A DNA stretch of 64,000 nt from a virus, in the IMG/VR virus record IMGVR_UViG_3300032087_005129. One strand, given 5' to 3'. This document shows positions 1-64,000 of the stretch, one piece after another; position 1 is the first letter of the stretch, and every line of letters begins with the position of its first letter. The notes beneath the pieces are model-generated. The model saw only the letters and a list, made by a program, of their open reading frames with translations, did not search any database and was not told the origin of the DNA. The translations under genes were made by a program, and so were the position numbers.

Positions 1-1
1 T

Positions 2-112
2 GATAATGGTTTTGATGTGACTGGCTTTATTCTTCGTGTAAACTTTGAAAAAGATTTAGTTTCTCATATGTTCATTGTTTCACCAGAGGTAGTACCAGCA
101 GATGACGAATGA
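2..112 (+). CDS. 3' end of a hypothetical protein (partial, runs in from the window edge)
   Basis: Open frame ...DNGFDVTGFILRVNFEKDLVSHMFIVSPEVVPADDE*; its TGA overlaps the next ATG (ATGA at 109-112). Confidence 0.6.
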   Translation, partial: DNGFDVTGFILRVNFEKDLVSHMFIVSPEVVPADDE

Positions 113-495
113 AGTTCAAAGTTTTGACAGAAGAAAACTTCATTCTATTCGCAATGAAACACTACGACAATCCATCGTGTGAAGACGCAGACGAGTTTTA
201 CTCAGATCTCAATCGAATCAAATACATCAAAAGACTTATTCGTAAGTATCTAAATGGTGAAGAACTCAAAGAGAGACTTCTTCTCAATCATTTGATTATT
301 TTCTTCAACGTCTTTGGCATTCAATCTGCAAAAAGAATGATATTTTTTCGCTTTGAAGAAGAGTATCACTCAATACTAAAAACTTTTTTAGTCTATCTAA
401 ACTACATCAAAGATAATGAAACAATCGACAACATTGAGTTAGTCCGAATACCTATAAATACCACTGTTGCAAATGTTCTTCGGGAGATCAAATGA
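109..495 (+). CDS. Conserved T4-like phage hypothetical protein (DUF7207-like)
   Basis: F.LFAMKHYDNP.C...EF..DL.RIKYIKRL...GEELKERLLLNHLI.FFNVFG pattern recognised from marine T4-like phages. Confidence 0.7.
   Translation: MKFKVLTEENFILFAMKHYDNPSCEDADEFYSDLNRIKYIKRLIRKYLNGEELKERLLLNHLIIFFNVFGIQSAKRMIFFRFEEEYHSILKTFLVYLNYIKDNETIDNIELVRIPINTTVANVLREIK
453..460 (+). promoter_or_regulatory. T4-type late promoter TATAAATA
   Basis: Exact consensus, 31 nt upstream of the ATG at 492. Confidence 0.65.
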
Positions 496-1229
496 GCGTT
501 GTAGATACTGTTGTCGCATACAAGTTTATCAAGATTCTCTCCACACCGTGGAAGAAGACTGACGCTTATAAACTTGGCATCATTGATGATAAAGGCACAG
601 TTCTCAAGAAACGAAAAGATCTAAAAACATCAAACGAGAAGAAGGCTTACACAATCTTTCATACTCTTTGTTGGAACATCAAGCGACTACTCGACAAATT
701 GCCTCCAACAAGAACAAGACTCGGCTCTTTTGCAACTGCTTTATGGATGCTAAAAGAGTATCTTGATCTTTCAAGGCTTGATAGTCAAAAACTTTTTGAA
801 ACATCAGAAGATTACTTTAAAGCCAAGGGGCTTGACATTCGCATGAATCTTCTTGAAGGTGCCAAAAAGAAAAGAAAATTAAACAAAGGTAAATACGTTC
901 TCAAAGCAGATGTCACTGAGGATGTGTTTATTGGCGATACAGTGATACTTGAAAACGATTCTTTTCCGATTGCTGAGATTATGAATGTGCCATTGTATCA
1001 AATGATACATGAGAAAACAAAAAGAAAAGTCGTTGTGAGTGGTTATGAAATCAAGGAGCAGCCAGCCAACAACATTGGTGGTGGCAATATTGCTGGTGCA
1101 GGCTATGGTGGACCAGACGATAAGGTTGCAGTTGATATGTCTGGTATTACTGGAAGTATAAATAGAAGAGAACGTAATCGCCAGTCTATGCAAAGTTTGA
1201 CTGGTATAAACTATCCAAGAGGATCATAA
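492..1229 (+). CDS. Conserved T4-like hypothetical protein, possibly head-associated
   Basis: YKFIK.L.TPW.K..AYKLGIID.KG motif; C-terminal EQPANNIGGGNIAG segment typical of this phage family. Confidence 0.65.
   Translation: MSVVDTVVAYKFIKILSTPWKKTDAYKLGIIDDKGTVLKKRKDLKTSNEKKAYTIFHTLCWNIKRLLDKLPPTRTRLGSFATALWMLKEYLDLSRLDSQKLFETSEDYFKAKGLDIRMNLLEGAKKKRKLNKGKYVLKADVTEDVFIGDTVILENDSFPIAEIMNVPLYQMIHEKTKRKVVVSGYEIKEQPANNIGGGNIAGAGYGGPDDKVAVDMSGITGSINRRERNRQSMQSLTGINYPRGS
1157..1164 (+). promoter_or_regulatory. T4-type late promoter TATAAATA
   Basis: Exact consensus upstream of ORF 1231. Confidence 0.5.
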
Positions 1230-1230
1230 A

Positions 1231-1956
1231 ATGGGATTAAACTACAGACAACAAAGAAGTCTAGCCGAATCAGTTGATCATGTTCTAGACCCACAAACAA
1301 ACGAAGTTCACCTAAGTGAAGATTATAGAAACATTCGTGAAAAAGCATCTACTCGTGTTGGTTACCAAATCAAGGCCGCTGGTGATGCTAACATGGATCT
1401 TCCAGATGATGTTATTGATTATGTTATTAACAACATCGCAATGACGGAAGAGGTTATGTCTATTGAGGAAGCGTATGATACAGCGATGAGACAATTGACC
1501 GAAAAACCGTTTGGTTTTGGTAGTAGACCTAGCCGAGGAGGAGGTTTTGGTATTCCTCCTGGTGGTGGTGGTCAAGAAGTAGATCCTGACGTTTCTCCCG
1601 GTGCTGCTGAACCAAAAAAGAAAAAATACAAACAAGATCCTCAATTTATTAGTGATCTTAAAAAATTGATTAAAAAAGGTTGGAAAAAAATTAGAGATAT
1701 CGGTGAGGATATCATAGACTTTATCCTAAAAACAGGAAAAAGTATTGATGATTGGCTAAACGAAAACATTATTGATCCTATTCTTTCTGTGTTCTTTGAA
1801 GATTTGCCTGCTGATCCTGAAAAGCAAAGAGTCATGCGAACAGTTCTGAAAATTGCTTTGTCTTATCTCATAGGCAAATGGATTCGAGGCGGAGGCGGCG
1901 GCGGCGGTACACCGACACCACCCCCACCGATCAATCCACCTTTCGGAGGCGGATAA
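1231..1956 (+). CDS. Hypothetical protein, possible internal head protein
   Basis: Acidic N-half with several L/I-x-E sites, amphipathic basic helices, Gly/Pro tail. Confidence 0.55.
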   Translation: MGLNYRQQRSLAESVDHVLDPQTNEVHLSEDYRNIREKASTRVGYQIKAAGDANMDLPDDVIDYVINNIAMTEEVMSIEEAYDTAMRQLTEKPFGFGSRPSRGGGFGIPPGGGGQEVDPDVSPGAAEPKKKKYKQDPQFISDLKKLIKKGWKKIRDIGEDIIDFILKTGKSIDDWLNENIIDPILSVFFEDLPADPEKQRVMRTVLKIALSYLIGKWIRGGGGGGGTPTPPPPINPPFGGG

Positions 1957-1962
1957 TTAAAA

Positions 1963-2202
1963 ATGGTATCTAAAAATCTTAGATATCTTTCAACAGTAAA
2001 TAGTTTTGAAAATCCAACACAGGATCTTTCGGTTCTATTTTTTGATACACAAACACAAGAGTCGTTCGTAGAGGGTGACCTTACCGAAGATGAGATCGGT
2101 GAGGTCATTCTCAATGAAAGAAAATTGTTTCGTGGAAAATACAAACAACTACCAATAGGAAAACCAGATACGGCGAATACTTTTTATATTGAAAGAAAAT
2201 AA
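1963..2202 (+). CDS. Hypothetical protein
   Basis: 79 aa ORF tightly packed in the + strand gene run. Confidence 0.55.
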   Translation: MVSKNLRYLSTVNSFENPTQDLSVLFFDTQTQESFVEGDLTEDEIGEVILNERKLFRGKYKQLPIGKPDTANTFYIERK

Positions 2203-2226
2203 TCTGGTAATAGAGAGGTATTCGAT

Positions 2227-2676
2227 ATGCTTACAGCATTTTTAAATCCTGAGATGTTGTCCCTACTTACGGGCAGTGTCACAGGATTTATCTTTAAGAG
2301 TCTGGCAGAAAAAAGACAGCAAGAGCAAGATCGCTTTATGCGTTTGCTTGAAGCACAAAAAGCAAGTGATGATAGTGCCGACAAGGCAGCCGCAAGAGTT
2401 AGTATTTCTGCGGGTAAATGGGTAAGAAGATTGATCGTTATCTGCATTCTTTTCGCTACTATCGTAGCCCCTTTTATTATAGCGTTTTCAGATGGTATCA
2501 CCACTGTTGTTGAACATACCGAAACAGTCTATGATTGGTGGGATCTGTTCAAAATGTTCCCGCATGAAACAACACTCTACACCGAAGTGGATGGTTTCTT
2601 ATTTACACCAGAGAATAGAAACATCCTAGTAACAATCGTAGGATTTTATTTCGGCCAAGCAGTAAAAGGCAAATAA
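2227..2676 (+). CDS. Membrane protein, holin-like
   Basis: N-terminal hydrophobic segment, helical linker, KWVRR followed by a TM helix, C-terminal TM ending IVGFYFG; SD GAGG upstream. Confidence 0.55.
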   Translation: MLTAFLNPEMLSLLTGSVTGFIFKSLAEKRQQEQDRFMRLLEAQKASDDSADKAAARVSISAGKWVRRLIVICILFATIVAPFIIAFSDGITTVVEHTETVYDWWDLFKMFPHETTLYTEVDGFLFTPENRNILVTIVGFYFGQAVKGK

Positions 2677-2702
2677 ATACTTTTGTGAAAAGGAGTTATA
2701 TT

Positions 2703-2915
2703 ATGAAAAATGTTTGTTTGTCTTTAATCGCTTTGATGTGTTTCGGGTGTAGTTCGACACAAAAAAGTCCATTCATTTCAGTTAACGATGTGACTGATGA
2801 AACACCCGCAGATCAACTGGTGAGAGATGAAGATGGTCTTGGTGCTGGTGATGCTTTTGGTTGGCTAACTTTACAGGACATGGAGAAAAAAAAACTTCTG
2901 GATTACTTCAAGTAA
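2703..2915 (+). CDS. Small lipoprotein
   Basis: AGGAG SD then MKNVCLSLIALMCFG-C-SS, a lipobox-like signal; true start at 2703 rather than 2685. Confidence 0.6.
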   Translation: MKNVCLSLIALMCFGCSSTQKSPFISVNDVTDETPADQLVRDEDGLGAGDAFGWLTLQDMEKKKLLDYFK

Positions 2916-3085
2916 ATTCAGAACAACAGAATGAGAATGAGCAGGTCAGATATAATTGGCCTGCTATTTTTTTGTATGCTGCTCTTTGCATAGTTTGTGC
3001 GTACACAGTTATTCGTGAGTTCATAGAGCCAATGTATAAACGCCGAACTATGTATGAACAAAACCAACAAAAAACCAAAAAATAA
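2861..3085 (+). CDS. Small single-TM membrane protein
   Basis: WPAIFLYAALCIVCAYTVI hydrophobic stretch and basic C-tail; start codon uncertain. Confidence 0.45.
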   Translation: MANFTGHGEKKTSGLLQVNSEQQNENEQVRYNWPAIFLYAALCIVCAYTVIREFIEPMYKRRTMYEQNQQKTKK

Positions 3086-3137
3086 GAATTTTGTTTCCTA
3101 ACTCCAAAACCATAATAAAAACCAACTTAAAATAGAT

Positions 3138-3165
3138 TTGACAAGACTCTTCTAATTGCTATACT
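3138..3165 (+). promoter_or_regulatory. Sigma70-type promoter TTGACA-N16-(TGc)TATACT
   Basis: Perfect -35 and extended -10; the primase ATG lies 6 nt after the -10. Confidence 0.75.
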
Positions 3166-3171
3166 TCTCTC

Positions 3172-4155
3172 ATGTCTATCTTTACTGACAAAAACTATAT
3201 CAATCGTTTGTCACCTAACTTGCAACTGTTCTCATGGAAAAAAGACGATCTAGCAAACTGTAGGTGTCCTGTCTGTGGTGACTCTAGCAAAAACAAAAGA
3301 AAAGCAAGAGGTTACTTCTATCGAAAAGCAAACAACATGTACTACAAGTGCCACAACTGCGATTTCGGTTGTTCGCTTGGCAACATGATTAAACGTCTTT
3401 CGCCTTCTCTGTTCAAAGAGTATCGTCTTGAAAACTACAGAGCGGGTGAAGTGAACAAGCCAAATGTTTCGAAGCCAGAGTTCAAGTTTGAGCCTGTGAA
3501 ACTTAGAAAGAAGATAGGGGTTCCGATACAAGACTCCCTTCTTTCAGTTTCGTTTCTTCAAGCAAGAAGAATCCCAGAGAATCTATACTCAAAGTTTCGT
3601 TTTTCTGAGTGCTTTATTGATGATGTGAAGAAGGTCAATACTGATATTTCTGTTGGCTCAGAGAGTCGTATTTTAATTCCTGTTTATGATGAAAAGAAAA
3701 ATTTGATTGGCGTTCAAGGCAGAGCGATGAATGGTGAAAAGCCAAAGTACATCACAATCAAAACAGATGGTTATCAAGATCAATTGATCTATGGCTTAGA
3801 TTCTGTAAACGATCAGAAGACGGTCTGTGTGTTTGAGGGTCCGATTGACTCTATGTTCATACCCAATTCTGTTGCTGTTCTAGGAGCGAATCTAAAGGGG
3901 GTAGTAGAGAAATTTAGTGACTGTGTGTTCTGTTTTGACAATGAACCAAGAAACAAACAAATCGTGAGTAAGATGCAAGAAGCGATTGATCTTGGCGAAA
4001 AAGTTTGTATCTGGCCAGAGAGTCTTAAGATAAAAGATATCAATGACATGATAGTGTCTGGAATGACTGTAGAAATGATTCAGAACATTATCGAGTTGAA
4101 CACATTCAGCGGCAATGCTGCAAGATTGAAATTTGTAAAGTGGAGAAAAGCATGA
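3172..4155 (+). CDS. gp61: DNA primase (T4 gp61-like)
   Basis: Zn finger NCRCPVCGDS..NK.KARGY..YKCHNC; TOPRIM motifs VFEGPIDSMF, FDNEPRN, KDINDM. Confidence 0.95.
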   Translation: MSIFTDKNYINRLSPNLQLFSWKKDDLANCRCPVCGDSSKNKRKARGYFYRKANNMYYKCHNCDFGCSLGNMIKRLSPSLFKEYRLENYRAGEVNKPNVSKPEFKFEPVKLRKKIGVPIQDSLLSVSFLQARRIPENLYSKFRFSECFIDDVKKVNTDISVGSESRILIPVYDEKKNLIGVQGRAMNGEKPKYITIKTDGYQDQLIYGLDSVNDQKTVCVFEGPIDSMFIPNSVAVLGANLKGVVEKFSDCVFCFDNEPRNKQIVSKMQEAIDLGEKVCIWPESLKIKDINDMIVSGMTVEMIQNIIELNTFSGNAARLKFVKWRKA

Positions 4156-4880
4156 ATGTATTAGACAAAGGACATGTTGAATATGTCGATCACATGGGAA
4201 GTGACTTGATGGTTGTTAACGCAGCCAGAGTTTCGTTTAGCAGTGAGAGTGAATGGGGGCTTGACTACGATGCAATCGAACGTTTAAAAAGTTCACCATA
4301 CAACAAAGATGATGTTCGAAAACTAAAAGAGAAAGATGAAAAACTAATTCGTTATCTTGCAAAGCACCAGCACTGGACTCCGTTTGCTCATCCGCAGATT
4401 ACGCTAAGAATCAAAGCCCCTGTGTCGATTCGAACACAACTTTTTAAACACAAAGTTGGCTTCACAGAAAATGAAATCAGCAGACGATATGTTTCGTATG
4501 AACCTGAGTTTTACCACCCTGAGTGGAGAAGTAAACCAACAGATGGTGCGAAACAGGGCAGTGATGATTTTGTAACTGAGGAAGCCAAAACAAATTTATA
4601 TGATGCTATTTACAGAGAGTCATGTGAAAAGGCTCTTCATGTTTATAACACATTGATCGAAAAGGGTATTGCACCTGAGCAAGCAAGATTTGTTTTGCCG
4701 CAGGGTATGTACACAGAATGGTACTGGACAGGATCACTTGCTGCGTATGCTCGTGTTGTTCGTCAAAGAGATGATTCTCACGCACAATGGGAAGTTCGTG
4801 AGTATGCAAAAGCAATCTCAAGTTCAATTGAAAATCTTTTTCCTGTATCATGGAAATACCTTACTGCCAACAATAAATAA
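4152..4880 (+). CDS. thyX: FAD-dependent thymidylate synthase
   Basis: VVNAARVSF, HWTPFAH, QLFKHK..NEISRRY, EQARFVLP, HAQWEVR motifs. Confidence 0.95.
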   Translation: MNVLDKGHVEYVDHMGSDLMVVNAARVSFSSESEWGLDYDAIERLKSSPYNKDDVRKLKEKDEKLIRYLAKHQHWTPFAHPQITLRIKAPVSIRTQLFKHKVGFTENEISRRYVSYEPEFYHPEWRSKPTDGAKQGSDDFVTEEAKTNLYDAIYRESCEKALHVYNTLIEKGIAPEQARFVLPQGMYTEWYWTGSLAAYARVVRQRDDSHAQWEVREYAKAISSSIENLFPVSWKYLTANNK

Positions 4881-4913
4881 AATCACACAACCAAACAATG
4901 AAGGAAAAAATAA

Positions 4914-6836
4914 ATGAATCTACCAACACCGTATCAAGACTTTATTCACCTTTCTCGATACTCAAGATGGCTTGAGAACGAAGATCGCAGAGAAAGTTGG
5001 GATGAAACTGTAAATCGTTTTATCGAATTTTTTGAAAATCACATTTCTGAAAATCATAGTGATTTTAATTTTTCGAGGCATCGTGAAGCGATTCGCAAGT
5101 CTATACTTGGTCTTGAGGTAATGCCTTCGATGCGTGCATTGATGACGGCTGGACCTGCGTTGCTTCGTGATTCTGTTGCAGGCTATAACTGTTCATATCT
5201 TCATATCAATAAACCAAAATGTTTTGACGAGATGATGTACATTCTCATGTGTGGTACAGGAGTTGGATTTAGTGTTGAAAGAAACTTTGTTGAAAAATTA
5301 CCAACAATTGCAGAAGACTTTACTGAGAGCGAAACTACAATTGTCGTTGCGGATTCTAAAATTGGCTGGGCAAAAGCCTATCGAGAACTCATCTCGCTAC
5401 TTATTGGAGGTCAGGTGCCAAAGTGGGACTTATCAAAGATTCGTCCTGCTGGGGCAAGACTTCGAACCTTTGGTGGACGAGCGTCGGGTCCTAAACCTTT
5501 GGATGAACTTTTCCACTTTACCGTTGACATCTTCAAAAAAGCAGCAGGTCGCAAACTCACTTCCATTGAATGCCACGACATATGCTGTAAAATTGCTGAA
5601 ATCGTAGTTGTCGGTGGTGTTCGTCGATCTGCTTTGATCTCTTTGTCAGATCTTACTGATGATCGAATGCGTCACGCAAAAAGTGGCAACTGGTGGGGAA
5701 CAGAGCCACAAAGGGCATTAGCAAACAACTCTGCTTGTTATAAATCAAAACCAGAGATTGGTACTTTTATGGATGAGTGGAACTCTTTGTACCGTTCAAA
5801 GAGTGGTGAACGGGGTATCTTTAATCGTCAGGCGGCCAAGAATCAAGTCGAAAGTATCGGTGATGATCGACGAGATTCCAATTATGACTTCGGTACAAAC
5901 CCATGCTCAGAAATTATTCTTCGTGATAAAGAGTTTTGTAACCTCTCTGAGGTTGTTGTTCGTGCAGATGACACACTTGAAACTTTGAGAGAAAAGGTTC
6001 GTGTTGCAACAATTATTGGAACGATCCAATCTACGCTGACAAACTTTAGGTATCTTTCAAGTGATTGGAAAAACAACTGCGAAGAAGAAAGACTTCTTGG
6101 TGTTTCTCTTACTGGTATTATGGACTGCTCAATTCTAAATGGTGAGCATCCTGATCTTCGTGATGTTTTATCTGAACTCAAAGATGTTGCAATCAAAACA
6201 AATAAAAAGGTTGCAAAAGATCTGGGTATTCCTGCGTCTGCTGCAATCACTTGCGTCAAGCCTTCTGGCACAGTTTCGCAACTCGTTGATGCTGCTTCGG
6301 GTATTCATGCACGACACAGCAAGCACTACATTCGCACTGTTCGTGCAGACAATAAAGATCCATTGTGTGACTTTATGAAGCAAAAAGGATTCAAGAGTGA
6401 GCCTTGTGCTATGAAAGGCGACAAGGTTACTGTTTTCTCATTCCCCATTGAATCACCAGACAACGCAACTGTTCGTGAAGATCAAAATGCGATTGAACAA
6501 CTTGAACTTTGGTTGATCTATCAAAGATATTGGTGTGAACACAAGCCATCTATCACTGTTTCTGTTCGTGAGCATGAGTGGATGGATGTTGGCGCCTGGG
6601 TCTACAAGCACTTTGATGAAATTTCTGGCATCTCATTCTTGCCATACAGCGAACATACTTACGCACAAGCACCATACCAAGAGTGTTCAAAAGAAGAGTA
6701 TGAAGCATTGTTGGCTGAAACACCTACCAATATTGATTGGTCAGAACTACAAGACTTTGAAAAAGAGGACAACACTGCTGGCAGTCAAACATATGCTTGC
6801 TCTGGCGACTCTTGTGAAGTCGTAGATTTGACTTGA
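4914..6836 (+). CDS. nrdJ: Class II (adenosylcobalamin-dependent) monomeric ribonucleotide reductase
   Basis: MPSMRAL, YNCS, VVGGVRRSA, GTNPCSEI, TCVKPSGT, C-terminal ACSGDSCE; no nrdB nearby. Confidence 0.93.
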   Translation: MNLPTPYQDFIHLSRYSRWLENEDRRESWDETVNRFIEFFENHISENHSDFNFSRHREAIRKSILGLEVMPSMRALMTAGPALLRDSVAGYNCSYLHINKPKCFDEMMYILMCGTGVGFSVERNFVEKLPTIAEDFTESETTIVVADSKIGWAKAYRELISLLIGGQVPKWDLSKIRPAGARLRTFGGRASGPKPLDELFHFTVDIFKKAAGRKLTSIECHDICCKIAEIVVVGGVRRSALISLSDLTDDRMRHAKSGNWWGTEPQRALANNSACYKSKPEIGTFMDEWNSLYRSKSGERGIFNRQAAKNQVESIGDDRRDSNYDFGTNPCSEIILRDKEFCNLSEVVVRADDTLETLREKVRVATIIGTIQSTLTNFRYLSSDWKNNCEEERLLGVSLTGIMDCSILNGEHPDLRDVLSELKDVAIKTNKKVAKDLGIPASAAITCVKPSGTVSQLVDAASGIHARHSKHYIRTVRADNKDPLCDFMKQKGFKSEPCAMKGDKVTVFSFPIESPDNATVREDQNAIEQLELWLIYQRYWCEHKPSITVSVREHEWMDVGAWVYKHFDEISGISFLPYSEHTYAQAPYQECSKEEYEALLAETPTNIDWSELQDFEKEDNTAGSQTYACSGDSCEVVDLT

Positions 6837-6860
6837 CATTTATTTTTTACCCTGTATAGT
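6833..6860 (+). promoter_or_regulatory. Sigma70-type promoter TTGACA-N16-TATAGT
   Basis: The -35 overlaps the nrdJ stop codon; ATG at 6869 follows. Confidence 0.6.
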
Positions 6861-6868
6861 TGATTCTG

Positions 6869-7240
6869 ATGAGAAAAGTTTGTCGCACATGCAAGCGAAA
6901 AAGAAACGTCAATAAGTTTGCGTTTGCTGGCGTTCCTAGCGAAAAGAAATATCGTCGCACCCAATGTAAGGACTGCGACAATAAACTTCGCAAAGAAAGA
7001 ATTATGAAAACGAAGCAACAATACATCGAATACAAAAAAACATGTACTTGTTCTCGTTGTGGCTACAGCGACTATAGAGCCTTGCAGTTTCATCATCTCC
7101 GTGACAAGAAACACAATGTTTCGGATATGGTGAACTCAGGCTTTTCTTTTGGTGCAATTATGGAAGAAATCAATAAGTGTGAAGTAGTTTGTGCAAACTG
7201 TCACCAGATTGAACATTTAATGGAAAGTAAAGAACAATGA
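6869..7240 (+). CDS. HNH-type (Zn-binding) homing endonuclease-like protein
   Basis: CxxC pairs, C..CG...ALQFHH...K..VS.M...EEINKCEVVCANCH motif. Confidence 0.75.
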   Translation: MRKVCRTCKRKRNVNKFAFAGVPSEKKYRRTQCKDCDNKLRKERIMKTKQQYIEYKKTCTCSRCGYSDYRALQFHHLRDKKHNVSDMVNSGFSFGAIMEEINKCEVVCANCHQIEHLMESKEQ

Positions 7241-7593
7241 GAAAGTATGGTATCTGGATTGAAAGTCTTCAAACTTGGGTAAAAGAAACCTATGTGAGAA
7301 ATGAGAGAACCAAAAAATATCAACCAGTCTACAGTTTGTTTGCCACTCTTGATGAAGCCAATGCTGCTGCTGACGAGATTGATTGGGAGCCAGTTAATCT
7401 CAAAAGAAAGTCTTGGAAGAAAATGAATCGATATGTCGGTAAAAAATTTACAGGCGATGACTGTGGTTCACCAATTCAGAAATACACAAAGAAGCGAAGA
7501 CAAAAGGTTGAAGAAAGTACCAACCTTGAAAATCTTGAACCAGGATTTACTCAAAGAAACTTTGATGAAAATATGAAAAGGACTGCAAAATGA
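7237..7593 (+). CDS. Hypothetical protein
   Basis: ATGA overlaps with both neighbours. Confidence 0.6.
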   Translation: MRKYGIWIESLQTWVKETYVRNERTKKYQPVYSLFATLDEANAAADEIDWEPVNLKRKSWKKMNRYVGKKFTGDDCGSPIQKYTKKRRQKVEESTNLENLEPGFTQRNFDENMKRTAK

Positions 7594-8432
7594 TTTTGCT
7601 TGACTATAATCAAATTGCCATTGCATCTGTAATGGCACAAACACGACAAGATAAGCCAGATGAAAATTTAATTCGTCATATGGTTTTAAATAGCATTCGA
7701 AATATTCGAAATAAATTTAAGAATGATTATGGGGAACTTGTTATCTGTTGCGATACAGGTAACTATTGGAGAAAAGATAAGTTTCCTTTCTACAAAGCAT
7801 CCAGAAAACAAAAACAAAAGAAGTCTGACTTTGATTGGGGTCTCTTGTTTTCTATTCTTGGTAAGGTTCGTGAAGAACTTGATTTGTTTTTTCCATACAA
7901 GGTCTTGCATGTAGAACGTTGTGAAGCAGATGATGTGATTGCAACGCTTTGTAAAAAGTATCATCAGTCTGAGAAGATTGTGATTGTCTCATCTGATAAA
8001 GATTTTCAACAACTACAACGCTATGAAAATGTTCGTCAATGGAATCCAATCAAAAACTCTTTTGTCAAATGTTCTGATCCAGAAAAGTTTTTGCAAGATC
8101 TGATTATTCGTGGCGACAGTTCTGATGGTGTGCCAAATGCATTGTCTGAGGATGACTGTTTGGTTGATCCTGAAAAAAGACAAAAGCCTTTGACTAAAAA
8201 GATGTTGGCTTATTTCCATGATAACTTCTTAAACGATAAAACGCCAGATGAGTATAGGGAGACATTGGAGAGAAATCAATTACTCGTAGATTTCGGTTCT
8301 ATACCAGATGAATATACTATAAATATACTTGAAGAGTACGATAAGAAACCACAAGGTAATCGTTCGAGACTCTTCAATTACTTCATTGCAAAAAGGTTAA
8401 AGGTTCTCATGGAGAACATACAGGAGTTTTAA
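7590..8432 (+). CDS. rnh: T4-type RNase H (5'-3' exonuclease)
   Basis: ILLDYNQI, YWRK..FPFYKASR, EADDVIA, SSDKDF.QLQ, GDSSDGVPN motifs. Confidence 0.95.
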   Translation: MILLDYNQIAIASVMAQTRQDKPDENLIRHMVLNSIRNIRNKFKNDYGELVICCDTGNYWRKDKFPFYKASRKQKQKKSDFDWGLLFSILGKVREELDLFFPYKVLHVERCEADDVIATLCKKYHQSEKIVIVSSDKDFQQLQRYENVRQWNPIKNSFVKCSDPEKFLQDLIIRGDSSDGVPNALSEDDCLVDPEKRQKPLTKKMLAYFHDNFLNDKTPDEYRETLERNQLLVDFGSIPDEYTINILEEYDKKPQGNRSRLFNYFIAKRLKVLMENIQEF

Positions 8433-8435
8433 TTA

Positions 8436-8855
8436 ATGTATAAGATGACAATCCCAGAGATTTTAGACGAACTTGGTAAAATTACAAGTTACAGTGAAAG
8501 AGTTGGTTTCCTACGAACAAATTCTACCAATTCCCTTAAGGATGTTCTTCGTTATATTTTTGATGAAAACATTGTCTTTCCTCTAGACGATCTTCCTCCT
8601 TATAAAAAGAATGATCAACCAGAAGGTTTGGCAGACAACAATCTCTTTCAAGAGGCAAGTAGACTTTATATCTTTGCACAACCAACGATAGATAAAATGG
8701 GTATGCTTCGCACCGAACAAAACTTAATTCCTCTTCTTGAAAGTGTGAGTGCACCAGAAGCAGAACTTATCGGTGAGATTATCACCAATAAAGTCAAGAA
8801 AAAAAATCTAACCAAAAAATTAGTTACGGAGTCTTTTCCAGGTTTAATCCCATGA
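8436..8855 (+). CDS. Conserved T4-like hypothetical protein (DUF6433-like)
   Basis: EIL..FD..I.F.L...PPY...L.QE..RLY.F..LLES....EAEL pattern; sits next to rnh as in related phages. Confidence 0.65.
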   Translation: MYKMTIPEILDELGKITSYSERVGFLRTNSTNSLKDVLRYIFDENIVFPLDDLPPYKKNDQPEGLADNNLFQEASRLYIFAQPTIDKMGMLRTEQNLIPLLESVSAPEAELIGEIITNKVKKKNLTKKLVTESFPGLIP

Positions 8856-9034
8856 AAAAGAGTAAAAGTAAAGATCGACTAGATGATTCTCGTCATCGAA
8901 AAACAAAGATCTTTAAGCAAAAAAACGTGAAGTCTCGTAGACAAACATTCAGAAATATGTCAAATGATGTGAAGACAAACACTGATGATGTTTACAACTA
9001 CGATGTTGAAACGTTTGAAAAATTTAATAATTGA
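8852..9034 (+). CDS. Small hypothetical protein (basic N-half, acidic C-end)
   Basis: ATGA overlap with the upstream gene. Confidence 0.5.
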   Translation: MKKSKSKDRLDDSRHRKTKIFKQKNVKSRRQTFRNMSNDVKTNTDDVYNYDVETFEKFNN

Positions 9035-9596
9035 TCTGTTCGAATAGTTCTCGACACACGAAGTAAGAGTCTGCTATATCAGATATTGGACTTATAGCCT
9101 GTTTTGTATCAAAAATTTCTTTGAGATTCAAACCGGTGTCGATTCGAAACTGTCGAACAATCTCTTCCTTGTTTGCGTTTCCTTTTCCTGACCATTTTTT
9201 CTTTATTTCAGTTGGCGTAAAAACTGAAACAGGAATAGGAATTTGATAGAGTTTATATTTTAGAATGCCAGTATTTTCAGCGATGTTAAAAACTCTGCCT
9301 TTTGCGGCAAACGCATACCCCTCGATAGCGACCTGTTCGCACTTAGCGACCTTACTAATTGCCCAATCGGCAATTGAATCGTATCGTTGTATGTCTGTTT
9401 CCCATTCAAAGTATTTGTCGCCGAATATGTTGGTCTGAAATTTCTCAGCGTATTTGTTTTTGTCTATTAGATAATGGAATCTACATGCCTTTGGATCAAA
9501 CTTTTTTTTGTTACCACTGTAAACACAAATGCATGGACAGGTCATTGAGTAATCAATGCCAGCGATACAAATTTTCTGATTTTTCTGATTAGACAC
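9024..9596 (-). CDS. RuvC-like Holliday junction resolvase
   Basis: AGIDYS, VAIEGYAF, IAENTGILK, KK..SGKGNA.K, DIADS catalytic motifs. Confidence 0.88.
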   Translation of the reverse strand: MSNQKNQKICIAGIDYSMTCPCICVYSGNKKKFDPKACRFHYLIDKNKYAEKFQTNIFGDKYFEWETDIQRYDSIADWAISKVAKCEQVAIEGYAFAAKGRVFNIAENTGILKYKLYQIPIPVSVFTPTEIKKKWSGKGNANKEEIVRQFRIDTGLNLKEIFDTKQAISPISDIADSYFVCRELFEQINY

Positions 9597-9624
9597 TTGA
9601 CAAACCTTTTTTCTATGCTATTAT
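9597..9624 (+). promoter_or_regulatory. Sigma70-type early promoter TTGACA-N16-(TGc)TATTAT
   Basis: Perfect -35 and extended -10 upstream of the AAGGAG SD of ORF 9667. Confidence 0.75.
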
Positions 9625-9666
9625 TTAGAAGTCAACAAAAAACCTCTGAACCAAAAAGGAGAAAAA

Positions 9667-9903
9667 ATGAAATTGAAAGTTGGCGATAAAGTATGGCTTC
9701 CATCTCGAAAGAAAGAAGCCGTCGTGACTCAGATTGATACTATGTACAACTCAAAGTATCCACAATGGAGTCCACAATTTCAAGTTATGTTCTCTTCACC
9801 CATTTGGGGCGAAGAGTGTGAGTGGATCAAACCCACTGAACGAATCACACGTTTTAGGTCTTTCAAGAGCAGAAAAGGAGAATATTATGCTCAAAGTTCG
9901 TAA
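9667..9903 (+). CDS. Small early hypothetical protein (SH3/KOW-like N-terminus)
   Basis: Strong SD; MKLKVGDKV start. Confidence 0.6.
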   Translation: MKLKVGDKVWLPSRKKEAVVTQIDTMYNSKYPQWSPQFQVMFSSPIWGEECEWIKPTERITRFRSFKSRKGEYYAQSS

Positions 9904-10228
9904 TCCAAATACTGGAAAATTTATGGAGCCAACCTCCAACAACTGTCTCGACTGTCATATCCCAGAAGAGGGAATGGTTAGCCGAGTCATGGCAAAAAGA
10001 GTTCACGACAACGATGTGTTGTTTATGAACAATGGTACTGAGGTTCTCGTTGAGAAGGTCATCGAGTTCTGTGGTGGTCAAAACGCTGAGCCAATGATTT
10101 ACATTGGTTTCGAAAATGAAAATGGCGACGGTCTTAACTTCCGTGGCTATCGTCCAAATGATCGTGTTTCGATCATTGAGACTCCTGAAAATCGCAAGAT
10201 TCGTCGAGACAACAGCCGTCTTGCATAA
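9887..10228 (+). CDS. Hypothetical protein
   Basis: AAGGAG SD at 9875-9880 places the start at 9887 (MLKVRNPNTG), not 9734. Confidence 0.6.
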   Translation: MLKVRNPNTGKFMEPTSNNCLDCHIPEEGMVSRVMAKRVHDNDVLFMNNGTEVLVEKVIEFCGGQNAEPMIYIGFENENGDGLNFRGYRPNDRVSIIETPENRKIRRDNSRLA

Positions 10229-10231
10229 TTT

Positions 10232-10465
10232 ATGAGTCAGTATAGATTGCACATTGATATTCCTCTCAACACAGATGGGAAAGTTCCTACAGAAGTGGTC
10301 GAAAAGATTATGACTGTATTTGATAAATCAAATTTTTGTGTTGAAGGAATACAATGTGTAAACTATCGTCTTGGTCATGATGATGACCGTCAACGTTCAA
10401 ACTATCTTGACATCAACGAGAACGGTCACTGTAGTAATAGGAAATCAAAAATTGTCTATGATTGA
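10232..10465 (+). CDS. Hypothetical protein
   Basis: 77 aa ORF, 3 nt after the upstream stop. Confidence 0.55.
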   Translation: MSQYRLHIDIPLNTDGKVPTEVVEKIMTVFDKSNFCVEGIQCVNYRLGHDDDRQRSNYLDINENGHCSNRKSKIVYD

Positions 10466-10549
10466 ATTTATTGGTTATTGCCTCGCACCATTTTTGTGCC
10501 TAACTCTTTTGACAACATTTATTGTTTGGTATGTGAAAGATAATTCTTA

Positions 10550-11050
10550 ATGATTGAGTTTGATTACACACTGGATTTTGACAACATCGATTACCGTGAA
10601 AATCCAGAAATGTATATTATTGGTCGAGGAGAACAAGGAGTATTGCTCTGTGAACCATACAAATCTGAAATCTGCAAACACTGGAGATTTCGAACGCCTG
10701 AAATCGCGTTCGCATCGGCAAATAGAATTTACACTATGTTTAATGACTATCTTATTCGTGATGAGTTTGTTGGGGCTGATATGGCACGCAAGTTCCTTAT
10801 GATGGGATGGACAAGAGCAAGAAGGTATGCCAATCATCGTAACGGAAAGAAATACGATGATAAAGGTAGAATCAAACCACAAGAGTCTGATCATTGGACT
10901 TGTGATAAAGCAGAGTCGGCACGAATTTTTAAGCGTGTATACGATGCAGCAAGAACAAACAAAACTTACAGAACAATGGTTCGTGAGTGGAGAAAAAAAG
11001 AGGAGAAACGCGCCGTGGGAGGAACTGGCACTTCTCAGTGCGACTTATAA
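10550..11050 (+). CDS. DUF4385-like protein
   Basis: Y.IGRGEQGVL..EPYKSE...WRFRTP, FVG.DMARKFL.MG.TRARRYANH motifs. Confidence 0.8.
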   Translation: MIEFDYTLDFDNIDYRENPEMYIIGRGEQGVLLCEPYKSEICKHWRFRTPEIAFASANRIYTMFNDYLIRDEFVGADMARKFLMMGWTRARRYANHRNGKKYDDKGRIKPQESDHWTCDKAESARIFKRVYDAARTNKTYRTMVREWRKKEEKRAVGGTGTSQCDL

Positions 11051-11084
11051 TCGTGCAAACTTGGTTCGATTCCAAGACGGCGTA
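11010..11084 (+). tRNA. tRNA-Ile(UAU), atypical D-arm, no encoded CCA
   Basis: Acceptor GCGCCGT/ACGGCGT plus A73; T-arm CTTGG-TTCGATT-CCAAG; anticodon arm GTGCGA-CTTATAA-TCGTGC; D-arm GAGG-AACTGGCA-CTTC. Confidence 0.8.
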
Positions 11085-11085
11085 T

Positions 11086-11093
11086 TATAAATA
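11086..11093 (+). promoter_or_regulatory. T4-type late promoter TATAAATA for hsp20
   Basis: Exact consensus immediately before the structured leader. Confidence 0.75.
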
Positions 11094-11098
11094 AAGTA

Positions 11099-11151
11099 GA
11101 GTCGCTGATGTTCAGGACTCAAGTATTACTCGCTTAGAAAAGGAGAACAAG
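11099..11151 (+). promoter_or_regulatory. ROSE-like RNA thermometer in the hsp20 5' UTR
   Basis: Hairpin GAGTC-g-CTGA-tgt-TCAG-GACTC, then CTCGCTT pairing with the SD AAGGAG with a bulged G. Confidence 0.6.
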
Positions 11152-11574
11152 ATGATTAATACACAACACTTTGTCGGTTTATCCGAAAAATTCTGGAATG
11201 ATATTAGTTGGTTCGAATCGCTACAACAATCAACACAATCATTCCCGCCTTACGACCTTTTAAGGGTCGATGAAGACAACGCAGTATTGGAGTTTGCTCT
11301 TGCGGGATATGATAAAAACACCATTGAAATTAATGTTAACCCTACTGAAACGAATGTTCGCATTCTCGAAGTTTGTGGAGGGTCAAGTAATGGTGAGAAC
11401 ACTGATGAATCATACGAGCATCGAGGCATCGCACGCCGAAAGTTTACTACGAGAATCCCACTCTCACAATATTGGGAAGTCTCAGACGCAAAATTCGACA
11501 ACGGAATCTTATCGGTGAATCTTCACAGAAACGTGCCAGAAGAAAAGAAGCCAATTTCAATTAATGTTCAATAA
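11152..11574 (+). CDS. hsp20: Small heat shock protein (Hsp20/IbpA family)
   Basis: FPPYD, LEFALAGY, HRGIARRKF, A.FDNGIL.V.L motifs. Confidence 0.93.
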   Translation: MINTQHFVGLSEKFWNDISWFESLQQSTQSFPPYDLLRVDEDNAVLEFALAGYDKNTIEINVNPTETNVRILEVCGGSSNGENTDESYEHRGIARRKFTTRIPLSQYWEVSDAKFDNGILSVNLHRNVPEEKKPISINVQ

Positions 11575-11598
11575 TTTTAAAACCAAATAACCCCCTCG

Positions 11599-11628
11599 AA
11601 CGTCCAGGATGAAATACGCTTGGACGTT
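11599..11628 (+). terminator. Possible terminator hairpin after hsp20
   Basis: AACGTCCAGG/CTTGGACGTT 10-bp stem with a 10-nt loop and a weak U-tract. Confidence 0.4.
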
Positions 11629-11632
11629 TCAT

Positions 11633-11675
11633 TATAAATATTACCGCTTGACACGATCTGTTTTTCTGTTATACT
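11633..11675 (+). promoter_or_regulatory. Tandem late (TATAAATA 11633-11640) and sigma70 (TTGACA-N16-TGtTATACT 11648-11675) promoters
   Basis: Both consensus elements visible; ATG at 11682 lies 6 nt after the -10. Confidence 0.75.
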
Positions 11676-11681
11676 TAAAGC

Positions 11682-12242
11682 ATGAACATATTCGCTATTG
11701 ATAAAGATCCTATTGTTTCTGCCCAGTCTATGTGCGACAAGCATATTGTCAAAATGATTCTTGAGGCTGGTCAAATGCTTTCTACTTCTCATCGTTATCT
11801 TGACGGTGAACTTTATTACGAAATGAGTAAGGGCGCCAAGCCTCGAAAAATTAAACGATGGCGATTAACTGACGAGCGTGAAGACATACTCTGGAAAGCA
11901 ACCTTCTTACATCACCCATGTACAGTATGGACATTCGAAACATCTGAAAACTATTCTTGGCATCAGAAGCACGCCAAGGCGTTGTGTGAAGAATACACAT
12001 ATCGCTATGGTAAAAGACACAGTGCAGAAAATCTTATTGACAAACTAGAGCAGTTGCCCTACAATATCGTAAAAGGTAAACTGACAAGATTCGCTGTTGC
12101 GATGCCCGAAGAGTACAAAGTTGAAGACGCTGTTGAATCATATCGAAACTATTACAACGGCGCAAAATCTTATTTTGCAAAATGGACTAAGCGAGATGTT
12201 CCTGCTTGGTACACTGGAGTGTTTAATAATGCCGACGTATGA
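11682..12242 (+). CDS. Pyrimidine-dimer DNA glycosylase / endonuclease V-like protein
   Basis: MNIF..D.DP..SA...CDKH.VKMILE..QMLST.H, HPCT.W, EY..RYGK.H, AMPEEYK..D.V.SYR.YY. Confidence 0.8.
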   Translation: MNIFAIDKDPIVSAQSMCDKHIVKMILEAGQMLSTSHRYLDGELYYEMSKGAKPRKIKRWRLTDEREDILWKATFLHHPCTVWTFETSENYSWHQKHAKALCEEYTYRYGKRHSAENLIDKLEQLPYNIVKGKLTRFAVAMPEEYKVEDAVESYRNYYNGAKSYFAKWTKRDVPAWYTGVFNNADV

Positions 12243-12483
12243 CTACTGTTGCGAATCATGTGATTATGTATTCGAAGAGCAACTACTTATCAAAGATCGA
12301 AACAAACCTACAAAGAGACCATGTCCTAAGTGTGGTAAAAAAGACATAAAGAAAATGGTTGGTGCACCAGGCATTGGTGACGCAGTTTCTCTCGGTCGAA
12401 AAAAGATTGATAATGGCTTCCGTGAAGTCTTATCTAAAATTGAAGAGAAAACAGGACAACAAGTGCAAAGGAAATTTGATTAA
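12229..12483 (+). CDS. FmdB-family zinc-ribbon protein
   Basis: MPTYDY.C..C...FE...CPKCG; GGAG SD places the start at 12229. Confidence 0.8.
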   Translation: MPTYDYCCESCDYVFEEQLLIKDRNKPTKRPCPKCGKKDIKKMVGAPGIGDAVSLGRKKIDNGFREVLSKIEEKTGQQVQRKFD

Positions 12484-13196
12484 TGTTTGATCATGTAAAC
12501 GTGGAACTTCCAGAAAGAAAAGTTCGAACCGACGAAAGCACAGGCAAACGATACTACATCATTGATGGTGTTGATGTACATTACCCATCAGTGACCACAG
12601 TTGTCAATCACGAAAACGAAGAGTTTTTTGCAGAGTGGCGTAAGAATCCTGAGAACGCAAAAATGGCTGCTCAGGCTGCTGCAAGAGGAAACAAGTATCA
12701 CAATCTAGTCGAAGATTATCTCAACAACAAAGAGATCGAAAGTATTCCTTTGTTTGAATCCTCAAAGTTTAAACTCGACAAGATCAACAACATTCGCGCC
12801 CTTGAGGTTCCTCTTTGGGGCGATGTGTTGGAGTTGATTCGTGAAAACTATGGGTTGAGCGTCAAGGGCAACTTTGGCGTTGCTGGTCGTGTTGACTGCA
12901 TTGCAGAGTACGAAGGACAACTGGCAGTGATTGACTTCAAGACAGCAAAGCGTCCGAAGAACGTAGAAGACATCGAGGGCTACTTGATGCAAGCAACATG
13001 CTACTCTCTTCTTTGGGAAGGACTTACAGGAGAAAAGATTCACGATGGTGTTATCATCATGGCTTGTGACGATCTCTCTTGCTCTGTTTATAAATTTAGA
13101 ACTAAAAAACTCAACCGTCTCAATCGGTTGGTAGACATTATCAATTCATATCAACAAAAATACGGGAGACAAAATGGGATCAATATTCACAGTTAA
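12483..13196 (+). CDS. PD-(D/E)XK exonuclease of T4-like phages
   Basis: YPSVTTV, RG..YH..VE.YL, AGRVDCIAEY, IDFKT, Y.MQ..CY. Confidence 0.88.
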   Translation: MFDHVNVELPERKVRTDESTGKRYYIIDGVDVHYPSVTTVVNHENEEFFAEWRKNPENAKMAAQAAARGNKYHNLVEDYLNNKEIESIPLFESSKFKLDKINNIRALEVPLWGDVLELIRENYGLSVKGNFGVAGRVDCIAEYEGQLAVIDFKTAKRPKNVEDIEGYLMQATCYSLLWEGLTGEKIHDGVIIMACDDLSCSVYKFRTKKLNRLNRLVDIINSYQQKYGRQNGINIHS

Positions 13197-13404
13197 CACA
13201 CGAGACTTTTCTAAAAAGGTCGAAGATTGTGTAAAGAAAACCAAAATGACATATATGGATGCAGTGCTACATATTTGTAATGAACATGAGATTGAACCCG
13301 AAACTGTAAAAAAGTTTCTTACAAAACCAATTAAAGAGAAAATTGAAAATGAGGCAAGAGGTCTTAACATGCTACCACGAAAAACGGAACTGCCATTCAA
13401 ATGA
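13174..13404 (+). CDS. gp33: Late transcription coactivator gp33
   Basis: FS..VE.....YMDAV...C....IEPE.V...L...IKEKIE.EA..LN.L; position before gp59 and gp32. Confidence 0.88.
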   Translation: MGSIFTVNTRDFSKKVEDCVKKTKMTYMDAVLHICNEHEIEPETVKKFLTKPIKEKIENEARGLNMLPRKTELPFK

Positions 13405-14033
13405 GAACTAAAGTGAAAGGCTTTGAAGTTTATACCCTATACGTTGCCATGAAAGCACACTTCAAAACAAAGTCGTATGACTTTGTAAAGTTTGGTGGTA
13501 AGATTCGAAGTCGTATTTCTACATACAACAATCGTAAAGACAAATACTACTTTGAAAAATTAGCAAAGAAGTATAGCGAAAGCGAAATCAAAGAGATTCT
13601 CTTGTCGAATATTGTTGAGAATGAAGACATCTGGATCGGTGACACGTTTGATTCTGACGCAGAAGAAACTTGGAAAAAATGGAGATCAAAGAAAGATTCA
13701 CTTGAAAGAGTTTTTAACAGCGAGTTTAATTCTATTTGCGAGTTTGCTGAAGAAAACAACATGAAGTTTGATGAGTTTTTTCAATCAAACGATGGTGACC
13801 ATCCAGAAATATTGAAGTGGTATCTTCGTAAAGATATTTCGGTTGAAACCTTTTTGATACTTGACTCGCTACTAAGTTTTGTTTTACGATTGAATTGTGA
13901 TTTAAAAGATGATGTGGTTTGGAATGAACACTCACAACGAATTAAGAAGTACCGTTCATTCTTTACAATCGACACAAAACGATTTCGTAAAAAAGCCTTG
14001 GATATTCTCAAAAAATATGAGATCCAAAAATAA
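13401..14033 (+). CDS. gp59: Helicase loader gp59
   Basis: Y..Y.AMK.HF....YDF.K..GK, RKDKY.FEKL, HP.IL..YL...IS.ET. Confidence 0.9.
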   Translation: MRTKVKGFEVYTLYVAMKAHFKTKSYDFVKFGGKIRSRISTYNNRKDKYYFEKLAKKYSESEIKEILLSNIVENEDIWIGDTFDSDAEETWKKWRSKKDSLERVFNSEFNSICEFAEENNMKFDEFFQSNDGDHPEILKWYLRKDISVETFLILDSLLSFVLRLNCDLKDDVVWNEHSQRIKKYRSFFTIDTKRFRKKALDILKKYEIQK

Positions 14034-14090
14034 ATAATAGTATACTTAAGCACATACGGAAATATACAGCAAATACAAGGAGAAAAAATT

Positions 14091-15041
14091 ATGTCGTATG
14101 CAGATTACAAAAACAGAAAGAAGAAGAATCTTGGCAATCTTCAAAAAGAATTAGAGAAGATTAACACCAAGACCACCAAATCTTATGAAGATGATCGTTA
14201 CTGGAAACTCTCTTGTGACAAGTCAGGCAATGGTTACGCAATTGTTCGTTTCCTTCCTGCTTGTGGCAACGAAGACATTCCTTGGGTTCAAATCTTCAGC
14301 CATTCTTTTCAAGGACCAGGCGGCTGGTATATTGAAAAGTCTTTGACCACACTCGGTCAAAAAGATCCTGTCTCTGAAGCAAACACACTTCTTTGGAACA
14401 GCGGTATCGAAAGCGATAAGAAAATCGCTCGTGATCGTAAGCGTAAACTTCGTTATGTCTCAAACATTCTCGTTGTCAAAGATCCTGCAAACCCTGACAA
14501 TGAGGGTAAAGTGTTCTTGTTTGAGTATGGCAAGAAGATTCACGATAAGATCATCGAGAAGTTGTCACCACCTGAAGTTCCTGATGGGTTTACTCCTGAA
14601 GATCCTGTCAATGTGTTTGACTTCGAAGACGGGGCAAACTTTATGCTTCAAGCGGCTCAAGTTTCTGGTTATAGAAACTACGACAAGTCTAAGTTTGACA
14701 ATCAATCTTCGCTGTTTGATGGTGAAGATTCCAAACTTGAAAAAGTCTACAACTCACTGCACTCACTTCAAGAGTTGGTTGCACCTAGTGAGTTTAAGAC
14801 CTATGACGAACTCAAGGCCAAGTTTGACAAAGTTGTTCATGGCGTAACGACTACCTCTTCTGCTGAGACTGCTCAAGAAGAAGACGTAGATCTTGCTGAA
14901 AAGATGTATGGCTCTAAGTCTAGCGTCACTGAAGACGTTGAGCAGACAATCAGCACAGGCTCTGATGAGAGCGAAACAACTGAGTCTGTTGAGCAAGATG
15001 ATGCCTTCTCTTACTTTGAGAAACTTTCTCAAGAAGACTAA
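14091..15041 (+). CDS. gp32: Single-stranded DNA-binding protein gp32
   Basis: DDRYW, GNGYA.VRFLP, HSFQGPGGWYIE.SLTTLG, YGKKI, YRNYDKS, acidic C-tail. Confidence 0.96.
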   Translation: MSYADYKNRKKKNLGNLQKELEKINTKTTKSYEDDRYWKLSCDKSGNGYAIVRFLPACGNEDIPWVQIFSHSFQGPGGWYIEKSLTTLGQKDPVSEANTLLWNSGIESDKKIARDRKRKLRYVSNILVVKDPANPDNEGKVFLFEYGKKIHDKIIEKLSPPEVPDGFTPEDPVNVFDFEDGANFMLQAAQVSGYRNYDKSKFDNQSSLFDGEDSKLEKVYNSLHSLQELVAPSEFKTYDELKAKFDKVVHGVTTTSSAETAQEEDVDLAEKMYGSKSSVTEDVEQTISTGSDESETTESVEQDDAFSYFEKLSQED

Positions 15042-15062
15042 AAAGAAACCTTCTTTCTTCTT

Positions 15063-15093
15063 AGGGGATCGGCCTAGCCGGTCCCCTTTTTTT
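15063..15093 (+). terminator. Rho-independent terminator after gp32
   Basis: AGGGGATCGGC-CTA-GCCGGTCCCCT hairpin plus T-run, at the junction with convergent genes. Confidence 0.85.
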
Positions 15094-16507
15094 ATACTTG
15101 CCCGACTCTGTTCAAACCACGAAGCATACTTGTGATTGTTGGATCTTGAACTCTTGCTGGTGGTGCTGCGATAATTGGAACTTTGTTTCCAGAACCACCT
15201 CGTGAGTTTATTTGTGTTTGTGGTGCTACAACATTCACTGCGGGTGAAGAACCAAGAGCAAAGTTTTCATTGCTCAGATTGTTTACTAACGCACCAATGT
15301 TACTTGCAGGGCCAAGATACTTGTTAAACACAGAGTCTAAACTTGGTTTCAAATACTGATCACCAAAAGAACGAAGAGGTAGGATTGCTTCTGCCTGATT
15401 GTTTTCTGCGACTCTTGCGATCATACCATCTGGAGAACCACTAACAATACCACCCTCTGCAAACTCTGGTACTTTAAGGCCTCTGAAAAAGTTAATAGTG
15501 CTTTCTGCAAGACCATCTGGTATTAAAAGATCCCCAACCGCAGTGCTGTTCAAATACTCAACAGTTGATGCGATTCCGCCTGTGATGAGATCAAACAGAG
15601 CGGATACTGGTTTTGTAAACAAATCGACAATATCAAACTCACCAGTAAACAGGCCGTAGATGAGATCAAACGGTGCGGTGATCGCAGTCATAATTCCATC
15701 TGTGAAACTTTTCAGATAGTCAAAGTCAATCAAACCAAAAGTCAAGAAGTTCAGAAGACCTGCAAAGGCACCGCTGATACTTCCTTTTATCTTGTCAACA
15801 ATAGTTCCTTCTGTGTTCACGAAGCCACTGATGGCACCACTAATAATATCAATAGCACCCAGAACAATGTTTAGTGGTAAGAAAAGTTTAGATAAAAACT
15901 TAAATACAACAGGTAGAAGTTTTGTGAGTGGACGAAGTATTGTGCTTGCAACTTTGATAATTGGTTTGATTGCCTTCATAATTGGGCCGAAGAATTTGCC
16001 GACACCAGCAAAAACTTTTCCTATTTGCCCAACTGTCTTACCAATAAACTCAACAATCTTGACACCGAAAGAAGATTTGAATGCTTTGATTATTGGTCCA
16101 AAAATTGACGCTTGAACGACAGCCGCGAAGTCTTCACCAAACGCAAAAACACCGCCAGCAAGAGCAGCAAAGCCAAGTGCGAGATTTTTGAGAAACCCGC
16201 TACCAACACCTTCTTTGATCGATTCAGAAATACTTTGACCAAACTTTTTCAGAGAATCACCTATACCGCTAAACATACTGAGGAGTTTTTTTTGTTCTCT
16301 TTGTGCTTCTCTTCTGTTTTCAGCCTCTTTGATGTTGTTTTTCTTCTGACTATCAATAAGTTTGTCATTGTGTTCTTTGATGCTGTCTTTAATTTCTTCC
16401 AGAACTTGTGAATCGCTATCGGTGCCACCACCGAGAGACTTTGTGTTTTCTTTCAAAGCCTTGACCAGTTCTTCCATGACCTTTATTGTTTTTGGATCGT
16501 CAACCAT
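15092..16507 (-). CDS. Tape-measure / gp29-like baseplate hub protein
   Basis: N-terminal coiled coil, amphipathic F/I/G/K repeats, FAEGGIV...AE....EAILPL motif; directly downstream of gp51. Confidence 0.6.
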   Translation of the reverse strand: MVDDPKTIKVMEELVKALKENTKSLGGGTDSDSQVLEEIKDSIKEHNDKLIDSQKKNNIKEAENRREAQREQKKLLSMFSGIGDSLKKFGQSISESIKEGVGSGFLKNLALGFAALAGGVFAFGEDFAAVVQASIFGPIIKAFKSSFGVKIVEFIGKTVGQIGKVFAGVGKFFGPIMKAIKPIIKVASTILRPLTKLLPVVFKFLSKLFLPLNIVLGAIDIISGAISGFVNTEGTIVDKIKGSISGAFAGLLNFLTFGLIDFDYLKSFTDGIMTAITAPFDLIYGLFTGEFDIVDLFTKPVSALFDLITGGIASTVEYLNSTAVGDLLIPDGLAESTINFFRGLKVPEFAEGGIVSGSPDGMIARVAENNQAEAILPLRSFGDQYLKPSLDSVFNKYLGPASNIGALVNNLSNENFALGSSPAVNVVAPQTQINSRGGSGNKVPIIAAPPARVQDPTITSMLRGLNRVGQV

Positions 16508-16688
16508 TTTTCCTACTCTTTAGTTCTTTGTTTTGTTTTTCCACATGATGTATAAGTTGCTGCATGTAGATTTGCCTTTCCCAAGGAATCATGTTTTCTA
16601 TATCGGTCAAAGAGTAATTGAAATGGGTCATCATGTTAAAGTTCCAGATATAGTGATTCTTCAAGTTATCATGGAAAAGGCATATCAA
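16500..16688 (-). CDS. gp51: Baseplate hub assembly catalyst gp51
   Basis: H.NL..HY..NF.MM.H..YSL.DIENMIPWER.IY. Confidence 0.85.
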   Translation of the reverse strand: MICLFHDNLKNHYIWNFNMMTHFNYSLTDIENMIPWERQIYMQQLIHHVEKQNKELKSRKNG

Positions 16689-17374
16689 AAAAAATCATAA
16701 ATGTTGTCGAATACAACCTTTTCTTTTTTGTTTGTTTTTGGATCTTCATATACTACTTCGTGATATAGTTTTGGCAACGCTTCGAAATAGTCTGTTAACA
16801 TCTTAAATTGTGATTGTGTTAGACTTTCTAGAAATTGTTTTAGTTCAGACTTTGTGTAATCTTTCGACGAGTACACTCCGTTTTCGTCATAGATGGATTC
16901 GACACACTCAGTTAGTATGTCAAAAAGTTTTTCTGTCTCATCCTCACCCGTGACTTTCGAAACAGAAAATGTTGGCGCCTTTAGTTTGATACCAATCTTT
17001 TCGTTGAGTTTGATATCAGACTTGACTCTTTTCTTTTTGATACCGATTGATGTCAAATCTACTTTTAGTTTTACTTTTTCGCCAGACTTCAACTCACGAA
17101 TCAATTCTACAACTTCACCGACCGACCTTGCTCGTAGTTGTAGAAACAAATACTCAACATCAACGAGTGGTAACTCATCAATGTTTAGATCACCTTCGAC
17201 GCAGTTTGTCACAACTGTTCGAAGAGAGTTTAGAATCTCGCTTTGATTTTTTGATTCGCTGGCAATAAGAAGAATCTTTTCTTCTTTTACCAAAAATGGA
17301 CGAAACTTAATTTTCTTTTCTGATACGGGTAATGTTAAATCATATGTGGGTGTTGCAACAACCGGTAAAGGCAT
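16685..17374 (-). CDS. gp26: Baseplate hub subunit gp26
   Basis: MPLP...PTY.L.LP...IKFRPFLVKEEKILL, DVEYLFLQLRARSVGE. Confidence 0.92.
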   Translation of the reverse strand: MPLPVVATPTYDLTLPVSEKKIKFRPFLVKEEKILLIASESKNQSEILNSLRTVVTNCVEGDLNIDELPLVDVEYLFLQLRARSVGEVVELIRELKSGEKVKLKVDLTSIGIKKKRVKSDIKLNEKIGIKLKAPTFSVSKVTGEDETEKLFDILTECVESIYDENGVYSSKDYTKSELKQFLESLTQSQFKMLTDYFEALPKLYHEVVYEDPKTNKKEKVVFDNIYDFF

Positions 17375-17384
17375 AATCTACTCC

Positions 17385-18182
17385 TTATTCAATCTCTTCA
17401 AGTCGACCCCTTCGCTGTCCTGTAAGTATGTTCGTTAGCGTGCTTACAACATCAATTCTTGCTTGTGAGCCTGGTTCAAAAGCAATGGGTGAATTGCCTC
17501 TAAAGAAACCAGATAAACTCTTTATTGGTTCTAAGATACCAAACGATAGTCTTCCGTCTTCAACAATTCTCGCAAGCGTTCTAGAGTTTATCAGGCCACT
17601 GAAGATGTTGTTCTGAATAATCTCGAAGGTGTTCTTTGGATCACCGAGAGGTATGTACTGATGAAAAGCAAACGTGATTGACTGCTTAATCATTTCTTTT
17701 GAACTATGATCTAAAGATATCTCACCTATTGTTTCTGGATAAACACCAGTTACAAGCGAATTAAAGATCTCTCGATCCTCGTGATCGTAAATACGAATAA
17801 TGGCAACTGCGGCATACTCATCATAGAACTTTACGTTTTGTGTTTCTTTATTGATGATTGCATTTTGCCAAGATTCAAATATCAATCTTTCAAACATATC
17901 TTCGCCTACACGAAACGTGGCTTCGAATGTGTTTGTGTAGTTTTTAGCATATGGCATCTTTTTGATTGGGCCATAAATCTTTGCTTCTGCTGTTGAGATA
18001 CCTTGACCAGGCATCGAAACATTTTCACAAGTAATGTAAAAACGTAGATTTCTTCCTGAAGTAAAAAGCGGCAACTCACCATCAAATGGTCCACCAATAA
18101 ACTCAAGCGAAAAACGATTCGCCGAACTGTAACTGAAGTTGCCAATGTTTGCGACAACATCGCTGATAAAGAACTTAGGCAT
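17385..18182 (-). CDS. gp54: Baseplate tail-tube initiator gp54
   Basis: NRF, CE.V.MPG, YGP..KMPY, FESWQ..I, FYDEY, YP..IG.I.L tube-fold motifs; start at MPKF (18182). Confidence 0.75.
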   Translation of the reverse strand: MPKFFISDVVANIGNFSYSSANRFSLEFIGGPFDGELPLFTSGRNLRFYITCENVSMPGQGISTAEAKIYGPIKKMPYAKNYTNTFEATFRVGEDMFERLIFESWQNAIINKETQNVKFYDEYAAVAIIRIYDHEDREIFNSLVTGVYPETIGEISLDHSSKEMIKQSITFAFHQYIPLGDPKNTFEIIQNNIFSGLINSRTLARIVEDGRLSFGILEPIKSLSGFFRGNSPIAFEPGSQARIDVVSTLTNILTGQRRGRLEEIE

Positions 18183-18777
18183 TCTTTGTGCTTTCTCTGT
18201 GAACCACAGACTCTTTTTCTTTCTTGAATCTTGCAAGCGGTAACGCTGCTGCGATTTCCCACTCTGTGGCAGGTATCTCAACAATCTGAGATTTTATATG
18301 CCGACTCAAGTATCGCTTTATACATGGCTTAACGCCTCTATATTTAGCAAAGTTCATTATGGTTTTGTATCTTACTCTCGCCAAACTCTTTTCTGTGGGT
18401 GGTGTCTTAGTGAGAAGTTTCATAAACTTTGAAAGAAGATTCATTCGAAGTTTGATTGGCAAGTAATGAAGATTGACACCCAAGAAACCATCTTTGTATA
18501 TCTCTAAAATAATTATCATCGGGAAGGTGTCGTAGTAAGGAAGTTTTTTCTTTGTCTTTGGATCATAGTTAAAGAAATACATCTTACCGCGTATTTGTGC
18601 TGCTGATGCTCTACCTTTTCTGACTTGGGATGCAAGAACTCTTTTTGATATAGGCTTACGCTTTAGGCTTCGTATTTTTTCTACGATCCATTTGCGAGCC
18701 TTCGTCTTGCTTGTAAACCCCTCGGCTTCAAGTTCCTTTTGAATATTTCCAATTACGTTTTCTCTTTTTTCAACCAT
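18175..18777 (-). CDS. gp2: DNA end protector gp2
   Basis: GKMYFF.YDPKTK..LPYYD.FP, GFLGVNLHYLP, KPCIKRYL. Confidence 0.92.
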   Translation of the reverse strand: MVEKRENVIGNIQKELEAEGFTSKTKARKWIVEKIRSLKRKPISKRVLASQVRKGRASAAQIRGKMYFFNYDPKTKKKLPYYDTFPMIIILEIYKDGFLGVNLHYLPIKLRMNLLSKFMKLLTKTPPTEKSLARVRYKTIMNFAKYRGVKPCIKRYLSRHIKSQIVEIPATEWEIAAALPLARFKKEKESVVHRESTKNA

Positions 18778-19204
18778 GTATGTGATCTTCTGTTAGAATT
18801 AGAAACTCCCAGCCTTTTTTGGTACACACCTTTTTTGCTGCTTCCCACTTAGCATTATTTATGCCCCATGTTCTCACTTCAGAAACGTAACGCTTCGTTA
18901 TCTTCTTTTGCTTTGAAGGTGGTTTAGTGTACTTCTTTGGTTTAATCTCAATCAACTTTTCAACTATCTTACCATCTTTGTTTTTTTGTCTTATCCAGAA
19001 ATCTACAAAATAACGGTGATAACGATTGTCAATAGGTGATTTGTAAGGAATTATAACTTCTTCAGAAGACCATTCGAGAATATTTGAGTTGTTATCACAC
19101 AACTTCATAAATTTTCTCTCCCATAAAGAGCGATATACGATATTACTCGGATCACCCTTGTATTTCTTTGGGTTGGTCGGTTTGAATATACCTCTGTAGG
19201 CCAT
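18770..19204 (-). CDS. gp4: Head completion nuclease gp4
   Basis: MAYRG.FKP.NP.KYKGD, YRSLWER, WSSEE..IPY, HRYFVDF, IEIKP, N.AKW.AA. Confidence 0.93.
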   Translation of the reverse strand: MAYRGIFKPTNPKKYKGDPSNIVYRSLWERKFMKLCDNNSNILEWSSEEVIIPYKSPIDNRYHRYFVDFWIRQKNKDGKIVEKLIEIKPKKYTKPPSKQKKITKRYVSEVRTWGINNAKWEAAKKVCTKKGWEFLILTEDHIHG

Positions 19205-19205
19205 G

Positions 19206-19219
19206 TATAAATATGTATA
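19206..19219. promoter_or_regulatory. Back-to-back late promoters: + TATAAATA (19206-19213) and - TATACATA (19219-19212)
   Basis: Located at the divergence point between gp4 and gp48. Confidence 0.6.
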
Positions 19220-19236
19220 CCCGAGGAACAAAAAAA

Positions 19237-20355
19237 ATGAGCGAAGAAAGAGACAGAGCATTACTAGAACAATTTAATGCAGATTCTCCAGTCAATGTAT
19301 TAGAATATCCACTAAGAGGTCTTGGCGCGAAAGACAACGGCTTAGGTCATCACATTATGTTTGATATTCTTGAGATCGACGGGTTGTGCTTTGAGACTAT
19401 TAGCCAATCATTCACCTCTGCCGAGCAATCGTCTGTAACAGAAAACGAAAATAGTCAAGTTCTAGATGGCCTTTCAGTAGAAGATGCACAGCAAACCGCA
19501 AACGAAACGGGTCTCGCTGGTATCGCAAATAGCATTACACAAGGAGGATCACTAAGAAATCTATCCTCGTGGCTCTCTAATTTTGGTCAAAATTTTAGTG
19601 GGCTTGCAGCAGAATCTTCAAGACTTAAGCAAGAAGGTAGAAATCTTAAAGGTAGCATTGCACTATATGTTCCTGAGGCAGTGAATGTCGCCTATGGATT
19701 AGACTGGCAAATGAGTGATGATATGGTCGGTGTCGCTCTCATTGAAGACGTATTCAAACTTATACAATCATCTGGTTCAGGAACAGAAAAGATTGCAAAG
19801 TCGATTGGTGAGCAAATAGCAATTCAAGCAGCACCAAATGTTATTGATTCGGTGGGTAGTCTCGTTGGTGTTAACTTCGGTGGACAAGCAGCAGTTGAGT
19901 CTCTTACACGAAAGGTTCGAAACCCACATATTGCATTCTTGTTCAAAGGTGTCAATCAAAGAACATTCTCTTTTGAGTTTAATTTTACACCACAAAATTT
20001 TGAAGAAGCAAAAGTCACATACAACATTATTAAAATGTTCAAGAAACACTCCATGCCTGAACTTGATGATAGTAAAAGGTTTTTAAGATATCCATCGTTG
20101 TTTGAGATCTCTTACTTTTCATCGGCAGGAGTGGAGAATACTTTTGTTAATAAACTAAAACCATCTGTGATAACAGGTATTAACGTCGATTACTCTGGTG
20201 GAGGAGTATATTCAACCTTTGATGAGCAACCGAGTGGCTTTGTAGACATGGATGGCAAAACGGTTAACGGTGCACCACCAACAAATGTAAAACTAACACT
20301 CACATTCTCAGAAACCAGCCTTCTCACCAGAGGCGATATTGACGAGGGGTATTAA
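19237..20355 (+). CDS. gp48: Baseplate tail-tube cap gp48
   Basis: I.LYVP, NP....LFKG...RTFSF.F.FTP....EA, F..YPS.F.I, L.F.ET..LTR. Confidence 0.88.
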   Translation: MSEERDRALLEQFNADSPVNVLEYPLRGLGAKDNGLGHHIMFDILEIDGLCFETISQSFTSAEQSSVTENENSQVLDGLSVEDAQQTANETGLAGIANSITQGGSLRNLSSWLSNFGQNFSGLAAESSRLKQEGRNLKGSIALYVPEAVNVAYGLDWQMSDDMVGVALIEDVFKLIQSSGSGTEKIAKSIGEQIAIQAAPNVIDSVGSLVGVNFGGQAAVESLTRKVRNPHIAFLFKGVNQRTFSFEFNFTPQNFEEAKVTYNIIKMFKKHSMPELDDSKRFLRYPSLFEISYFSSAGVENTFVNKLKPSVITGINVDYSGGGVYSTFDEQPSGFVDMDGKTVNGAPPTNVKLTLTFSETSLLTRGDIDEGY

Positions 20356-21161
20356 TGTCATACTTTCGTAAAAACTTTCCAAAGACTGCGTATGATATGT
20401 TTGGCGACAAGAAGTATCGTCGTGCTGTTGATATTGTAAAAAGTTTTACTTTATCAGATCAAGTCAAGCAAGAGTCATCAGTCTTTTTTAATTATATCGT
20501 TAAAGATAGTGATCGACCAGATACCATTGCCACAAAAATTTATGGTCGACCAGATCTTCACTGGCTAGTTCTTTTTGCAAATGACATTCAAAACATTTAT
20601 GAAGAATGGCCTAAAGATCAGGTTGAACTAGAAAACTTTGTTTCGAAGAGATATCCTGGTAAGTCTTTATTCATAACACCAGTCAATACAAACATTGCAA
20701 AGAAAACGTATGCCATTGGTAGTCATGTAACTGGACCATACTCTTCTAGTTTGGGTGTTACTGCGCAAGCAACTGTGATTGGTTGGGATATAAATTTTGA
20801 TGAGTTAATTGTTGATTCTATCACAGGCTCTTTTTCTGCGAGTGATACGATTGAAATAATCTCTACAGATAACGCTGTTAGACAAGAGACAGTTAATAAA
20901 GTCGTTGACACTACCGATGCGGTTCATCACTTTGTAGACTCCTCAGGAAACTATCAAGATCCTTATGGCGCAACATCTGTTGCTGGCACGAGTTTAGATT
21001 TGGTTGAGGGTTACAAACAAGGCACGTTGCAATCTTTTTACAATATTCGAACAAACAGAGAATATGAAGAAGAGGAAAATGAAACGAAAAGAGGAATCAA
21101 ACTGGTAAAAAGTTCATTCGTTGAGCCAATTTTGAAAGATTTGGATAGTCTGTTTACATGA
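20355..21161 (+). CDS. gp53: Baseplate wedge subunit gp53
   Basis: MSYF, Y.VKD.DRPD.IA..IYG....HWLVL.AN.I....EWP, VHHF, TN.EYE..ENE.KR.I. Confidence 0.9.
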   Translation: MSYFRKNFPKTAYDMFGDKKYRRAVDIVKSFTLSDQVKQESSVFFNYIVKDSDRPDTIATKIYGRPDLHWLVLFANDIQNIYEEWPKDQVELENFVSKRYPGKSLFITPVNTNIAKKTYAIGSHVTGPYSSSLGVTAQATVIGWDINFDELIVDSITGSFSASDTIEIISTDNAVRQETVNKVVDTTDAVHHFVDSSGNYQDPYGATSVAGTSLDLVEGYKQGTLQSFYNIRTNREYEEEENETKRGIKLVKSSFVEPILKDLDSLFT

Positions 21162-22930
21162 CCACAAAAACAAAAAACGCATTATCAAGACCAGGAGAAA
21201 TCGAAATTGGATCTGTTCGTCTGATTTGCGATAATGGTTTTTCTATTGACATAAAAGAAATAATGGTTGAACTAACGCTCAACGAGGATCTTTATTCTCC
21301 ATTCATATATGGTGAAGTTTCTGTTGTTGATACCTTATCTTTGGTTAAGAACGCTCCTATTATTGGTGGTGAAGAAACACTTCTTATAGAATACAATTTA
21401 CCTTGCACAGAGGTAGTAAAGAATGTCTATCGTGTTTACAAAATAAAAGATAGACAAAGAACAGACCGTGATAGCACAGAGGTTTATACTTTGTGTTTTG
21501 CCTCACCTGAACTAGAAAAGAATAATAGCATCGAGATAACAGGAACTTTTGGTGGCAAATATTCTGAAATTGCAAAACAACTATACTCTGAATATCTTGC
21601 CATACCAGATGTCACACCACCAATAAACATTTCAGAGAGTGCTAATTTTATAAATTTTACTGCAAATAGATGGACGCCAATCGAAACATTCAATTACATG
21701 GCAAACAGAGCCATATCAAATAGCAATCATAATGAAATGGGCTTTTTGTTTTTTAGAAGAATGGACTCTTACAACTTTATCAACATATTCGATCAGTTTG
21801 ATCAAGAGCCAATTGTAATCTATAGAAGAATAAATCGATCACTTGCTTTACCAGAAAACAAGTACGATTTGTTGATTGAACAATTTAATATTGAAGACTA
21901 TACAATTATTAACACGCAAGATTCTATTCAAAATCGCTTAGATGGTGGTTATGATTCCATTACAACATCATACGACATTACATCAAAGCAGGTGCAAGAG
22001 AGTCATCACTCATACACTGATGACTTTTCTCGAACAAGAAGTATTGAGCCACACCCATTGATTTCTGATTTTCGTCAAGATGTTAATACGACAGAGGAGC
22101 CAAGAAGATCGAGACAAATTCGAACCTTAGATCAACGAGCATCTTATTCGTTTGACAACATCGAAGATAATCTATACGGAACAATATCAGAAAAAACAAA
22201 CAATGAACCAGACTATCGTGAAACTGGCTCTTCACCTGAAAAATCTATCAGTCAATTACCAACAAATTCAGTTCCTATGTCTGGTGATATTGATTCTCCA
22301 TTCACCTCACCATCTTCGGAGTTTGGAGGAAACATCAACGATGAAATCAGAGGTCTTGTCGATATCAGTGGACCATCTGTTTCTGTTGAGTCTATGCACG
22401 CTTTCCAGACAGAAGGAGAGGTACGACCAGATCTTGAAAGGTATGCGGAATATTACGGCGGTTTTTACATCGAACGAGAAGAAGTGCCCAGCATTGAAGC
22501 CGTCGGTGGGGTCGCTTTTATCTATAGCATTCAACCTCCTTTGGGACTAGCAAAAGATTTACCAGAAGAAAAAGAAACTTCTGTCGGTGACGATCAACCA
22601 AAGCAGCCAAAAAATAACTTGACTCAGGCACCAAGGTTTGTGTTGCCTTTGATGAGAAGATCGCAACTCAAATCACTTCAAGGTCAAGTTATTGAAATAA
22701 CTGTTCCTGGTGATTCAAGAAGAAGAGTCGGAGAAATTATTGAGGTGGATATACCATCATATGAATCTAGATTCACAGAGGATGGCACAGATCATAGCGT
22801 ATCGGGTAAGTATATGATATCGCACATAAAACATGTAATAAAGAAAGATGATTATAAATTGGTAATGGAACTCTCTAGAAACTCTAGAAAACAAAGACTG
22901 CCAGAAAATAACGAAATTATCGAGGAGTAA
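21158..22930 (+). CDS. Baseplate hub protein (gp27-like position)
   Basis: EDLYSP...G.V...D...PIIG.E, F.FF....YNF, C-terminal VPGDS....G..I...SGKYMI..IKH; lies between gp53 and gp5. Confidence 0.65.
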   Translation: MTTKTKNALSRPGEIEIGSVRLICDNGFSIDIKEIMVELTLNEDLYSPFIYGEVSVVDTLSLVKNAPIIGGEETLLIEYNLPCTEVVKNVYRVYKIKDRQRTDRDSTEVYTLCFASPELEKNNSIEITGTFGGKYSEIAKQLYSEYLAIPDVTPPINISESANFINFTANRWTPIETFNYMANRAISNSNHNEMGFLFFRRMDSYNFINIFDQFDQEPIVIYRRINRSLALPENKYDLLIEQFNIEDYTIINTQDSIQNRLDGGYDSITTSYDITSKQVQESHHSYTDDFSRTRSIEPHPLISDFRQDVNTTEEPRRSRQIRTLDQRASYSFDNIEDNLYGTISEKTNNEPDYRETGSSPEKSISQLPTNSVPMSGDIDSPFTSPSSEFGGNINDEIRGLVDISGPSVSVESMHAFQTEGEVRPDLERYAEYYGGFYIEREEVPSIEAVGGVAFIYSIQPPLGLAKDLPEEKETSVGDDQPKQPKNNLTQAPRFVLPLMRRSQLKSLQGQVIEITVPGDSRRRVGEIIEVDIPSYESRFTEDGTDHSVSGKYMISHIKHVIKKDDYKLVMELSRNSRKQRLPENNEIIEE

Positions 22931-22936
22931 GTTTAG

Positions 22937-23044
22937 ATGAAAAAAAAGTCTATCGCATTAGGCAAAAGAAAAAGACTGAACGAACGTAGACCAAGATCTA
23001 AACTTAAAAGCATATACAATAAAGTGAGAAAACATTTAAAATGA
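22937..23044 (+). CDS. Very basic 35-aa microprotein (absent from the ORF track)
   Basis: GAGGAG SD at 22922-22927; MKKKSIALGKRKRLNERRPRSKLKSIYNKVRKHLK*; stop overlaps the gp5 ATG (ATGA). Confidence 0.55.
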   Translation: MKKKSIALGKRKRLNERRPRSKLKSIYNKVRKHLK

Positions 23045-24042
23045 AAATAGATCCATCAACACAAAACTTTATATGGTTTCAGGGAGTAGTCGAAGACGTT
23101 TCTGATCCTCTTCGTTTAGGTCGCTGTCGTGTTCGTATTATTGGTTATCACGAACCTGATAAGATCATACTACCCACAGATCAACTGCCTTGGTCACACC
23201 CAATACAACCAATCACAAGTGCTGCTGTTAGTGGTGTCGGAACAACACCAACTGGCTTAGTACCTGGCTCACATGTTGTAGGTTTCTTTCGTGACTCAGA
23301 GACACAGCAACACCCTGTCATCTTTGGCAGCATCGGTGGCATACCAACAACAAAAGAACCAGAGAAAGGATTCAATGATCCATCAGGAACGTATCCTCTT
23401 GACACGCATCTTAATGAGCCAGACACAAATAGACTTGCTCGAAATGAAAGTCTTGAAAATTCAATTGTACAACAAAAAATTGATACAGTTGAACAGGGTG
23501 TGCCTACTGCTTTAGGTCAAGAGTGGAATGAACCAGCGACACCTTACTCTGCTGAGTATCCGAAGAATCATGTAAAGCAAACTGAGTCTGGGCATATTCA
23601 AGAGTTTGACGATACACCAGAAGCAGAAAGAATTCACACATATCACAAGTCTGGTACGTTTGACGAAGTTCATCCTGATGGCACAAAAGTTGAAAGAATC
23701 ATTGGCAACAACTACTCAATACAAAAGAAAGACTCAAATGTTTTTGTTCGAGGCGAAGCAAATCTTACTACAGAAGGAAATACAAGGCTTTTGGTAAACA
23801 AAAGCCTTGCTCTTGAAGTAAATGATGGCAACATAGAAATAAAAGTCACAAAGGGTGACATAAATATTAGCGTTGAAAATGGAAACGTAAAGCAAAGAGT
23901 CAATGGCGACGTTAAACAACATATTGCTGGTAATGCCGAAGAAATTGTTGGCGGTAATAAGATTACGCGGGTTAGTGGCAATTACATTATCGATGCAAGC
24001 GGCTCATTAATTCTAAGGGGAAGTCCTATACTTCTAAACTAA
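23041..24042 (+). CDS. gp5: Baseplate central spike gp5 (no lysozyme domain)
   Basis: WFQGVVED..DP..LGRCRVR..G.H OB-fold, YP.NHV..TESGH..EFDDTP..ERI...H.SGT, V.G.. beta-helix repeats. Confidence 0.93.
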   Translation: MKIDPSTQNFIWFQGVVEDVSDPLRLGRCRVRIIGYHEPDKIILPTDQLPWSHPIQPITSAAVSGVGTTPTGLVPGSHVVGFFRDSETQQHPVIFGSIGGIPTTKEPEKGFNDPSGTYPLDTHLNEPDTNRLARNESLENSIVQQKIDTVEQGVPTALGQEWNEPATPYSAEYPKNHVKQTESGHIQEFDDTPEAERIHTYHKSGTFDEVHPDGTKVERIIGNNYSIQKKDSNVFVRGEANLTTEGNTRLLVNKSLALEVNDGNIEIKVTKGDINISVENGNVKQRVNGDVKQHIAGNAEEIVGGNKITRVSGNYIIDASGSLILRGSPILLN

Positions 24043-24043
24043 C

Positions 24044-24307
24044 ATGGCAAGTGCAGTAAGAGATGGTGACAGTGCGGGTGGTTCGATTCGGGGTTCAGCC
24101 TCGAATGTTTTTATTGGTGGTCGACCAGCGGCTCTAGATGGCGACTCTGTTATGCCCCACGGAAAAAAAAGACACAAGGCTGGGCCTAGAATGAGGGCAA
24201 GAACTTCAAATGTTCTTGTGAACAACAAGCCTATTTGTAAAGCGGGCGATACTGCCACTTGTGGACATAAAGCAAAAGCATCACAATCGAATGTGAGAGT
24301 TAACTAA
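24044..24307 (+). CDS. PAAR-repeat spike tip protein (gp5.4-like)
   Basis: NVFIGGRPAA..GD...PH, NV.VN.KP....GD..TCGH. Confidence 0.9.
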   Translation: MASAVRDGDSAGGSIRGSASNVFIGGRPAALDGDSVMPHGKKRHKAGPRMRARTSNVLVNNKPICKAGDTATCGHKAKASQSNVRVN

Positions 24308-25149
24308 TGAGTCAACCATTTCCCGATACTCTTGATGTTTTTGCAGACGGCTTTACGAAAAGTCAAGTTGACATCATAGATGCAGTCTCGCAGGGAAGAG
24401 GCATACAAGATCCTACAGCAACAGCAAGAGTAGACTGTGTATCTTCTTTGAGTAGAGTGAGAAGTCAAATAAATGGTGTTCTGAGTCAATTTACTGTTGG
24501 GTCTGGTATCGGTGAAATTTCAACATCAACAGTTATCTTAAACGACATATCTTACAACGGGCTGTCTGCCATATCACACAACATATCAGCCTTGATTTCA
24601 AACATCGACACCTACAGAGAACACAGCGAAAGAATATCTGGACTAACTGGTGTTCCAGATGGCTCAACACTGCCAGATTTTTCATCTTTGGTGGGATTAG
24701 CAACATCATATAATTTGACTAAAGCATCTATTGATAAGGCAAAAGGTAGACCTGTCGTTGATAATTTTAGTTTAGTATTTAACAGCATAGTTGGTGACGC
24801 ACAGAATCGTTTTGCTTTGGTAAAAAACGAAAGCGATAACGCTTTCAATAACATCAAAGAAAAAGGTCGTTTCTTTTCTAATTCATACAACAGTTTAATT
24901 ATAGACTCTAGCACAAAATTCAAAGGTATTTCTGCTGGTGTTGACAGTTTTGCTGCACAAGACATGAACAACTTTAATACCATCGTTGATTTTCTAAATA
25001 AGGTATCAAAAGGCACCGTCATTGCCGGTCTTGCTGGTCAAGAAAATACACACACAAGATTTCTAGTCGATAACTTTGTTGGTGGTCCAGAGTTAAAAGA
25101 ATTTCTTCGTAAAGCGGATGAAGAAAGCAATCAAAGGGTTCTGTTTTAA
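24307..25149 (+). CDS. Hypothetical (probably virion) protein
   Basis: Translationally coupled (TAATG) to PAAR and to the fibre gene. Confidence 0.6.
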
Positions 25150-27296
25150 TGAAAGTTCGTGTCACATCATCATCTTCAAGCAACTCTGTTAAAGTTTCTG
25201 GACAAGATACTGTAAATGTTGTAGGTTCAAGAGAGGGCCCTCAAGGTGCTTCTGGTGCAGTAGGCACAACAGGCACAACAGGCACAACAGGAGCAACTGG
25301 TACTACAGGCACTACTGGTACAACTGGGGCAACTGGCACTACAGGTGTTACTGGTACAACTGGGGCAACTGGCACAACAGGTGTTACTGGTACAACTGGA
25401 ACTACAGGTGCAACAGGTAACACAGGGCCGCAAGGCACAACTGGCACAACGGGTACGACTGGAACCACAGGTAACACAGGGCCACAGGGTGTCACAGGTA
25501 CAACTGGTACTACAGGCACAACTGGAACCACAGGTACAACCGGTACTACAGGCAACACAGGTCCACAGGGTGTCACAGGTACAACTGGTACTACAGGCAC
25601 AACTGGAACCACAGGTACTACTGGCACTACAGGCACAACAGGTAACACTGGACCACAAGGTGTTACTGGTACGACAGGTACAACTGGCACTACAGGTAAC
25701 ACTGGACCACAAGGTGTTACTGGCACTACAGGTACCACAGGCACAACTGGTACCACAGGCACAACTGGTACCACAGGCACAACTGGTACGACAGGTACGA
25801 CAGGTGCGACAGGTGCGACAGGTTTCTTAGGATTAAGTGCTGGTCTTAGAATAGATGGTGTTACACTTTCAATCGATGAGACAACACCTAACGTAGCATT
25901 CAATAGCATAGTCACAGGAGAAGGTGCTACATTTGGTGGTCGTGTAATCATTACAGGTAGTGGGTTCACACACGGTGACTCTTTTACATTGCCAGGAACA
26001 GGAAACTTTGAGGTTCACGGAACAGCGGGTCCTCAGTTTATTGTTTCAAGTGATGATTTTACAACACTTCTTGCCAGAGGCGAAGAGTCGGCATCGACCG
26101 TTTTGTTTACACCGACACGAGCCCAAAATGGCAGTATGTTGGTGCTACAAAATGGCAGACTTGTATTTACTAACAACACATCTGCTGGGCAACTTGCAGC
26201 AGATGGATCAAGTTTAGATCCTCTACAGCGTGTTAACAACCCAAGAGGTTTTGATACTGACGGTGTGTTTAAATCAAACAATGCCACGGGTGGTATTCAG
26301 TTTGCTGATGGATCAGGTTTATCATCTGCAAATAACATCACAGGTGGTTTAACTGCGTTTGGTCAAGTAAACTTTCCACAGACTCTTATTGTGACTGGTG
26401 AATCTACGTTCAACGGCAATGTTAATGTAACAGGACCTCTTACTGCTGGTGGTGGTCTTTTTGTTACAGGTGGTGCAAAGATATTCAAAGATATAGAACT
26501 TACTGGTGTATTAGATCTTAAATCGAGCCCAGGAATTATAAAGCAAGGAGGTAATGATCCCGGTATTAAAATTTCTGGTAGTCTTGGAGCAGACATCACT
26601 TTAGGAGACACTGAAGAAGGTGGAAACGCAACACTACTAACCGTTGATGAAACAAACGGCTTCATAAAACTTGCAGCGGGGGCCGTTACGATTTCATCAC
26701 AAATGCAACGAGAAGGTGATAGTGACACAAAAGTGCAATTTAACAATGACAATCTTGTTTTATTCGCTGGTGGCAGAGAGGGTATCGATCTTACCTCAAC
26801 AGAGACACAATTTAACAACGGCATTACAGTCACGGGCGATGCTCAGTTTAATGGTGGTGTTAGCGTCACTGGTAGCGGATTAACACTAGGTGCTTTAACA
26901 GAACTTGTTTTTGGTGATGGTACAACACAAGACACAGCACATCGAGGCGAGAACACAGCAACATTTAGTATTCGTGCTTCAAGTGCGATTTCTACAGGTA
27001 GTAAAACAGATACCTTGTTCAGAGTTCCTTACAACGCCACATTCAAACAATTACAAATTAGATCTGGTGCGACAGGTGGATTTACAGGATCATTTACGAT
27101 TGCTGGATCAGATTTCGGTGCAGTCACAACAAACTCGATTCATGGTGCAACTTTAGGAACATTAGGATTCACCGCGAGTTCTACCTCGTTTGACTTCGCC
27201 TCTGCCACATCAGGAGATTTCTTATTCTTTAATGTAGGTTCAAACGATGCAGGAGCAACAACAGTTCAAGCCTTTGTGACATTTGAAAGGAGATAA
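25149..27296 (+). CDS. Collagen-like tail fibre or whisker protein
   Basis: 65 contiguous G-X-Y triplets followed by Gly/Thr-rich beta-type repeats. Confidence 0.8.
25236..25820 (+). repeat. Collagen-like (G-x-T)n coding repeat
   Basis: 9-nt periodicity; GNT-GPQ unit occurs 5 times; exact DNA duplications at 25482/25563 (81 nt apart) and 25638/25692 (54 nt apart). Confidence 0.92.
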
Positions 27297-27299
27297 TGT

Positions 27300-28457
27300 A
27301 TGGCATTGACTGATGTATATTTTGCTGCTGGTGACGTTATTAGATCAGCACAACAAGATGGAACTACACCTGGCACTGCTTTCAATGCACTCAACGCTTC
27401 GAGCGACGACTGGGGAAATAATATCAAAAATGCGGATAGAGCAAATCGTCGCTTTATTTTTCTTGAAGGCACTTACAATGTGCAATCAGAATTAGTCTTC
27501 ACAACAAGTGATCCGACTATAGCAGATCCGAACATATGGGTTGGTGCAAAGAGTGACGGAACACTTCTTGAACCACAGTTTGACGAAACAGGTATGCACC
27601 TCGTCACAGACAACTACCCAAAAATCATTAACTCTGCAAACACCACTCTCATCGACACTGCTGCGGTTGAAGTTTTTAAGTGTATCCACTTTGAAAATAC
27701 GAATGCCAGCAGAAATGGTTTTCTCATTAATAATGATTTTAATGAATCAAAGAATATCTCATTCATTGGTTGTTATGGTAAGATAACACCCAACGGAACG
27801 AGTTCGACTATTTTTCAAGTTTGGGGTGGGACTGCATTGATGTGTGAAGCAGTGATGAATGGCACCAACTACAAAAACATCATCAATGCAGGAGGAACAA
27901 ATCAATCTGCTGTCATAAATTGTCGTGTGTATGGTGGAGGTAAAAGTGGAACCAATGAGGGTCGAGGAATCGAGTTAGGAACACTCAATGATTCTGTTGT
28001 TGAAACTTTGATTTACAATGTTCACGGTCCTGCAATTTATGATGGAACAAGTAATGATCGAAATTCTAACATGATAAATTGCACCGTCATTTCTATTGGT
28101 GGTGATGGACATGATACCTCTACTGGAACAGATGATCAGAGAGGAACTTCTATTCATGGAAATATATTCTTTGATATAGATGGTGATGGTGTGAAAGCAA
28201 ATGCAAATGATGATGATATTGTTATCGCATCCTTTAATGCTTTTGGTAGCATTGGTGGATCTAACTTTGTAAATTTAGATTCGTATGAATCTATGGCAAC
28301 TATCGGAAATCAAACAGTCTCGACCAGTGACTTTGTTGACTATGCTAACCAAGATTTTAGAATAGCAAAAACGTCACCCTTGTATAAGGGTATCGGTGGG
28401 ACTCGAAACTTTGGTGCGATTCAAAATCAAGACTTTGAATTTGTAGGAGCAGGATAA
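27300..28457 (+). CDS. Right-handed beta-helix (pectin-lyase-like) protein, paralog 1
   Basis: N/G/I-rich coil repeats (NCRVY, NCTVI, GNIFF); C-terminal FVD..N.DFR....SP...IGA. Confidence 0.65.
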   Translation: MALTDVYFAAGDVIRSAQQDGTTPGTAFNALNASSDDWGNNIKNADRANRRFIFLEGTYNVQSELVFTTSDPTIADPNIWVGAKSDGTLLEPQFDETGMHLVTDNYPKIINSANTTLIDTAAVEVFKCIHFENTNASRNGFLINNDFNESKNISFIGCYGKITPNGTSSTIFQVWGGTALMCEAVMNGTNYKNIINAGGTNQSAVINCRVYGGGKSGTNEGRGIELGTLNDSVVETLIYNVHGPAIYDGTSNDRNSNMINCTVISIGGDGHDTSTGTDDQRGTSIHGNIFFDIDGDGVKANANDDDIVIASFNAFGSIGGSNFVNLDSYESMATIGNQTVSTSDFVDYANQDFRIAKTSPLYKGIGGTRNFGAIQNQDFEFVGAG

Positions 28458-29617
28458 TGTCAGTCACAGATTTATTTTTTTCCCCAACAGGTGCAGGTAA
28501 CAATTCAGGAGATTCTGTAGCAAATGCGATGCCGGCAACAGATGGTGCAGGTGACTGGTCTACAGAAATCAAAAGTCAAGATCGTCAAAACAAAAGATGG
28601 ATCTTCTTAGAGGGAACATACAATGTAAGTTCCGAACTTGTTTCAACGGGATCAGAGGCAACAGATACGCAACCAAACTTTTGGGTGGGTGCAAAATCAG
28701 ATGGAACAATACTTGAACCATCCTTTGATGAAACTGGTATGCATCTTGACACCACACACTACCCGATGATTACCAACAGTGCTGCTACAGCGATTTATGA
28801 CAGCGACTCTCAGGGTCACTTTTACTGTATTGGTTTTGTGAATACAAATTCTTCGTTTGGTCGTGACGGTGTTGTAAATAATGTTTTCAGTGAGATTCTT
28901 TATGTGTCTTATCTGGGATGCTTCTTCAAGGCAAAAACAACAATCAACACAAACACATCTGTTCATAAGATGGTGGGTGGCAATCTTATCATGTGTGAAG
29001 TTGTAGCAGAACCAGACAGTGATAATTTAGGGGCAGTTTTGGATGCAAGTGGGACGCACAATACTCTGATAGCAGATAGTCGAATATATGGACCAGGCAA
29101 GACTCAATCTATCAGTGCTTCGACTGCTCATCACATTATATCTACATCCAATGTCGTCGGAACACACATACTCTATACATTGATGGCAGATGGAGCAGCG
29201 GACGGATTTCATTTTGATGCGACATCTGCATCGAGAAATAGTGTAATCTATAAAAACACTTTTGTAAATCTTGCTGGTGATGCTATGGACTTTCAAGAGT
29301 TAGACACTTCCACACAAGGGCATCGTGTTGACGGTAACATAGCATTCAATGTAGATGGTAATTTTGTGGAGTCTGATGCAGAGGGTAAACTGTTATCGTC
29401 AAAAAATTCATACTCTGGTTCGGCAGCATACTTCAACGGCATCACAGAGTTTAGTGTGTTAAACACCGAGGTTTCGGCAGTGACCGCTGACTTTTTTGAT
29501 TATGATAATGCAGACTACAGGGTAAAAAGAACATCAAACGTGTTCAACAGGTTTAAGGGTTCTGGAAACATAGGTGCATTTCAAAACGAAGATTTCGAGT
29601 TTGTTTCAGTTTCATAA
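28457..29617 (+). CDS. Right-handed beta-helix protein, paralog 2
   Basis: Shares FLEGTYNV.SELV, WVGAKSDGT.LEP.FDETGMHL and GA.QN.DFEFV with the previous ORF. Confidence 0.65.
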   Translation: MSVTDLFFSPTGAGNNSGDSVANAMPATDGAGDWSTEIKSQDRQNKRWIFLEGTYNVSSELVSTGSEATDTQPNFWVGAKSDGTILEPSFDETGMHLDTTHYPMITNSAATAIYDSDSQGHFYCIGFVNTNSSFGRDGVVNNVFSEILYVSYLGCFFKAKTTINTNTSVHKMVGGNLIMCEVVAEPDSDNLGAVLDASGTHNTLIADSRIYGPGKTQSISASTAHHIISTSNVVGTHILYTLMADGAADGFHFDATSASRNSVIYKNTFVNLAGDAMDFQELDTSTQGHRVDGNIAFNVDGNFVESDAEGKLLSSKNSYSGSAAYFNGITEFSVLNTEVSAVTADFFDYDNADYRVKRTSNVFNRFKGSGNIGAFQNEDFEFVSVS

Positions 29618-29627
29618 AGGAAAATAA

Positions 29628-29918
29628 ATGTCATTCGATAGAGAAAAGATAAACAAAGAGATTGAAGATCTAATTTCTTCAGGTGAAGATGTTTTTGATT
29701 TTGACTTTAGTTTTGCTGATGATATAGAAGTGAAAGAACACACTGGCGCATCAAGTGACGAGAAAAGCAAATTGCAGGCTCTTGAGAAACTTGTTTTGCC
29801 ACTTCTGTATAACCTGAAGAAGGATACATCCAAAGATTACATTCTTTGGGATGGTGCAAAGCGTGCCGCACAATGCGAGGAGCAGATAACTAGAATCTTA
29901 GAAATTACCAGAGGGTAA
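29628..29918 (+). CDS. Conserved T4-like hypothetical protein
   Basis: FDFDFSFAD and LVLPLL.NL.K...K.YI.W...R pattern seen in T4-like phages. Confidence 0.65.
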   Translation: MSFDREKINKEIEDLISSGEDVFDFDFSFADDIEVKEHTGASSDEKSKLQALEKLVLPLLYNLKKDTSKDYILWDGAKRAAQCEEQITRILEITRG

Positions 29919-29932
29919 TCCTAAAGTGTTAG

Positions 29933-29940
29933 TATAAATA
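29933..29940 (+). promoter_or_regulatory. T4-type late promoter TATAAATA
   Basis: Exact consensus followed by the AAGGAG SD of ORF 29962. Confidence 0.75.
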
Positions 29941-29961
29941 TACTTAAGGAGATTCTTTATT

Positions 29962-30990
29962 ATGAAAAAAATTGCTTTATTGCTTTGCAGTGTTTTTACA
30001 TACAATACAACTGCAAACACTGACTGCCTAGATGTTTCTGGCGATATCATCGCTGTTGACCGTGGCAGAATCACACCATTCGGTAGAACGTTTGATCTTT
30101 ACATCAAAACGAACGGGCGAAGACCGCTTGGTTTGGGTGCGTCTTGGCCACGCATTCACAATGACCTTGCTGTTCCTTTTCGGTGGGAAACAGAAGGTGA
30201 GTTTTTCTTCAACCGAAATTTAAACACCCAACCTACTCTCGAAAATTCACCAGAGGCAATGGAATATTGGCTCAACAAGTATGAGTGTCCAAACATTAAT
30301 GGGGTGTATGATTGTGAACCAGGAGAATATTTCTTCTGCATGCAAGACAATCCATACAACAACTGGCTCTACAGCAATCACGAAGTTTCACAGCGTTGGG
30401 ATGTCATCGGTCCCTACGGCATTCCACGATGGAACGAACCTTACTATGACTCATACTGGGACAAGGGAACCTCATGGTTGGTAATGAATCGTCCCGGTTA
30501 CATCTTCCCCGAAAGCACCAGCGGCGACCAAGCCACACCAAGAATCGATCAAAGTAAAGGATTGTTGTTGCAAAACGATTACTACTTTGAACAAGCACCA
30601 ACGCCCTATGACGGTTATGAAAGTTACGAATGTGGTGGGTACAACTATAACGAATTTGGTAAAGTCATTGAGTTTGGTTCTGGTGATTGGGAAGATGACG
30701 AAATGGAAAACCACTACCGCTTTGCTCGCATGACAGGTATTGATCGTATCGCAATCAGCGGTGTGATTATTTACAGTGCAGTTGATTGCCAAGATCTGAA
30801 CTTTGCTGAGCCTGTTTTCTTTGAGTATGAACCAGACAACTCTTGTCCTGCTGATTTGGACGAAGATGGTAGAGTTGGTTTTTCAGACTTGCTTACTGTA
30901 CTGAGTAATAACATTTACGCACCAGGAGCAAGAAAGACACAGTTTGATGCTTTGATTGAAGTTATTTCGCAATGGGGAGATTGTCAATGA
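29962..30990 (+). CDS. Secreted protein with C-terminal dockerin-like Ca-binding motif, paralog 1
   Basis: Signal-like MKKIALLLCSVF; C-terminal CPADLDEDGRVGFSDLLTVLS...WGDC. Confidence 0.7.
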   Translation: MKKIALLLCSVFTYNTTANTDCLDVSGDIIAVDRGRITPFGRTFDLYIKTNGRRPLGLGASWPRIHNDLAVPFRWETEGEFFFNRNLNTQPTLENSPEAMEYWLNKYECPNINGVYDCEPGEYFFCMQDNPYNNWLYSNHEVSQRWDVIGPYGIPRWNEPYYDSYWDKGTSWLVMNRPGYIFPESTSGDQATPRIDQSKGLLLQNDYYFEQAPTPYDGYESYECGGYNYNEFGKVIEFGSGDWEDDEMENHYRFARMTGIDRIAISGVIIYSAVDCQDLNFAEPVFFEYEPDNSCPADLDEDGRVGFSDLLTVLSNNIYAPGARKTQFDALIEVISQWGDCQ

Positions 30991-31991
30991 TTTTAGAATT
31001 ACTTTGTGCTACAGCACTTTCACAAACAGAAATTGTTTATAAAGATTTGGGTAGACTCACACCGTTCGGAAGAACCATTGATGTCTACATTAAGAACACT
31101 CGCGGTGATGTTCCTGTTAAATTAGGATCTGAAGGTCCAGGCACTTCTGTTGCTTGGTGGATTGACGGAAAGGTTTGGAAGAACCACAACGATTCGCAAA
31201 TGGACTTCCTACTGAATGACCCTGCAAATGTTGAATTTTTGGAACAACAAATTCCAAACTTCTCTGACTGGGAAGCAGGTGAATGGTGGGAGTGTATGCA
31301 AAACAATCCAAACCAAACTGTCTACTGGCAGAACACCGATGTTCCAAGATTCTATTATCAAACTACTAGTGTTGATGGTTTGTTCTGGGGTGATTTACAA
31401 ACATCACTGATTGAACAAGATTACTGGTGGGCAGACTCATGGATCGTGATGAACGAACCGTGGCAACAAAGTGGAAACAACGCAAGCACATTCACAGTGC
31501 AACCTGAGATTCCACAGTTTGTCGGTAATCTGCTTGAAGATGACCGAGTGATTTTCTGGGCTGGTGCTGCACCCCCGAACGAATACGGCACCGTTCTTTG
31601 CCCTCCACCCGACGAAAACGGAAACTTTGGATATCCGTGGTCTTGGTCTGGTCAACTGATGCGATTCAAGAATTACGGTCCCGATGATGTGAACCCGTGG
31701 GAGTCCACTGAGTTTGACAATCACTGGCGAATTGCTCGCATCACTGGTCCCGACTATATCGGCATTGGTGGAGTGGTTCTTTACAATCCAGAGAACGAAG
31801 AAGCGTACACTGAAGCCACAGGAGCAGGGCAAATCTTCCCTGACAACTCTTGTCCATCTGACTTGAACGAAGATGGAATTGTTGGCTTTAGTGACTTGAT
31901 TCAAGTTTTGTCTGATGTCTCAGCAAGACGATATCGTGTCGATGGCTTCGAAGCGATTGTTAAGGTATTGTCAGAATGGGGTTCTTGCTAA
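30987..31991 (+). CDS. Secreted protein with C-terminal dockerin-like Ca-binding motif, paralog 2
   Basis: ATGA-coupled start MILELLCATALS; C-terminal CPSDLNEDGIVGFSDLIQVLS...WGSC; shares GR.TPFGRT.D.YIK and NH.R.AR.TG with paralog 1. Confidence 0.7.
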   Translation: MILELLCATALSQTEIVYKDLGRLTPFGRTIDVYIKNTRGDVPVKLGSEGPGTSVAWWIDGKVWKNHNDSQMDFLLNDPANVEFLEQQIPNFSDWEAGEWWECMQNNPNQTVYWQNTDVPRFYYQTTSVDGLFWGDLQTSLIEQDYWWADSWIVMNEPWQQSGNNASTFTVQPEIPQFVGNLLEDDRVIFWAGAAPPNEYGTVLCPPPDENGNFGYPWSWSGQLMRFKNYGPDDVNPWESTEFDNHWRIARITGPDYIGIGGVVLYNPENEEAYTEATGAGQIFPDNSCPSDLNEDGIVGFSDLIQVLSDVSARRYRVDGFEAIVKVLSEWGSC

Positions 31992-32017
31992 ACTTCTAAA
32001 AAACTAAATACTTACTC

Positions 32018-32058
32018 AATCGGTGGCCGTTTCACAGTTTCGGTCACCGATTTTTTTT
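32018..32058 (+). terminator. Terminator-like hairpin
   Basis: AATCGGTGGCCG / CGGTCACCGATT 12-bp stem with an 11-nt loop, followed by a T-run. Confidence 0.7.
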
Positions 32059-32078
32059 GGGATTAAAAAGGAGAGATT

Positions 32079-32702
32079 ATGATGAAATACTTGGCGCTGA
32101 CACTAGCGACTGCTGCTCTTGCTGATATCGGTGGAGACCCAGTGGCATCACTTGAGTCAGAAATTTATGGCGAGAACTGGGCTGCTACAGTTAGATCATC
32201 TGTCTACACAGAAAACGAGCAACAAGATCAACTAGGACTACCTGACGGTTCAATACTAATCACATACACAATCTACAATAGCGAAGAATCACTGTCTGAA
32301 ATTGAAGACGTTGATATTTTTGTTGGCACTAAAACCGAAGAAAATAGTCATCTTTCTGTTCCTGGATACTTTCAACAACCAACAGATGATGAAAATAGAC
32401 AAGCATATAACGCACCCGACTATGTTGATTTTGCGTACGAAACAGGGTTGTACAACTGGGACTGGGGCGCCGAGGGAAACTTTTTCTCCTCAGGATTGAA
32501 ACCTGGGGAATACGCAACTCTATTCGTGATATCATGGACGGATGGATGGATCGAGAATCCTGGCATCGTTCAGGGTGGAGGTGACGCAGGGATCTTTTTT
32601 GCTTTTGTTCCTGAGATTGACGGACAAGAAATACCTGCACCTGGCACACTCACCCTTCTTGGTCTTTCGATCATTGGCAACAGAACCAGAAAGCGTAGAT
32701 AA
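32079..32702 (+). CDS. PEP-CTERM-type (IPAPG variant) exosortase-target surface protein
   Basis: Signal MMKYLALTLATAALA; acidic body; C-terminal IPAPG-TLTLLGLSIIG-NRTRKRR. Confidence 0.75.
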   Translation: MMKYLALTLATAALADIGGDPVASLESEIYGENWAATVRSSVYTENEQQDQLGLPDGSILITYTIYNSEESLSEIEDVDIFVGTKTEENSHLSVPGYFQQPTDDENRQAYNAPDYVDFAYETGLYNWDWGAEGNFFSSGLKPGEYATLFVISWTDGWIENPGIVQGGGDAGIFFAFVPEIDGQEIPAPGTLTLLGLSIIGNRTRKRR

Positions 32703-32706
32703 GTTG

Positions 32707-32714
32707 TATAAATA
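32707..32714 (+). promoter_or_regulatory. T4-type late promoter TATAAATA
   Basis: Exact consensus, 6 nt before the gp25 ATG. Confidence 0.75.
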
Positions 32715-32720
32715 GATGGC

Positions 32721-33101
32721 ATGGCAAGATATGTCGATCTAGATTTAGACTTTGAAAAAAACCCCTTTACGCTTGACGTTAACACCAAAGTAGATGTTGA
32801 TGCTGTAAAACGATCTATTCGGAATCTGATTGTTCCTGGTAGATTTGAGAGGCTTTTTCAACCTGACCTGAGTGCTGGTGTCTCAGGTCTTCTTTTTGAG
32901 CATTTAACACCAGGTTCAAAACACACGATTGAAAAACTCATCAGTCAAACAATCGAAAACTCTGAACCAAGGGCAAGCCTAAAAAATGTCATTGTTGTTG
33001 ATGATTTTGACAATAATGGTTTGAAAGTGACCATCGACTTCACTGTTTTAAACGTATCTCAGCCAGCGACACTCGAATTCACACTTAGAAGGTTACGATA
33101 A
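32721..33101 (+). CDS. gp25: Baseplate wedge subunit gp25
   Basis: Y.DLDL.F..NP...DV, AVKRSIRNL, ER.FQP, LLFE, I...EPR. Confidence 0.92.
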   Translation: MARYVDLDLDFEKNPFTLDVNTKVDVDAVKRSIRNLIVPGRFERLFQPDLSAGVSGLLFEHLTPGSKHTIEKLISQTIENSEPRASLKNVIVVDDFDNNGLKVTIDFTVLNVSQPATLEFTLRRLR

Positions 33102-35056
33102 TGGCAACAAACGATCTTAAGGTAGACGCTCTTGATTTTGATACTATCAAAACAAATTTAAAGTCGTTCTTGAAATCACAAGACAAATTTAAAGACTATG
33201 ACTTTGATGGGTCAGGTCTTTCTGTTTTACTTGACATACTCGCATACAACACCCACTATCAGGGCTTCTATGCACAACAGTTAGCAAACGAAGCGTTCAT
33301 TGGCACAGCAGTAACAAAGAGTGCTGTTGTTGCAAACGCAAAGACACTAGGATACACCCCAACGTCTATTACAGCACCCACAGCAGTTGTAGATGTTGAA
33401 TTTGCAACGCAGCCTACAAGCGACGTAATCTCTTTCGGTACAAAATTTACCACGACAATCAATGGCACAACATACAACTTTATCGCTGACAAAGACTATT
33501 CAATTGTTTTTGATACAGTTCTTTCTAAGTATGTGGCAAAAAATGTAAACATCAAAGAGGGTGCATTTAACTTTTTCTCATACGTTGCAGATCTTAACGA
33601 TCAGAATCAAAAGTTTTTGATACCAACAAATAAAGCAGACACAAGCACGCTGATTGTTCGTGTTCAAAACTCAAAGACAGATACAACAGGTTTCACTGAT
33701 GTTTGGCAAAGATCAACAAATGTTTCTGATTCTACGAGCGAGTCAAAGGTTTATTACCTTGATCAGAATCAAGACGGCAAGTACGAAGTCTATTTCGGTG
33801 ATGGTATAATTAGTCAATCACTAAACAGTGGCAACTTAGTAATCTTACAATATCTTGTGACAAGTGGTCCAGACTCAAACGGCGCGGGAAAGGCTGATGG
33901 TGAGGGTTCAAGAACATTTAGTTTTCAAGGTAATCTAGAGGCGACAGCAACAGTAAAGGTTGTGGGCGAAGCCTCTGGTGGTTCTTTGTCTGAAAGCATA
34001 GAGTCGATTCGTTTCAACGCTCCTAAAATGTATCAAACACAAAATCGTGCAGTCACCTCTGAGGACTATCAAGCGATTCTTCGTCAAGAGTATGGAGACA
34101 TCGAATCTGTTTTTGTTTGGGGTGGTGAAGAAAATGATCCACCAGAATACGGCAAAGTTTTCATCGCTGTAAAGCCTGTCTCTGGCAATGAACTTACTGT
34201 AACCGAAAAAGAATCAATAGCAAGAAAAGTTGTTGACGGTAAAAATATTATTGGTATTATTCCTGTTGTTGTAGATCCAGATACTCGGTACCTAATTGTT
34301 GATACGAACGTTTACTACGATCAAAACAAAACTGTAAAAAGTCCTGATGCAATCAAAGAATTGGTTAGAAGTAAGATTGTAAACTTCGGTGATAATAGCC
34401 TTGAGAAGTTTGGTAGAGGATTTAGATACTCAACCTTTGTGAAAGAAATTGACTCTGCCGACGTTAGCATTCTGAGTAACAACACAACCGTAAAGGTTCA
34501 AAAGCGTTTGACACCAACACTAAACTCTACCGCATCTTACACAATTGACTTTATTACACCACTGCACAATCCACACGCAGGTCATGCCTCAATCACTGAC
34601 TCTACTTCGTTTGAGTATTATGATAGTACGACCCTTTCGAACAAGACATCTTTCTTAGATGACGATGGTAATGGTAACATTCGCATTTACTACTTAGATG
34701 GTGGTGTTAAAAAATTTATCACAGAGTCGGCGGGAACAATTGATTACACCACAGGCAAAATCGAATTGGTAAACTTTAGACCAATTTCAATTTCGTCTGG
34801 CGACTCTTTTATTAAAGTTACAGTTCTTCCAGGCGAACCTGCTGGTGCTACAGATATAAAATCTATTCGTGATCAAATACTTACAATTGACAGCACAGAC
34901 AGCACAGCGATTACCATTTCTGTTTCGCAGGATATTCTTGATAAAGAATACAAAAACACAGGTGTCAGTTTAAGTTCGACAACAACACAGTCTACAACTA
35001 CAACACAAACAACACAAACAGAAACCAACATTTCAACTAGCGGATCATACTATTAA
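33101..35056 (+). CDS. gp6: Baseplate wedge subunit gp6
   Basis: LDFD.IK.NLK.FL..Q..F.DYDF.GS.LS.LLD.LAYNTHY, ESI.SIRFNAP, QNRAVT..DY, WGGEEN.PP.YGKV. Confidence 0.95.
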   Translation: MATNDLKVDALDFDTIKTNLKSFLKSQDKFKDYDFDGSGLSVLLDILAYNTHYQGFYAQQLANEAFIGTAVTKSAVVANAKTLGYTPTSITAPTAVVDVEFATQPTSDVISFGTKFTTTINGTTYNFIADKDYSIVFDTVLSKYVAKNVNIKEGAFNFFSYVADLNDQNQKFLIPTNKADTSTLIVRVQNSKTDTTGFTDVWQRSTNVSDSTSESKVYYLDQNQDGKYEVYFGDGIISQSLNSGNLVILQYLVTSGPDSNGAGKADGEGSRTFSFQGNLEATATVKVVGEASGGSLSESIESIRFNAPKMYQTQNRAVTSEDYQAILRQEYGDIESVFVWGGEENDPPEYGKVFIAVKPVSGNELTVTEKESIARKVVDGKNIIGIIPVVVDPDTRYLIVDTNVYYDQNKTVKSPDAIKELVRSKIVNFGDNSLEKFGRGFRYSTFVKEIDSADVSILSNNTTVKVQKRLTPTLNSTASYTIDFITPLHNPHAGHASITDSTSFEYYDSTTLSNKTSFLDDDGNGNIRIYYLDGGVKKFITESAGTIDYTTGKIELVNFRPISISSGDSFIKVTVLPGEPAGATDIKSIRDQILTIDSTDSTAITISVSQDILDKEYKNTGVSLSSTTTQSTTTTQTTQTETNISTSGSYY

Positions 35057-36849
35057 TGTCTAGACCATTAGTATCACCATTAATCTCAAATCAGTTACCT
35101 GGTTTTTTCAAGGTGGATCACCCCACCTTTGTTTCTTTTCTAGAAGCATATTATGAGTTTTTAGAGCAAGACAATCCAAAAACACCAACAGACTTTGCTG
35201 ATATTCAAGATATGGATCAAACTTTAGATACATTCATTGAGGACTTTAGAGTCCAGTATCTCGCAGACTTTCCTGAAAGTCTTGTTTTAGATGAAAAAAC
35301 AGGTAACCCTGTCAACAAAAGAAAACTAATTAAAAATATTGATCAGTTTTACAGATCAAAAGGAACTCCAAAGGCTGTAAAGTTTTTGATTCGTGTTTTG
35401 TTAGATACGAACGTTGACATCTATGAACCATCAAGAGATGTTTTTAGATTGTCGGACGGTAAATACATTCAGAATAAATCTATTCGAACAACTTCAACAC
35501 AAGGTTCTAGTTTGTTTGATTCACCAGGCAAAGAGTTGATTCAAAGAGACTCTTCGGGCACGATAACTACAAGAGCAAAAGTTCAAACAGTAAACTTCTT
35601 TGATACTTCAACAGGTAAAATTTCAGAGTTTTTTATCAAAGACATTAATGGATCTGGGTTTCAAGCAAACAGTCCGGTTGAGTTTGTAAACAATGAAGGT
35701 TCTACGATAATAGAAAAAGAAATTTTATCTGTCATTACTTCTGTGACACCAGATAAAAACAACGCAGGTCAAAACTATGAGGTTGGTGACAAAGTTATTT
35801 TTGAAACCGTGTCTGGTGATAAAGGTCAAAGCGTTGCAGCATCAGTAGGATCTATTGGCTCTAGTGGTGAAATAAGAACCATAAACATTGATAACTTTGG
35901 TTTCAACTATGAAAAAAATCCAAATATCACAAAAGTAGAATCTGTTTTTGGCTCTGGTGGCGTGACAGGAATTACAACAACTATTGGTTCTCTGTGTGAG
36001 TATCCAGGATACTACTCATCAAACGATGGTGTTTTGTCAACAAATAAAAAAGTTCAAGACAACAAGTTTTATCAAAACTTTTCTTATGTGATTCGAACAG
36101 AAGCAACAATTGATAAGTATCGTGATGCACTTTTAAAGATTGCACACCCAGCAGGATTTGGTTTCTTTGGTCAAGTTCGTTTTATTCGTTGTGCTGAATC
36201 TGAGTTACCAAACCATAACTTAGCGTTTGTGATCCGTAACAAACTCGTTGGTAACTTTTCTGCATATACAAACAACACAAAAGATAATCTAAATGATTGG
36301 TTCAGAACAAGCGTTGATGGTGCAACACAAGGGTATGATCCTGCTTTTCACGATAGAGCAATAACTACAGAGTCGGGTGCAGTGAACGATCAATTTGGCA
36401 CACCATTGACAGGCAACCCAATTTCAGCATCTTTGTTTTTCGAAGAGTACGGTGCATCACCAGATCCACTTTCGGGGCCAAACTTTGGTGATTTTGCAGA
36501 GCCTTTCTATATTATTGAGTCACACCCAAATGTTGAGTTAGATCAAAAAGTTGTAAATGGTCGTGTCTCAACAACATTTAAGAATCAAGTGTATAACGAA
36601 TCGAACCCTGATGGTTCGACAGGCTGGAAAGAGTTTCAGCGTGTGTATGGGCCCAACGGCGAACCAGGTTTGTCAAATGGTGCTGATGGATGGTTTAACG
36701 CTTTTACTGGCGACAACGCTTTTGTTTCTCTCAAATACTTCAGAGGCGAAACAGAGATGCGAAAAATATTCATTCGCTCTTTAATTGAGGGAGCAGGTTT
36801 TACGCCAACATTTGATTGTCGTAGAAGCGATGGCTATTCCACGACATAA
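35056..36849 (+). CDS. gp7: Baseplate wedge initiator gp7 (short form)
   Basis: QLP.F...HP.FV.FL.AYYEFLE, IK.I..FY.SKGT, QD..FYQ.FSYVI, HPAGF. Confidence 0.85.
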   Translation: MSRPLVSPLISNQLPGFFKVDHPTFVSFLEAYYEFLEQDNPKTPTDFADIQDMDQTLDTFIEDFRVQYLADFPESLVLDEKTGNPVNKRKLIKNIDQFYRSKGTPKAVKFLIRVLLDTNVDIYEPSRDVFRLSDGKYIQNKSIRTTSTQGSSLFDSPGKELIQRDSSGTITTRAKVQTVNFFDTSTGKISEFFIKDINGSGFQANSPVEFVNNEGSTIIEKEILSVITSVTPDKNNAGQNYEVGDKVIFETVSGDKGQSVAASVGSIGSSGEIRTINIDNFGFNYEKNPNITKVESVFGSGGVTGITTTIGSLCEYPGYYSSNDGVLSTNKKVQDNKFYQNFSYVIRTEATIDKYRDALLKIAHPAGFGFFGQVRFIRCAESELPNHNLAFVIRNKLVGNFSAYTNNTKDNLNDWFRTSVDGATQGYDPAFHDRAITTESGAVNDQFGTPLTGNPISASLFFEEYGASPDPLSGPNFGDFAEPFYIIESHPNVELDQKVVNGRVSTTFKNQVYNESNPDGSTGWKEFQRVYGPNGEPGLSNGADGWFNAFTGDNAFVSLKYFRGETEMRKIFIRSLIEGAGFTPTFDCRRSDGYSTT

Positions 36850-36872
36850 ATAGGATAGTTTGGAGAAAATAG

Positions 36873-39194
36873 ATGGTAGTTTGCGACCCATTTCGTCAAG
36901 GTTATAAGTATTTTCTGAATGGTATTCATTTCGATAAGTATCAGTTCTTATCTAATGAGTATTGGTTTTTAGGTATCGGCAAGTCAACACCATGGAAAGA
37001 TTCTTTTGACAATAATACCGACACATCACCCCCAACAAATTTAGACTCAGTAGAATCAAAAATTAACTTTAGCAGAAATATGTTAGCAGCGAAAAGAATC
37101 TTTCCTGCCGATGTTTCAATGATTGTGCCAAGAATAAACTGGGAAGCAAACACAGTCTACACACAATATGATGACAAAGTTGATCTTTTCGATGATGTAA
37201 GCCCAGCAAACTTTTATGTTTTAGTTGAAAACAGAAGAGTCTATAAATGTATCTTTAATAAGAATGATTCTGCAAGCACCGTAGCACCAACACACACAGA
37301 CACAGCGATTCGTGAAGTTGCTGATGGTTACAAGTGGAAGTTTTTGTTTACACTCACAGAAGATAACGAAGAAAACTTTCTTCTTGATGACTTTATTCCT
37401 GTTGAATATTTAAATGATAGACCAACAAACACAACAAAACTTCTTCAATATAACGTTCAGCAGGCTGCTGTTGACGGTGCCATAGATCATGTTGAAATTG
37501 AGTCTGTTGGGGCCACGTTTATATCGGGCATCACTGCTGGTGTAAGTAGCAACGTTTTTGCAACCGATGTGACTGCTGGTATCGGCACGACAGGAATCAT
37601 ATCCTCAGAAACAAGTTTTATTGATGCTACAAAAATTGTAGATTACTCTGTGAAAATTGATTCGGGGCAAGGTTCTGGGCAGCAAAGAAGAGTTATCGCA
37701 GCGTCACAGGTCACACCATCATCGGCAGTAATTACCGTTGATCGTGTCTTTGATGTTGGTTTGAGTTCAACCAGTTCAAAGTTCTCTCTTGTTCCTACTG
37801 TGGTTGTTCGAGGCGATGGCTCTTCACGAAGCAATACACTAAACTCAACAAATCCTCACGCAGAATTTAGTGTTCTCCTTTCTGCTGATAATAGAATTGA
37901 CAAAGTAGAAATACTTGACTCTGGGCAAAATTATAATTACGCAAAACTAGAAGTCTTGCCAAAAGATCCCTTTGAAGATTCGTCAAATCAATCAGCATCT
38001 CTGAGACCTGTTATATCACCAAAGGGTGGTCATGGTTCAAATGTACCAGAGGAACTTGGGGCATCAAAGATTCTCTTATCTAAGTCTTTTGTATCTTCAG
38101 AATCATCTAATCTTGATGTGAGTAATGATTTTAGACAGTTTGGTCTTATTCGAAACCCAGAACTTAACAATCGAAAATTTACTTTATCTCTTTTGGAACC
38201 TACCGTCTCGACAGATTTTACTGTGGGGGAAACAGCACAACAGGGATTTACAACGAGTGCAGGTGTCACAGCGTACAATCTTGTTCGTGGCACAGTAAGT
38301 TCGTTTGTCAGTAGTGCAGTCACTGGATGCTCTGAGGTTGTAGTCGATTCAATCGCAGGACTAACCGCAGCAACAGCAGCGGGTGGTGGTTTAACTTTTC
38401 AACCACTTGGTATTCTTGAGGCAAATGATGGTGCCACAGCAACAATTATTGATGTGCGTGAAAACAAAATTGCAGGTACAGAAAAATCTGATCTTTTAAT
38501 CTTGTCATTATTGCCAACAGGCCTTTCGGCTAATTTTTCAACAGGTAGTTTTATCACAGGTAGTTATATCTTTGGTGATGGGAACACATTAACAGGTGAA
38601 ACTTTCCGAGAGCCTCTTTCTAGATCTTATGCTCTTGGAAAAGTAGATAGTTGGCAAGTAGATCCATCACTAAACTCAGGAGATCTTAGACTCAAGAATG
38701 TGTCTGGCACATACAAGATCGATGAGAATATTAGCGAGTATGATTACGATCTGACAGACAAGTTTATAAACAAAGCAAGAATACAAAAAATATCTACAGG
38801 AACAATCGACTCTAAGGTTCTATACGATCAGAGAAGAGTGCTAAATATAACTGGCGATGGAAGTAATCTAACAATTAACTCTTTCGCTGCTGATGCCTCA
38901 TTGACGTTTTCAGACCACACTGGTTCAACATCGTCTATTTTGGCTGAAGCGGATATTGTAGAATATAACTTTACTGGTGGCACACTAACACTCACAAACA
39001 TGTTCAATAATCCTGTTGTAGATAACTTCTTCAAGTCATCAGATAGCACACCCCTGAACGTTAAAGTAACAGGTGTGACACACGAACAAGAGTTAAAAAA
39101 TGTATCGAGAACTGTTGAATACATTCAAAACATAAGACCAATTAGTAGAAACCTGGAGCAAACTGAAGACACAAGAATTATTCTTGGATTCTAA
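36873..39194 (+). CDS. gp8: Baseplate wedge subunit gp8
   Basis: PR.NW....Y..YDD, FYV......VYKCI.N, DGYKWKFLFT, P.GGHGS, NDFRQ.GLI.NP, YI.N.RPI.R...Q.ED. Confidence 0.9.
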   Translation: MVVCDPFRQGYKYFLNGIHFDKYQFLSNEYWFLGIGKSTPWKDSFDNNTDTSPPTNLDSVESKINFSRNMLAAKRIFPADVSMIVPRINWEANTVYTQYDDKVDLFDDVSPANFYVLVENRRVYKCIFNKNDSASTVAPTHTDTAIREVADGYKWKFLFTLTEDNEENFLLDDFIPVEYLNDRPTNTTKLLQYNVQQAAVDGAIDHVEIESVGATFISGITAGVSSNVFATDVTAGIGTTGIISSETSFIDATKIVDYSVKIDSGQGSGQQRRVIAASQVTPSSAVITVDRVFDVGLSSTSSKFSLVPTVVVRGDGSSRSNTLNSTNPHAEFSVLLSADNRIDKVEILDSGQNYNYAKLEVLPKDPFEDSSNQSASLRPVISPKGGHGSNVPEELGASKILLSKSFVSSESSNLDVSNDFRQFGLIRNPELNNRKFTLSLLEPTVSTDFTVGETAQQGFTTSAGVTAYNLVRGTVSSFVSSAVTGCSEVVVDSIAGLTAATAAGGGLTFQPLGILEANDGATATIIDVRENKIAGTEKSDLLILSLLPTGLSANFSTGSFITGSYIFGDGNTLTGETFREPLSRSYALGKVDSWQVDPSLNSGDLRLKNVSGTYKIDENISEYDYDLTDKFINKARIQKISTGTIDSKVLYDQRRVLNITGDGSNLTINSFAADASLTFSDHTGSTSSILAEADIVEYNFTGGTLTLTNMFNNPVVDNFFKSSDSTPLNVKVTGVTHEQELKNVSRTVEYIQNIRPISRNLEQTEDTRIILGF

Positions 39195-39206
39195 TCGGAG
39201 AAAAAA

Positions 39207-42200
39207 ATGGCGTATGACCCAAGCCTGTTTAATGTAAACCCATACTACGATGACTACGACGAAGATAAGCAATTTCTTCGTGTTTTGTTTCGTCCAGGTT
39301 TTGGTTTGCAAGCAAGAGAGTTAACACAAGTACAAACAATTTTACAGACACAGGTTCAAAGATTTGGCGATCACATCTTTGAAAACGGTTCAAAGGTTGT
39401 CGGCTGTGAAGTGAACGACCAGGACGTAAAATTTCTTCGTATCAAAAACATCACAGGAACATCAAGCGTTACTGCTGCCTTCGAAGACGCCACAATTTTC
39501 AATCATGCTGGAACGACAGGACAGAAGGCCAAAGTCATTAAGGTTCTTGAGGCAACAACTTCAGACAACTTCAGTATTCTCTTCTACAAAGAACTTAACG
39601 GTAACACAGGCGCACACGGCGAAGTAGGATTTACTACAGACAATGTTCTTACCGCAACTGCATCTAATGACAATACAGCCACAGTTCAATTCACAATTAC
39701 TGGACACGTTGCAGCAGGCCCAACAATCACAGGTACTTCAATTGGCACTGCAAAACTCGTGGGTACAAATCCAGGTATTCGATATGTTGACGGTTACTTC
39801 GTTAAGTCTTTACAGCAACAAATACCTCTGTTCTTAGAAGACAGTAATTCTATTCGTGTTTTCGATGACCTTACAACTAAGGTTGGTTATAACGTAAAGA
39901 AAACAATTGTTTCAAGCACAGACGATTCTTCTCTAACAGATCCAGCAAACGGTTTCTACAACTATGCTGCTCCTGGTGCAGACAGATTTAAGGTTGATTT
40001 AGAACTTTCGAATATTAGTTTTGATCCTAGCAGCACCGCTGTTACAGGACCAGAGTCAAACTTTATTGAAATTTATCGACTTGAAAATGATGTGGTTACA
40101 AAAAGAGAAAAGTATCCAGACTATTCTTTTATTCTAGATACACTAGCAAGACGAACATATGATGAATCAGGTAACTACTCAATTCGTGATTTTGATTTAA
40201 ATATCACTGGTGGAGCAGTGACATCTCTTACGGCTAGCCTTGGACCTGGTAAAGCATACGTTCTTGGTTATGAAATTGAAACCATTTCACCTACTGATCT
40301 TACTCTGAACAAAGCAATTTCAACTGCCGTTCTTGCTGACGATTCTTCTATTAGTACAAATATGGGCAACTTCTCAGTTGTTACTTTCCCAACGGGCGCA
40401 ACGATTAACGCCTTCGGCGAGTCATTAGATTTTGAAACACATCCCACAGTCATTCTTGCAACTGGTAATGATCTGTCTGTTGGAACTGCAACCACAAGTG
40501 TTACTGGTGCTGCTGGTCATGCGAGATTAAGGCAGATTGGTGTTGAAGATTCTTCAACTGATCCTAAAAAGTTTAGAGCCTATCTTTATGATATTAGTAT
40601 GAAAGACGATATACCTTTCTCTGATGTAACACACATCTTTAGAGAGGGTGGTGGTGCAACTGCTCCTATATTCTCGTTGACAGGTTCAACAGGAAACTTG
40701 ACCGCTTCTGATGAAAACAAACTTTTGTTTGAAGTGCCAAACGTAGAGGCGATGAAAAATATCACAGACTTAGAAATTCACTTTAAGAGAACAAGATACT
40801 TTACAAACTTGTCATCTGGTGAGAAAACATTCTCTCGAAGTGATTTTGGTATCAATGATTCTAATGTTACCTTCGCGGGTACAGATTCGGTTAGTGCAAT
40901 ACCAAACAACACATTCTCTGTGGCGTTTGAGCGAGATGGTACTGTTCTTGCTGGCAATGGTCAGAGAAACGCTGACGGTAGCCAAGCGTCTATTGATCTC
41001 ACAGATACAGGCATTACATCTGCCTATGTCGTTGCAAACATGAAGATCAACTCTATTGATACTATTAGAACAAAAACTCTCACCACAAAAACACTTACGA
41101 ATCAAAGATTAGATCCTGTCGGTATTACAAACACAGAGAAGTTTGGATTCTTTGGTGGTGATGTTGATGTTTTTGACATTATCTCTATCACAGGGCAAAC
41201 AGCCTCAGGTGTTGACTTTAGTGTTACTGATTACTTTACATTGGACACAGGTCAGCGTGATAACATGTACGACTGGTCAAGATTTGTTCTTAAAGATCAG
41301 TTCAACGAACTTGGTCTTACAGCGATTGATATCACCTATAGGCACTTTGCAAGAAGTGGTGATGAGGGACCATTTATTGTAAACTCATACTCTGGTCTTT
41401 CTACGAGTGCCATTCCAGAATATACCAGCCCCAACAGTGGTGTGGTTACACGACTCGCTAACGTAATTGACTTTAGACCAGATCGTGATAGCACAGGCTT
41501 TACTTTTGGTAGCAGCCCCACAGCAAGCAACATTACAGGATCTGCGAGTAACGCACAAGCCTTAATTCCTACAAGAGAAATTGAAACATCAACTGTTGAG
41601 GGTAGTTTCTACTTACCTCGTGTTGATAAAGTTGTTCTGTCAAAAGATAGAAACTTTAAAATTGTAGAAGGTGTTCCCTCAATCACACCAAGAGAACCAA
41701 CTGATTTGCCAGATGCAATGACACTGTTTACAGTGGATGTAAATGCGGATACTAGAAATGGTTCTGATTTGACTATTCAGAAACAAGAAAATCGTAGATA
41801 CACCATGCGTGATATTGGTGAGATCGAAAAGCGAGTTGAGGATCTAGAATACTTCACAAAACTTTCTCTTGAAGAAGAGAGTGCGGTTAACGCTATTGTT
41901 CTCGGTGCTGATGGCACAGAGCAGTTTAAAAATGGTATTCTTGTTGACTCGTTTGAGGGACACAATGTTGGTGATGTCTTAAACGATCACTACAAGGCTG
42001 CGATTGATTTTGAAGAAGGTGAATTGCGACCAACATTTGAGAGTCGAAGTGTTGACTTTACACCAGATTCAACCTATACAGCAGGTATCACAAACTCTGG
42101 TGGTTCTGTATTGACATTGAACTACACAACAGAAAAATACATCAATCAAATTTTTGCCAACACAGATGCATTAGTAAACCCACTAGCGAATATTAACTTT

Positions 42201-44258
42201 ATCGGTACAATGGTTCTAACACCATCAAGTGATACTTGGTATGATGATGGACAAAGACCTGAAGTTTTAACTAATCAAGAGGGTCAAAACGACGCTTGGA
42301 AGTTTAACAACAATAGTTTTGGTTTTGGCACAAGATTTAATGATTGGAAAGCAACATGGTTTGGTCTTGATAACAGATCAAGAGGTAAGTTTATTCAACG
42401 TCTTGCTCGCCGAGGTGTCGGAATAGATGGTCTTCGAAACTTCTTTTCTCTTGTTGCTAAGTTGAGGAAAAAGGGAAGATTTAGAATCAGAAGAAGTAAA
42501 CCAAATACAATTTTCGATACTAATCTAGGAAAGAGAATTGAAAAAGACGTTGTAAGATTTATTAGATCAAAAACAATTACTATTGTTGCTAAGGGTATGA
42601 AACCTAATACAGTTGTTCATCCTTTCTTCTCTGGTGTAGACGTTAGTTCAAACTGTACACCAAATGGCGGAACTCTGGGAGGAACATTAACAACCGATGC
42701 AAATGGTTCGGTAACACTTACCTTTGCAATACCAGCCGCAACGTTTAGACAGGGTAAGTTGTTGTTCCGTCTAATTGATGATAGTTCAAACAACTCATCA
42801 AACGCAACAACAGTTGCCGAAAAACTTTATGTTGTTCAAGGTTTTGTCAGTAATCAAGATTCAAATATTCTTTCAACAAGAGAAATTGATTTCCAGCGTG
42901 AGACAGTCAAAGATGAAAGAATTTTCGAAGACGCAAAGAGCAAAGACAATACAAGACCTGGTCTGAATGATCCTGTTGCACAACTTTTCAGTGTTCAATC
43001 ATACGCTTACTCTGCTGGACTATTTGTAGAGAGTGTTGATCTTTACTTTAGAGAGAAGGGTGATGAACTTCCTGTTACAGTTCAAATCAGGCCAGTTATC
43101 AATGGCTACCCAAGCCCATCTAAAGTTTTACCTTTTGCAACAGCAACAGTTAACGCTGACTCTGTGACAACAACAACGACAATGGATCCCGATTCAGCAA
43201 CAAACTTTAAGTTTGAATCGCCCGTGTATTTGTCTCCTGGTGAATACTGTATCGTTGTTCAAACAAACGATTCGAAGCACAAGTTATGGGTTGGCGAAGA
43301 AGGTGAATATAGAATCAACACAACCGATCAAATTATTGGTAAACAACCATACGTCGGTGGTCTTTTCGAATCGCAAAACGCAAGTTCGAGAGAAGAAAAT
43401 AAAATTAAGTCACTGGCATTTAGAATTAATAAGTGCAAGTTTACTGGTCGAAGTCAGTCTGAGGGTAACAGATTAATCACATTGAAATCTGATGGTCTTA
43501 CAACAGACTACGGAACAACGACGCTTCTTGGTCACGAGTATCATGTGAATGTGTCAGAACTTAAACTTCCAACAACAGCCATTTCATATCAACAGAAAAC
43601 TAAGAAAACTGCTGGTGGTTCGTTTGAAAGTGCCGTTGATACTGAAGTGAACGATACGATTAAGTTCCCAGATCGCTTGAAGAGAGAGGTTGATCCTGAT
43701 GCAACCAACGAGATTCAACTTCTTGCTACCATGTCCTCTGATAGTGATCACGTTTCTCCTGTGATTGATGTTGATCGTTTGAATATGATCCTTATCGAAA
43801 ATAAGATTAACGCACAGCAAGATAAGATTGAACTAGAAAAATTTGCCACGCCTGTTGGCGCCACATCATCTGAGTTGCCTTTGATGAGATATATCACGAG
43901 ACAGGTTAATCTTGAGCCTGGATTTGAATCTACTGATCTGAAAGTTACTCTTGAGCAACACAGACCAAATACAACATCAAATATCTTTGTTCTCGCAAAA
44001 GTTCTAGGCGATGACAGCGGTAAGTTTGAAGAGCAGCCATTTATCAAGATGAATGCTGCGACCGCACAGGCATCGACTATTCAAGGCGAAGATGAGTTTA
44101 TTAGTGTTGATTATACATTGACAGCAGGAACAATCACTGGCAACAACTTCCCGTTCGATAAGTTTGCCGTCAAGGTTGTCATGTACGATTCAACAGACTC
44201 TGTTGATGTTCCTAAAGTTCGTAATCTAACAGCAATTGCTCATGGTGCCGCAACATGA
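39207..44258 (+). CDS. Large virion structural protein (DUF4815-like)
   Basis: NVNPYYDDYD..K.F.RVLFRPG..LQARELTQ.Q, APGADR, LARRTYDESG.Y, RRYTMRDIG.IEKR, FKNG..VD.F. Confidence 0.85.
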   Translation: MAYDPSLFNVNPYYDDYDEDKQFLRVLFRPGFGLQARELTQVQTILQTQVQRFGDHIFENGSKVVGCEVNDQDVKFLRIKNITGTSSVTAAFEDATIFNHAGTTGQKAKVIKVLEATTSDNFSILFYKELNGNTGAHGEVGFTTDNVLTATASNDNTATVQFTITGHVAAGPTITGTSIGTAKLVGTNPGIRYVDGYFVKSLQQQIPLFLEDSNSIRVFDDLTTKVGYNVKKTIVSSTDDSSLTDPANGFYNYAAPGADRFKVDLELSNISFDPSSTAVTGPESNFIEIYRLENDVVTKREKYPDYSFILDTLARRTYDESGNYSIRDFDLNITGGAVTSLTASLGPGKAYVLGYEIETISPTDLTLNKAISTAVLADDSSISTNMGNFSVVTFPTGATINAFGESLDFETHPTVILATGNDLSVGTATTSVTGAAGHARLRQIGVEDSSTDPKKFRAYLYDISMKDDIPFSDVTHIFREGGGATAPIFSLTGSTGNLTASDENKLLFEVPNVEAMKNITDLEIHFKRTRYFTNLSSGEKTFSRSDFGINDSNVTFAGTDSVSAIPNNTFSVAFERDGTVLAGNGQRNADGSQASIDLTDTGITSAYVVANMKINSIDTIRTKTLTTKTLTNQRLDPVGITNTEKFGFFGGDVDVFDIISITGQTASGVDFSVTDYFTLDTGQRDNMYDWSRFVLKDQFNELGLTAIDITYRHFARSGDEGPFIVNSYSGLSTSAIPEYTSPNSGVVTRLANVIDFRPDRDSTGFTFGSSPTASNITGSASNAQALIPTREIETSTVEGSFYLPRVDKVVLSKDRNFKIVEGVPSITPREPTDLPDAMTLFTVDVNADTRNGSDLTIQKQENRRYTMRDIGEIEKRVEDLEYFTKLSLEEESAVNAIVLGADGTEQFKNGILVDSFEGHNVGDVLNDHYKAAIDFEEGELRPTFESRSVDFTPDSTYTAGITNSGGSVLTLNYTTEKYINQIFANTDALVNPLANINFIGTMVLTPSSDTWYDDGQRPEVLTNQEGQNDAWKFNNNSFGFGTRFNDWKATWFGLDNRSRGKFIQRLARRGVGIDGLRNFFSLVAKLRKKGRFRIRRSKPNTIFDTNLGKRIEKDVVRFIRSKTITIVAKGMKPNTVVHPFFSGVDVSSNCTPNGGTLGGTLTTDANGSVTLTFAIPAATFRQGKLLFRLIDDSSNNSSNATTVAEKLYVVQGFVSNQDSNILSTREIDFQRETVKDERIFEDAKSKDNTRPGLNDPVAQLFSVQSYAYSAGLFVESVDLYFREKGDELPVTVQIRPVINGYPSPSKVLPFATATVNADSVTTTTTMDPDSATNFKFESPVYLSPGEYCIVVQTNDSKHKLWVGEEGEYRINTTDQIIGKQPYVGGLFESQNASSREENKIKSLAFRINKCKFTGRSQSEGNRLITLKSDGLTTDYGTTTLLGHEYHVNVSELKLPTTAISYQQKTKKTAGGSFESAVDTEVNDTIKFPDRLKREVDPDATNEIQLLATMSSDSDHVSPVIDVDRLNMILIENKINAQQDKIELEKFATPVGATSSELPLMRYITRQVNLEPGFESTDLKVTLEQHRPNTTSNIFVLAKVLGDDSGKFEEQPFIKMNAATAQASTIQGEDEFISVDYTLTAGTITGNNFPFDKFAVKVVMYDSTDSVDVPKVRNLTAIAHGAAT

Positions 44259-44467
44259 AAATAAGTAAAGTTCCGATTGAAGAGTCAACTTATATTCGTG
44301 ATACCGAGAGTAAAGCCATACTTGCTTCTAATCTAGAAGAAAAGCAAAGGTTTATAATGGCACAAAAAGAGAAGCAAAAGGTTATGACCATGGAACAAGA
44401 TATAAATAACATCAAGAGCGACTTAACCGATATCAAAAGTCTGCTTACAAAACTGATTGAGAAGTAA
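44255..44467 (+). CDS. Small coiled-coil protein
   Basis: RD..SKAI, C-terminal DIN.IKSDL.DIKSLL; typical neighbour of the DUF4815-like gene. Confidence 0.7.
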   Translation: MKISKVPIEESTYIRDTESKAILASNLEEKQRFIMAQKEKQKVMTMEQDINNIKSDLTDIKSLLTKLIEK

Positions 44468-44469
44468 AT

Positions 44470-47400
44470 ATGCCGAGTCAAACATCTGATCTACTATCGC
44501 CAGAATTAAGCAACCTGCTATTGTCTGATACATTCAATGAGTGGCTTAACAGAACAAATACAGTTATTGATTATCTAAGCCCCCTGAACCTATATGATGT
44601 TCAGGCTGCTACCGCTTCTGGTATTACTGAAGGTAGACCTTCTTCATATGCACTTTCAACAGGTCTTGTAACTCTAACGCTAAACCATAAAGGTGGTGAA
44701 CAAGGTATATCTGCAAATACATCTGGTGTTTTAGGTCTTGATTTCAGAGGTATGGATGATATCGCTGACGGCATCTCTAATGATGACCTGATTGCAGTTT
44801 TTGATGTCAACGCTGGTGTCACAAAGAAAGTTATTGCCTCGAAGGTTCTGCCTCTAGAAATTTCAGGCAATCACACCTTCCAGAGCAATGTTACTATTGG
44901 TGGTAACCTCACAGTCAACGGAACACAAACCACAATCAACTCTGATGATCTTCGAACAGAAGATGAACAAATTGAACTCGCCTTTCAAAATGAAATTCGT
45001 TTTCAAATTACGGGCAATGTTGGAGGCCCATCAACGCTTACTGCTGGAACTTTAACGGTTGGTCAGACTGCTTTCTATGCAGACGCAGCAGCAAACGCAA
45101 CCGCAGGTAGTTCCGAAGCAGTTGGTTTTGTTCGCTCATACTCAGCCGTTTTTGGTGCTGGTGGAACAGCAGCAACCGCAAACGTCGTTGTTCACGGCCC
45201 GTTTGCAACAGGTGGACCTTCTGAGTTTCAAAATGGTGGCTTCATCAGCACAAGCCCAACTGGTGCAATCGCTGGTGCTACACACGCTATTGTAGATACT
45301 CCGGTCGGGGCGAGTGGCTTCCCAACAGATACAGGTTACTTGAACCCTCCTGGTATTGTTATCAAAGGTGCTTCTGGTGATAAACAAATTTTATGGTATG
45401 TTGATCACAACTCTTTCTTAGTCAATACTAATCTTGGCACAACTGCTGAAGGTGCGATTAAGTCTGCTGTTTACGATTCAAAAGAGTCTTCTCTCTACGG
45501 CACTCTTGCTAACAACTTCGTGTTCAAGTCAGACAGAGGATCAAATACAGTATTCTCTATCGCAGAAGACATGACCGGTAACGTGTTCACAGCAACACTC
45601 GGAACAGGTGGTGTTGGTGGAAAGATAAACGAACTTGCGTTTAGTTTTGGTCTTTCTGGTCCAACAGGAACAAAAGATGATGCTGTGTTTAAGTTCTATG
45701 GTGGGTCTGGTGCTAGTGGTCAACAACTTTCTGGTGTGCCAAACTCAATGTTTGCAGAAAACTTTAACGCAGATCAACTTGATGGTGCCCATGCTTCTAT
45801 CACAGCAGGTGCTTACAAGATTCCCATTGCAGGTGCAAATGGTATTATCAACGAAGATTGGCTAGACAACTCAAACACACAAAGAACATTCACAGTTGCA
45901 GGACACGGCCTGACTGTTGGTGAAGCAGTTAGAATACCTCTGACAGGTAGTTTAACATCTGCAATTGGCACTACACCAGCAGAAGCAGAATCGATTGGTA
46001 TCGTATCAGGCATTGACGGAAATGACGTATCGGTTGTTCAGTCTGGTTTTGTTTCAGGTCTAGCGAACAGTTCAAAGATTGAAGGCATTACAGGGGGCGA
46101 AGTATTCTTCTTGTCGAGAACAATCACAGGTGGTCTTACAACAACAACACCATCATATGATGAGGGCCCGAATCTCGTTCAGAAACCTATGTTTGTTGGC
46201 TTCGATGGTGATTCTGGCTACGTTGTTCCATACATTGGCCAACAAGTTCAACAAGCCACAGATGAGTTGTATCTGCAAGGTATAATTCCTATCGGAACAA
46301 TTTATCCATTCTCTGGTAATGTCATACCAAACACTGACTTCCTTTTCTGTGATGGTGACCTGAAAAAGAGAAGTGAGTTCCCAGATCTGGGCGATCTCAT
46401 TACCGATACTTACAGTGTACAGAATGTTCTGTTTACTAGAACCGACGCTGACAATGGAACAATTAGTCTAACAGGTGGCACAAGAGGTATTTTAACATTC
46501 TCATCAGATAACGATCTTGGTCGTTTGATTCTTGAGCGAGAGTCTGATGGTGTCACAGCAGCAGTGAATGTTAGTGATGTAAACGAGTCTACAAAAGTTA
46601 TTACCTTTACAAGAGTTTCTGGTACACTACCTGTTGCAACAGGCGATGTCACAGTTAAGGCAAGTTCAGATGACAACACAAACTTCTTCTTGCCTGATCT
46701 AAGAAACAGAAGTGCAATCGGTATCGGTCGAAACGATACAAATTCTCTTGTAAGAACACTAGGCGAGCAAGGTGGATCAGATGATTCAGGTTCTGATGGC
46801 ACACTCGACCCATTCCTTGCTACGAACTTTATCATTCGTGCGAAGCCAGGTGTCAACGCTCTTGTGTTTACAGGACACAATCACGATGATCGTTATCCAA
46901 CAATATTAGGCGGCTCAACAATTGCAACACCAAGTGTTGCTGGTGCAACTGCATTTGGTCTAGGCTTCACTAGAGCATCAGGCACAACTTTCCCACATGT
47001 TCAGATTACTGGTGGACCAAGTGGGCCTCATATCTTCCACACCGATCACGGTGTTGTTGGTGCTGCAAATGATTACCTTGTCGGTGTTGGTTTAAATGAC
47101 AGTGCTGAAACAGTCGCAGATTCGTTTATTGTTTATACAGACAAAACAGATAACAGCGTTAACCCGTTTGATCACGGTCGTGAACTTCTTCATGTCGGCA
47201 CAGATGGTAAGCACTACTTTAGAAGTGATGGTGACGAGACTGGTGTAGAAAAATACACACCAACGACCACAGGTCTCGAAGTTCTTGGTAACATCAAGGC
47301 AATCACTGGTCAATCAATCGGTGGTGATAAAACTACATCTCTTTCATCCGAGACAACAATCACACCAGACTTTGATACGGGTAACATTCAAACGTTTGAA

Positions 47401-47655
47401 CTTGCAGAGTCAAAATCTTATACGCTTGCATCACCAAACAACATTCAACCAGGTGCTTACTATACACTTGTTTTTGTGCAGCCGAGTTCTAACCCATCAG
47501 CGATTACGAACATCAACTCAAACTATCTTTTCCCAAATGGAATTGAACCAGCACTTACAAAGTCTGGTGATGCAATTGACATGATCAATATTGTTTGTGT
47601 TCCAACATCAAGCGGTAACAAACTTCTCTGCAACTTTAACACTGCACTTTCTTGA
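44470..47655 (+). CDS. Tail fibre protein with phage tail-collar domain
   Basis: N-terminal DTF.EW..RTN; PIGTI.PF.G...FL.CDG, F.LPDLR, PFLA.NFIIR collar motifs. Confidence 0.78.
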   Translation: MPSQTSDLLSPELSNLLLSDTFNEWLNRTNTVIDYLSPLNLYDVQAATASGITEGRPSSYALSTGLVTLTLNHKGGEQGISANTSGVLGLDFRGMDDIADGISNDDLIAVFDVNAGVTKKVIASKVLPLEISGNHTFQSNVTIGGNLTVNGTQTTINSDDLRTEDEQIELAFQNEIRFQITGNVGGPSTLTAGTLTVGQTAFYADAAANATAGSSEAVGFVRSYSAVFGAGGTAATANVVVHGPFATGGPSEFQNGGFISTSPTGAIAGATHAIVDTPVGASGFPTDTGYLNPPGIVIKGASGDKQILWYVDHNSFLVNTNLGTTAEGAIKSAVYDSKESSLYGTLANNFVFKSDRGSNTVFSIAEDMTGNVFTATLGTGGVGGKINELAFSFGLSGPTGTKDDAVFKFYGGSGASGQQLSGVPNSMFAENFNADQLDGAHASITAGAYKIPIAGANGIINEDWLDNSNTQRTFTVAGHGLTVGEAVRIPLTGSLTSAIGTTPAEAESIGIVSGIDGNDVSVVQSGFVSGLANSSKIEGITGGEVFFLSRTITGGLTTTTPSYDEGPNLVQKPMFVGFDGDSGYVVPYIGQQVQQATDELYLQGIIPIGTIYPFSGNVIPNTDFLFCDGDLKKRSEFPDLGDLITDTYSVQNVLFTRTDADNGTISLTGGTRGILTFSSDNDLGRLILERESDGVTAAVNVSDVNESTKVITFTRVSGTLPVATGDVTVKASSDDNTNFFLPDLRNRSAIGIGRNDTNSLVRTLGEQGGSDDSGSDGTLDPFLATNFIIRAKPGVNALVFTGHNHDDRYPTILGGSTIATPSVAGATAFGLGFTRASGTTFPHVQITGGPSGPHIFHTDHGVVGAANDYLVGVGLNDSAETVADSFIVYTDKTDNSVNPFDHGRELLHVGTDGKHYFRSDGDETGVEKYTPTTTGLEVLGNIKAITGQSIGGDKTTSLSSETTITPDFDTGNIQTFELAESKSYTLASPNNIQPGAYYTLVFVQPSSNPSAITNINSNYLFPNGIEPALTKSGDAIDMINIVCVPTSSGNKLLCNFNTALS

Positions 47656-47663
47656 GGTAACAC

Positions 47664-49409
47664 ATGAGTAATATGTTTTCAACTCAGGCTTTTGAAGTTG
47701 ATGCGTTAGGTATTCCTAATGTTTACTTTATCTGTGGTAATAGGCAAAACGCCACGCCGGTCGGCGGAAACGAACAAATTCCAATTTCTGGTGTTTTTGA
47801 TCTTTCAAACATTTATGGTCTAAAAGCAGACGGCACACCACTAGAGGGTGACGACGGTAGTTCAACTAATCCAAGTGGAGGTAATACTCTTAATCGTTTT
47901 ATTAGTGTGAAGTTTTCTGATCCTTTTTACTACAACGGTGGTGTTTTTGGTTCTGGTGGTTACACAGGTGGGTCTGTAGGCCTTCGTAAAACAAATGGTC
48001 AAGCCGTTCTTGATCCTAGTTTAGGTAGCGGAATTAGTCCTGGTGATGTTTCAAGTCCAACTGCAATAATTGGAAGCAATGTAATGGGTCTTAATTGTTG
48101 TCCTTGCGGTTTTGAATTTCTAAGTCGTAGAGCATGGGTGTCTGTAGGTGATCTTTTAGAAGACAGATCTTTCATACAAAATGGAACATTTTTTACATGG
48201 GCTATTACCACTGAAGATAATGCTCTTGGTCCTGCACATCAAAGTCCCTTTCAAGGTAATGCAAATGATGATAACGTAATGGCACACGGCGAAGCATATG
48301 ATGTTTGTAGAATGGAGCCTTACTCTAGTCGTTTCAGAGAAGTAAGCGGAGATAATTCTCAGATAAATGATCCAGTTGGTTTTATAACATTGACTAGAGG
48401 GCTTTCTGGTGATACAAATAATCTGACTAACACAGAGTTTTTTCTCGAAGTTAACCTTCTTCGATTTGCAGCCGCAACTGCCTCAACAACTACAGAATTC
48501 ATTCCTCCTGAAAGAAATGTTCCTGAAGACTACACAACAGCGAAACAACTGAAACAAACTACAATTGGTGTAACAGTTGCTCCATACATAAACAGCGCCC
48601 AAGGACTTGCAAACCACTTGAATGGTCTTGACTTAGATGGTAATCCAATTCCAGATTTTGCTACTATTCAAACAGGTCTTAATAATGAGGGCAATATTTT
48701 CTTTGGTGGATTCGAAGGTTCGGCCTGTGTTGATAGATCGGGAAATGTTTTTCTTGGTTGGACAACAAGCGGAAAACTAATAAAACTTGTAACCAATCAA
48801 GACACTACAGCAGAAGCGGGAGACACAGACGAGTTTACATCAGGAACTTTTTCTGTTATTAAACACAGTAAGTTGGTTCCTGGTAATGGTGGTTACAACG
48901 CAGACGGAACCGAAAAAACAGATAGAAATGGATTTCCTGTTGATCCCGACAACAATATTATTAAGCCCGTATGTCCAAGTGCCATGATTTGCGATACAAC
49001 AAACGCCTTTGGTGTCAAAGGCACAGACTCAGATGGTAATTCTTACTCACTTGATGATCGTGTTTTATTTGCATTTCTTATGGACGCCGAAAACAGTATT
49101 GTAGATCCTGGTGGGGTAGGTAGAATACCAGGTGCCACAGACCAAGATACACGAAGAGGGTTATACATAATTATACTTAACGAAGATAAGACAAAGGTTG
49201 CTTTTGATCCAAACAATGAGGAATTTGATTATCGGGCAATATACTTTTATCCTGCTAGAGAGTTTTTTAATGATGGATTTGGTGAAACAGTTTGTTTTCC
49301 TACATTCTTGAATCTTGGTGCGATAAATGGATCCACCGAAGCAAATAGAATGAAAAATAGAGTAAGAACGTGCGGCGCCTCAATGAGGCCTTTACTTAGG
49401 GAAGAATAA
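47664..49409 (+). CDS. Hypothetical protein (probably virion or fibre associated)
   Basis: 581 aa Gly/Asp/Asn-rich ORF inside the fibre operon. Confidence 0.6.
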   Translation: MSNMFSTQAFEVDALGIPNVYFICGNRQNATPVGGNEQIPISGVFDLSNIYGLKADGTPLEGDDGSSTNPSGGNTLNRFISVKFSDPFYYNGGVFGSGGYTGGSVGLRKTNGQAVLDPSLGSGISPGDVSSPTAIIGSNVMGLNCCPCGFEFLSRRAWVSVGDLLEDRSFIQNGTFFTWAITTEDNALGPAHQSPFQGNANDDNVMAHGEAYDVCRMEPYSSRFREVSGDNSQINDPVGFITLTRGLSGDTNNLTNTEFFLEVNLLRFAAATASTTTEFIPPERNVPEDYTTAKQLKQTTIGVTVAPYINSAQGLANHLNGLDLDGNPIPDFATIQTGLNNEGNIFFGGFEGSACVDRSGNVFLGWTTSGKLIKLVTNQDTTAEAGDTDEFTSGTFSVIKHSKLVPGNGGYNADGTEKTDRNGFPVDPDNNIIKPVCPSAMICDTTNAFGVKGTDSDGNSYSLDDRVLFAFLMDAENSIVDPGGVGRIPGATDQDTRRGLYIIILNEDKTKVAFDPNNEEFDYRAIYFYPAREFFNDGFGETVCFPTFLNLGAINGSTEANRMKNRVRTCGASMRPLLREE

Positions 49410-49744
49410 TGGCAAGTAAATTAAATTTAAACATAGAACAAGGGGCTACATTTTCAATTGGTCTAGAACTAACAGATGATACCGGTGTTACATTTGATCT
49501 CGATGGTTACACTGGCAGATCTCAGATGAGAAGAAGTCACTCATCTTCAACTGCGATTGACTTAGACGTTACAATTACAGACACGACTGGTGGTAATCTG
49601 ACTCTATCAAAAACTGCTGCTACGACCGCAAGCATAACTGCTGGTAGATATGTTTATGATCTTGAAGTTTTCAATGCATCTGGTGTTGTTAAGAGAATTG
49701 TTGAGGGAGTTGCTACAGTTTTGCCAGAAGTTACAAAATCTTGA
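49409..49744 (+). CDS. Small virion structural protein (Ig-like, T4-like conserved)
   Basis: NL.I.QG.TF, DL.GYT..SQMR, T..I.AGRYVYDL, RI.EG...V.PEVT. Confidence 0.75.
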   Translation: MASKLNLNIEQGATFSIGLELTDDTGVTFDLDGYTGRSQMRRSHSSSTAIDLDVTITDTTGGNLTLSKTAATTASITAGRYVYDLEVFNASGVVKRIVEGVATVLPEVTKS

Positions 49745-49770
49745 GATAAATACCTAAGACTATTTGTTAT

Positions 49771-50442
49771 GTGAGGATTTTTCTTTTGAATATTTGTAAT
49801 TTAATAACCGGTGCGACTCGACCCGACGCAGAGCGAGTTTTTCAAAACATTAAAACAACCATCGAAGCACTCTCAGAACATGACTGCGAGCATTATGCTC
49901 TGACATACAAAACTGATGAGTCTCTAAAACTACAAGAAAAAATTAAAAACGAAAACTTGAATGTTAACCTTTTCCTGATTGATCCGATTGAAGAGGTCAT
50001 CGGCGGTTACAATGGTAACAATTATAGAATGGTGAGATGCATAGAACTTCTTGCAGAAAAAGTAGAAAACTTATTATCGTTTGATTGTGTTCTTCGTCAC
50101 AGAATAGATTGTGAGTTGTTGAGCATAGAGGTACCTGAGGTCATAAAAGAAAATACTTACTATGCTCCTTGGATGCCATGGAATTTACCTTTTGATAATA
50201 TTGGTCTGATGACACCAGAAGTGTTCAAAAAAGTTTTTCATACAGAGGGGAAGTCATTTGAAGAACCAACACCACACCATACAATAAATCAATCAATCGT
50301 AACGCAAGGCCTTCAAACAGAACCATTTAATTTTAAAAAGAGACTTTATCAAAGTAGCGATCCAGAGTTTATGGGTGTGCCACAATGGTCAAAAGAAAAC
50401 AGAACTTTTCATCATCAAGATGAGTGGGTGACTATTCATTGA
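49771..50442 (+). CDS. Hypothetical protein, possible glycan-biosynthesis enzyme
   Basis: First gene of the sugar cassette, after late-promoter-like GATAAATA (49745-49752); FD.V.R.R.D motif resembles uncharacterised GT-like proteins. Confidence 0.5.
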   Translation: MRIFLLNICNLITGATRPDAERVFQNIKTTIEALSEHDCEHYALTYKTDESLKLQEKIKNENLNVNLFLIDPIEEVIGGYNGNNYRMVRCIELLAEKVENLLSFDCVLRHRIDCELLSIEVPEVIKENTYYAPWMPWNLPFDNIGLMTPEVFKKVFHTEGKSFEEPTPHHTINQSIVTQGLQTEPFNFKKRLYQSSDPEFMGVPQWSKENRTFHHQDEWVTIH

Positions 50443-51803
50443 ATGAGTTAATCACCATCTCTGGTAGTTCGGGTGTTGGCAAGACAACTTTATCTGAACT
50501 CATACGTTTTGTTTTGAAAGACAAAAACGTAACTGTGGTGAACGGTGATGACTCACATAAATGGGAAAGACAAGATCCTAATTGGAACGTTTATACCCAC
50601 TTAAATCCAAAAGCAAACAACTTGACTGATGAAGTAAAAAGTATTTCTACTCTTATTCAAAATAAATCAATACAGAGAAAAAAATACAATCACGATACAG
50701 GTAAGTTTGATGAGCCAGTAGAGATATTGCCAAGTAAGTATATTGTTTATGAAGGTCTTCATTCTTTGCATGGTGAGATGTCTGAAATTTCTGATCTTAG
50801 AATATTTGTTGAAACAGAAAACAATCTAAAGAAGCAGTGGAAACTTAACAGAGATACACAAAAAAGAGGCTACACAAAAAAGCAAGTCGAAAATATCTTG
50901 CAACGAAGAGAAAAAGATGAAAAACTTTACATCGCGCCACAAAAAGAAAACGCTGATGTGATTGTTCGTTTTGAAGAAAAAAGAGATAAGACTGTTCATT
51001 TAGAGTATGAGTGTCGGAATGATGTAGGCAAAGACATCTTTGAAAAGGTAAAAGACTTTTATGATTTACATCGAAACTTTTTATTGCTGTGCAAGAAGAC
51101 CTCATTTGAGTATGATCTAGTTCAGCACGGCGGCGGAAACATATCCTACAAATTTGATGATAGTATTGTTATCACATCTTCTGGAAAAGAAATGGGTGAT
51201 GTGTCGATGCTTAGTGGCTTTACTTGTTGTGACCACAAAGGAAAAAAGATTAAAGAAACAAAAGATCGACCTTCAATGGAGTTAGGTCTTCATTTAAAAA
51301 TAGATCAACCTGTTGTTTTTCACACACATCCAATATATCTAAACACAATTTTATGCTCAGAGGAATCAAAAGATATCCTATCTGATGTTCTGATTGATTA
51401 TGATTATGAGTATATTCCATACATAACACCAGGTAAAGATTTAAAAGATTTTTTCAATCCAGAAAAAGAAAGTAAAATTTTTCTATTAGAAAATCATGGT
51501 TTGATTTGCTCTGGCAATTCTTTTGTAGAAGTTTTTAATATTTCTTTACACATCAACCAATTATGTAAAGAATGGCTAATCAAAAATTCAAAAGCGTTTA
51601 AGACTTTTGCAAATTTAAAAATGGACGAAAACAAGTTTCTTTTTCCTGATGCTGTTGTTTTGCCAGAAAAAATGAAACCAATCAATGACTACATGATTTA
51701 CATACAAAGAGATATTGGGTTGACCCCTAGATTCTTGACCGAATCTGAAATAAATAAATTATCCAGTATGAAAGAGGAAAAGTACAGGAGAAGTTTGCTA
51801 TGA
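50424..51803 (+). CDS. Phosphoribulokinase/uridine-kinase-family kinase fused to a class II aldolase/adducin domain
   Basis: P-loop GSSGVGKT, GDD.HKWER, YEGLH, RD...RG; then GGGNIS.K, ITSSG, RPSME..H, HTHP, L.NHGL. Start may be the TTG at 50439. Confidence 0.85.
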   Translation: MGDYSLNELITISGSSGVGKTTLSELIRFVLKDKNVTVVNGDDSHKWERQDPNWNVYTHLNPKANNLTDEVKSISTLIQNKSIQRKKYNHDTGKFDEPVEILPSKYIVYEGLHSLHGEMSEISDLRIFVETENNLKKQWKLNRDTQKRGYTKKQVENILQRREKDEKLYIAPQKENADVIVRFEEKRDKTVHLEYECRNDVGKDIFEKVKDFYDLHRNFLLLCKKTSFEYDLVQHGGGNISYKFDDSIVITSSGKEMGDVSMLSGFTCCDHKGKKIKETKDRPSMELGLHLKIDQPVVFHTHPIYLNTILCSEESKDILSDVLIDYDYEYIPYITPGKDLKDFFNPEKESKIFLLENHGLICSGNSFVEVFNISLHINQLCKEWLIKNSKAFKTFANLKMDENKFLFPDAVVLPEKMKPINDYMIYIQRDIGLTPRFLTESEINKLSSMKEEKYRRSLL

Positions 51804-52633
51804 AAGTAATCATACCAATGGCTGGTAGCGGAAACAGATTTGTTCAAAAAGGTTACGCTGATCCAAAACCACTAATTAAAGTTAACGGCAAAAGAATTGT
51901 TGAATACATTTTAGATATGTTCTCTTCAGAAGATGAAGTAATTTTTATCTGCAACGAAAAGCACCTTGAAGAAACAAACATGAGAGACATCTTGAAAGAG
52001 ATAAGACCGAACTCAGAGGTTGTTTCGATGCCGATGCACAAACTTGGTCCTGTATACACTGTGCAACAAGTATATGATCGAATAGACGATGATGAAGAAG
52101 TCATAGTTTCATACTGTGATAATCCATACCTGTGGGATCGTGATGACTTTGTAAACTATGTTCGTGAGTGTGACTTAGATGGTTGTGTTCTATCACACAC
52201 AGGTTTTCATCCCCACACACTAAATCACACCAAGATGGCATTTATCAAAGAGAACAATGGTCTACTACAAGAGATTAAAGAAAAAGAGTGCTACACTAAT
52301 GATCCAATGAGCGAACATGCATCAACAGGCACTTACTACTTTAAAAAAGGTAGTTACATCAAAAAATATTTTGATATGGCAATTGCAAAGGATATCCATC
52401 ACAAAGGCGAATACTATGTGACCTTAGTTTACAATCTTTTGGTACAAGATGGTCTTCGTGTTGGTTACTATGACACACCATTTGCCACTGTTATGGGAAC
52501 ACCAGAAGAGGTAGAAAACTTTGAATCTTGGGTTAACATTTTAACCAAAGGTCAAATAAAGTGCGAAGAAGATTTGTTAAACTGTTATCGTTACTGGAAA
52601 AAATACCATGCAAGTGATCTTTGTAGACATTGA
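51800..52633 (+). CDS. Nucleotidyltransferase-fold protein (BcbE-like)
   Basis: IIPMAG.G.RF...GY..PKPLI.V.G, YCD, EK......ASTG.YYF, GEYYV, GTPEE. Confidence 0.85.
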   Translation: MKVIIPMAGSGNRFVQKGYADPKPLIKVNGKRIVEYILDMFSSEDEVIFICNEKHLEETNMRDILKEIRPNSEVVSMPMHKLGPVYTVQQVYDRIDDDEEVIVSYCDNPYLWDRDDFVNYVRECDLDGCVLSHTGFHPHTLNHTKMAFIKENNGLLQEIKEKECYTNDPMSEHASTGTYYFKKGSYIKKYFDMAIAKDIHHKGEYYVTLVYNLLVQDGLRVGYYDTPFATVMGTPEEVENFESWVNILTKGQIKCEEDLLNCYRYWKKYHASDLCRH

Positions 52634-52895
52634 TGAAACCATATGTGACACACCCGATAACCCAAGACGCTACGAAGAGTCAACGCCAAGACTTGAAGAG
52701 ATCGAAAAAATAAATTCTCTTTACGATCAAGGCAACAAGATAGTTTATTGGACTGCTCGTGGCAGCAGAAGCGGTATTGATTGGTATGATCTGACCAAAA
52801 AACAACTAATAGAGTGGGGTGCAAAGCACCATGACTTGCGATGTGATAAACCATACTATGATATTTTTTACGATGATAAGGCAAGAATTTTATGA
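52608..52895 (+). CDS. Small HAD phosphatase (capsule-biosynthesis BcbF-like)
   Basis: VDIDETIC, I.YWTARG, KP.YD.F.DDKA. Confidence 0.82.
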   Translation: MQVIFVDIDETICDTPDNPRRYEESTPRLEEIEKINSLYDQGNKIVYWTARGSRSGIDWYDLTKKQLIEWGAKHHDLRCDKPYYDIFYDDKARIL

Positions 52896-53632
52896 CAACA
52901 AACTTAGTTACGTTAGCAGGTGAAGGTAGTAGATTTAAAATAAATGGTATCGAAACACCAAAGCCATTGATACCCATAAATGGTAAACCGATGATAGTTC
53001 AATCGGTTGAGTGTTTACCCAAAGCAGACAAACACGTTTTTGTTTGTCGTGAAGAACATTTAGAAAAGTTTGATCTAGACAAAATTCTTTCTGACAACTT
53101 CAATAACTCTGAGTTTGTTTGTGTGAAAGAAACAACAGAGGGTCAAGCATGTACCGCAGAGTTGGGTATTCGTGAGTCTTCAATACAACCAGACGATTCA
53201 ATACTAATTAGTTCTTGTGATTATGGACTAGACTGGAACGAAGAGAAATATAACTTAGTAAAAAATGAGTCTGATGTTGTGGTATGGTCAACAACAAACA
53301 ACGAGGCTTTTTCTAAGAACCCCTCCTCATATAGTTGGCTCGCTTTGAACGGAAACATGATTCTCAAGACCTATGTGAAGCAGTCAATATTCAGCGACCC
53401 ATATAACAGTCATGCCATAGTAGGCACGTTCTATTTTTCTAAGTCAAAACATTTCTTAGATTCAGTGCAAACGATTTATGAAAAAGACATTAGAAGCAAT
53501 GGTGAATATTATATTGATAATATTTTTAACACTATTGAAAACTTAAGTGTCAGATCATTTACTGTAGACAACTATCATTGTTGGGGAACACCAGAGGATT
53601 TAAAAGATTATGAAAATAAAATATTGGGATGA
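52892..53632 (+). CDS. Nucleotidyltransferase-fold protein, second copy
   Basis: LAGEGSRF...G...PKPLI.INGKPM, T.GQACT, SCD, NGEYYID, WGTPEDL. Confidence 0.85.
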   Translation: MTTNLVTLAGEGSRFKINGIETPKPLIPINGKPMIVQSVECLPKADKHVFVCREEHLEKFDLDKILSDNFNNSEFVCVKETTEGQACTAELGIRESSIQPDDSILISSCDYGLDWNEEKYNLVKNESDVVVWSTTNNEAFSKNPSSYSWLALNGNMILKTYVKQSIFSDPYNSHAIVGTFYFSKSKHFLDSVQTIYEKDIRSNGEYYIDNIFNTIENLSVRSFTVDNYHCWGTPEDLKDYENKILG

Positions 53633-54686
53633 AACAAAAAACTCCACAGTTCAATTAGTATCAACACGATCAGTAAAGATCGGAGAGTTTCGTGACTGTA
53701 GTTTTACTGGTATATGCCCGCACTATCCACAGATACTCATGCGTTCACAAAATGAATTGTTGTTGCCAACGATTGAAAGATTTATGTCTCTCGGTAGAGG
53801 AACTGTTTATGAAGAAACTATGGAGTGGGAACCACCTAGAGAAGTTTTGAAACAACACGAAGACTCTCCTGTGTTTTTCTTTTGCTACAACACTGCGAAT
53901 TATTTTCACTGGTTGTATGACACTGTTCCATATTTGTTCTCATACTTCAAACTCAAAACTGTTTTGCCAAATTTAAAACTTCTAATGAGTCCACCAGAGG
54001 GTAAAATAGATTTGTATCCTTTTGTTTATGAAACACTAAGTCTTTTAGGTATCAAAGAAACTGATATAGTTTTTGTAGATAACTACACAAAATACGACAA
54101 AGTTTTTATTGGTTCATCACTGACACACAATCGTTTGTCTTTAGAGCCACCACACCCCGCACTGTGGGATATTATAAAAAAAATAAAGTCACCAGTTAAA
54201 GACACACCAAAAAAAGTTTACGTTTCAAGAAGAACGTGGGTTAAAGATGATAATAAAAATATTGGCACAGACTACACGATACAAAGAAAATGTGTAAATG
54301 AAGACTCTGTTGTTGACCTGTTTAAGAAAAATGGTTTTGTCGAAGTGTTTGCTGAAGATCTTAGCATGAGTGAAAAAGTTTCTACATTCGCAAACGCTGA
54401 TGTTGTGGCAGGACCAATTGGTGGTGGTATGGCAAATTTATTGTTCTCGAACAAAGATACCAAAGTTATTTCTATCAACAGTCCTGAGTTTTTTCCTACG
54501 AACGAAAGACTAAAAAATGCTATGCTTCACACAGACATTACCTTTTTTGATGATACGAAGTTTATCGATAGAGTGGACGATAAAGTCACACATCAAAATG
54601 CTCTTTCTATATCTGGAGGACTAAATTCTCCTTGGGAAGTAGATATAAATAAGTTAGAAACTTTACTACAAAGTGTTCTAAAATAA
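53610..54686 (+). CDS. Glycosyltransferase family 61 (DUF563)
   Basis: NYFHWL.D, KVYVSRR, R..VNE, E.LSM.E.V..F..A..V.G..GGGM.NL.F. Confidence 0.85.
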   Translation: MKIKYWDETKNSTVQLVSTRSVKIGEFRDCSFTGICPHYPQILMRSQNELLLPTIERFMSLGRGTVYEETMEWEPPREVLKQHEDSPVFFFCYNTANYFHWLYDTVPYLFSYFKLKTVLPNLKLLMSPPEGKIDLYPFVYETLSLLGIKETDIVFVDNYTKYDKVFIGSSLTHNRLSLEPPHPALWDIIKKIKSPVKDTPKKVYVSRRTWVKDDNKNIGTDYTIQRKCVNEDSVVDLFKKNGFVEVFAEDLSMSEKVSTFANADVVAGPIGGGMANLLFSNKDTKVISINSPEFFPTNERLKNAMLHTDITFFDDTKFIDRVDDKVTHQNALSISGGLNSPWEVDINKLETLLQSVLK

Positions 54687-54703
54687 AAAACAACAGATAA
54701 ATA
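54644..54703 (+). promoter_or_regulatory. Late promoter(s): TATAAATA (54644-54651) and GATAAATA (54696-54703)
   Basis: Upstream of the GT2-TPR gene. Confidence 0.55.
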
Positions 54704-54729
54704 ATTCAGTGTTTAGAATGGAGATATAA

Positions 54730-55953
54730 ATGAGTCAAACAGCGATTGAAGAGCCTGTCAAGCCAACTGTTGAGGTTGAGCAATCTAAAAAAATAAACAA
54801 AGTTTCTCTTGTAATGATCGTCAAGAACGAAGCAAGAAAAATTGAAGGTAGCGATCTGACTGTGATCGAGCGTTGTCTTTCAAGTGTTCGTCCAGTAATT
54901 GACACGATTGTTATTTGTGACACAGGTTCTACTGATGGCACACAAGAAGTAATCAAGTCATGGGCAGAAAAGGCAGGTCTTGAAAGTCATGTAATTGATC
55001 GTGAGTGGCAAGACTTTGGTACAAACCGATCAGAGGCACTTGAGTATGCAAGAGAACTTACCGATGCAGATTACTGCTTAATGATTGACGCTGACGAAAT
55101 TCTTGTTTACGACCAAAACTTTGATCCGATTGAATGGCGAATGAGTCTCGACAAAGATCTCTATAATGTTTACGCTGAGTATGGTGGAACAAGATATCAC
55201 AGACCACAACTTACCTCAAATAAAAAGAAATTTTACTATCGAGGTGTTCTACACGAATATGTTGACTGCCACGACGAAATTGAATCGAGAGAATTCAATG
55301 TAGGTTTTATCAATACACCAATTCAAGACGGTGCGAGATCTGATGATCCTGAAAAGTATAAGAAAGACGCACAGGTTTTTGAAAAGGCTTTTGCTGATGG
55401 TAAAGTTGACGAGCAAGATCATAATCGTTATTTGTTCTATCTGGCTCAATCTTATCGAGATAGTCAACAATGGGAAAAGTGTCTTGATGCGTATGAAAAA
55501 AGAGCCGAGGCTGGTGGCTGGACTGAAGAAGTCTATTACTCATTCTTTCAAATTGCACGCATGAAAGAAATTCTACAAAAAGAAAAAGGCTTTTCAGTTG
55601 ATGATGTGATTGAGGCCTACATGCGAGCATTTCAACAAAACCCTTGGCGTGTAGAGGCTCTTTGGGCTGCTGCTCGCTATGCCCGCTTGAAGTGTCGTTT
55701 TGACCAAGCATGGTCATTTGCTAACCACGGTATTCGTCTTTCTTTCCCCGACGGTGCGTTGTTTGTTACAAAATCTGTTTATGACTTTATGATGCTTGAC
55801 GAGTATGCCATTGCTTGTTATTGGACTGGTCGCTACCGCGAATGTCGTGACTCTTGCTTGCAACTTCTTCGTGAAAACAGAATTCCAGAGGATTACAAAG
55901 AAAGAGTCAATGCAAACCTTGAACACTCTATCGAGGCCTTGAAGACGAGGTAA
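54730..55953 (+). CDS. Glycosyltransferase family 2 with C-terminal TPR repeats
   Basis: SLVMIVKNEA, ERCL.SV, DTGSTDGT, W.DFG.NR..AL, IDADE, Y.GVLHE; helical repeats FYLAQSY, R.EAL. Confidence 0.9.
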   Translation: MSQTAIEEPVKPTVEVEQSKKINKVSLVMIVKNEARKIEGSDLTVIERCLSSVRPVIDTIVICDTGSTDGTQEVIKSWAEKAGLESHVIDREWQDFGTNRSEALEYARELTDADYCLMIDADEILVYDQNFDPIEWRMSLDKDLYNVYAEYGGTRYHRPQLTSNKKKFYYRGVLHEYVDCHDEIESREFNVGFINTPIQDGARSDDPEKYKKDAQVFEKAFADGKVDEQDHNRYLFYLAQSYRDSQQWEKCLDAYEKRAEAGGWTEEVYYSFFQIARMKEILQKEKGFSVDDVIEAYMRAFQQNPWRVEALWAAARYARLKCRFDQAWSFANHGIRLSFPDGALFVTKSVYDFMMLDEYAIACYWTGRYRECRDSCLQLLRENRIPEDYKERVNANLEHSIEALKTR

Positions 55954-55956
55954 TCG

Positions 55957-55964
55957 TATAAATA
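55957..55964 (+). promoter_or_regulatory. T4-type late promoter TATAAATA
   Basis: Exact consensus before the fibre gene. Confidence 0.75.
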
Positions 55965-55990
55965 CTGGAGATAACTGAAAAGGTGCCAGT

Positions 55991-59154
<3,164 letters not shown>

Positions 59155-59158
<4 letters not shown>

Positions 59159-59682
59159 TATTTTTCAAACATTTAGAAAACAAGATTGTAATTAATGATC
59201 AAGTCATTGATTTTGATATATTTTTACATCTCGAACCAGATTACCAAAGACCAACGAAAGCGACATCAATAACGTATATTCCTGGTCAGATGCATTCATG
59301 GAGTGATGGCACAGAAACCTTTGTGGTTGGAAAACAATGGGCCGAAGGAGACAGATATATCTCAAGACTTGATGAGTTTTTAAATCTTCAACGAATAGAA
59401 GATGAAGATACTGCGGATACTGAAAAACTTGTACAACGAGAAAAAGAAAAAAGACTTGAGTACACTAAAAAAAGAAGATCTGAATATCCAAAAGTAGAAG
59501 AGTTAGTCGTTGCTTTATGGGAACATGTAGTTGAAAAAAAGAATCTTGATGATTCACACATCAAACAACTTCAAATACTTCGTGAAAAAATTAAGTCTGA
59601 TTACCCAAAAGATCAAACAACAAAGAAGAAGAGAAGAAGAAAAGTAAATGGCAGAACCAACAAGCAGACAAGAACTAATTGA
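59155..59682 (+). CDS. Hypothetical protein, possible fibre assembly chaperone
   Basis: Y..KR..EYP..EE...ALW...IK..YPK motif common downstream of fibre genes. Confidence 0.55.
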
Positions 59683-60409
59683 ATATTGTTTAAGAAGGCT
59701 CGGCAAACCTGTTGTTGAGATTAACGTTGACGATGATCAATTACAAGATCGCACCGACGATGCTTTACAGTATTTTGCAGAGTATCACTATGACGGTGTT
59801 GAATTGGTGTATCTAAAACACGAACTAACCGCAGACGATATCACTAATGGCTATATTGATCTCACCGCTGATGGTGGTATTGATGCCTCAAATCTAATTG
59901 TAAGTGTGTCTAGAATATTCAGCATACCTGGTCGTACCATCAACATGTTTGATATTCGTTATCAACTTGCATTGAATGATTTATACACCATTGGTAGACT
60001 CGATCTTATTCATTACTCAATGTATCAGCAATATATGAATCTTGTGCAAGACATGTTGCAACCAGATAAAAGAATCAGATATCATACGGTGACAAATAGG
60101 CTTCACATCGATACAGATATGGATGAAAATTTCTCAGCAGGAGATTACATTGTTATCGAGGCATATAGAATATTAGATCCTTCAACATACACAGAAATTT
60201 TTAAACAAAGACTACTCAAAGATTATCTCACAGCCAGTATTAAAAAACAATGGGGTCAAAATTTAATTAAGTTTGAGGGTGTTCAGTTGCCTGGTGGTGT
60301 TTCAATTAATGGTCGAGCATTGTATGATGATGCGGTTCAAGAACTAGAAAAAATTCAAGAAGAAGCAGAACTAAGATTTGAACTACCTCCAGATTTTATA
60401 GTGGGTTAA
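59648..60409 (+). CDS. gp13: Neck protein gp13
   Basis: [45 protein letters not shown]. Confidence 0.95.
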   Translation: MAEPTSRQELIEYCLRRLGKPVVEINVDDDQLQDRTDDALQYFAEYHYDGVELVYLKHELTADDITNGYIDLTADGGIDASNLIVSVSRIFSIPGRTINMFDIRYQLALNDLYTIGRLDLIHYSMYQQYMNLVQDMLQPDKRIRYHTVTNRLHIDTDMDENFSAGDYIVIEAYRILDPSTYTEIFKQRLLKDYLTASIKKQWGQNLIKFEGVQLPGGVSINGRALYDDAVQELEKIQEEAELRFELPPDFIVG

Positions 60410-60410
60410 C

Positions 60411-61328
60411 ATGGGCACCAATCACTTTTTTAATCATTTTAATAACTCAGATGAACAACGCCTAATTGAAGATATTGTCGCAGAGATGATTAAATATGGT
60501 GGTGTGGATTGTTTCTACATGCCAAGAACATTTGTTGACATTGATACCATCTTTGGTGAAGACCTAGTATCACAATTTAACGATGCGTTTCCTCTTGAGT
60601 TATATGTTTCAAGTGTTGATGGTTTTGAAGGTGATGGAGACTTCATATCAAAGTTTGGGTTAGAGGTTCGAGACACAGTAAAACTCATACTATCAAAGTA
60701 CAGGTTTAATCAAGAAACAGGTAGAGACAAACCACAAGAGGGTGATCTCATTTTCTTTCCTTTCAACGATGGAATTTTTGAGATTAAGTTTGTCGAGGAT
60801 GAAGTACCTTTCTATCAGTTTGGTCAAAACTATGTCTTTGAAATATCGTGCGAATTGTTTACACCAAGTCAAGAAGACTTCGATACTGGCCTTGATGAAA
60901 TTGATGACATCATTAACGAAGAGCAATTCAATCTTACACTTCTTCTAGACTCAACAACAGGCAACAACGTAGGTTTCGAAAAAGGTCAAATTGTTTATCA
61001 GTTTCCTGCAGGCGGTGCCACTGGTGCTACAAGCACAGACTCAGCACAAGCAGAAATCTTCTCTGTTCTAGGCACTGGAGCCACAACAACAGAACTCACT
61101 CTTATAGATACTAAGGGTCTTTGGAAAGCAGGACTCAGCGGTGCGAGCATGTTCCATGTGGCAACTGTAGACAATACATCTTTCAGAGGTATTACGGGTA
61201 TCGTAAGAAGTCTAGAGGTTACAGGAGCAGGCAACGCAATTACATCAGATGCAGACAACCAGTTTATTGAGGAGTATGCGGATAGTTTTGTAGACTTTAC
61301 AGATACTAATCCGTTTGGAACATTCTAA
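60411..61328 (+). CDS. gp14: Neck protein gp14
   Basis: EQ.L.ED...E.IK..G....Y.PR, GF.G.GD..SKFGL, P.EGDLI.FP, FEIKFVE, DF...NPFG. Confidence 0.95.
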   Translation: MGTNHFFNHFNNSDEQRLIEDIVAEMIKYGGVDCFYMPRTFVDIDTIFGEDLVSQFNDAFPLELYVSSVDGFEGDGDFISKFGLEVRDTVKLILSKYRFNQETGRDKPQEGDLIFFPFNDGIFEIKFVEDEVPFYQFGQNYVFEISCELFTPSQEDFDTGLDEIDDIINEEQFNLTLLLDSTTGNNVGFEKGQIVYQFPAGGATGATSTDSAQAEIFSVLGTGATTTELTLIDTKGLWKAGLSGASMFHVATVDNTSFRGITGIVRSLEVTGAGNAITSDADNQFIEEYADSFVDFTDTNPFGTF

Positions 61329-62114
61329 TGTTTGGACAATCACAAGCCTTTTATCATAGCACTATACGAAAAGCAGTTGCCGGTTTTGGTACTCTGTTCA
61401 ACGATATCTACATAAAAAGATTTAACACTGATGGCACAGAAAAAGAAAGATTCAAGATACCTCTAGCGTATGCTGCAAAACAAAAGTTTATACAAAAACT
61501 TCGACCAACTACAGGCCAATTAAAGTTTTCTTTGCCCCGAATGGGTTTTGAAGTCAGTTCAATGACTTACGATCCTCTTAGAAAACTGAACACTCTTCAA
61601 AAACGTGTATCTTACGATAGCAACACGCAAATGAACTTTCGCCATGAGAGAGTGCCTTACGATGTTGAATTTAATTTATACATCGCTGCAAACAATATTG
61701 ATGATGGCTTGCAGATACTTGAACAAATACTACCTTTCTTCTCACCAGAGTTTACTTTGACATTTAACTCTTTAGATGGTCTTGACGAAAAAACTGATTT
61801 ACCAATTACACTTACTGGTGTCACATTCGAGGATAATTATGAGGGTGGTTTTGAAGAAGATAGACTGATTACCATATCTCTCTCGTTTTCTGCGAAAGTA
61901 TTCCTTGCTGGCCCCGCTAAGAAATCTGAGGTCATTCGAACTGCGATTGTTGATATCAACGAGTTTAAAGATGAGTTTACAACCGCATCTGGTACCACAC
62001 ACTCGATACTTGAAAAGATCACTGTTGGACTTACGACTGGCATTACATCAGGACTCGGACTTGAAGTTGGGGCAACAGCACCTTATGTTATTACTATAGA
62101 GAATTATCAAACCG

Positions 62115-62131
<17 letters not shown>
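61328..62131 (+). CDS. gp15: Tail sheath stabiliser/completion protein gp15
   Basis: FYH.TIRK.V..FGTLFN.I, PLAY..KQKF, LPRM.FE, D.LQI.EQILPFF.P. Confidence 0.95.

Positions 62132-64000
<1,869 letters not shown>

Follow-up and report, generated by a model that had tools for sequence, protein, structure and literature searches.

We report that two adjacent genes of an uncultured marine phage, here named dokA and dokB, encode proteins that end in a two-repeat, dockerin-like module matching the C-terminal tails of secreted planctomycete proteins, mostly from marine Phycisphaerae. The genes lie in a 64,000-nucleotide stretch of viral DNA (IMG/VR record IMGVR_UViG_3300032087_005129), referred to below as the window. 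Comparison with host-group proteins suggests that infected cells carry phage-made proteins on their envelope. We favor, with moderate confidence, the reading that dokA and dokB are late, Sec-exported, nonvirion accessory proteins whose tail docks to a partner in the host envelope while the body acts at the surface, the host being a marine member of the Phycisphaerae. The two proteins would be made late and exported through the host Sec pathway by short N-terminal signal peptides, and the module would fold with one Ca ion, at its single intact site, and a disulfide clamp. The tail would then dock to the same envelope partner as the host’s own tailed proteins, and the phage-specific Trp/Tyr-rich beta-sandwich would act on the cell surface, most likely by masking receptors or surface glycans, leading to superinfection exclusion or sparing progeny from adsorption to debris. 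A neighboring PEP-CTERM protein would use the host exosortase likewise.

The window derives from a T4-like myovirus with a GC content of ~39%, and genes for gp5, gp25, gp6, and gp7-like and gp8-like proteins flank the dok pair (Table 1). A sequence-only reading of the window had proposed that the pair stands under a late promoter, and we indeed found a perfect TATAAATA box followed by AAGGAG and the dokA ATG. This box occurs 11 times in the window, on the + strand only, where 2.2 occurrences are expected; a count of 11 was reached in none of 100 shuffles. The hairpin of the terminator directly after dokB has a folding energy of −19.6 kcal/mol (z −5.2), equaled in 0 of 200 shuffles. Because a late promoter lies upstream and this hairpin directly follows dokB, the two genes are predicted to form a discrete late transcription unit. 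An alternative ATG for dokB is present at 30987, in an ATGA overlap with the dokA TGA.

Table 1. Positions of the dok genes, their domains, the flanking transcription and translation signals, and the companion gene in the window
Feature	Position	Strand	Description
T4-type late promoter box TATAAATA	29933..29940	+	22 nt upstream of dokA ATG
Shine-Dalgarno AAGGAG	29946-29951	+	between TATAAATA and dokA ATG
dokA (name given here)	29962..30990	+	342 aa; signal-like N terminus (~residues 1-18), phage-specific beta-sandwich, C-terminal two-repeat dockerin-like module
dokA N-terminal domain	30040..30816	+	Trp/Tyr-rich beta-sandwich with long loops (AF2 model)
dokA C-terminal module, first to last Cys	30844..30984	+	canonical Ca loop and helix, degenerate second loop and helix, W-G-x-C
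dokB (name given here)	30972..31991	+	339 aa; dokA paralog; start overlaps dokA end
dokB C-terminal dockerin-like module	31851..31988	+	from sequence motif and profile comparison
intrinsic terminator	32020..32058	+	10-11 bp GC-rich hairpin then T8, directly 3′ of dokB
pep (name given here), companion gene	32079..32702	+	207 aa; canonical signal peptide, Ig-like beta-sandwich, [VI]-P-A-P-G PEP-CTERM-type tail

The description of the pair as paralogous, acidic, Trp/Tyr-rich proteins held up well. dokA and dokB align over their full length with 34% identity (E 2e-46), which identifies them as paralogs; Trp makes up 2.9% and 5.3% of their residues, compared with 0.9% in the window’s other proteins; and both have a pI of 4.1–4.3. 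The C-P-x-D-L motif starts exactly at 30844 and 31851, as had been noted, and W-G-x-C ends both proteins. Among window ORFs of at least 80 aa, the Ca-loop pattern is confined to dokA and dokB. Scans of the two proteins against Pfam, PHROGs, and NCBIfam returned no family match.

The last ~50 residues are the best-conserved region in 55 dok family members, with a mean column identity of 75%. In these members, the module runs from a Cys through P-x-D-L-[DN]-E-D-G-x-V-G-F-x-D, a helix, ~20 residues, and a second helix to W-G-x-C, and the canonical EF-hand/dockerin ligand positions of the first loop are nearly invariant (D, D/N, D, G, V, D). We took as the criterion for a dockerin two tandem repeats of ~22 residues, each comprising a 12-residue Ca loop (Asp/Asn at positions 1, 3, 5, and 12) and a helix. 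In the second repeat of the phage module, the helix is retained and the acidic loop ligands (Asp) are lost. The ~20 “extra” residues, earlier suspected to be a degenerate repeat, can be aligned residue by residue to the second of the two loop-helix repeats in planctomycete modules, which bears out that suspicion. Comparison of the phage and Planctomycetota modules with hhalign gave a probability of 99.2% (E 3.5e-19, 41% identity over 56 columns, Cys to Cys). By these alignments, the phage tail would be a dockerin-like module of two repeats, the second of which has lost its Ca site by decay.

Curated dockerin profiles do not register the phage module. PF00404 (Dockerin_1; gathering cutoff 22.9 bits) had no match in whole dok proteins at E ≤ 1 or in isolated 57-aa modules at E ≤ 10, and NCBIfam NF041540 (curated cutoff 29 bits) had none in the phage modules at E ≤ 10. 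Planctomycete tails match NF041540 (dockerin_GC) over the full profile at 18–26 bits, under the 29-bit cutoff, and the tail of a Phycisphaeraceae homolog (L083) scores 23.1 bits with PF00404, above the cutoff. The absence of a Pfam or NCBIfam dockerin score for the phage module and its degenerate second Ca loop both count against the reading we favor.

In an AlphaFold2 model of dokA (pLDDT 75.5, pTM 0.79; 79–95 pLDDT in the module), the best fold match of residues 291–342 was the dockerin 2y3n_D (rmsd 2.8, 49 of 49 residues), with a modest Z score of 5.3, in line with the small size of the domain (50 residues). Further dockerins (2ozn_B, 2vn5_B, 6kg9, and 2ccl_B) matched the same residues. The model thus predicts a dockerin fold for the dok C-terminal module.

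To place the module among cellular proteins, we scanned 185,579 species genomes. All 12 confirmed loci of the first scan belonged to Planctomycetota, mostly to marine Phycisphaerae MAGs, as did 6 of the 9 confirmed loci of a second scan with the module alone. Full-length, two-repeat matches from Cys to Cys came from Planctomycetota only, mostly from Phycisphaerae, in keeping with the earlier expectation of Phycisphaerae-dominated matches and with the claim that the motif is common at the C terminus of secreted Phycisphaerales proteins. The planctomycete tails have the same C-terminal architecture as those of the phage, with two intact loops, and are carried by unrelated enzymes (e.g., GH16 and GH66). 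In three marine Phycisphaerae MAGs (1.8–2.6 Mb), the phage-module profile found 73, 47, and 91 matches. Each of these MAGs encodes an exosortase (E ~1e-41), and the 12 PEP-CTERM tails recovered from them are all of the [VI]-P-A-P-G form, as in phage pep. A third line of evidence came from a dok-bearing viral contig with a serine integrase and 55% GC (L013). Of 401 Phycisphaerae genomes, 12 contain relatives of its terminase, with identities of up to 48–51%, and prophages of Phycisphaerae come closest to it. In an all-phyla scan, the best full-length relatives of this terminase were from Anaerohalosphaeraceae and other Phycisphaerae (46%), followed mostly by other Planctomycetota; the relatives come from an alignment-based scan, and an exact-pattern scan found nothing. 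Because the module distribution, the [VI]-P-A-P-G PEP-CTERM/exosortase pairing, and the L013 terminase all back it, a marine member of the Phycisphaerae is the most likely host, and the planctomycete host proposed from the window alone finds support.

The resemblance could instead reflect EF-hand/dockerin-like repeats that are widespread in marine bacteria, with a host outside the planctomycetes. Single-repeat matches do occur elsewhere: a MAG group with contradictory titles (G004/G005) has only such matches, 11–24 per genome, and another was found in Terricaulis. Moreover, judged by gp6, the closest relatives among cultured phages have Pelagibacter and Methylophilales as hosts (41–42% identity), and the best of them, Pelagibacter phage HTVC008M, reaches just 42%. 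The difference in GC content between the phage (39%) and candidate host MAGs (53–61%) is also compatible with a nonplanctomycete host and speaks against the favored reading, but T4-like cyanophages show a comparable gap to marine Synechococcus. We regard a nonplanctomycete host as very unlikely: the full-length Cys-to-Cys matches are all in Planctomycetota, the nonplanctomycete MAG group is without exosortase, and the form of the PEP-CTERM tail and the terminase of L013 independently indicate Phycisphaerae.

Two known groups of tails resemble the phage module. Like the cellulosomal dockerins (PF00404; 2y3n_D, 2vn5_B, and 2ccl_B), it has a duplicated, F-hand Ca-binding loop-helix fold of ~50 residues; unlike them, it has no Pfam score, carries a disulfide clamp, and has one degenerate Ca site, and it comes with no cohesin in the candidate host MAGs and no link to polysaccharide-degrading complexes. 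With the GC-type dockerin tails of Planctomycetota (NF041540) and marine Phycisphaerae it shares the extreme C-terminal position, the Cys directly before the Ca loop (C-P-x-D-L), the two loop-helix repeats, and the final W-G-x-C. It differs from these tails in being unscored by NF041540, in having lost the second-loop Asp ligands, and in being fused to a domain that was not found in 401 Phycisphaerae genomes. In the “planctosome” hypothesis, cohesin/dockerin complexes are proposed on freshwater Phycisphaerae (Nemodlikiaceae) (PMC6461901), and such Ca-dependent dockerin docking of secreted proteins on the planctomycete surface is the system that the phage would exploit. However, the planctosome is itself a hypothesis and concerns a freshwater lineage, and the Pfam cohesin family (PF00963) was not found in the three marine candidate host MAGs tested here, which also tells against the favored reading.

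The missing cohesin, the degenerate second Ca loop, and the failure of the phage module with dockerin models would all be expected if the module were an ancestral, Ca-stabilized structural cap with no docking role, on proteins that are soluble in the periplasm or released (for example, glycan-binding or lysis-associated proteins). Late timing would suit such a lysis- or release-stage function as well. We consider this explanation unlikely, since a mere cap sits poorly with the module being the best-conserved part of the family (at the 75% mean column identity given above) and with its retention in three dok subfamilies while the N-terminal domain diverges to ~30% identity. In addition, the host-group tails occur on many unrelated enzymes, GH16 and GH66 among them, as for an anchoring or targeting module.

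The signal-like N-terminal peptides reported from the sequence were found again in dokA and dokB and proved to be general: a hydrophobic stretch of nine residues (KD ≥ 2.0) lies within the first 28 residues of all 64 distinct family N termini. Among 48 long window ORFs, dokA and dokB alone reach such a stretch. Across the family, it precedes a Pro/Gly-rich linker. Many members have textbook n-h-c signal peptides (e.g., ending in S-F-A), and the N termini of others are short and uncharged. K/R ahead of the hydrophobic stretch is seen in no more than 30 of the 64, and 9 are net negative; the roughly one-half without K/R and these nine weigh against the favored reading. Export of the dok proteins is plausible, and an extracytoplasmic location is favored because of the hydrophobic N termini, the invariant flanking cysteines, and further conserved cysteines. 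The conserved Cys pairs and the acidic pI are compatible with an extracytoplasmic protein. We rejected a lipoprotein reading of dokA, in which the residue preceding the Cys is unfit for a lipobox.

In contrast to the expectation that the shared N-terminal domain would also have Phycisphaerae-dominated matches, this domain of ~270 residues had no relatives in 401 Phycisphaerae genomes and none in a pattern scan of genome contigs; it appears to be phage-only. Foldseek searches against the PDB and BFVD returned nothing at E ≤ 0.001. Cohesins were the best fold matches of the domain, accounting for ~14 of the best 50 matches listed, all at Z ≤ 4.2 and too weak to count as evidence. The fold matches of the N-terminal domain are likewise too weak for assigning any activity. 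The beta-sandwich might be a divergent cohesin-like module, so that each protein would contain both halves of a cohesin-dockerin pair and could polymerize into a surface coat or plug or displace host dockerin-tailed enzymes, a reading that we hold to be highly doubtful. If true, it would amount to a viral takeover of a planctosome-type surface assembly in a phylum with almost no characterized phages.

We next considered where the family occurs. Neither the region nor dokA had a match among 50,697 deposited phage genomes searched with blastn and tblastn. The dok family comprises members on 103 IMG/VR viral contigs and in 56 metagenome protein clusters. In a T7-like podovirus (L009), dok lies between replication and head/structural genes; in another T4-like phage (L019), it lies directly after gp23. 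In two sister phages (L080 and L005), flanking proteins are 98–99% identical to those of the window, and a single gene (~34% identity) stands in place of the dok pair. DNA homology with these sister phages ends at 29999, in the signal-peptide codons, and returns at 31838, at the start of the dokB dockerin-coding end. The dok family is swapped as a cassette between near-identical phages, and since the breakpoints fall in the signal-peptide and dockerin-coding ends, these conserved ends act as recombination handles that exchange the variable body. A cassette recombining in this way would illustrate how domains are shuffled naturally when phage and host are in conflict. The variety of phage types and positions, together with cassette swapping, favors an accessory envelope role for dok over a place in the virion.

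A hypervariable cassette is also what one sees in receptor-binding proteins, and the dok genes sit among baseplate and fiber genes, have a late promoter, and lie near genes encoding collagen-like and other variable fiber proteins. These features would fit virion-borne adhesins or decorations, as had been raised earlier, with the tail on the baseplate or fibers binding a host dockerin receptor for attachment to Phycisphaerae. This alternative is decidedly improbable in our view. Signal-like N termini and conserved, disulfide-type cysteines are ill suited to cytoplasmic virion assembly, and the genes occupy variable, nonstructural positions, such as those in the T7-like phage and after gp23 in the other T4-like phage, whereas a virion component would not move so freely among phage types and positions. 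Furthermore, the dok unit has its own promoter and terminator, and dok is paired with a predicted exosortase-sorted protein.

That protein, pep, was judged against a PEP-CTERM criterion of at least 20.7 bits with PF07589; a P-x-P motif, a TM helix, and an Arg cluster at the extreme C terminus; and an exosortase in the host. Its score with PF07589 is 15.3 bits, under the 20.7-bit cutoff, and the motif architecture of the tail is present and conserved. No exosortase was seen in the window. A PEP-CTERM-tailed ORF follows the dok genes in ~20 of 80 viral loci. The pep body had no relative in the genome-contig scan, and the pep model shows an Ig-like sandwich of generic type (best Z 8.0), with no cohesin among the best 50 matches listed. 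We considered whether pep might provide dok with a cohesin-like anchor made by the phage and rejected this on account of the generic fold and because 60 of the 80 dok loci are without a pep gene.

Small exported accessory proteins that block further infection or protect progeny at the envelope are exemplified by the T5 lipoprotein Llp (PMC9586334) and the periplasmic T4 protein Spackle (PMC7677548). By analogy, an envelope-acting accessory role shared with these proteins serves as our working model for dok. Llp and Spackle have a lipobox or are soluble in the periplasm and are expressed early, whereas dok and pep have dockerin-like and PEP-CTERM tails, respectively, and are predicted to be late; the two sets are unrelated in sequence and in fold. 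Classical superinfection-exclusion genes are not usually expressed late, a further point against the favored reading.

A literature search found no paper on phage-borne dockerin tails, “GC-type dockerin,” or planctomycete phages. If the favored reading is true, the dockerin-like and [VI]-P-A-P-G PEP-CTERM tails would be sequence-based host markers for phages of marine Phycisphaerae, linking T4-like, T7-like, and temperate uncultured marine phages to Planctomycetota, a phylum for which that search found no described phages. Two host-specific anchoring systems would then join lipoprotein and periplasmic signals as phage routes to the host envelope. A small phage protein could also serve as bait for the binding partner of the planctomycete GC-type dockerin tails.

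The evidence does not support the origin of the tail that the sequence-only reading had inferred, namely capture and duplication of a host tag by this phage. The module is family-wide, in more than 100 viral contigs and at least three phage types, and dokA and dokB represent distinct, old subfamilies: in a quick tree, they and the main group fall in separate old clades, which led us to reject a recent tandem duplication. The comparison of GC and codon use with flanking genes that had been proposed as a check gave a module GC3 of 0.28–0.37, which is phage-like, and on this ground we rejected the idea that the tail was recently acquired from a host rich in GC. Because of these separate old clades and the phage-like module GC3, the dockerin-like tail appears to be an old trait of the family rather than a recent capture or duplication in the window’s phage. 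The dok genes as a whole have a modest GC3 excess, which is located in their N-terminal domains.

The dok genes lie in an island that has a second swap-prone slot, occupied in the window by a tandem pair of paralogous genes with a weak match to DUF5123. In the sister phages L080, L005, and L001, this segment is swapped for a shorter, unrelated sequence, and the flanks are kept. The companion gene pep, located immediately 3′ of the dokB terminator, is preceded by a strong Shine–Dalgarno sequence, and the upstream stretch at 32059–32078 that carries it contains no TATAAATA late promoter box of pep’s own. pep may be transcribed by read-through or via another promoter class.

In some phages, a third exported family is encoded between dok and pep; its members end in a dockerin-like loop–helix pair that lacks flanking cysteines. 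On the podovirus-like contig L035, a gene upstream of dok encodes a protein with a hydrophobic stretch and an arginine cluster at its C-terminal end; this tail may be another sorting-tail variant.

Features in the window and in related contigs
Feature	Contig	Position	Size or note
tRNA-Ile, anticodon TAT (reads AUA)	window	11010–11084	
Tandem paralogous gene pair	window	27300–29617	385/386 aa
Protein upstream of dok gene	L035	2802–3467	221 aa
Third exported family	L002	10035–10910	∼280–290 aa
Third exported family	L024	3881–4760	∼280–290 aa
Third exported family	L011	6874–7710	∼280–290 aa

Both anchor types are combined in a single host protein: a 1384-aa Phycisphaerales protein on L099 in which a dockerin-like repeat is followed directly by a V-P-A-P-G PEP-CTERM tail (∼4001–4156). 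The genomes of the group containing contigs L095 and L098 (G004 and G005) each encode 11–24 single-repeat tails of the D-N-S-C-P-A-D-L type (E ≤ 0.001), and exosortase is absent from them. These two MAGs, titled Comamonadaceae and Flavobacteriales, have near-identical proteins in common and are reported as mutual relatives; their taxonomic record titles are probably unreliable.

L013, a 44-kb IMG/VR contig (GC 55%), carries dok together with a serine integrase. Relatives of its terminase occur in 12 of 401 Phycisphaerae genomes, where they are probably prophages, and L013 offers a possible route to a cultivable host–phage pair. Ranked among the Planctomycetota matches was a terminase with 43% identity to that of L013, carried on L122, from a Tara Red Sea MAG titled Deltaproteobacteria RS363; this contig may be mis-binned, or the L013 lineage may have a wider host range. 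The window’s tRNA-Ile is consistent with a phage that is AT-rich and infects a host of higher GC content.

Follow-up and report, generated by a model that had tools for sequence, protein, structure and literature searches.

A T4-like marine phage locus points to self-encoded glycosylation of a collagen-like fibre, with a GT2-TPR transferase as the candidate priming enzyme

The C. difficile glycosyltransferase SgtA, which combines a GT-A domain with four TPRs, places beta-O-GlcNAc onto Thr of collagen repeats (PMC7157674). Phages, for their part, make UDP-arabinofuranose by a route that employs a kinase, a 1xpj-like HAD and a nucleotidyltransferase (PMC13326640). The phage locus described here recalls both systems. 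Its last gene, g7, is like SgtA in architecture (GT-A plus TPR), a likeness of architecture alone, and g7 is proposed to act on a phage collagen-like fibre in the way that SgtA acts on the spore collagen BclA3. The kinase, HAD and nucleotidyltransferase of the preceding module run in parallel to those of the UDP-arabinofuranose route, the HAD (g4) being homologous to that route's HAD family.

The window, the whole stretch of 64,000 nucleotides that was analysed, comes from an uncultured marine T4-like myophage. Within its late structural block, seven co-oriented plus-strand ORFs (g1–g7) span positions 49771–55953, as a sequence-only reading of this DNA had claimed. Most of them overlap (g1/g2 by 19, g2/g3 by 4, g3/g4 by 26, g4/g5 by 4 and g5/g6 by 23 nt), and g6 and g7 are separated by a 43-nt gap. 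The placement inside the structural region is borne out by the flanks, which consist on the 5' side of baseplate genes, a fibre of 1061 aa and a fibre-assembly-like gene of 111 aa, and on the 3' side of a 1055-aa fibre followed by gp13/gp14-like neck genes. The cassette proteins were also said to be free of TM segments, and none was predicted in g1–g7, where the Kyte-Doolittle mean did not exceed 1.25 in any 19-residue window. The features are as follows.

25149..27296, plus strand: 715-aa collagen-like fibre protein (Pfam Collagen 7e-30), second candidate acceptor, 28 kb upstream
49409..49744, plus strand: asm111, 111-aa fibre-assembly-like gene (phrog_1084 6e-29; phrog_3304 "L-shaped tail fiber protein assembly" 4e-21)
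49745..49752, plus strand: GATAAATA, one-off variant of the T4-type late-promoter motif, left junction of the insertion
49771..50442, plus strand: g1, GT-A-fold protein by its predicted model, 223 aa
50424..51803, plus strand: g2, PRK-type kinase and class II aldolase-like fusion, 459 aa (PF00485, PF00596)
51800..52633, plus strand: g3 (NT1), sugar-1-phosphate nucleotidyltransferase, 277 aa (PF12804, PF00483)
52608..52895, plus strand: g4, minimal capless HAD phosphatase, 95 aa (DxDxT at residues 7–11)
52892..53632, plus strand: g5 (NT2), second nucleotidyltransferase, paralogue of NT1, 246 aa (PF12804)
53610..54686, plus strand: g6, GT61-family glycosyltransferase, 358 aa (Glyco_transf_61)
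54644..54651, plus strand: TATAAATA, T4-type late-promoter motif within the 3' end of g6, 79 nt upstream of g7
54696..54703, plus strand: GATAAATA, second promoter-like copy, right junction of the insertion
54730..55953, plus strand: g7, GT2-TPR, 407 aa (Glycos_transf_2, PF00535, 3.8e-11, 43.6 bits)
55957..55964, plus strand: TATAAATA, late-promoter motif, 27 nt upstream of the gene for the 1055-aa fibre
55991..59158, plus strand: fibB, 1055-aa fibre (Pfam Collagen 1.9e-07), candidate acceptor

The nearest solved relatives of g7 agree with its earlier description as a protein-type enzyme. The best PDB sequence match is the flagellin glycosyltransferase GmaR (2.9e-09), followed by SunS and ThuS, and the best full-length Foldseek matches are these same peptide glycosyltransferases, SunS/ThuS (5e-15, 405 of 407 columns). 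The structure model (pLDDT 87) comprises a soluble GT-A domain (aa ~25–200) with the DxD motif D120-A-D122 and a helical TPR-like domain (aa 207–406). The protein, which has more than 6,300 homologues, is probably a protein O-glycosyltransferase.

In about 25 T4-like relatives the GT2-TPR gene is conserved in synteny as part of the fibre/neck module, with the gene order p1683, fibA, asm111, GT2-TPR, fibB, p175, gp13, gp14. Its conserved left neighbour asm111 lies directly upstream in relatives L042–L061, and a fibB homologue lies directly downstream in L042–L066, at what we take to be the position of wac (fibritin) in the T4 gene order. Collagen-like ORFs were found in 53–54 of 80 viral GT2-TPR loci. 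Of the 36 kinase-aldolase loci and the 80 GT61 loci just one each has such an ORF, and GT2-TPR is present in both of these. The nearest collagen gene is one or two genes downstream in 34 of the 50 GT2-TPR loci in which the distance could be measured. A collagen gene stands within two genes of GT2-TPR in 38 of 76 loci, where 2000 draws of random anchors from the same loci averaged 15.2 and reached 27 at most, and such a neighbour occurs in only 7 of the 17 GT2-TPR sequence groups (defined at 50% identity or more). Upstream of remote GT2-TPRs, NDP-sugar enzymes predominate, with variable donor cassettes at the same place.

The collagen-like tract of fibB (residues 429–494, nt 57275–57472) has the 22 G-x-x triplets that had been read as (G-x-T)22, although only 19 are G-x-T. 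The 715-aa protein carries 67 G-x-x triplets, mostly G-x-T, with 22.9% Thr overall, and its homologues are found near GT2-TPR in remote loci. The two flanking fibres, previously called Thr-rich, are enriched only modestly (11.0% and 11.3%, against 7.9% for the proteins of the window). G-x-T is not conserved among GT2-TPR-linked fibres, some of which have none; what they conserve is the collagen-like G-x-x tract.

The seven genes had been treated as one unit, but they do not form an ancestral one. Comparison of the loci shows a composite of the conserved GT2-TPR and a separate, horizontally mobile sugar module of ~4.9 kb (g1–g6), which was recently inserted between a late-promoter motif and the GT2-TPR start. 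In L042, a relative at 78–95% aa identity, asm111 lies directly beside GT2-TPR and g1–g6 are absent, and L042–L066 all retain GT2-TPR without any sugar module. A NATAAATA motif is present at both insertion junctions in the window, and the left-junction GATAAATA corresponds in the alignment to CATAAATA, which follows the stop codon of asm111 in L042. The GC content of the cassette is 0.335–0.38, against 0.42–0.44 in the flanks.

The families claimed for the cassette were recovered by profile and PDB searches, and g1, earlier called GT-like, has a GT-A fold in its predicted model (pLDDT 96) and no match in Pfam, PHROG or NCBIfam. The best Foldseek matches of g1 are GT-A glycosyltransferases, led by the A. 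fumigatus galactofuranosyltransferase GfsA (9e-07, TM ~0.5); with 29 representative homologues, in which R109, R111, D113, D142 and N143 are invariant, it probably belongs to a small glycosyltransferase family found mostly in viruses. The kinase half of g2 (aa 9–185) is a PRK/uridine-kinase-family P-loop domain (PF00485, 8e-34, 117.6 bits; cyanobacterial PRK 9qko, 8e-33) that scores below the NCBIfam phosphoribulokinase cut-off (175.5 vs 236 bits), and the class II aldolase-like half (aa 223–385; PF00596, Aldolase_II, 8e-22, 78.5 bits) keeps PSxE, HxH and NHG in the FucA alignment, all invariant in 19 homologues. NT1, the most conserved module gene (63–74% identity among module loci), matches NTP_transf_3 (39.3 bits, cut-off 27), phrog_3980 (1e-61) and PDB 4evw (7e-12); NT2 matches NTP_transf_3 at 27.9 bits and phrog_3980 at 9e-40, and the two form a fusion in cyanophages S-SM2 and Bellamy as well as in L022, L027 and L035. 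The HAD g4 matches phrog_1238 (2e-25), PDB 9iqw, a "capsule biosynthesis protein" (2.5e-10), and 1xpj, and weakly the NCBIfam EcbF-BcbF capsule phosphatase. It is 36–46% identical to small HADs of 385 phage records, mostly Straboviridae, with carriers among Acinetobacter, Serratia and Escherichia Straboviridae and in Shewanella phage Thanatos-1. The GT61 g6 (PF04577, 7.6e-19, 68.7 bits; phrog_29695, 6e-121) is the dedicated transferase of the module.

The module genes cohere as a unit: of 80 GT61 loci, 74 also hold NT2, 73 NT1 and 61 the kinase/aldolase. The window's module lacks C2, a gene of ~150 aa that 52 of 80 module loci carry. The occurrence of the module in a SAR86 polysaccharide locus speaks for a cellular origin. 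GT2-TPR and collagen genes are absent from 77 of the 80 GT61-module loci, and the loci without GT2-TPR are large glycan islands beside replication genes or cyanophage islands, those of S-SM2 and Bellamy holding the NT-NT, GT61, aldolase and HAD set outside the fibre genes. The arrangement of cassette, GT2-TPR and collagen gene is independently repeated in L125 (full cassette, GT2-TPR only 35% identical) and L003 (partial cassette). Because the module elsewhere occurs without GT2-TPR, collagen-like genes or a recognisable structural block, we infer its target here only from the insertion site and these two co-occurrences, and its putative link to the fibre is one of position.

The T4-type late-promoter motif TATAAATA occurs 11 times, always on the plus strand, against 2.2 expected, while sites resembling sigma-70 promoters or terminators were not in excess. 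Motifs for the late-type promoters reported earlier are present before g7 and the 1055-aa fibre gene, but g1 is preceded only by the variant GATAAATA, 19 nt upstream. Among 42 GT61 loci, TATAAATA recurs at the homologous GT61 codons only in L125, where GT2-TPR also follows.

For the acceptor, the identity of the sugar, the order of steps and the timing of expression, we infer the following scheme, to which we assign a probability of roughly 0.55: the phage adds sugars to its own collagen-like fibre by a late-expressed system in which GT2-TPR primes the glycan and GT61 and the GT-A protein attach a module-made, probably pentose-derived sugar. GT2-TPR would bind its substrate through the TPR-like domain and O-glycosylate the fibre in the cytoplasm, either ahead of assembly or while it proceeds, with the product of the fibB gene immediately downstream as acceptor and possibly also the 715-aa G-x-T collagen protein. 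The kinase/aldolase-like fusion would act on a pentulose 5-phosphate, for which ribulose 5-phosphate is the likeliest candidate, and yield a sugar bisphosphate, although we know of no precedent for the proposed aldolase-like step. The HAD phosphatase would then take off the distal phosphate, NT1 and NT2 would produce the NDP-sugar, and GT61 and g1 would transfer its sugar to extend or cap the glycan started by GT2-TPR.

Remodelling of the host surface is the customary reading of "LPS/cell-wall" islands in large cyanophages. Applied here, the module, with or without GT2-TPR, would serve as an auxiliary metabolic cassette and modify the LPS, capsule or EPS of the infected cell, with effects such as a block to superinfection or altered recognition by grazers or phages. 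The S-SM2 and Bellamy islands fit this, such glycan islands having been interpreted as cell-surface modification (PMC12801897), as do the capsule-related matches of g4 and a SAR86 genome in which the module sits in a locus for polysaccharide biosynthesis/export, together with a Wza-like exporter, a GT2 and UDP-glucose dehydrogenase. We nevertheless regard it as unlikely, given that the seven cassette genes include no initiating phosphoglycosyltransferase, flippase, polymerase or membrane protein, that the cassette is inserted within a transcription unit of late structural genes in a T4-like phage of lytic type, and that GT61-module homologues lie on contigs binned as giant viruses (binning as recorded), whose hosts have no LPS; the linkage of GT2-TPR to collagen fibres would also be left unexplained.

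More doubtful is an incidental adjacency, in which GT2-TPR uses a host nucleotide sugar on the fibre while the module serves another acceptor, such as further virion proteins, a small molecule or a glycan used for storage or as a decoy, and landed there only because an intergenic late promoter tolerates insertions. T4-like genomes do gather cargo at structural-module boundaries, and both the relatives that keep GT2-TPR without the module and the many module loci without GT2-TPR are in line with this. Against it, the adjacency recurred in L125 and L003, other NDP-sugar cassettes regularly precede remote GT2-TPR genes, and TATAAATA inside the GT61 3' end is confined to the two loci in which GT2-TPR comes next.

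DNA of RB69 and DLP3 carries arabinosylated 5-hydroxycytosine. In a T4-like phage, the module could similarly make an NDP-pentose that GT61 and/or g1 move onto a modified base, shielding the DNA from restriction. Location and timing had been held to argue against DNA modification, an argument weakened by the homology of g4 to a phosphatase family annotated in Straboviridae, which include genera reported as arabinosylating DNA (PMC13326640). Thanatos-1, one of the phages with a g4-like HAD, has a pentose-modified cytosine (PMC12838424), and the order kinase, HAD, nucleotidyltransferase mirrors the UDP-arabinofuranose route (PMC13326640). This reading is nonetheless the least credible, since the sole thymidylate-synthase-type gene within the window is ThyX (PF02511) rather than a ThyA-type hydroxylase/hydroxymethylase, the cassette has no arabinose-5-P isomerase, AfhE-type kinase or GT-B/GT4-type DNA arabinosyltransferase, its transferases are GT-A, GT61 and protein-type GT2-TPR, it lies behind late-type motifs amid fibre genes, and the close relative L042 does without it.

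Of the virion glycosylation first proposed from the sequence alone, the GT2-TPR/fibre core is upheld by comparative evidence, while the target of the module follows from position. Self-encoded glycosylation of the virion, at its fibre, with GT2-TPR as the putative priming enzyme is the best-supported reading because this transferase is protein-type by its relatives, is linked to collagen-like fibres and stands in late structural surroundings.

The window covers part of the genome of an uncultured T4-like myophage. The gp6-like baseplate wedge protein encoded in it shares 42% identity with the homologue of Pelagibacter phage HTVC008M and 40-42% with the homologues in pelagiphage Mosig and in Methylophilales Melnitz phages. 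From approximately 19 kb onward, PHROG matches on the + strand identify gp5-, gp6-, gp7-, gp8-, gp13- and gp14-like proteins together with several fibre proteins. The seven-gene cassette described in the sequence-only reading was recovered as + strand ORFs from 49771 to 55953 and, as that reading had stated, TM-like segments are absent from all seven proteins. The first six genes overlap successively by 19, 4, 26, 4, and 23 nt, and a 43-nt gap precedes g7. The fibre downstream of g7 (fibB) had been credited with a (G-x-T)22 tract; 22 collagen-like triplets are indeed present, but 19 of them, not 22, are G-x-T.

Cassette genes and collagen-like proteins of the window
49771-50442, + strand: g1, GT-A fold with no family match (model pLDDT 96)
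50424-51803, + strand: g2, kinase of the PRK/uridine-kinase family joined to a class II aldolase domain (kinase-aldolase)
51800-52633, + strand: g3 (NT1), nucleotidyltransferase with a GxGxR motif (GSGNR)
52608-52895, + strand: g4 (HAD), 95-aa capless HAD with all four HAD motifs
52892-53632, + strand: g5 (NT2), nucleotidyltransferase with a GxGxR motif (GEGSR)
53610-54686, + strand: g6, GT61 family member (PF04577, 68.7 bits against a cut-off of 27)
54730-55953, + strand: g7 (GT2-TPR), GT2 with a helical TPR-like C-terminal half
55991-59158: fibB, 1055-aa fibre whose collagen-like tract has 22 triplets (19 G-x-T)
25149-27296: second collagen-like protein, 715 aa, 67 such triplets, 22.9% Thr

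fibB lies just before the gp13/gp14 homologues, the place of wac (fibritin) in T4, and it may be a neck whisker instead of a tail fibre. Elsewhere in the window, the thymidylate synthase gene (4140-4880) is of the flavin-dependent ThyX type (PF02511, 1.3e-49) and is flanked by a primase-like gene and a ribonucleotide reductase gene.

The first six cassette genes are an inserted mobile module. L042, a relative lacking them, shows 78-95% amino acid identity over nine genes and has asm111, a 111-aa assembly-like gene, directly beside GT2-TPR. In the DNA of L042, a stop codon is followed by CATAAATA, about 20 nt, GGAGATA, and ATG. After the same stop codon, the window has GATAAATA at 49745, and a second GATAAATA at 54696 is followed by the same GGAGATA-ATG before g7. 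The comparison of these junctions places approximately 4.9 kb between two copies of a promoter-like motif. The GC content is 0.335-0.38 in the cassette versus 0.42-0.44 in the flanks. When the cassette DNA was compared with 50,697 phage records, there were no matches at the 'near' setting and only one, of 140 nt, at the 'distant' setting.

GT2-TPR, on the other side of the junction, is part of the fibre module. g7 belongs to GT2 (PF00535, 43.6 bits against a cut-off of 23.3), and its DxD motif, D120-A-D122-E123 ('MIDADE'), is invariant in 20 homologues. The AlphaFold model (pLDDT 87) contains strands and helices at residues 25-200 and helices only at 207-406, giving the combination of a GT-A and a TPR-like domain seen in SgtA, GmaR, SunS, and ThuS, with no TM segment. 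GmaR (2.9e-09) ranks first in sequence similarity among solved structures, ahead of SunS and ThuS. In Foldseek, the match to SunS/ThuS spans the whole length of the model (5e-15), and wall-teichoic-acid and other GT-A enzymes cover the catalytic half only, at 1e-06 or weaker. GmaR is a flagellin glycosyltransferase and SunS and ThuS are peptide glycosyltransferases, in line with their PDB titles. GT2-TPR has more than 6,300 homologues, many of them 55-60% identical, with a mean column identity of 74% in a sample. It matches 526 viral stretches, and the comparison set consisted of 80 loci from a scan of viral contigs. About 25 of these 80 loci (54-84% identity) share the gene order of the window minus g1-g6: a 1683-aa protein, the 1061-aa fibre fibA, asm111, GT2-TPR, a collagen-containing fibre, a ~175-aa gene, gp13, gp14, and gp15. 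Distant loci (33-38% identity) again have an assembly-like gene and collagen-like fibres downstream, and long + strand gene arrays upstream. Among 92 upstream proteins at the distant loci, 14 are of the GDP-mannose-dehydratase or epimerase type, and sugar methyltransferases, DegT aminotransferases, and FdtA-like isomerases are also present. One viral contig (L068:1-21581) encodes five GT2-TPR paralogues of 347-980 aa inside 20 kb. A homologue with 34% identity was also found in Tunturiibacter phage Tunturi_5 (PP885688.1 28110-47153), an isolated 309-kb soil phage; there the gene adjoins a nucleotidyltransferase, and an annotated 1469-aa tail fibre with 105 collagen-like triplets is encoded five genes away.

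The link between GT2-TPR and collagen-like genes is specific. ORFs with at least six G-x-x triplets were found in 53 of 80 GT2-TPR loci versus 1 of 36 kinase-aldolase loci; with at least eight triplets in any frame, the counts were 54/80 for GT2-TPR, 1/36 for kinase-aldolase, and 1/80 for GT61. The two collagen-positive module loci, L003 and L125, are exactly those that also contain GT2-TPR. The nearest collagen-like gene occupies position +1 or +2 downstream of GT2-TPR at 34 of 50 loci with a measurable distance. A collagen gene lies within two genes of GT2-TPR in 38 of 76 loci, compared with a mean of 15.2 and a maximum of 27 for random anchors (2000 draws); these loci are related rather than independent, forming 17 groups at 50% identity, with adjacency in 7 of the 17. 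G-x-T itself is not conserved, and some linked fibres carry G-P-Q or G-x-D/N tracts. The gene linkage with collagen-like fibres supports a putative role of g7 in transferring sugar to Ser/Thr/Cys of a protein acceptor.

The module has a much wider distribution. It is a general glycan-donor unit of cellular origin and not itself a fibre system, since it occurs in cyanophage islands, other viral islands, contigs binned as giant viruses, and a SAR86 locus. Across 80 viral GT61 loci, we found NT2 in 74, NT1 in 73, kinase/aldolase in 61, the recurrent neighbour family C2 in 52, and HAD in 49. Retrieving the kinase-aldolase from viral contigs required an alignment query, as a single-protein query returned nothing. 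The C2 gene (~150 aa) is located between HAD and NT2 in 52 of the 80 module loci, L125 with the closest cassette among them (L125:7804-8289; L031:12535-12999), and is absent from the window cassette (52895/52892 junction); it has no Pfam match, and a protein atlas gave only a sub-threshold GDPD-like lead. NT1 and NT2 form a single protein of ~450-525 aa in several phages and one archaeal MAG (L039:12001-13569, S-SM2; L040:12001-13575, Bellamy; L022, L027, and L035), and these fused homologues suggest that the separate NT1 and NT2 of the window act together. Kinase-aldolase and NT1 also occur close to a DnaB-like helicase in further viral glycan islands, where GDP-mannose dehydratase, GT4, and GT15 genes are present, and a SAR86 genome has homologues of the module within a polysaccharide biosynthesis/export locus. 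Cellular genomes (L036:8744-13919 from SAR86, L034, and L035) encode the PRK-type kinase at the C-terminus of a ~710-830-aa protein and the aldolase in a gene of its own, with a larger HAD_2 phosphatase nearby; because kinase and aldolase are separate there, the phage fusion is a rearranged form.

Homologues of GT61, NT1, NT2, and the aldolase (38-47% identity) were also present on contigs binned as giant viruses (GVMAG loci L167-L173, L179, L184, L186, L187, L190, L197, L203, and L204). At L168:422-16727, they lie amid alternating-strand genes that also encode GT47/RXYLT1-like domains, a GT2, another GT61, and a fusion of HAD and aldolase; the ten ORFs scanned there are all glycosylation genes with no giant-virus hallmark gene among them, and the GVMAG contigs are regarded here as putative giant viruses.

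For comparison in phages, we used the 'LPS / cell-wall' islands of the cyanomyoviruses S-SM2, Bellamy, P-SSM2, and S-SCSM2R. S-SM2 and Bellamy have counterparts of the module genes at 43-56% identity, in the form of an NT1-NT2 fusion, a 370-aa GT61-like protein, a class II aldolase, and the small HAD. In contrast to the window, these genes lie in 20-kb islands near tRNA and pstS/phoA genes, away from fibre genes; GT2-TPR is absent and the aldolase is encoded without a kinase domain. Remodelling of the host surface by the module agrees with its cellular origin and with the usual reading of cyanophage islands, but leaves the fibre linkage and the absence of a membrane component unexplained.

We favour glycosylation of the fibre with sugar supplied by the module, to which we assign a probability of roughly 55%. 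That the module serves the fibre here is judged by position. It is inserted immediately upstream of GT2-TPR, inside one putative late-type transcription context. In L125, the order is g1, kinase-aldolase, NT1, HAD, C2, NT2, GT61, GT2-TPR, and three collagen-like genes, with a GT2-TPR merely 35% identical to g7. In L003, kinase-aldolase, NT1, HAD, and C2 belong to a sugar array that ends with GT2-TPR, an assembly-like gene, and a collagen gene of 57 triplets. Among the 42 loci compared at the end of GT61, only the window and L125 have TATAAATA within its last codons. Together with the other sugar cassettes that regularly precede remote GT2-TPR genes, these features would couple the module to the fibre. 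Less probably, module and GT2-TPR could be functionally independent neighbours.

The transcription context itself was assessed from exact TATAAATA only, by its count, strand bias, and positions. The window contains 11 copies, all on the + strand, versus 2.2 expected, and 9 of the 11 lie 0-111 nt ahead of + strand starts. The late-type promoters proposed for the cassette find a counterpart in the exact TATAAATA at -79 of g7 and at -27 of fibB, but g1 is preceded by GATAAATA only, a motif that also occurs at -27 of g7. The GATAAATA before g1 fits the NATAAATA form reported for cyanophages; NATAAATA is not enriched in the window (18 expected per strand in a mononucleotide shuffle versus 19 observed). 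Sigma-70-like and terminator-like sites likewise showed no enrichment in the 44-60.5 kb region.

The closest described chemistry to the donor pathway of the window is the phage UDP-arabinofuranose route, in which ribulose 5-phosphate is converted to arabinose 5-phosphate by a SIS isomerase, to the 1,5-bisphosphate by the kinase AfhE, to the 1-phosphate by AfhF, a 1xpj-like HAD, and then to UDP-Araf (PMC13326640). g4 belongs to the same AfhF/1xpj-like family of small phage HADs, with homologues in 385 phage records at 36-56% identity, including Acinetobacter, Serratia, and Escherichia Straboviridae and Shewanella phage Thanatos-1. Its HAD motifs I-IV are DIDET, T49, K81, and D89-D90; it matches PDB 9iqw (2.5e-10), for which we found no associated paper, and 1xpj (0.005), and scores under the cut-off of Pfam HAD_PNKP (17.1 versus 27.6). 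The label 'phosphoheptose isomerase' carried by its family phrog_1238 in PHROG and GenBank is probably wrong, given the HAD phosphatase motifs and the matches to these two HAD structures.

The kinase part of g2 is a member of its family at the family level (PF00485, 117.6 bits) with a cyanobacterial PRK as the top PDB match (8e-33). It is not a bona fide phosphoribulokinase by NCBIfam (NF005655, 175.5 bits against a cut-off of 236), as residues 9-189 alone align, to the first ~190 of 326 profile positions. The second domain belongs to the class II aldolase/adducin-head family (PF00596, 78.5 bits against a cut-off of 22.2). Its PSME, HTH, and NHG align with PSSE, HAH, and NHG of FucA, so that the catalytic Glu and the three Zn-binding His are kept, and E286, H300, H302, and H358 are invariant in homologues. 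g3 is a sugar-1-phosphate nucleotidyltransferase of the GlmU/RmlA-like kind by family membership (NTP_transf_3 and NTP_transferase, 39.3 and 30.2 bits), and g5 is a marginal member (27.9 bits against a Pfam cut-off of 27). The top structural match of the g1 model is an A. fumigatus galactofuranosyltransferase (TM ~0.5), and among local HMMs of the recurrent neighbour families C4, C7, C2, and C24, g1 matched only C24, weakly (E 0.016, 64 proteins). The g6 sequence had no match in the PDB. A PRPP-dependent ribofuranosyltransferase with a phosphatase (Hib Bcs3 CriT/CrpP) was considered as a model for GT61 and HAD and set aside, because the fold of CriT is PRPP-transferase-like rather than GT61 and the cassette has nucleotidyltransferases.

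The kinship of the HAD with the UDP-Araf family, and a PRK-type kinase fused to an intact aldolase-type metal site, point to a pathway in which the kinase-aldolase would convert a pentulose-5-P to a sugar bisphosphate, which would then yield the 1-phosphate and the NDP-sugar. The aldolase-like domain may be an epimerase or isomerase acting before or after the kinase. The window nevertheless differs from the UDP-D-arabinofuranose pathway of RB69, DLP3, and HY126 in lacking the SIS isomerase, in having two separate nucleotidyltransferases and a PRK-type kinase whose fusion partner is a class II aldolase-like domain and not the nucleotidyltransferase, and in using GT61 and GT-A instead of GT-B transferases; a ThyA-type base hydroxylase was not seen. 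HAD homology with the UDP-Araf-route family keeps DNA glycosylation by the module alive as an explanation, but the window has ThyX rather than a ThyA-type hydroxylase, a GT-B transferase is absent, and a relative exists without the cassette; from the UDP-Araf/DNA arabinosylation set, g1-g7 include no arabinose-5-P isomerase, AfhE-type kinase-pyrophosphorylase, ThyA-type 5hoC synthase, or GT-B arabinosyltransferase.

Fibre glycosylation can be extended, tentatively and at lower probability, to a plug-in form of glyco-diversification, in which a conserved fibre-priming GT2-TPR behind a late promoter would be a landing pad for swappable cassettes and the donor would be an NDP-pentofuranose or NDP-ketopentose. 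This undescribed donor would be made from ribulose 5-phosphate via the PRK-type kinase and the class II aldolase-like isomerase/epimerase. If cassettes were swapped between marine T4-like phages, cyanophages, and giant viruses, collagen-like fibres would be re-coated with other glycans, with changes in adsorption, stability, or recognition.

Phage virion glycosylation and collagen glycosylation of the SgtA/BclA3 type are already known. SgtA of C. difficile, with a 358-aa GT-A domain and four TPRs, adds beta-O-GlcNAc to Thr of the BclA3 collagen repeats in vitro (PMC7157674). Like the window, this system pairs the gene of a soluble enzyme with N-terminal GT-A and C-terminal TPRs with a collagen-like gene, and the acceptor is Thr in the G-x-T collagen repeats of an exosporium glycoprotein (PMC7157674). 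The window differs in being viral, with a late-type tail/neck operon, a predicted donor pathway of its own, and two further transferases; SgtA adds GlcNAc, and g7 is likened to it by the published domain description only. GmaR (a Listeria flagellin O-GlcNAc transferase) and SunS/ThuS (glycocin glycosyltransferases) likewise join a catalytic GT-A domain to a helical TPR-like one for holding the protein or peptide substrate, at 14-17% identity to g7, but they act on flagellin or on small bacteriocin peptides, and none of the three comes from a phage or is tied to collagen-like proteins. The general kind of system proposed here is that of mycobacteriophages, whose own glycosyltransferases modify their structural proteins according to two papers (PMC12619734, PMC12801897) that cite Freeman et al. 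2023 (Cell Host Microbe). The acceptors reported in those accounts are capsid and tail-tube C-termini, whereas the window would have a collagen-like acceptor and a donor pathway.

What is distinctive here is the modular donor cassette and the natural with/without pair formed by the window and L042, which differ by that cassette. In a literature search covering few subscription journals, we found no paper on GT2-TPR with collagen-like fibres in phages or on the kinase-aldolase module. Because all parts are soluble cytoplasmic enzymes, the system could be rebuilt in E. coli without phage culture, and Tunturi_5 offers a cultured system in which to test fibre glycosylation. The kinase-aldolase/HAD/nucleotidyltransferase module is a candidate nucleotide-sugar pathway common to phages, contigs binned as giant viruses, and SAR86-type bacteria. 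To our knowledge, mycobacteriophages are the only phages for which glycosylation of virions by their own enzymes has been shown. If fibre glycosylation is correct, the numbers of GT2-TPR homologues and matching viral stretches would make it a common trait of aquatic T4-like and other large phages, with collagen-like fibres as a defined acceptor class and a modular donor supply.
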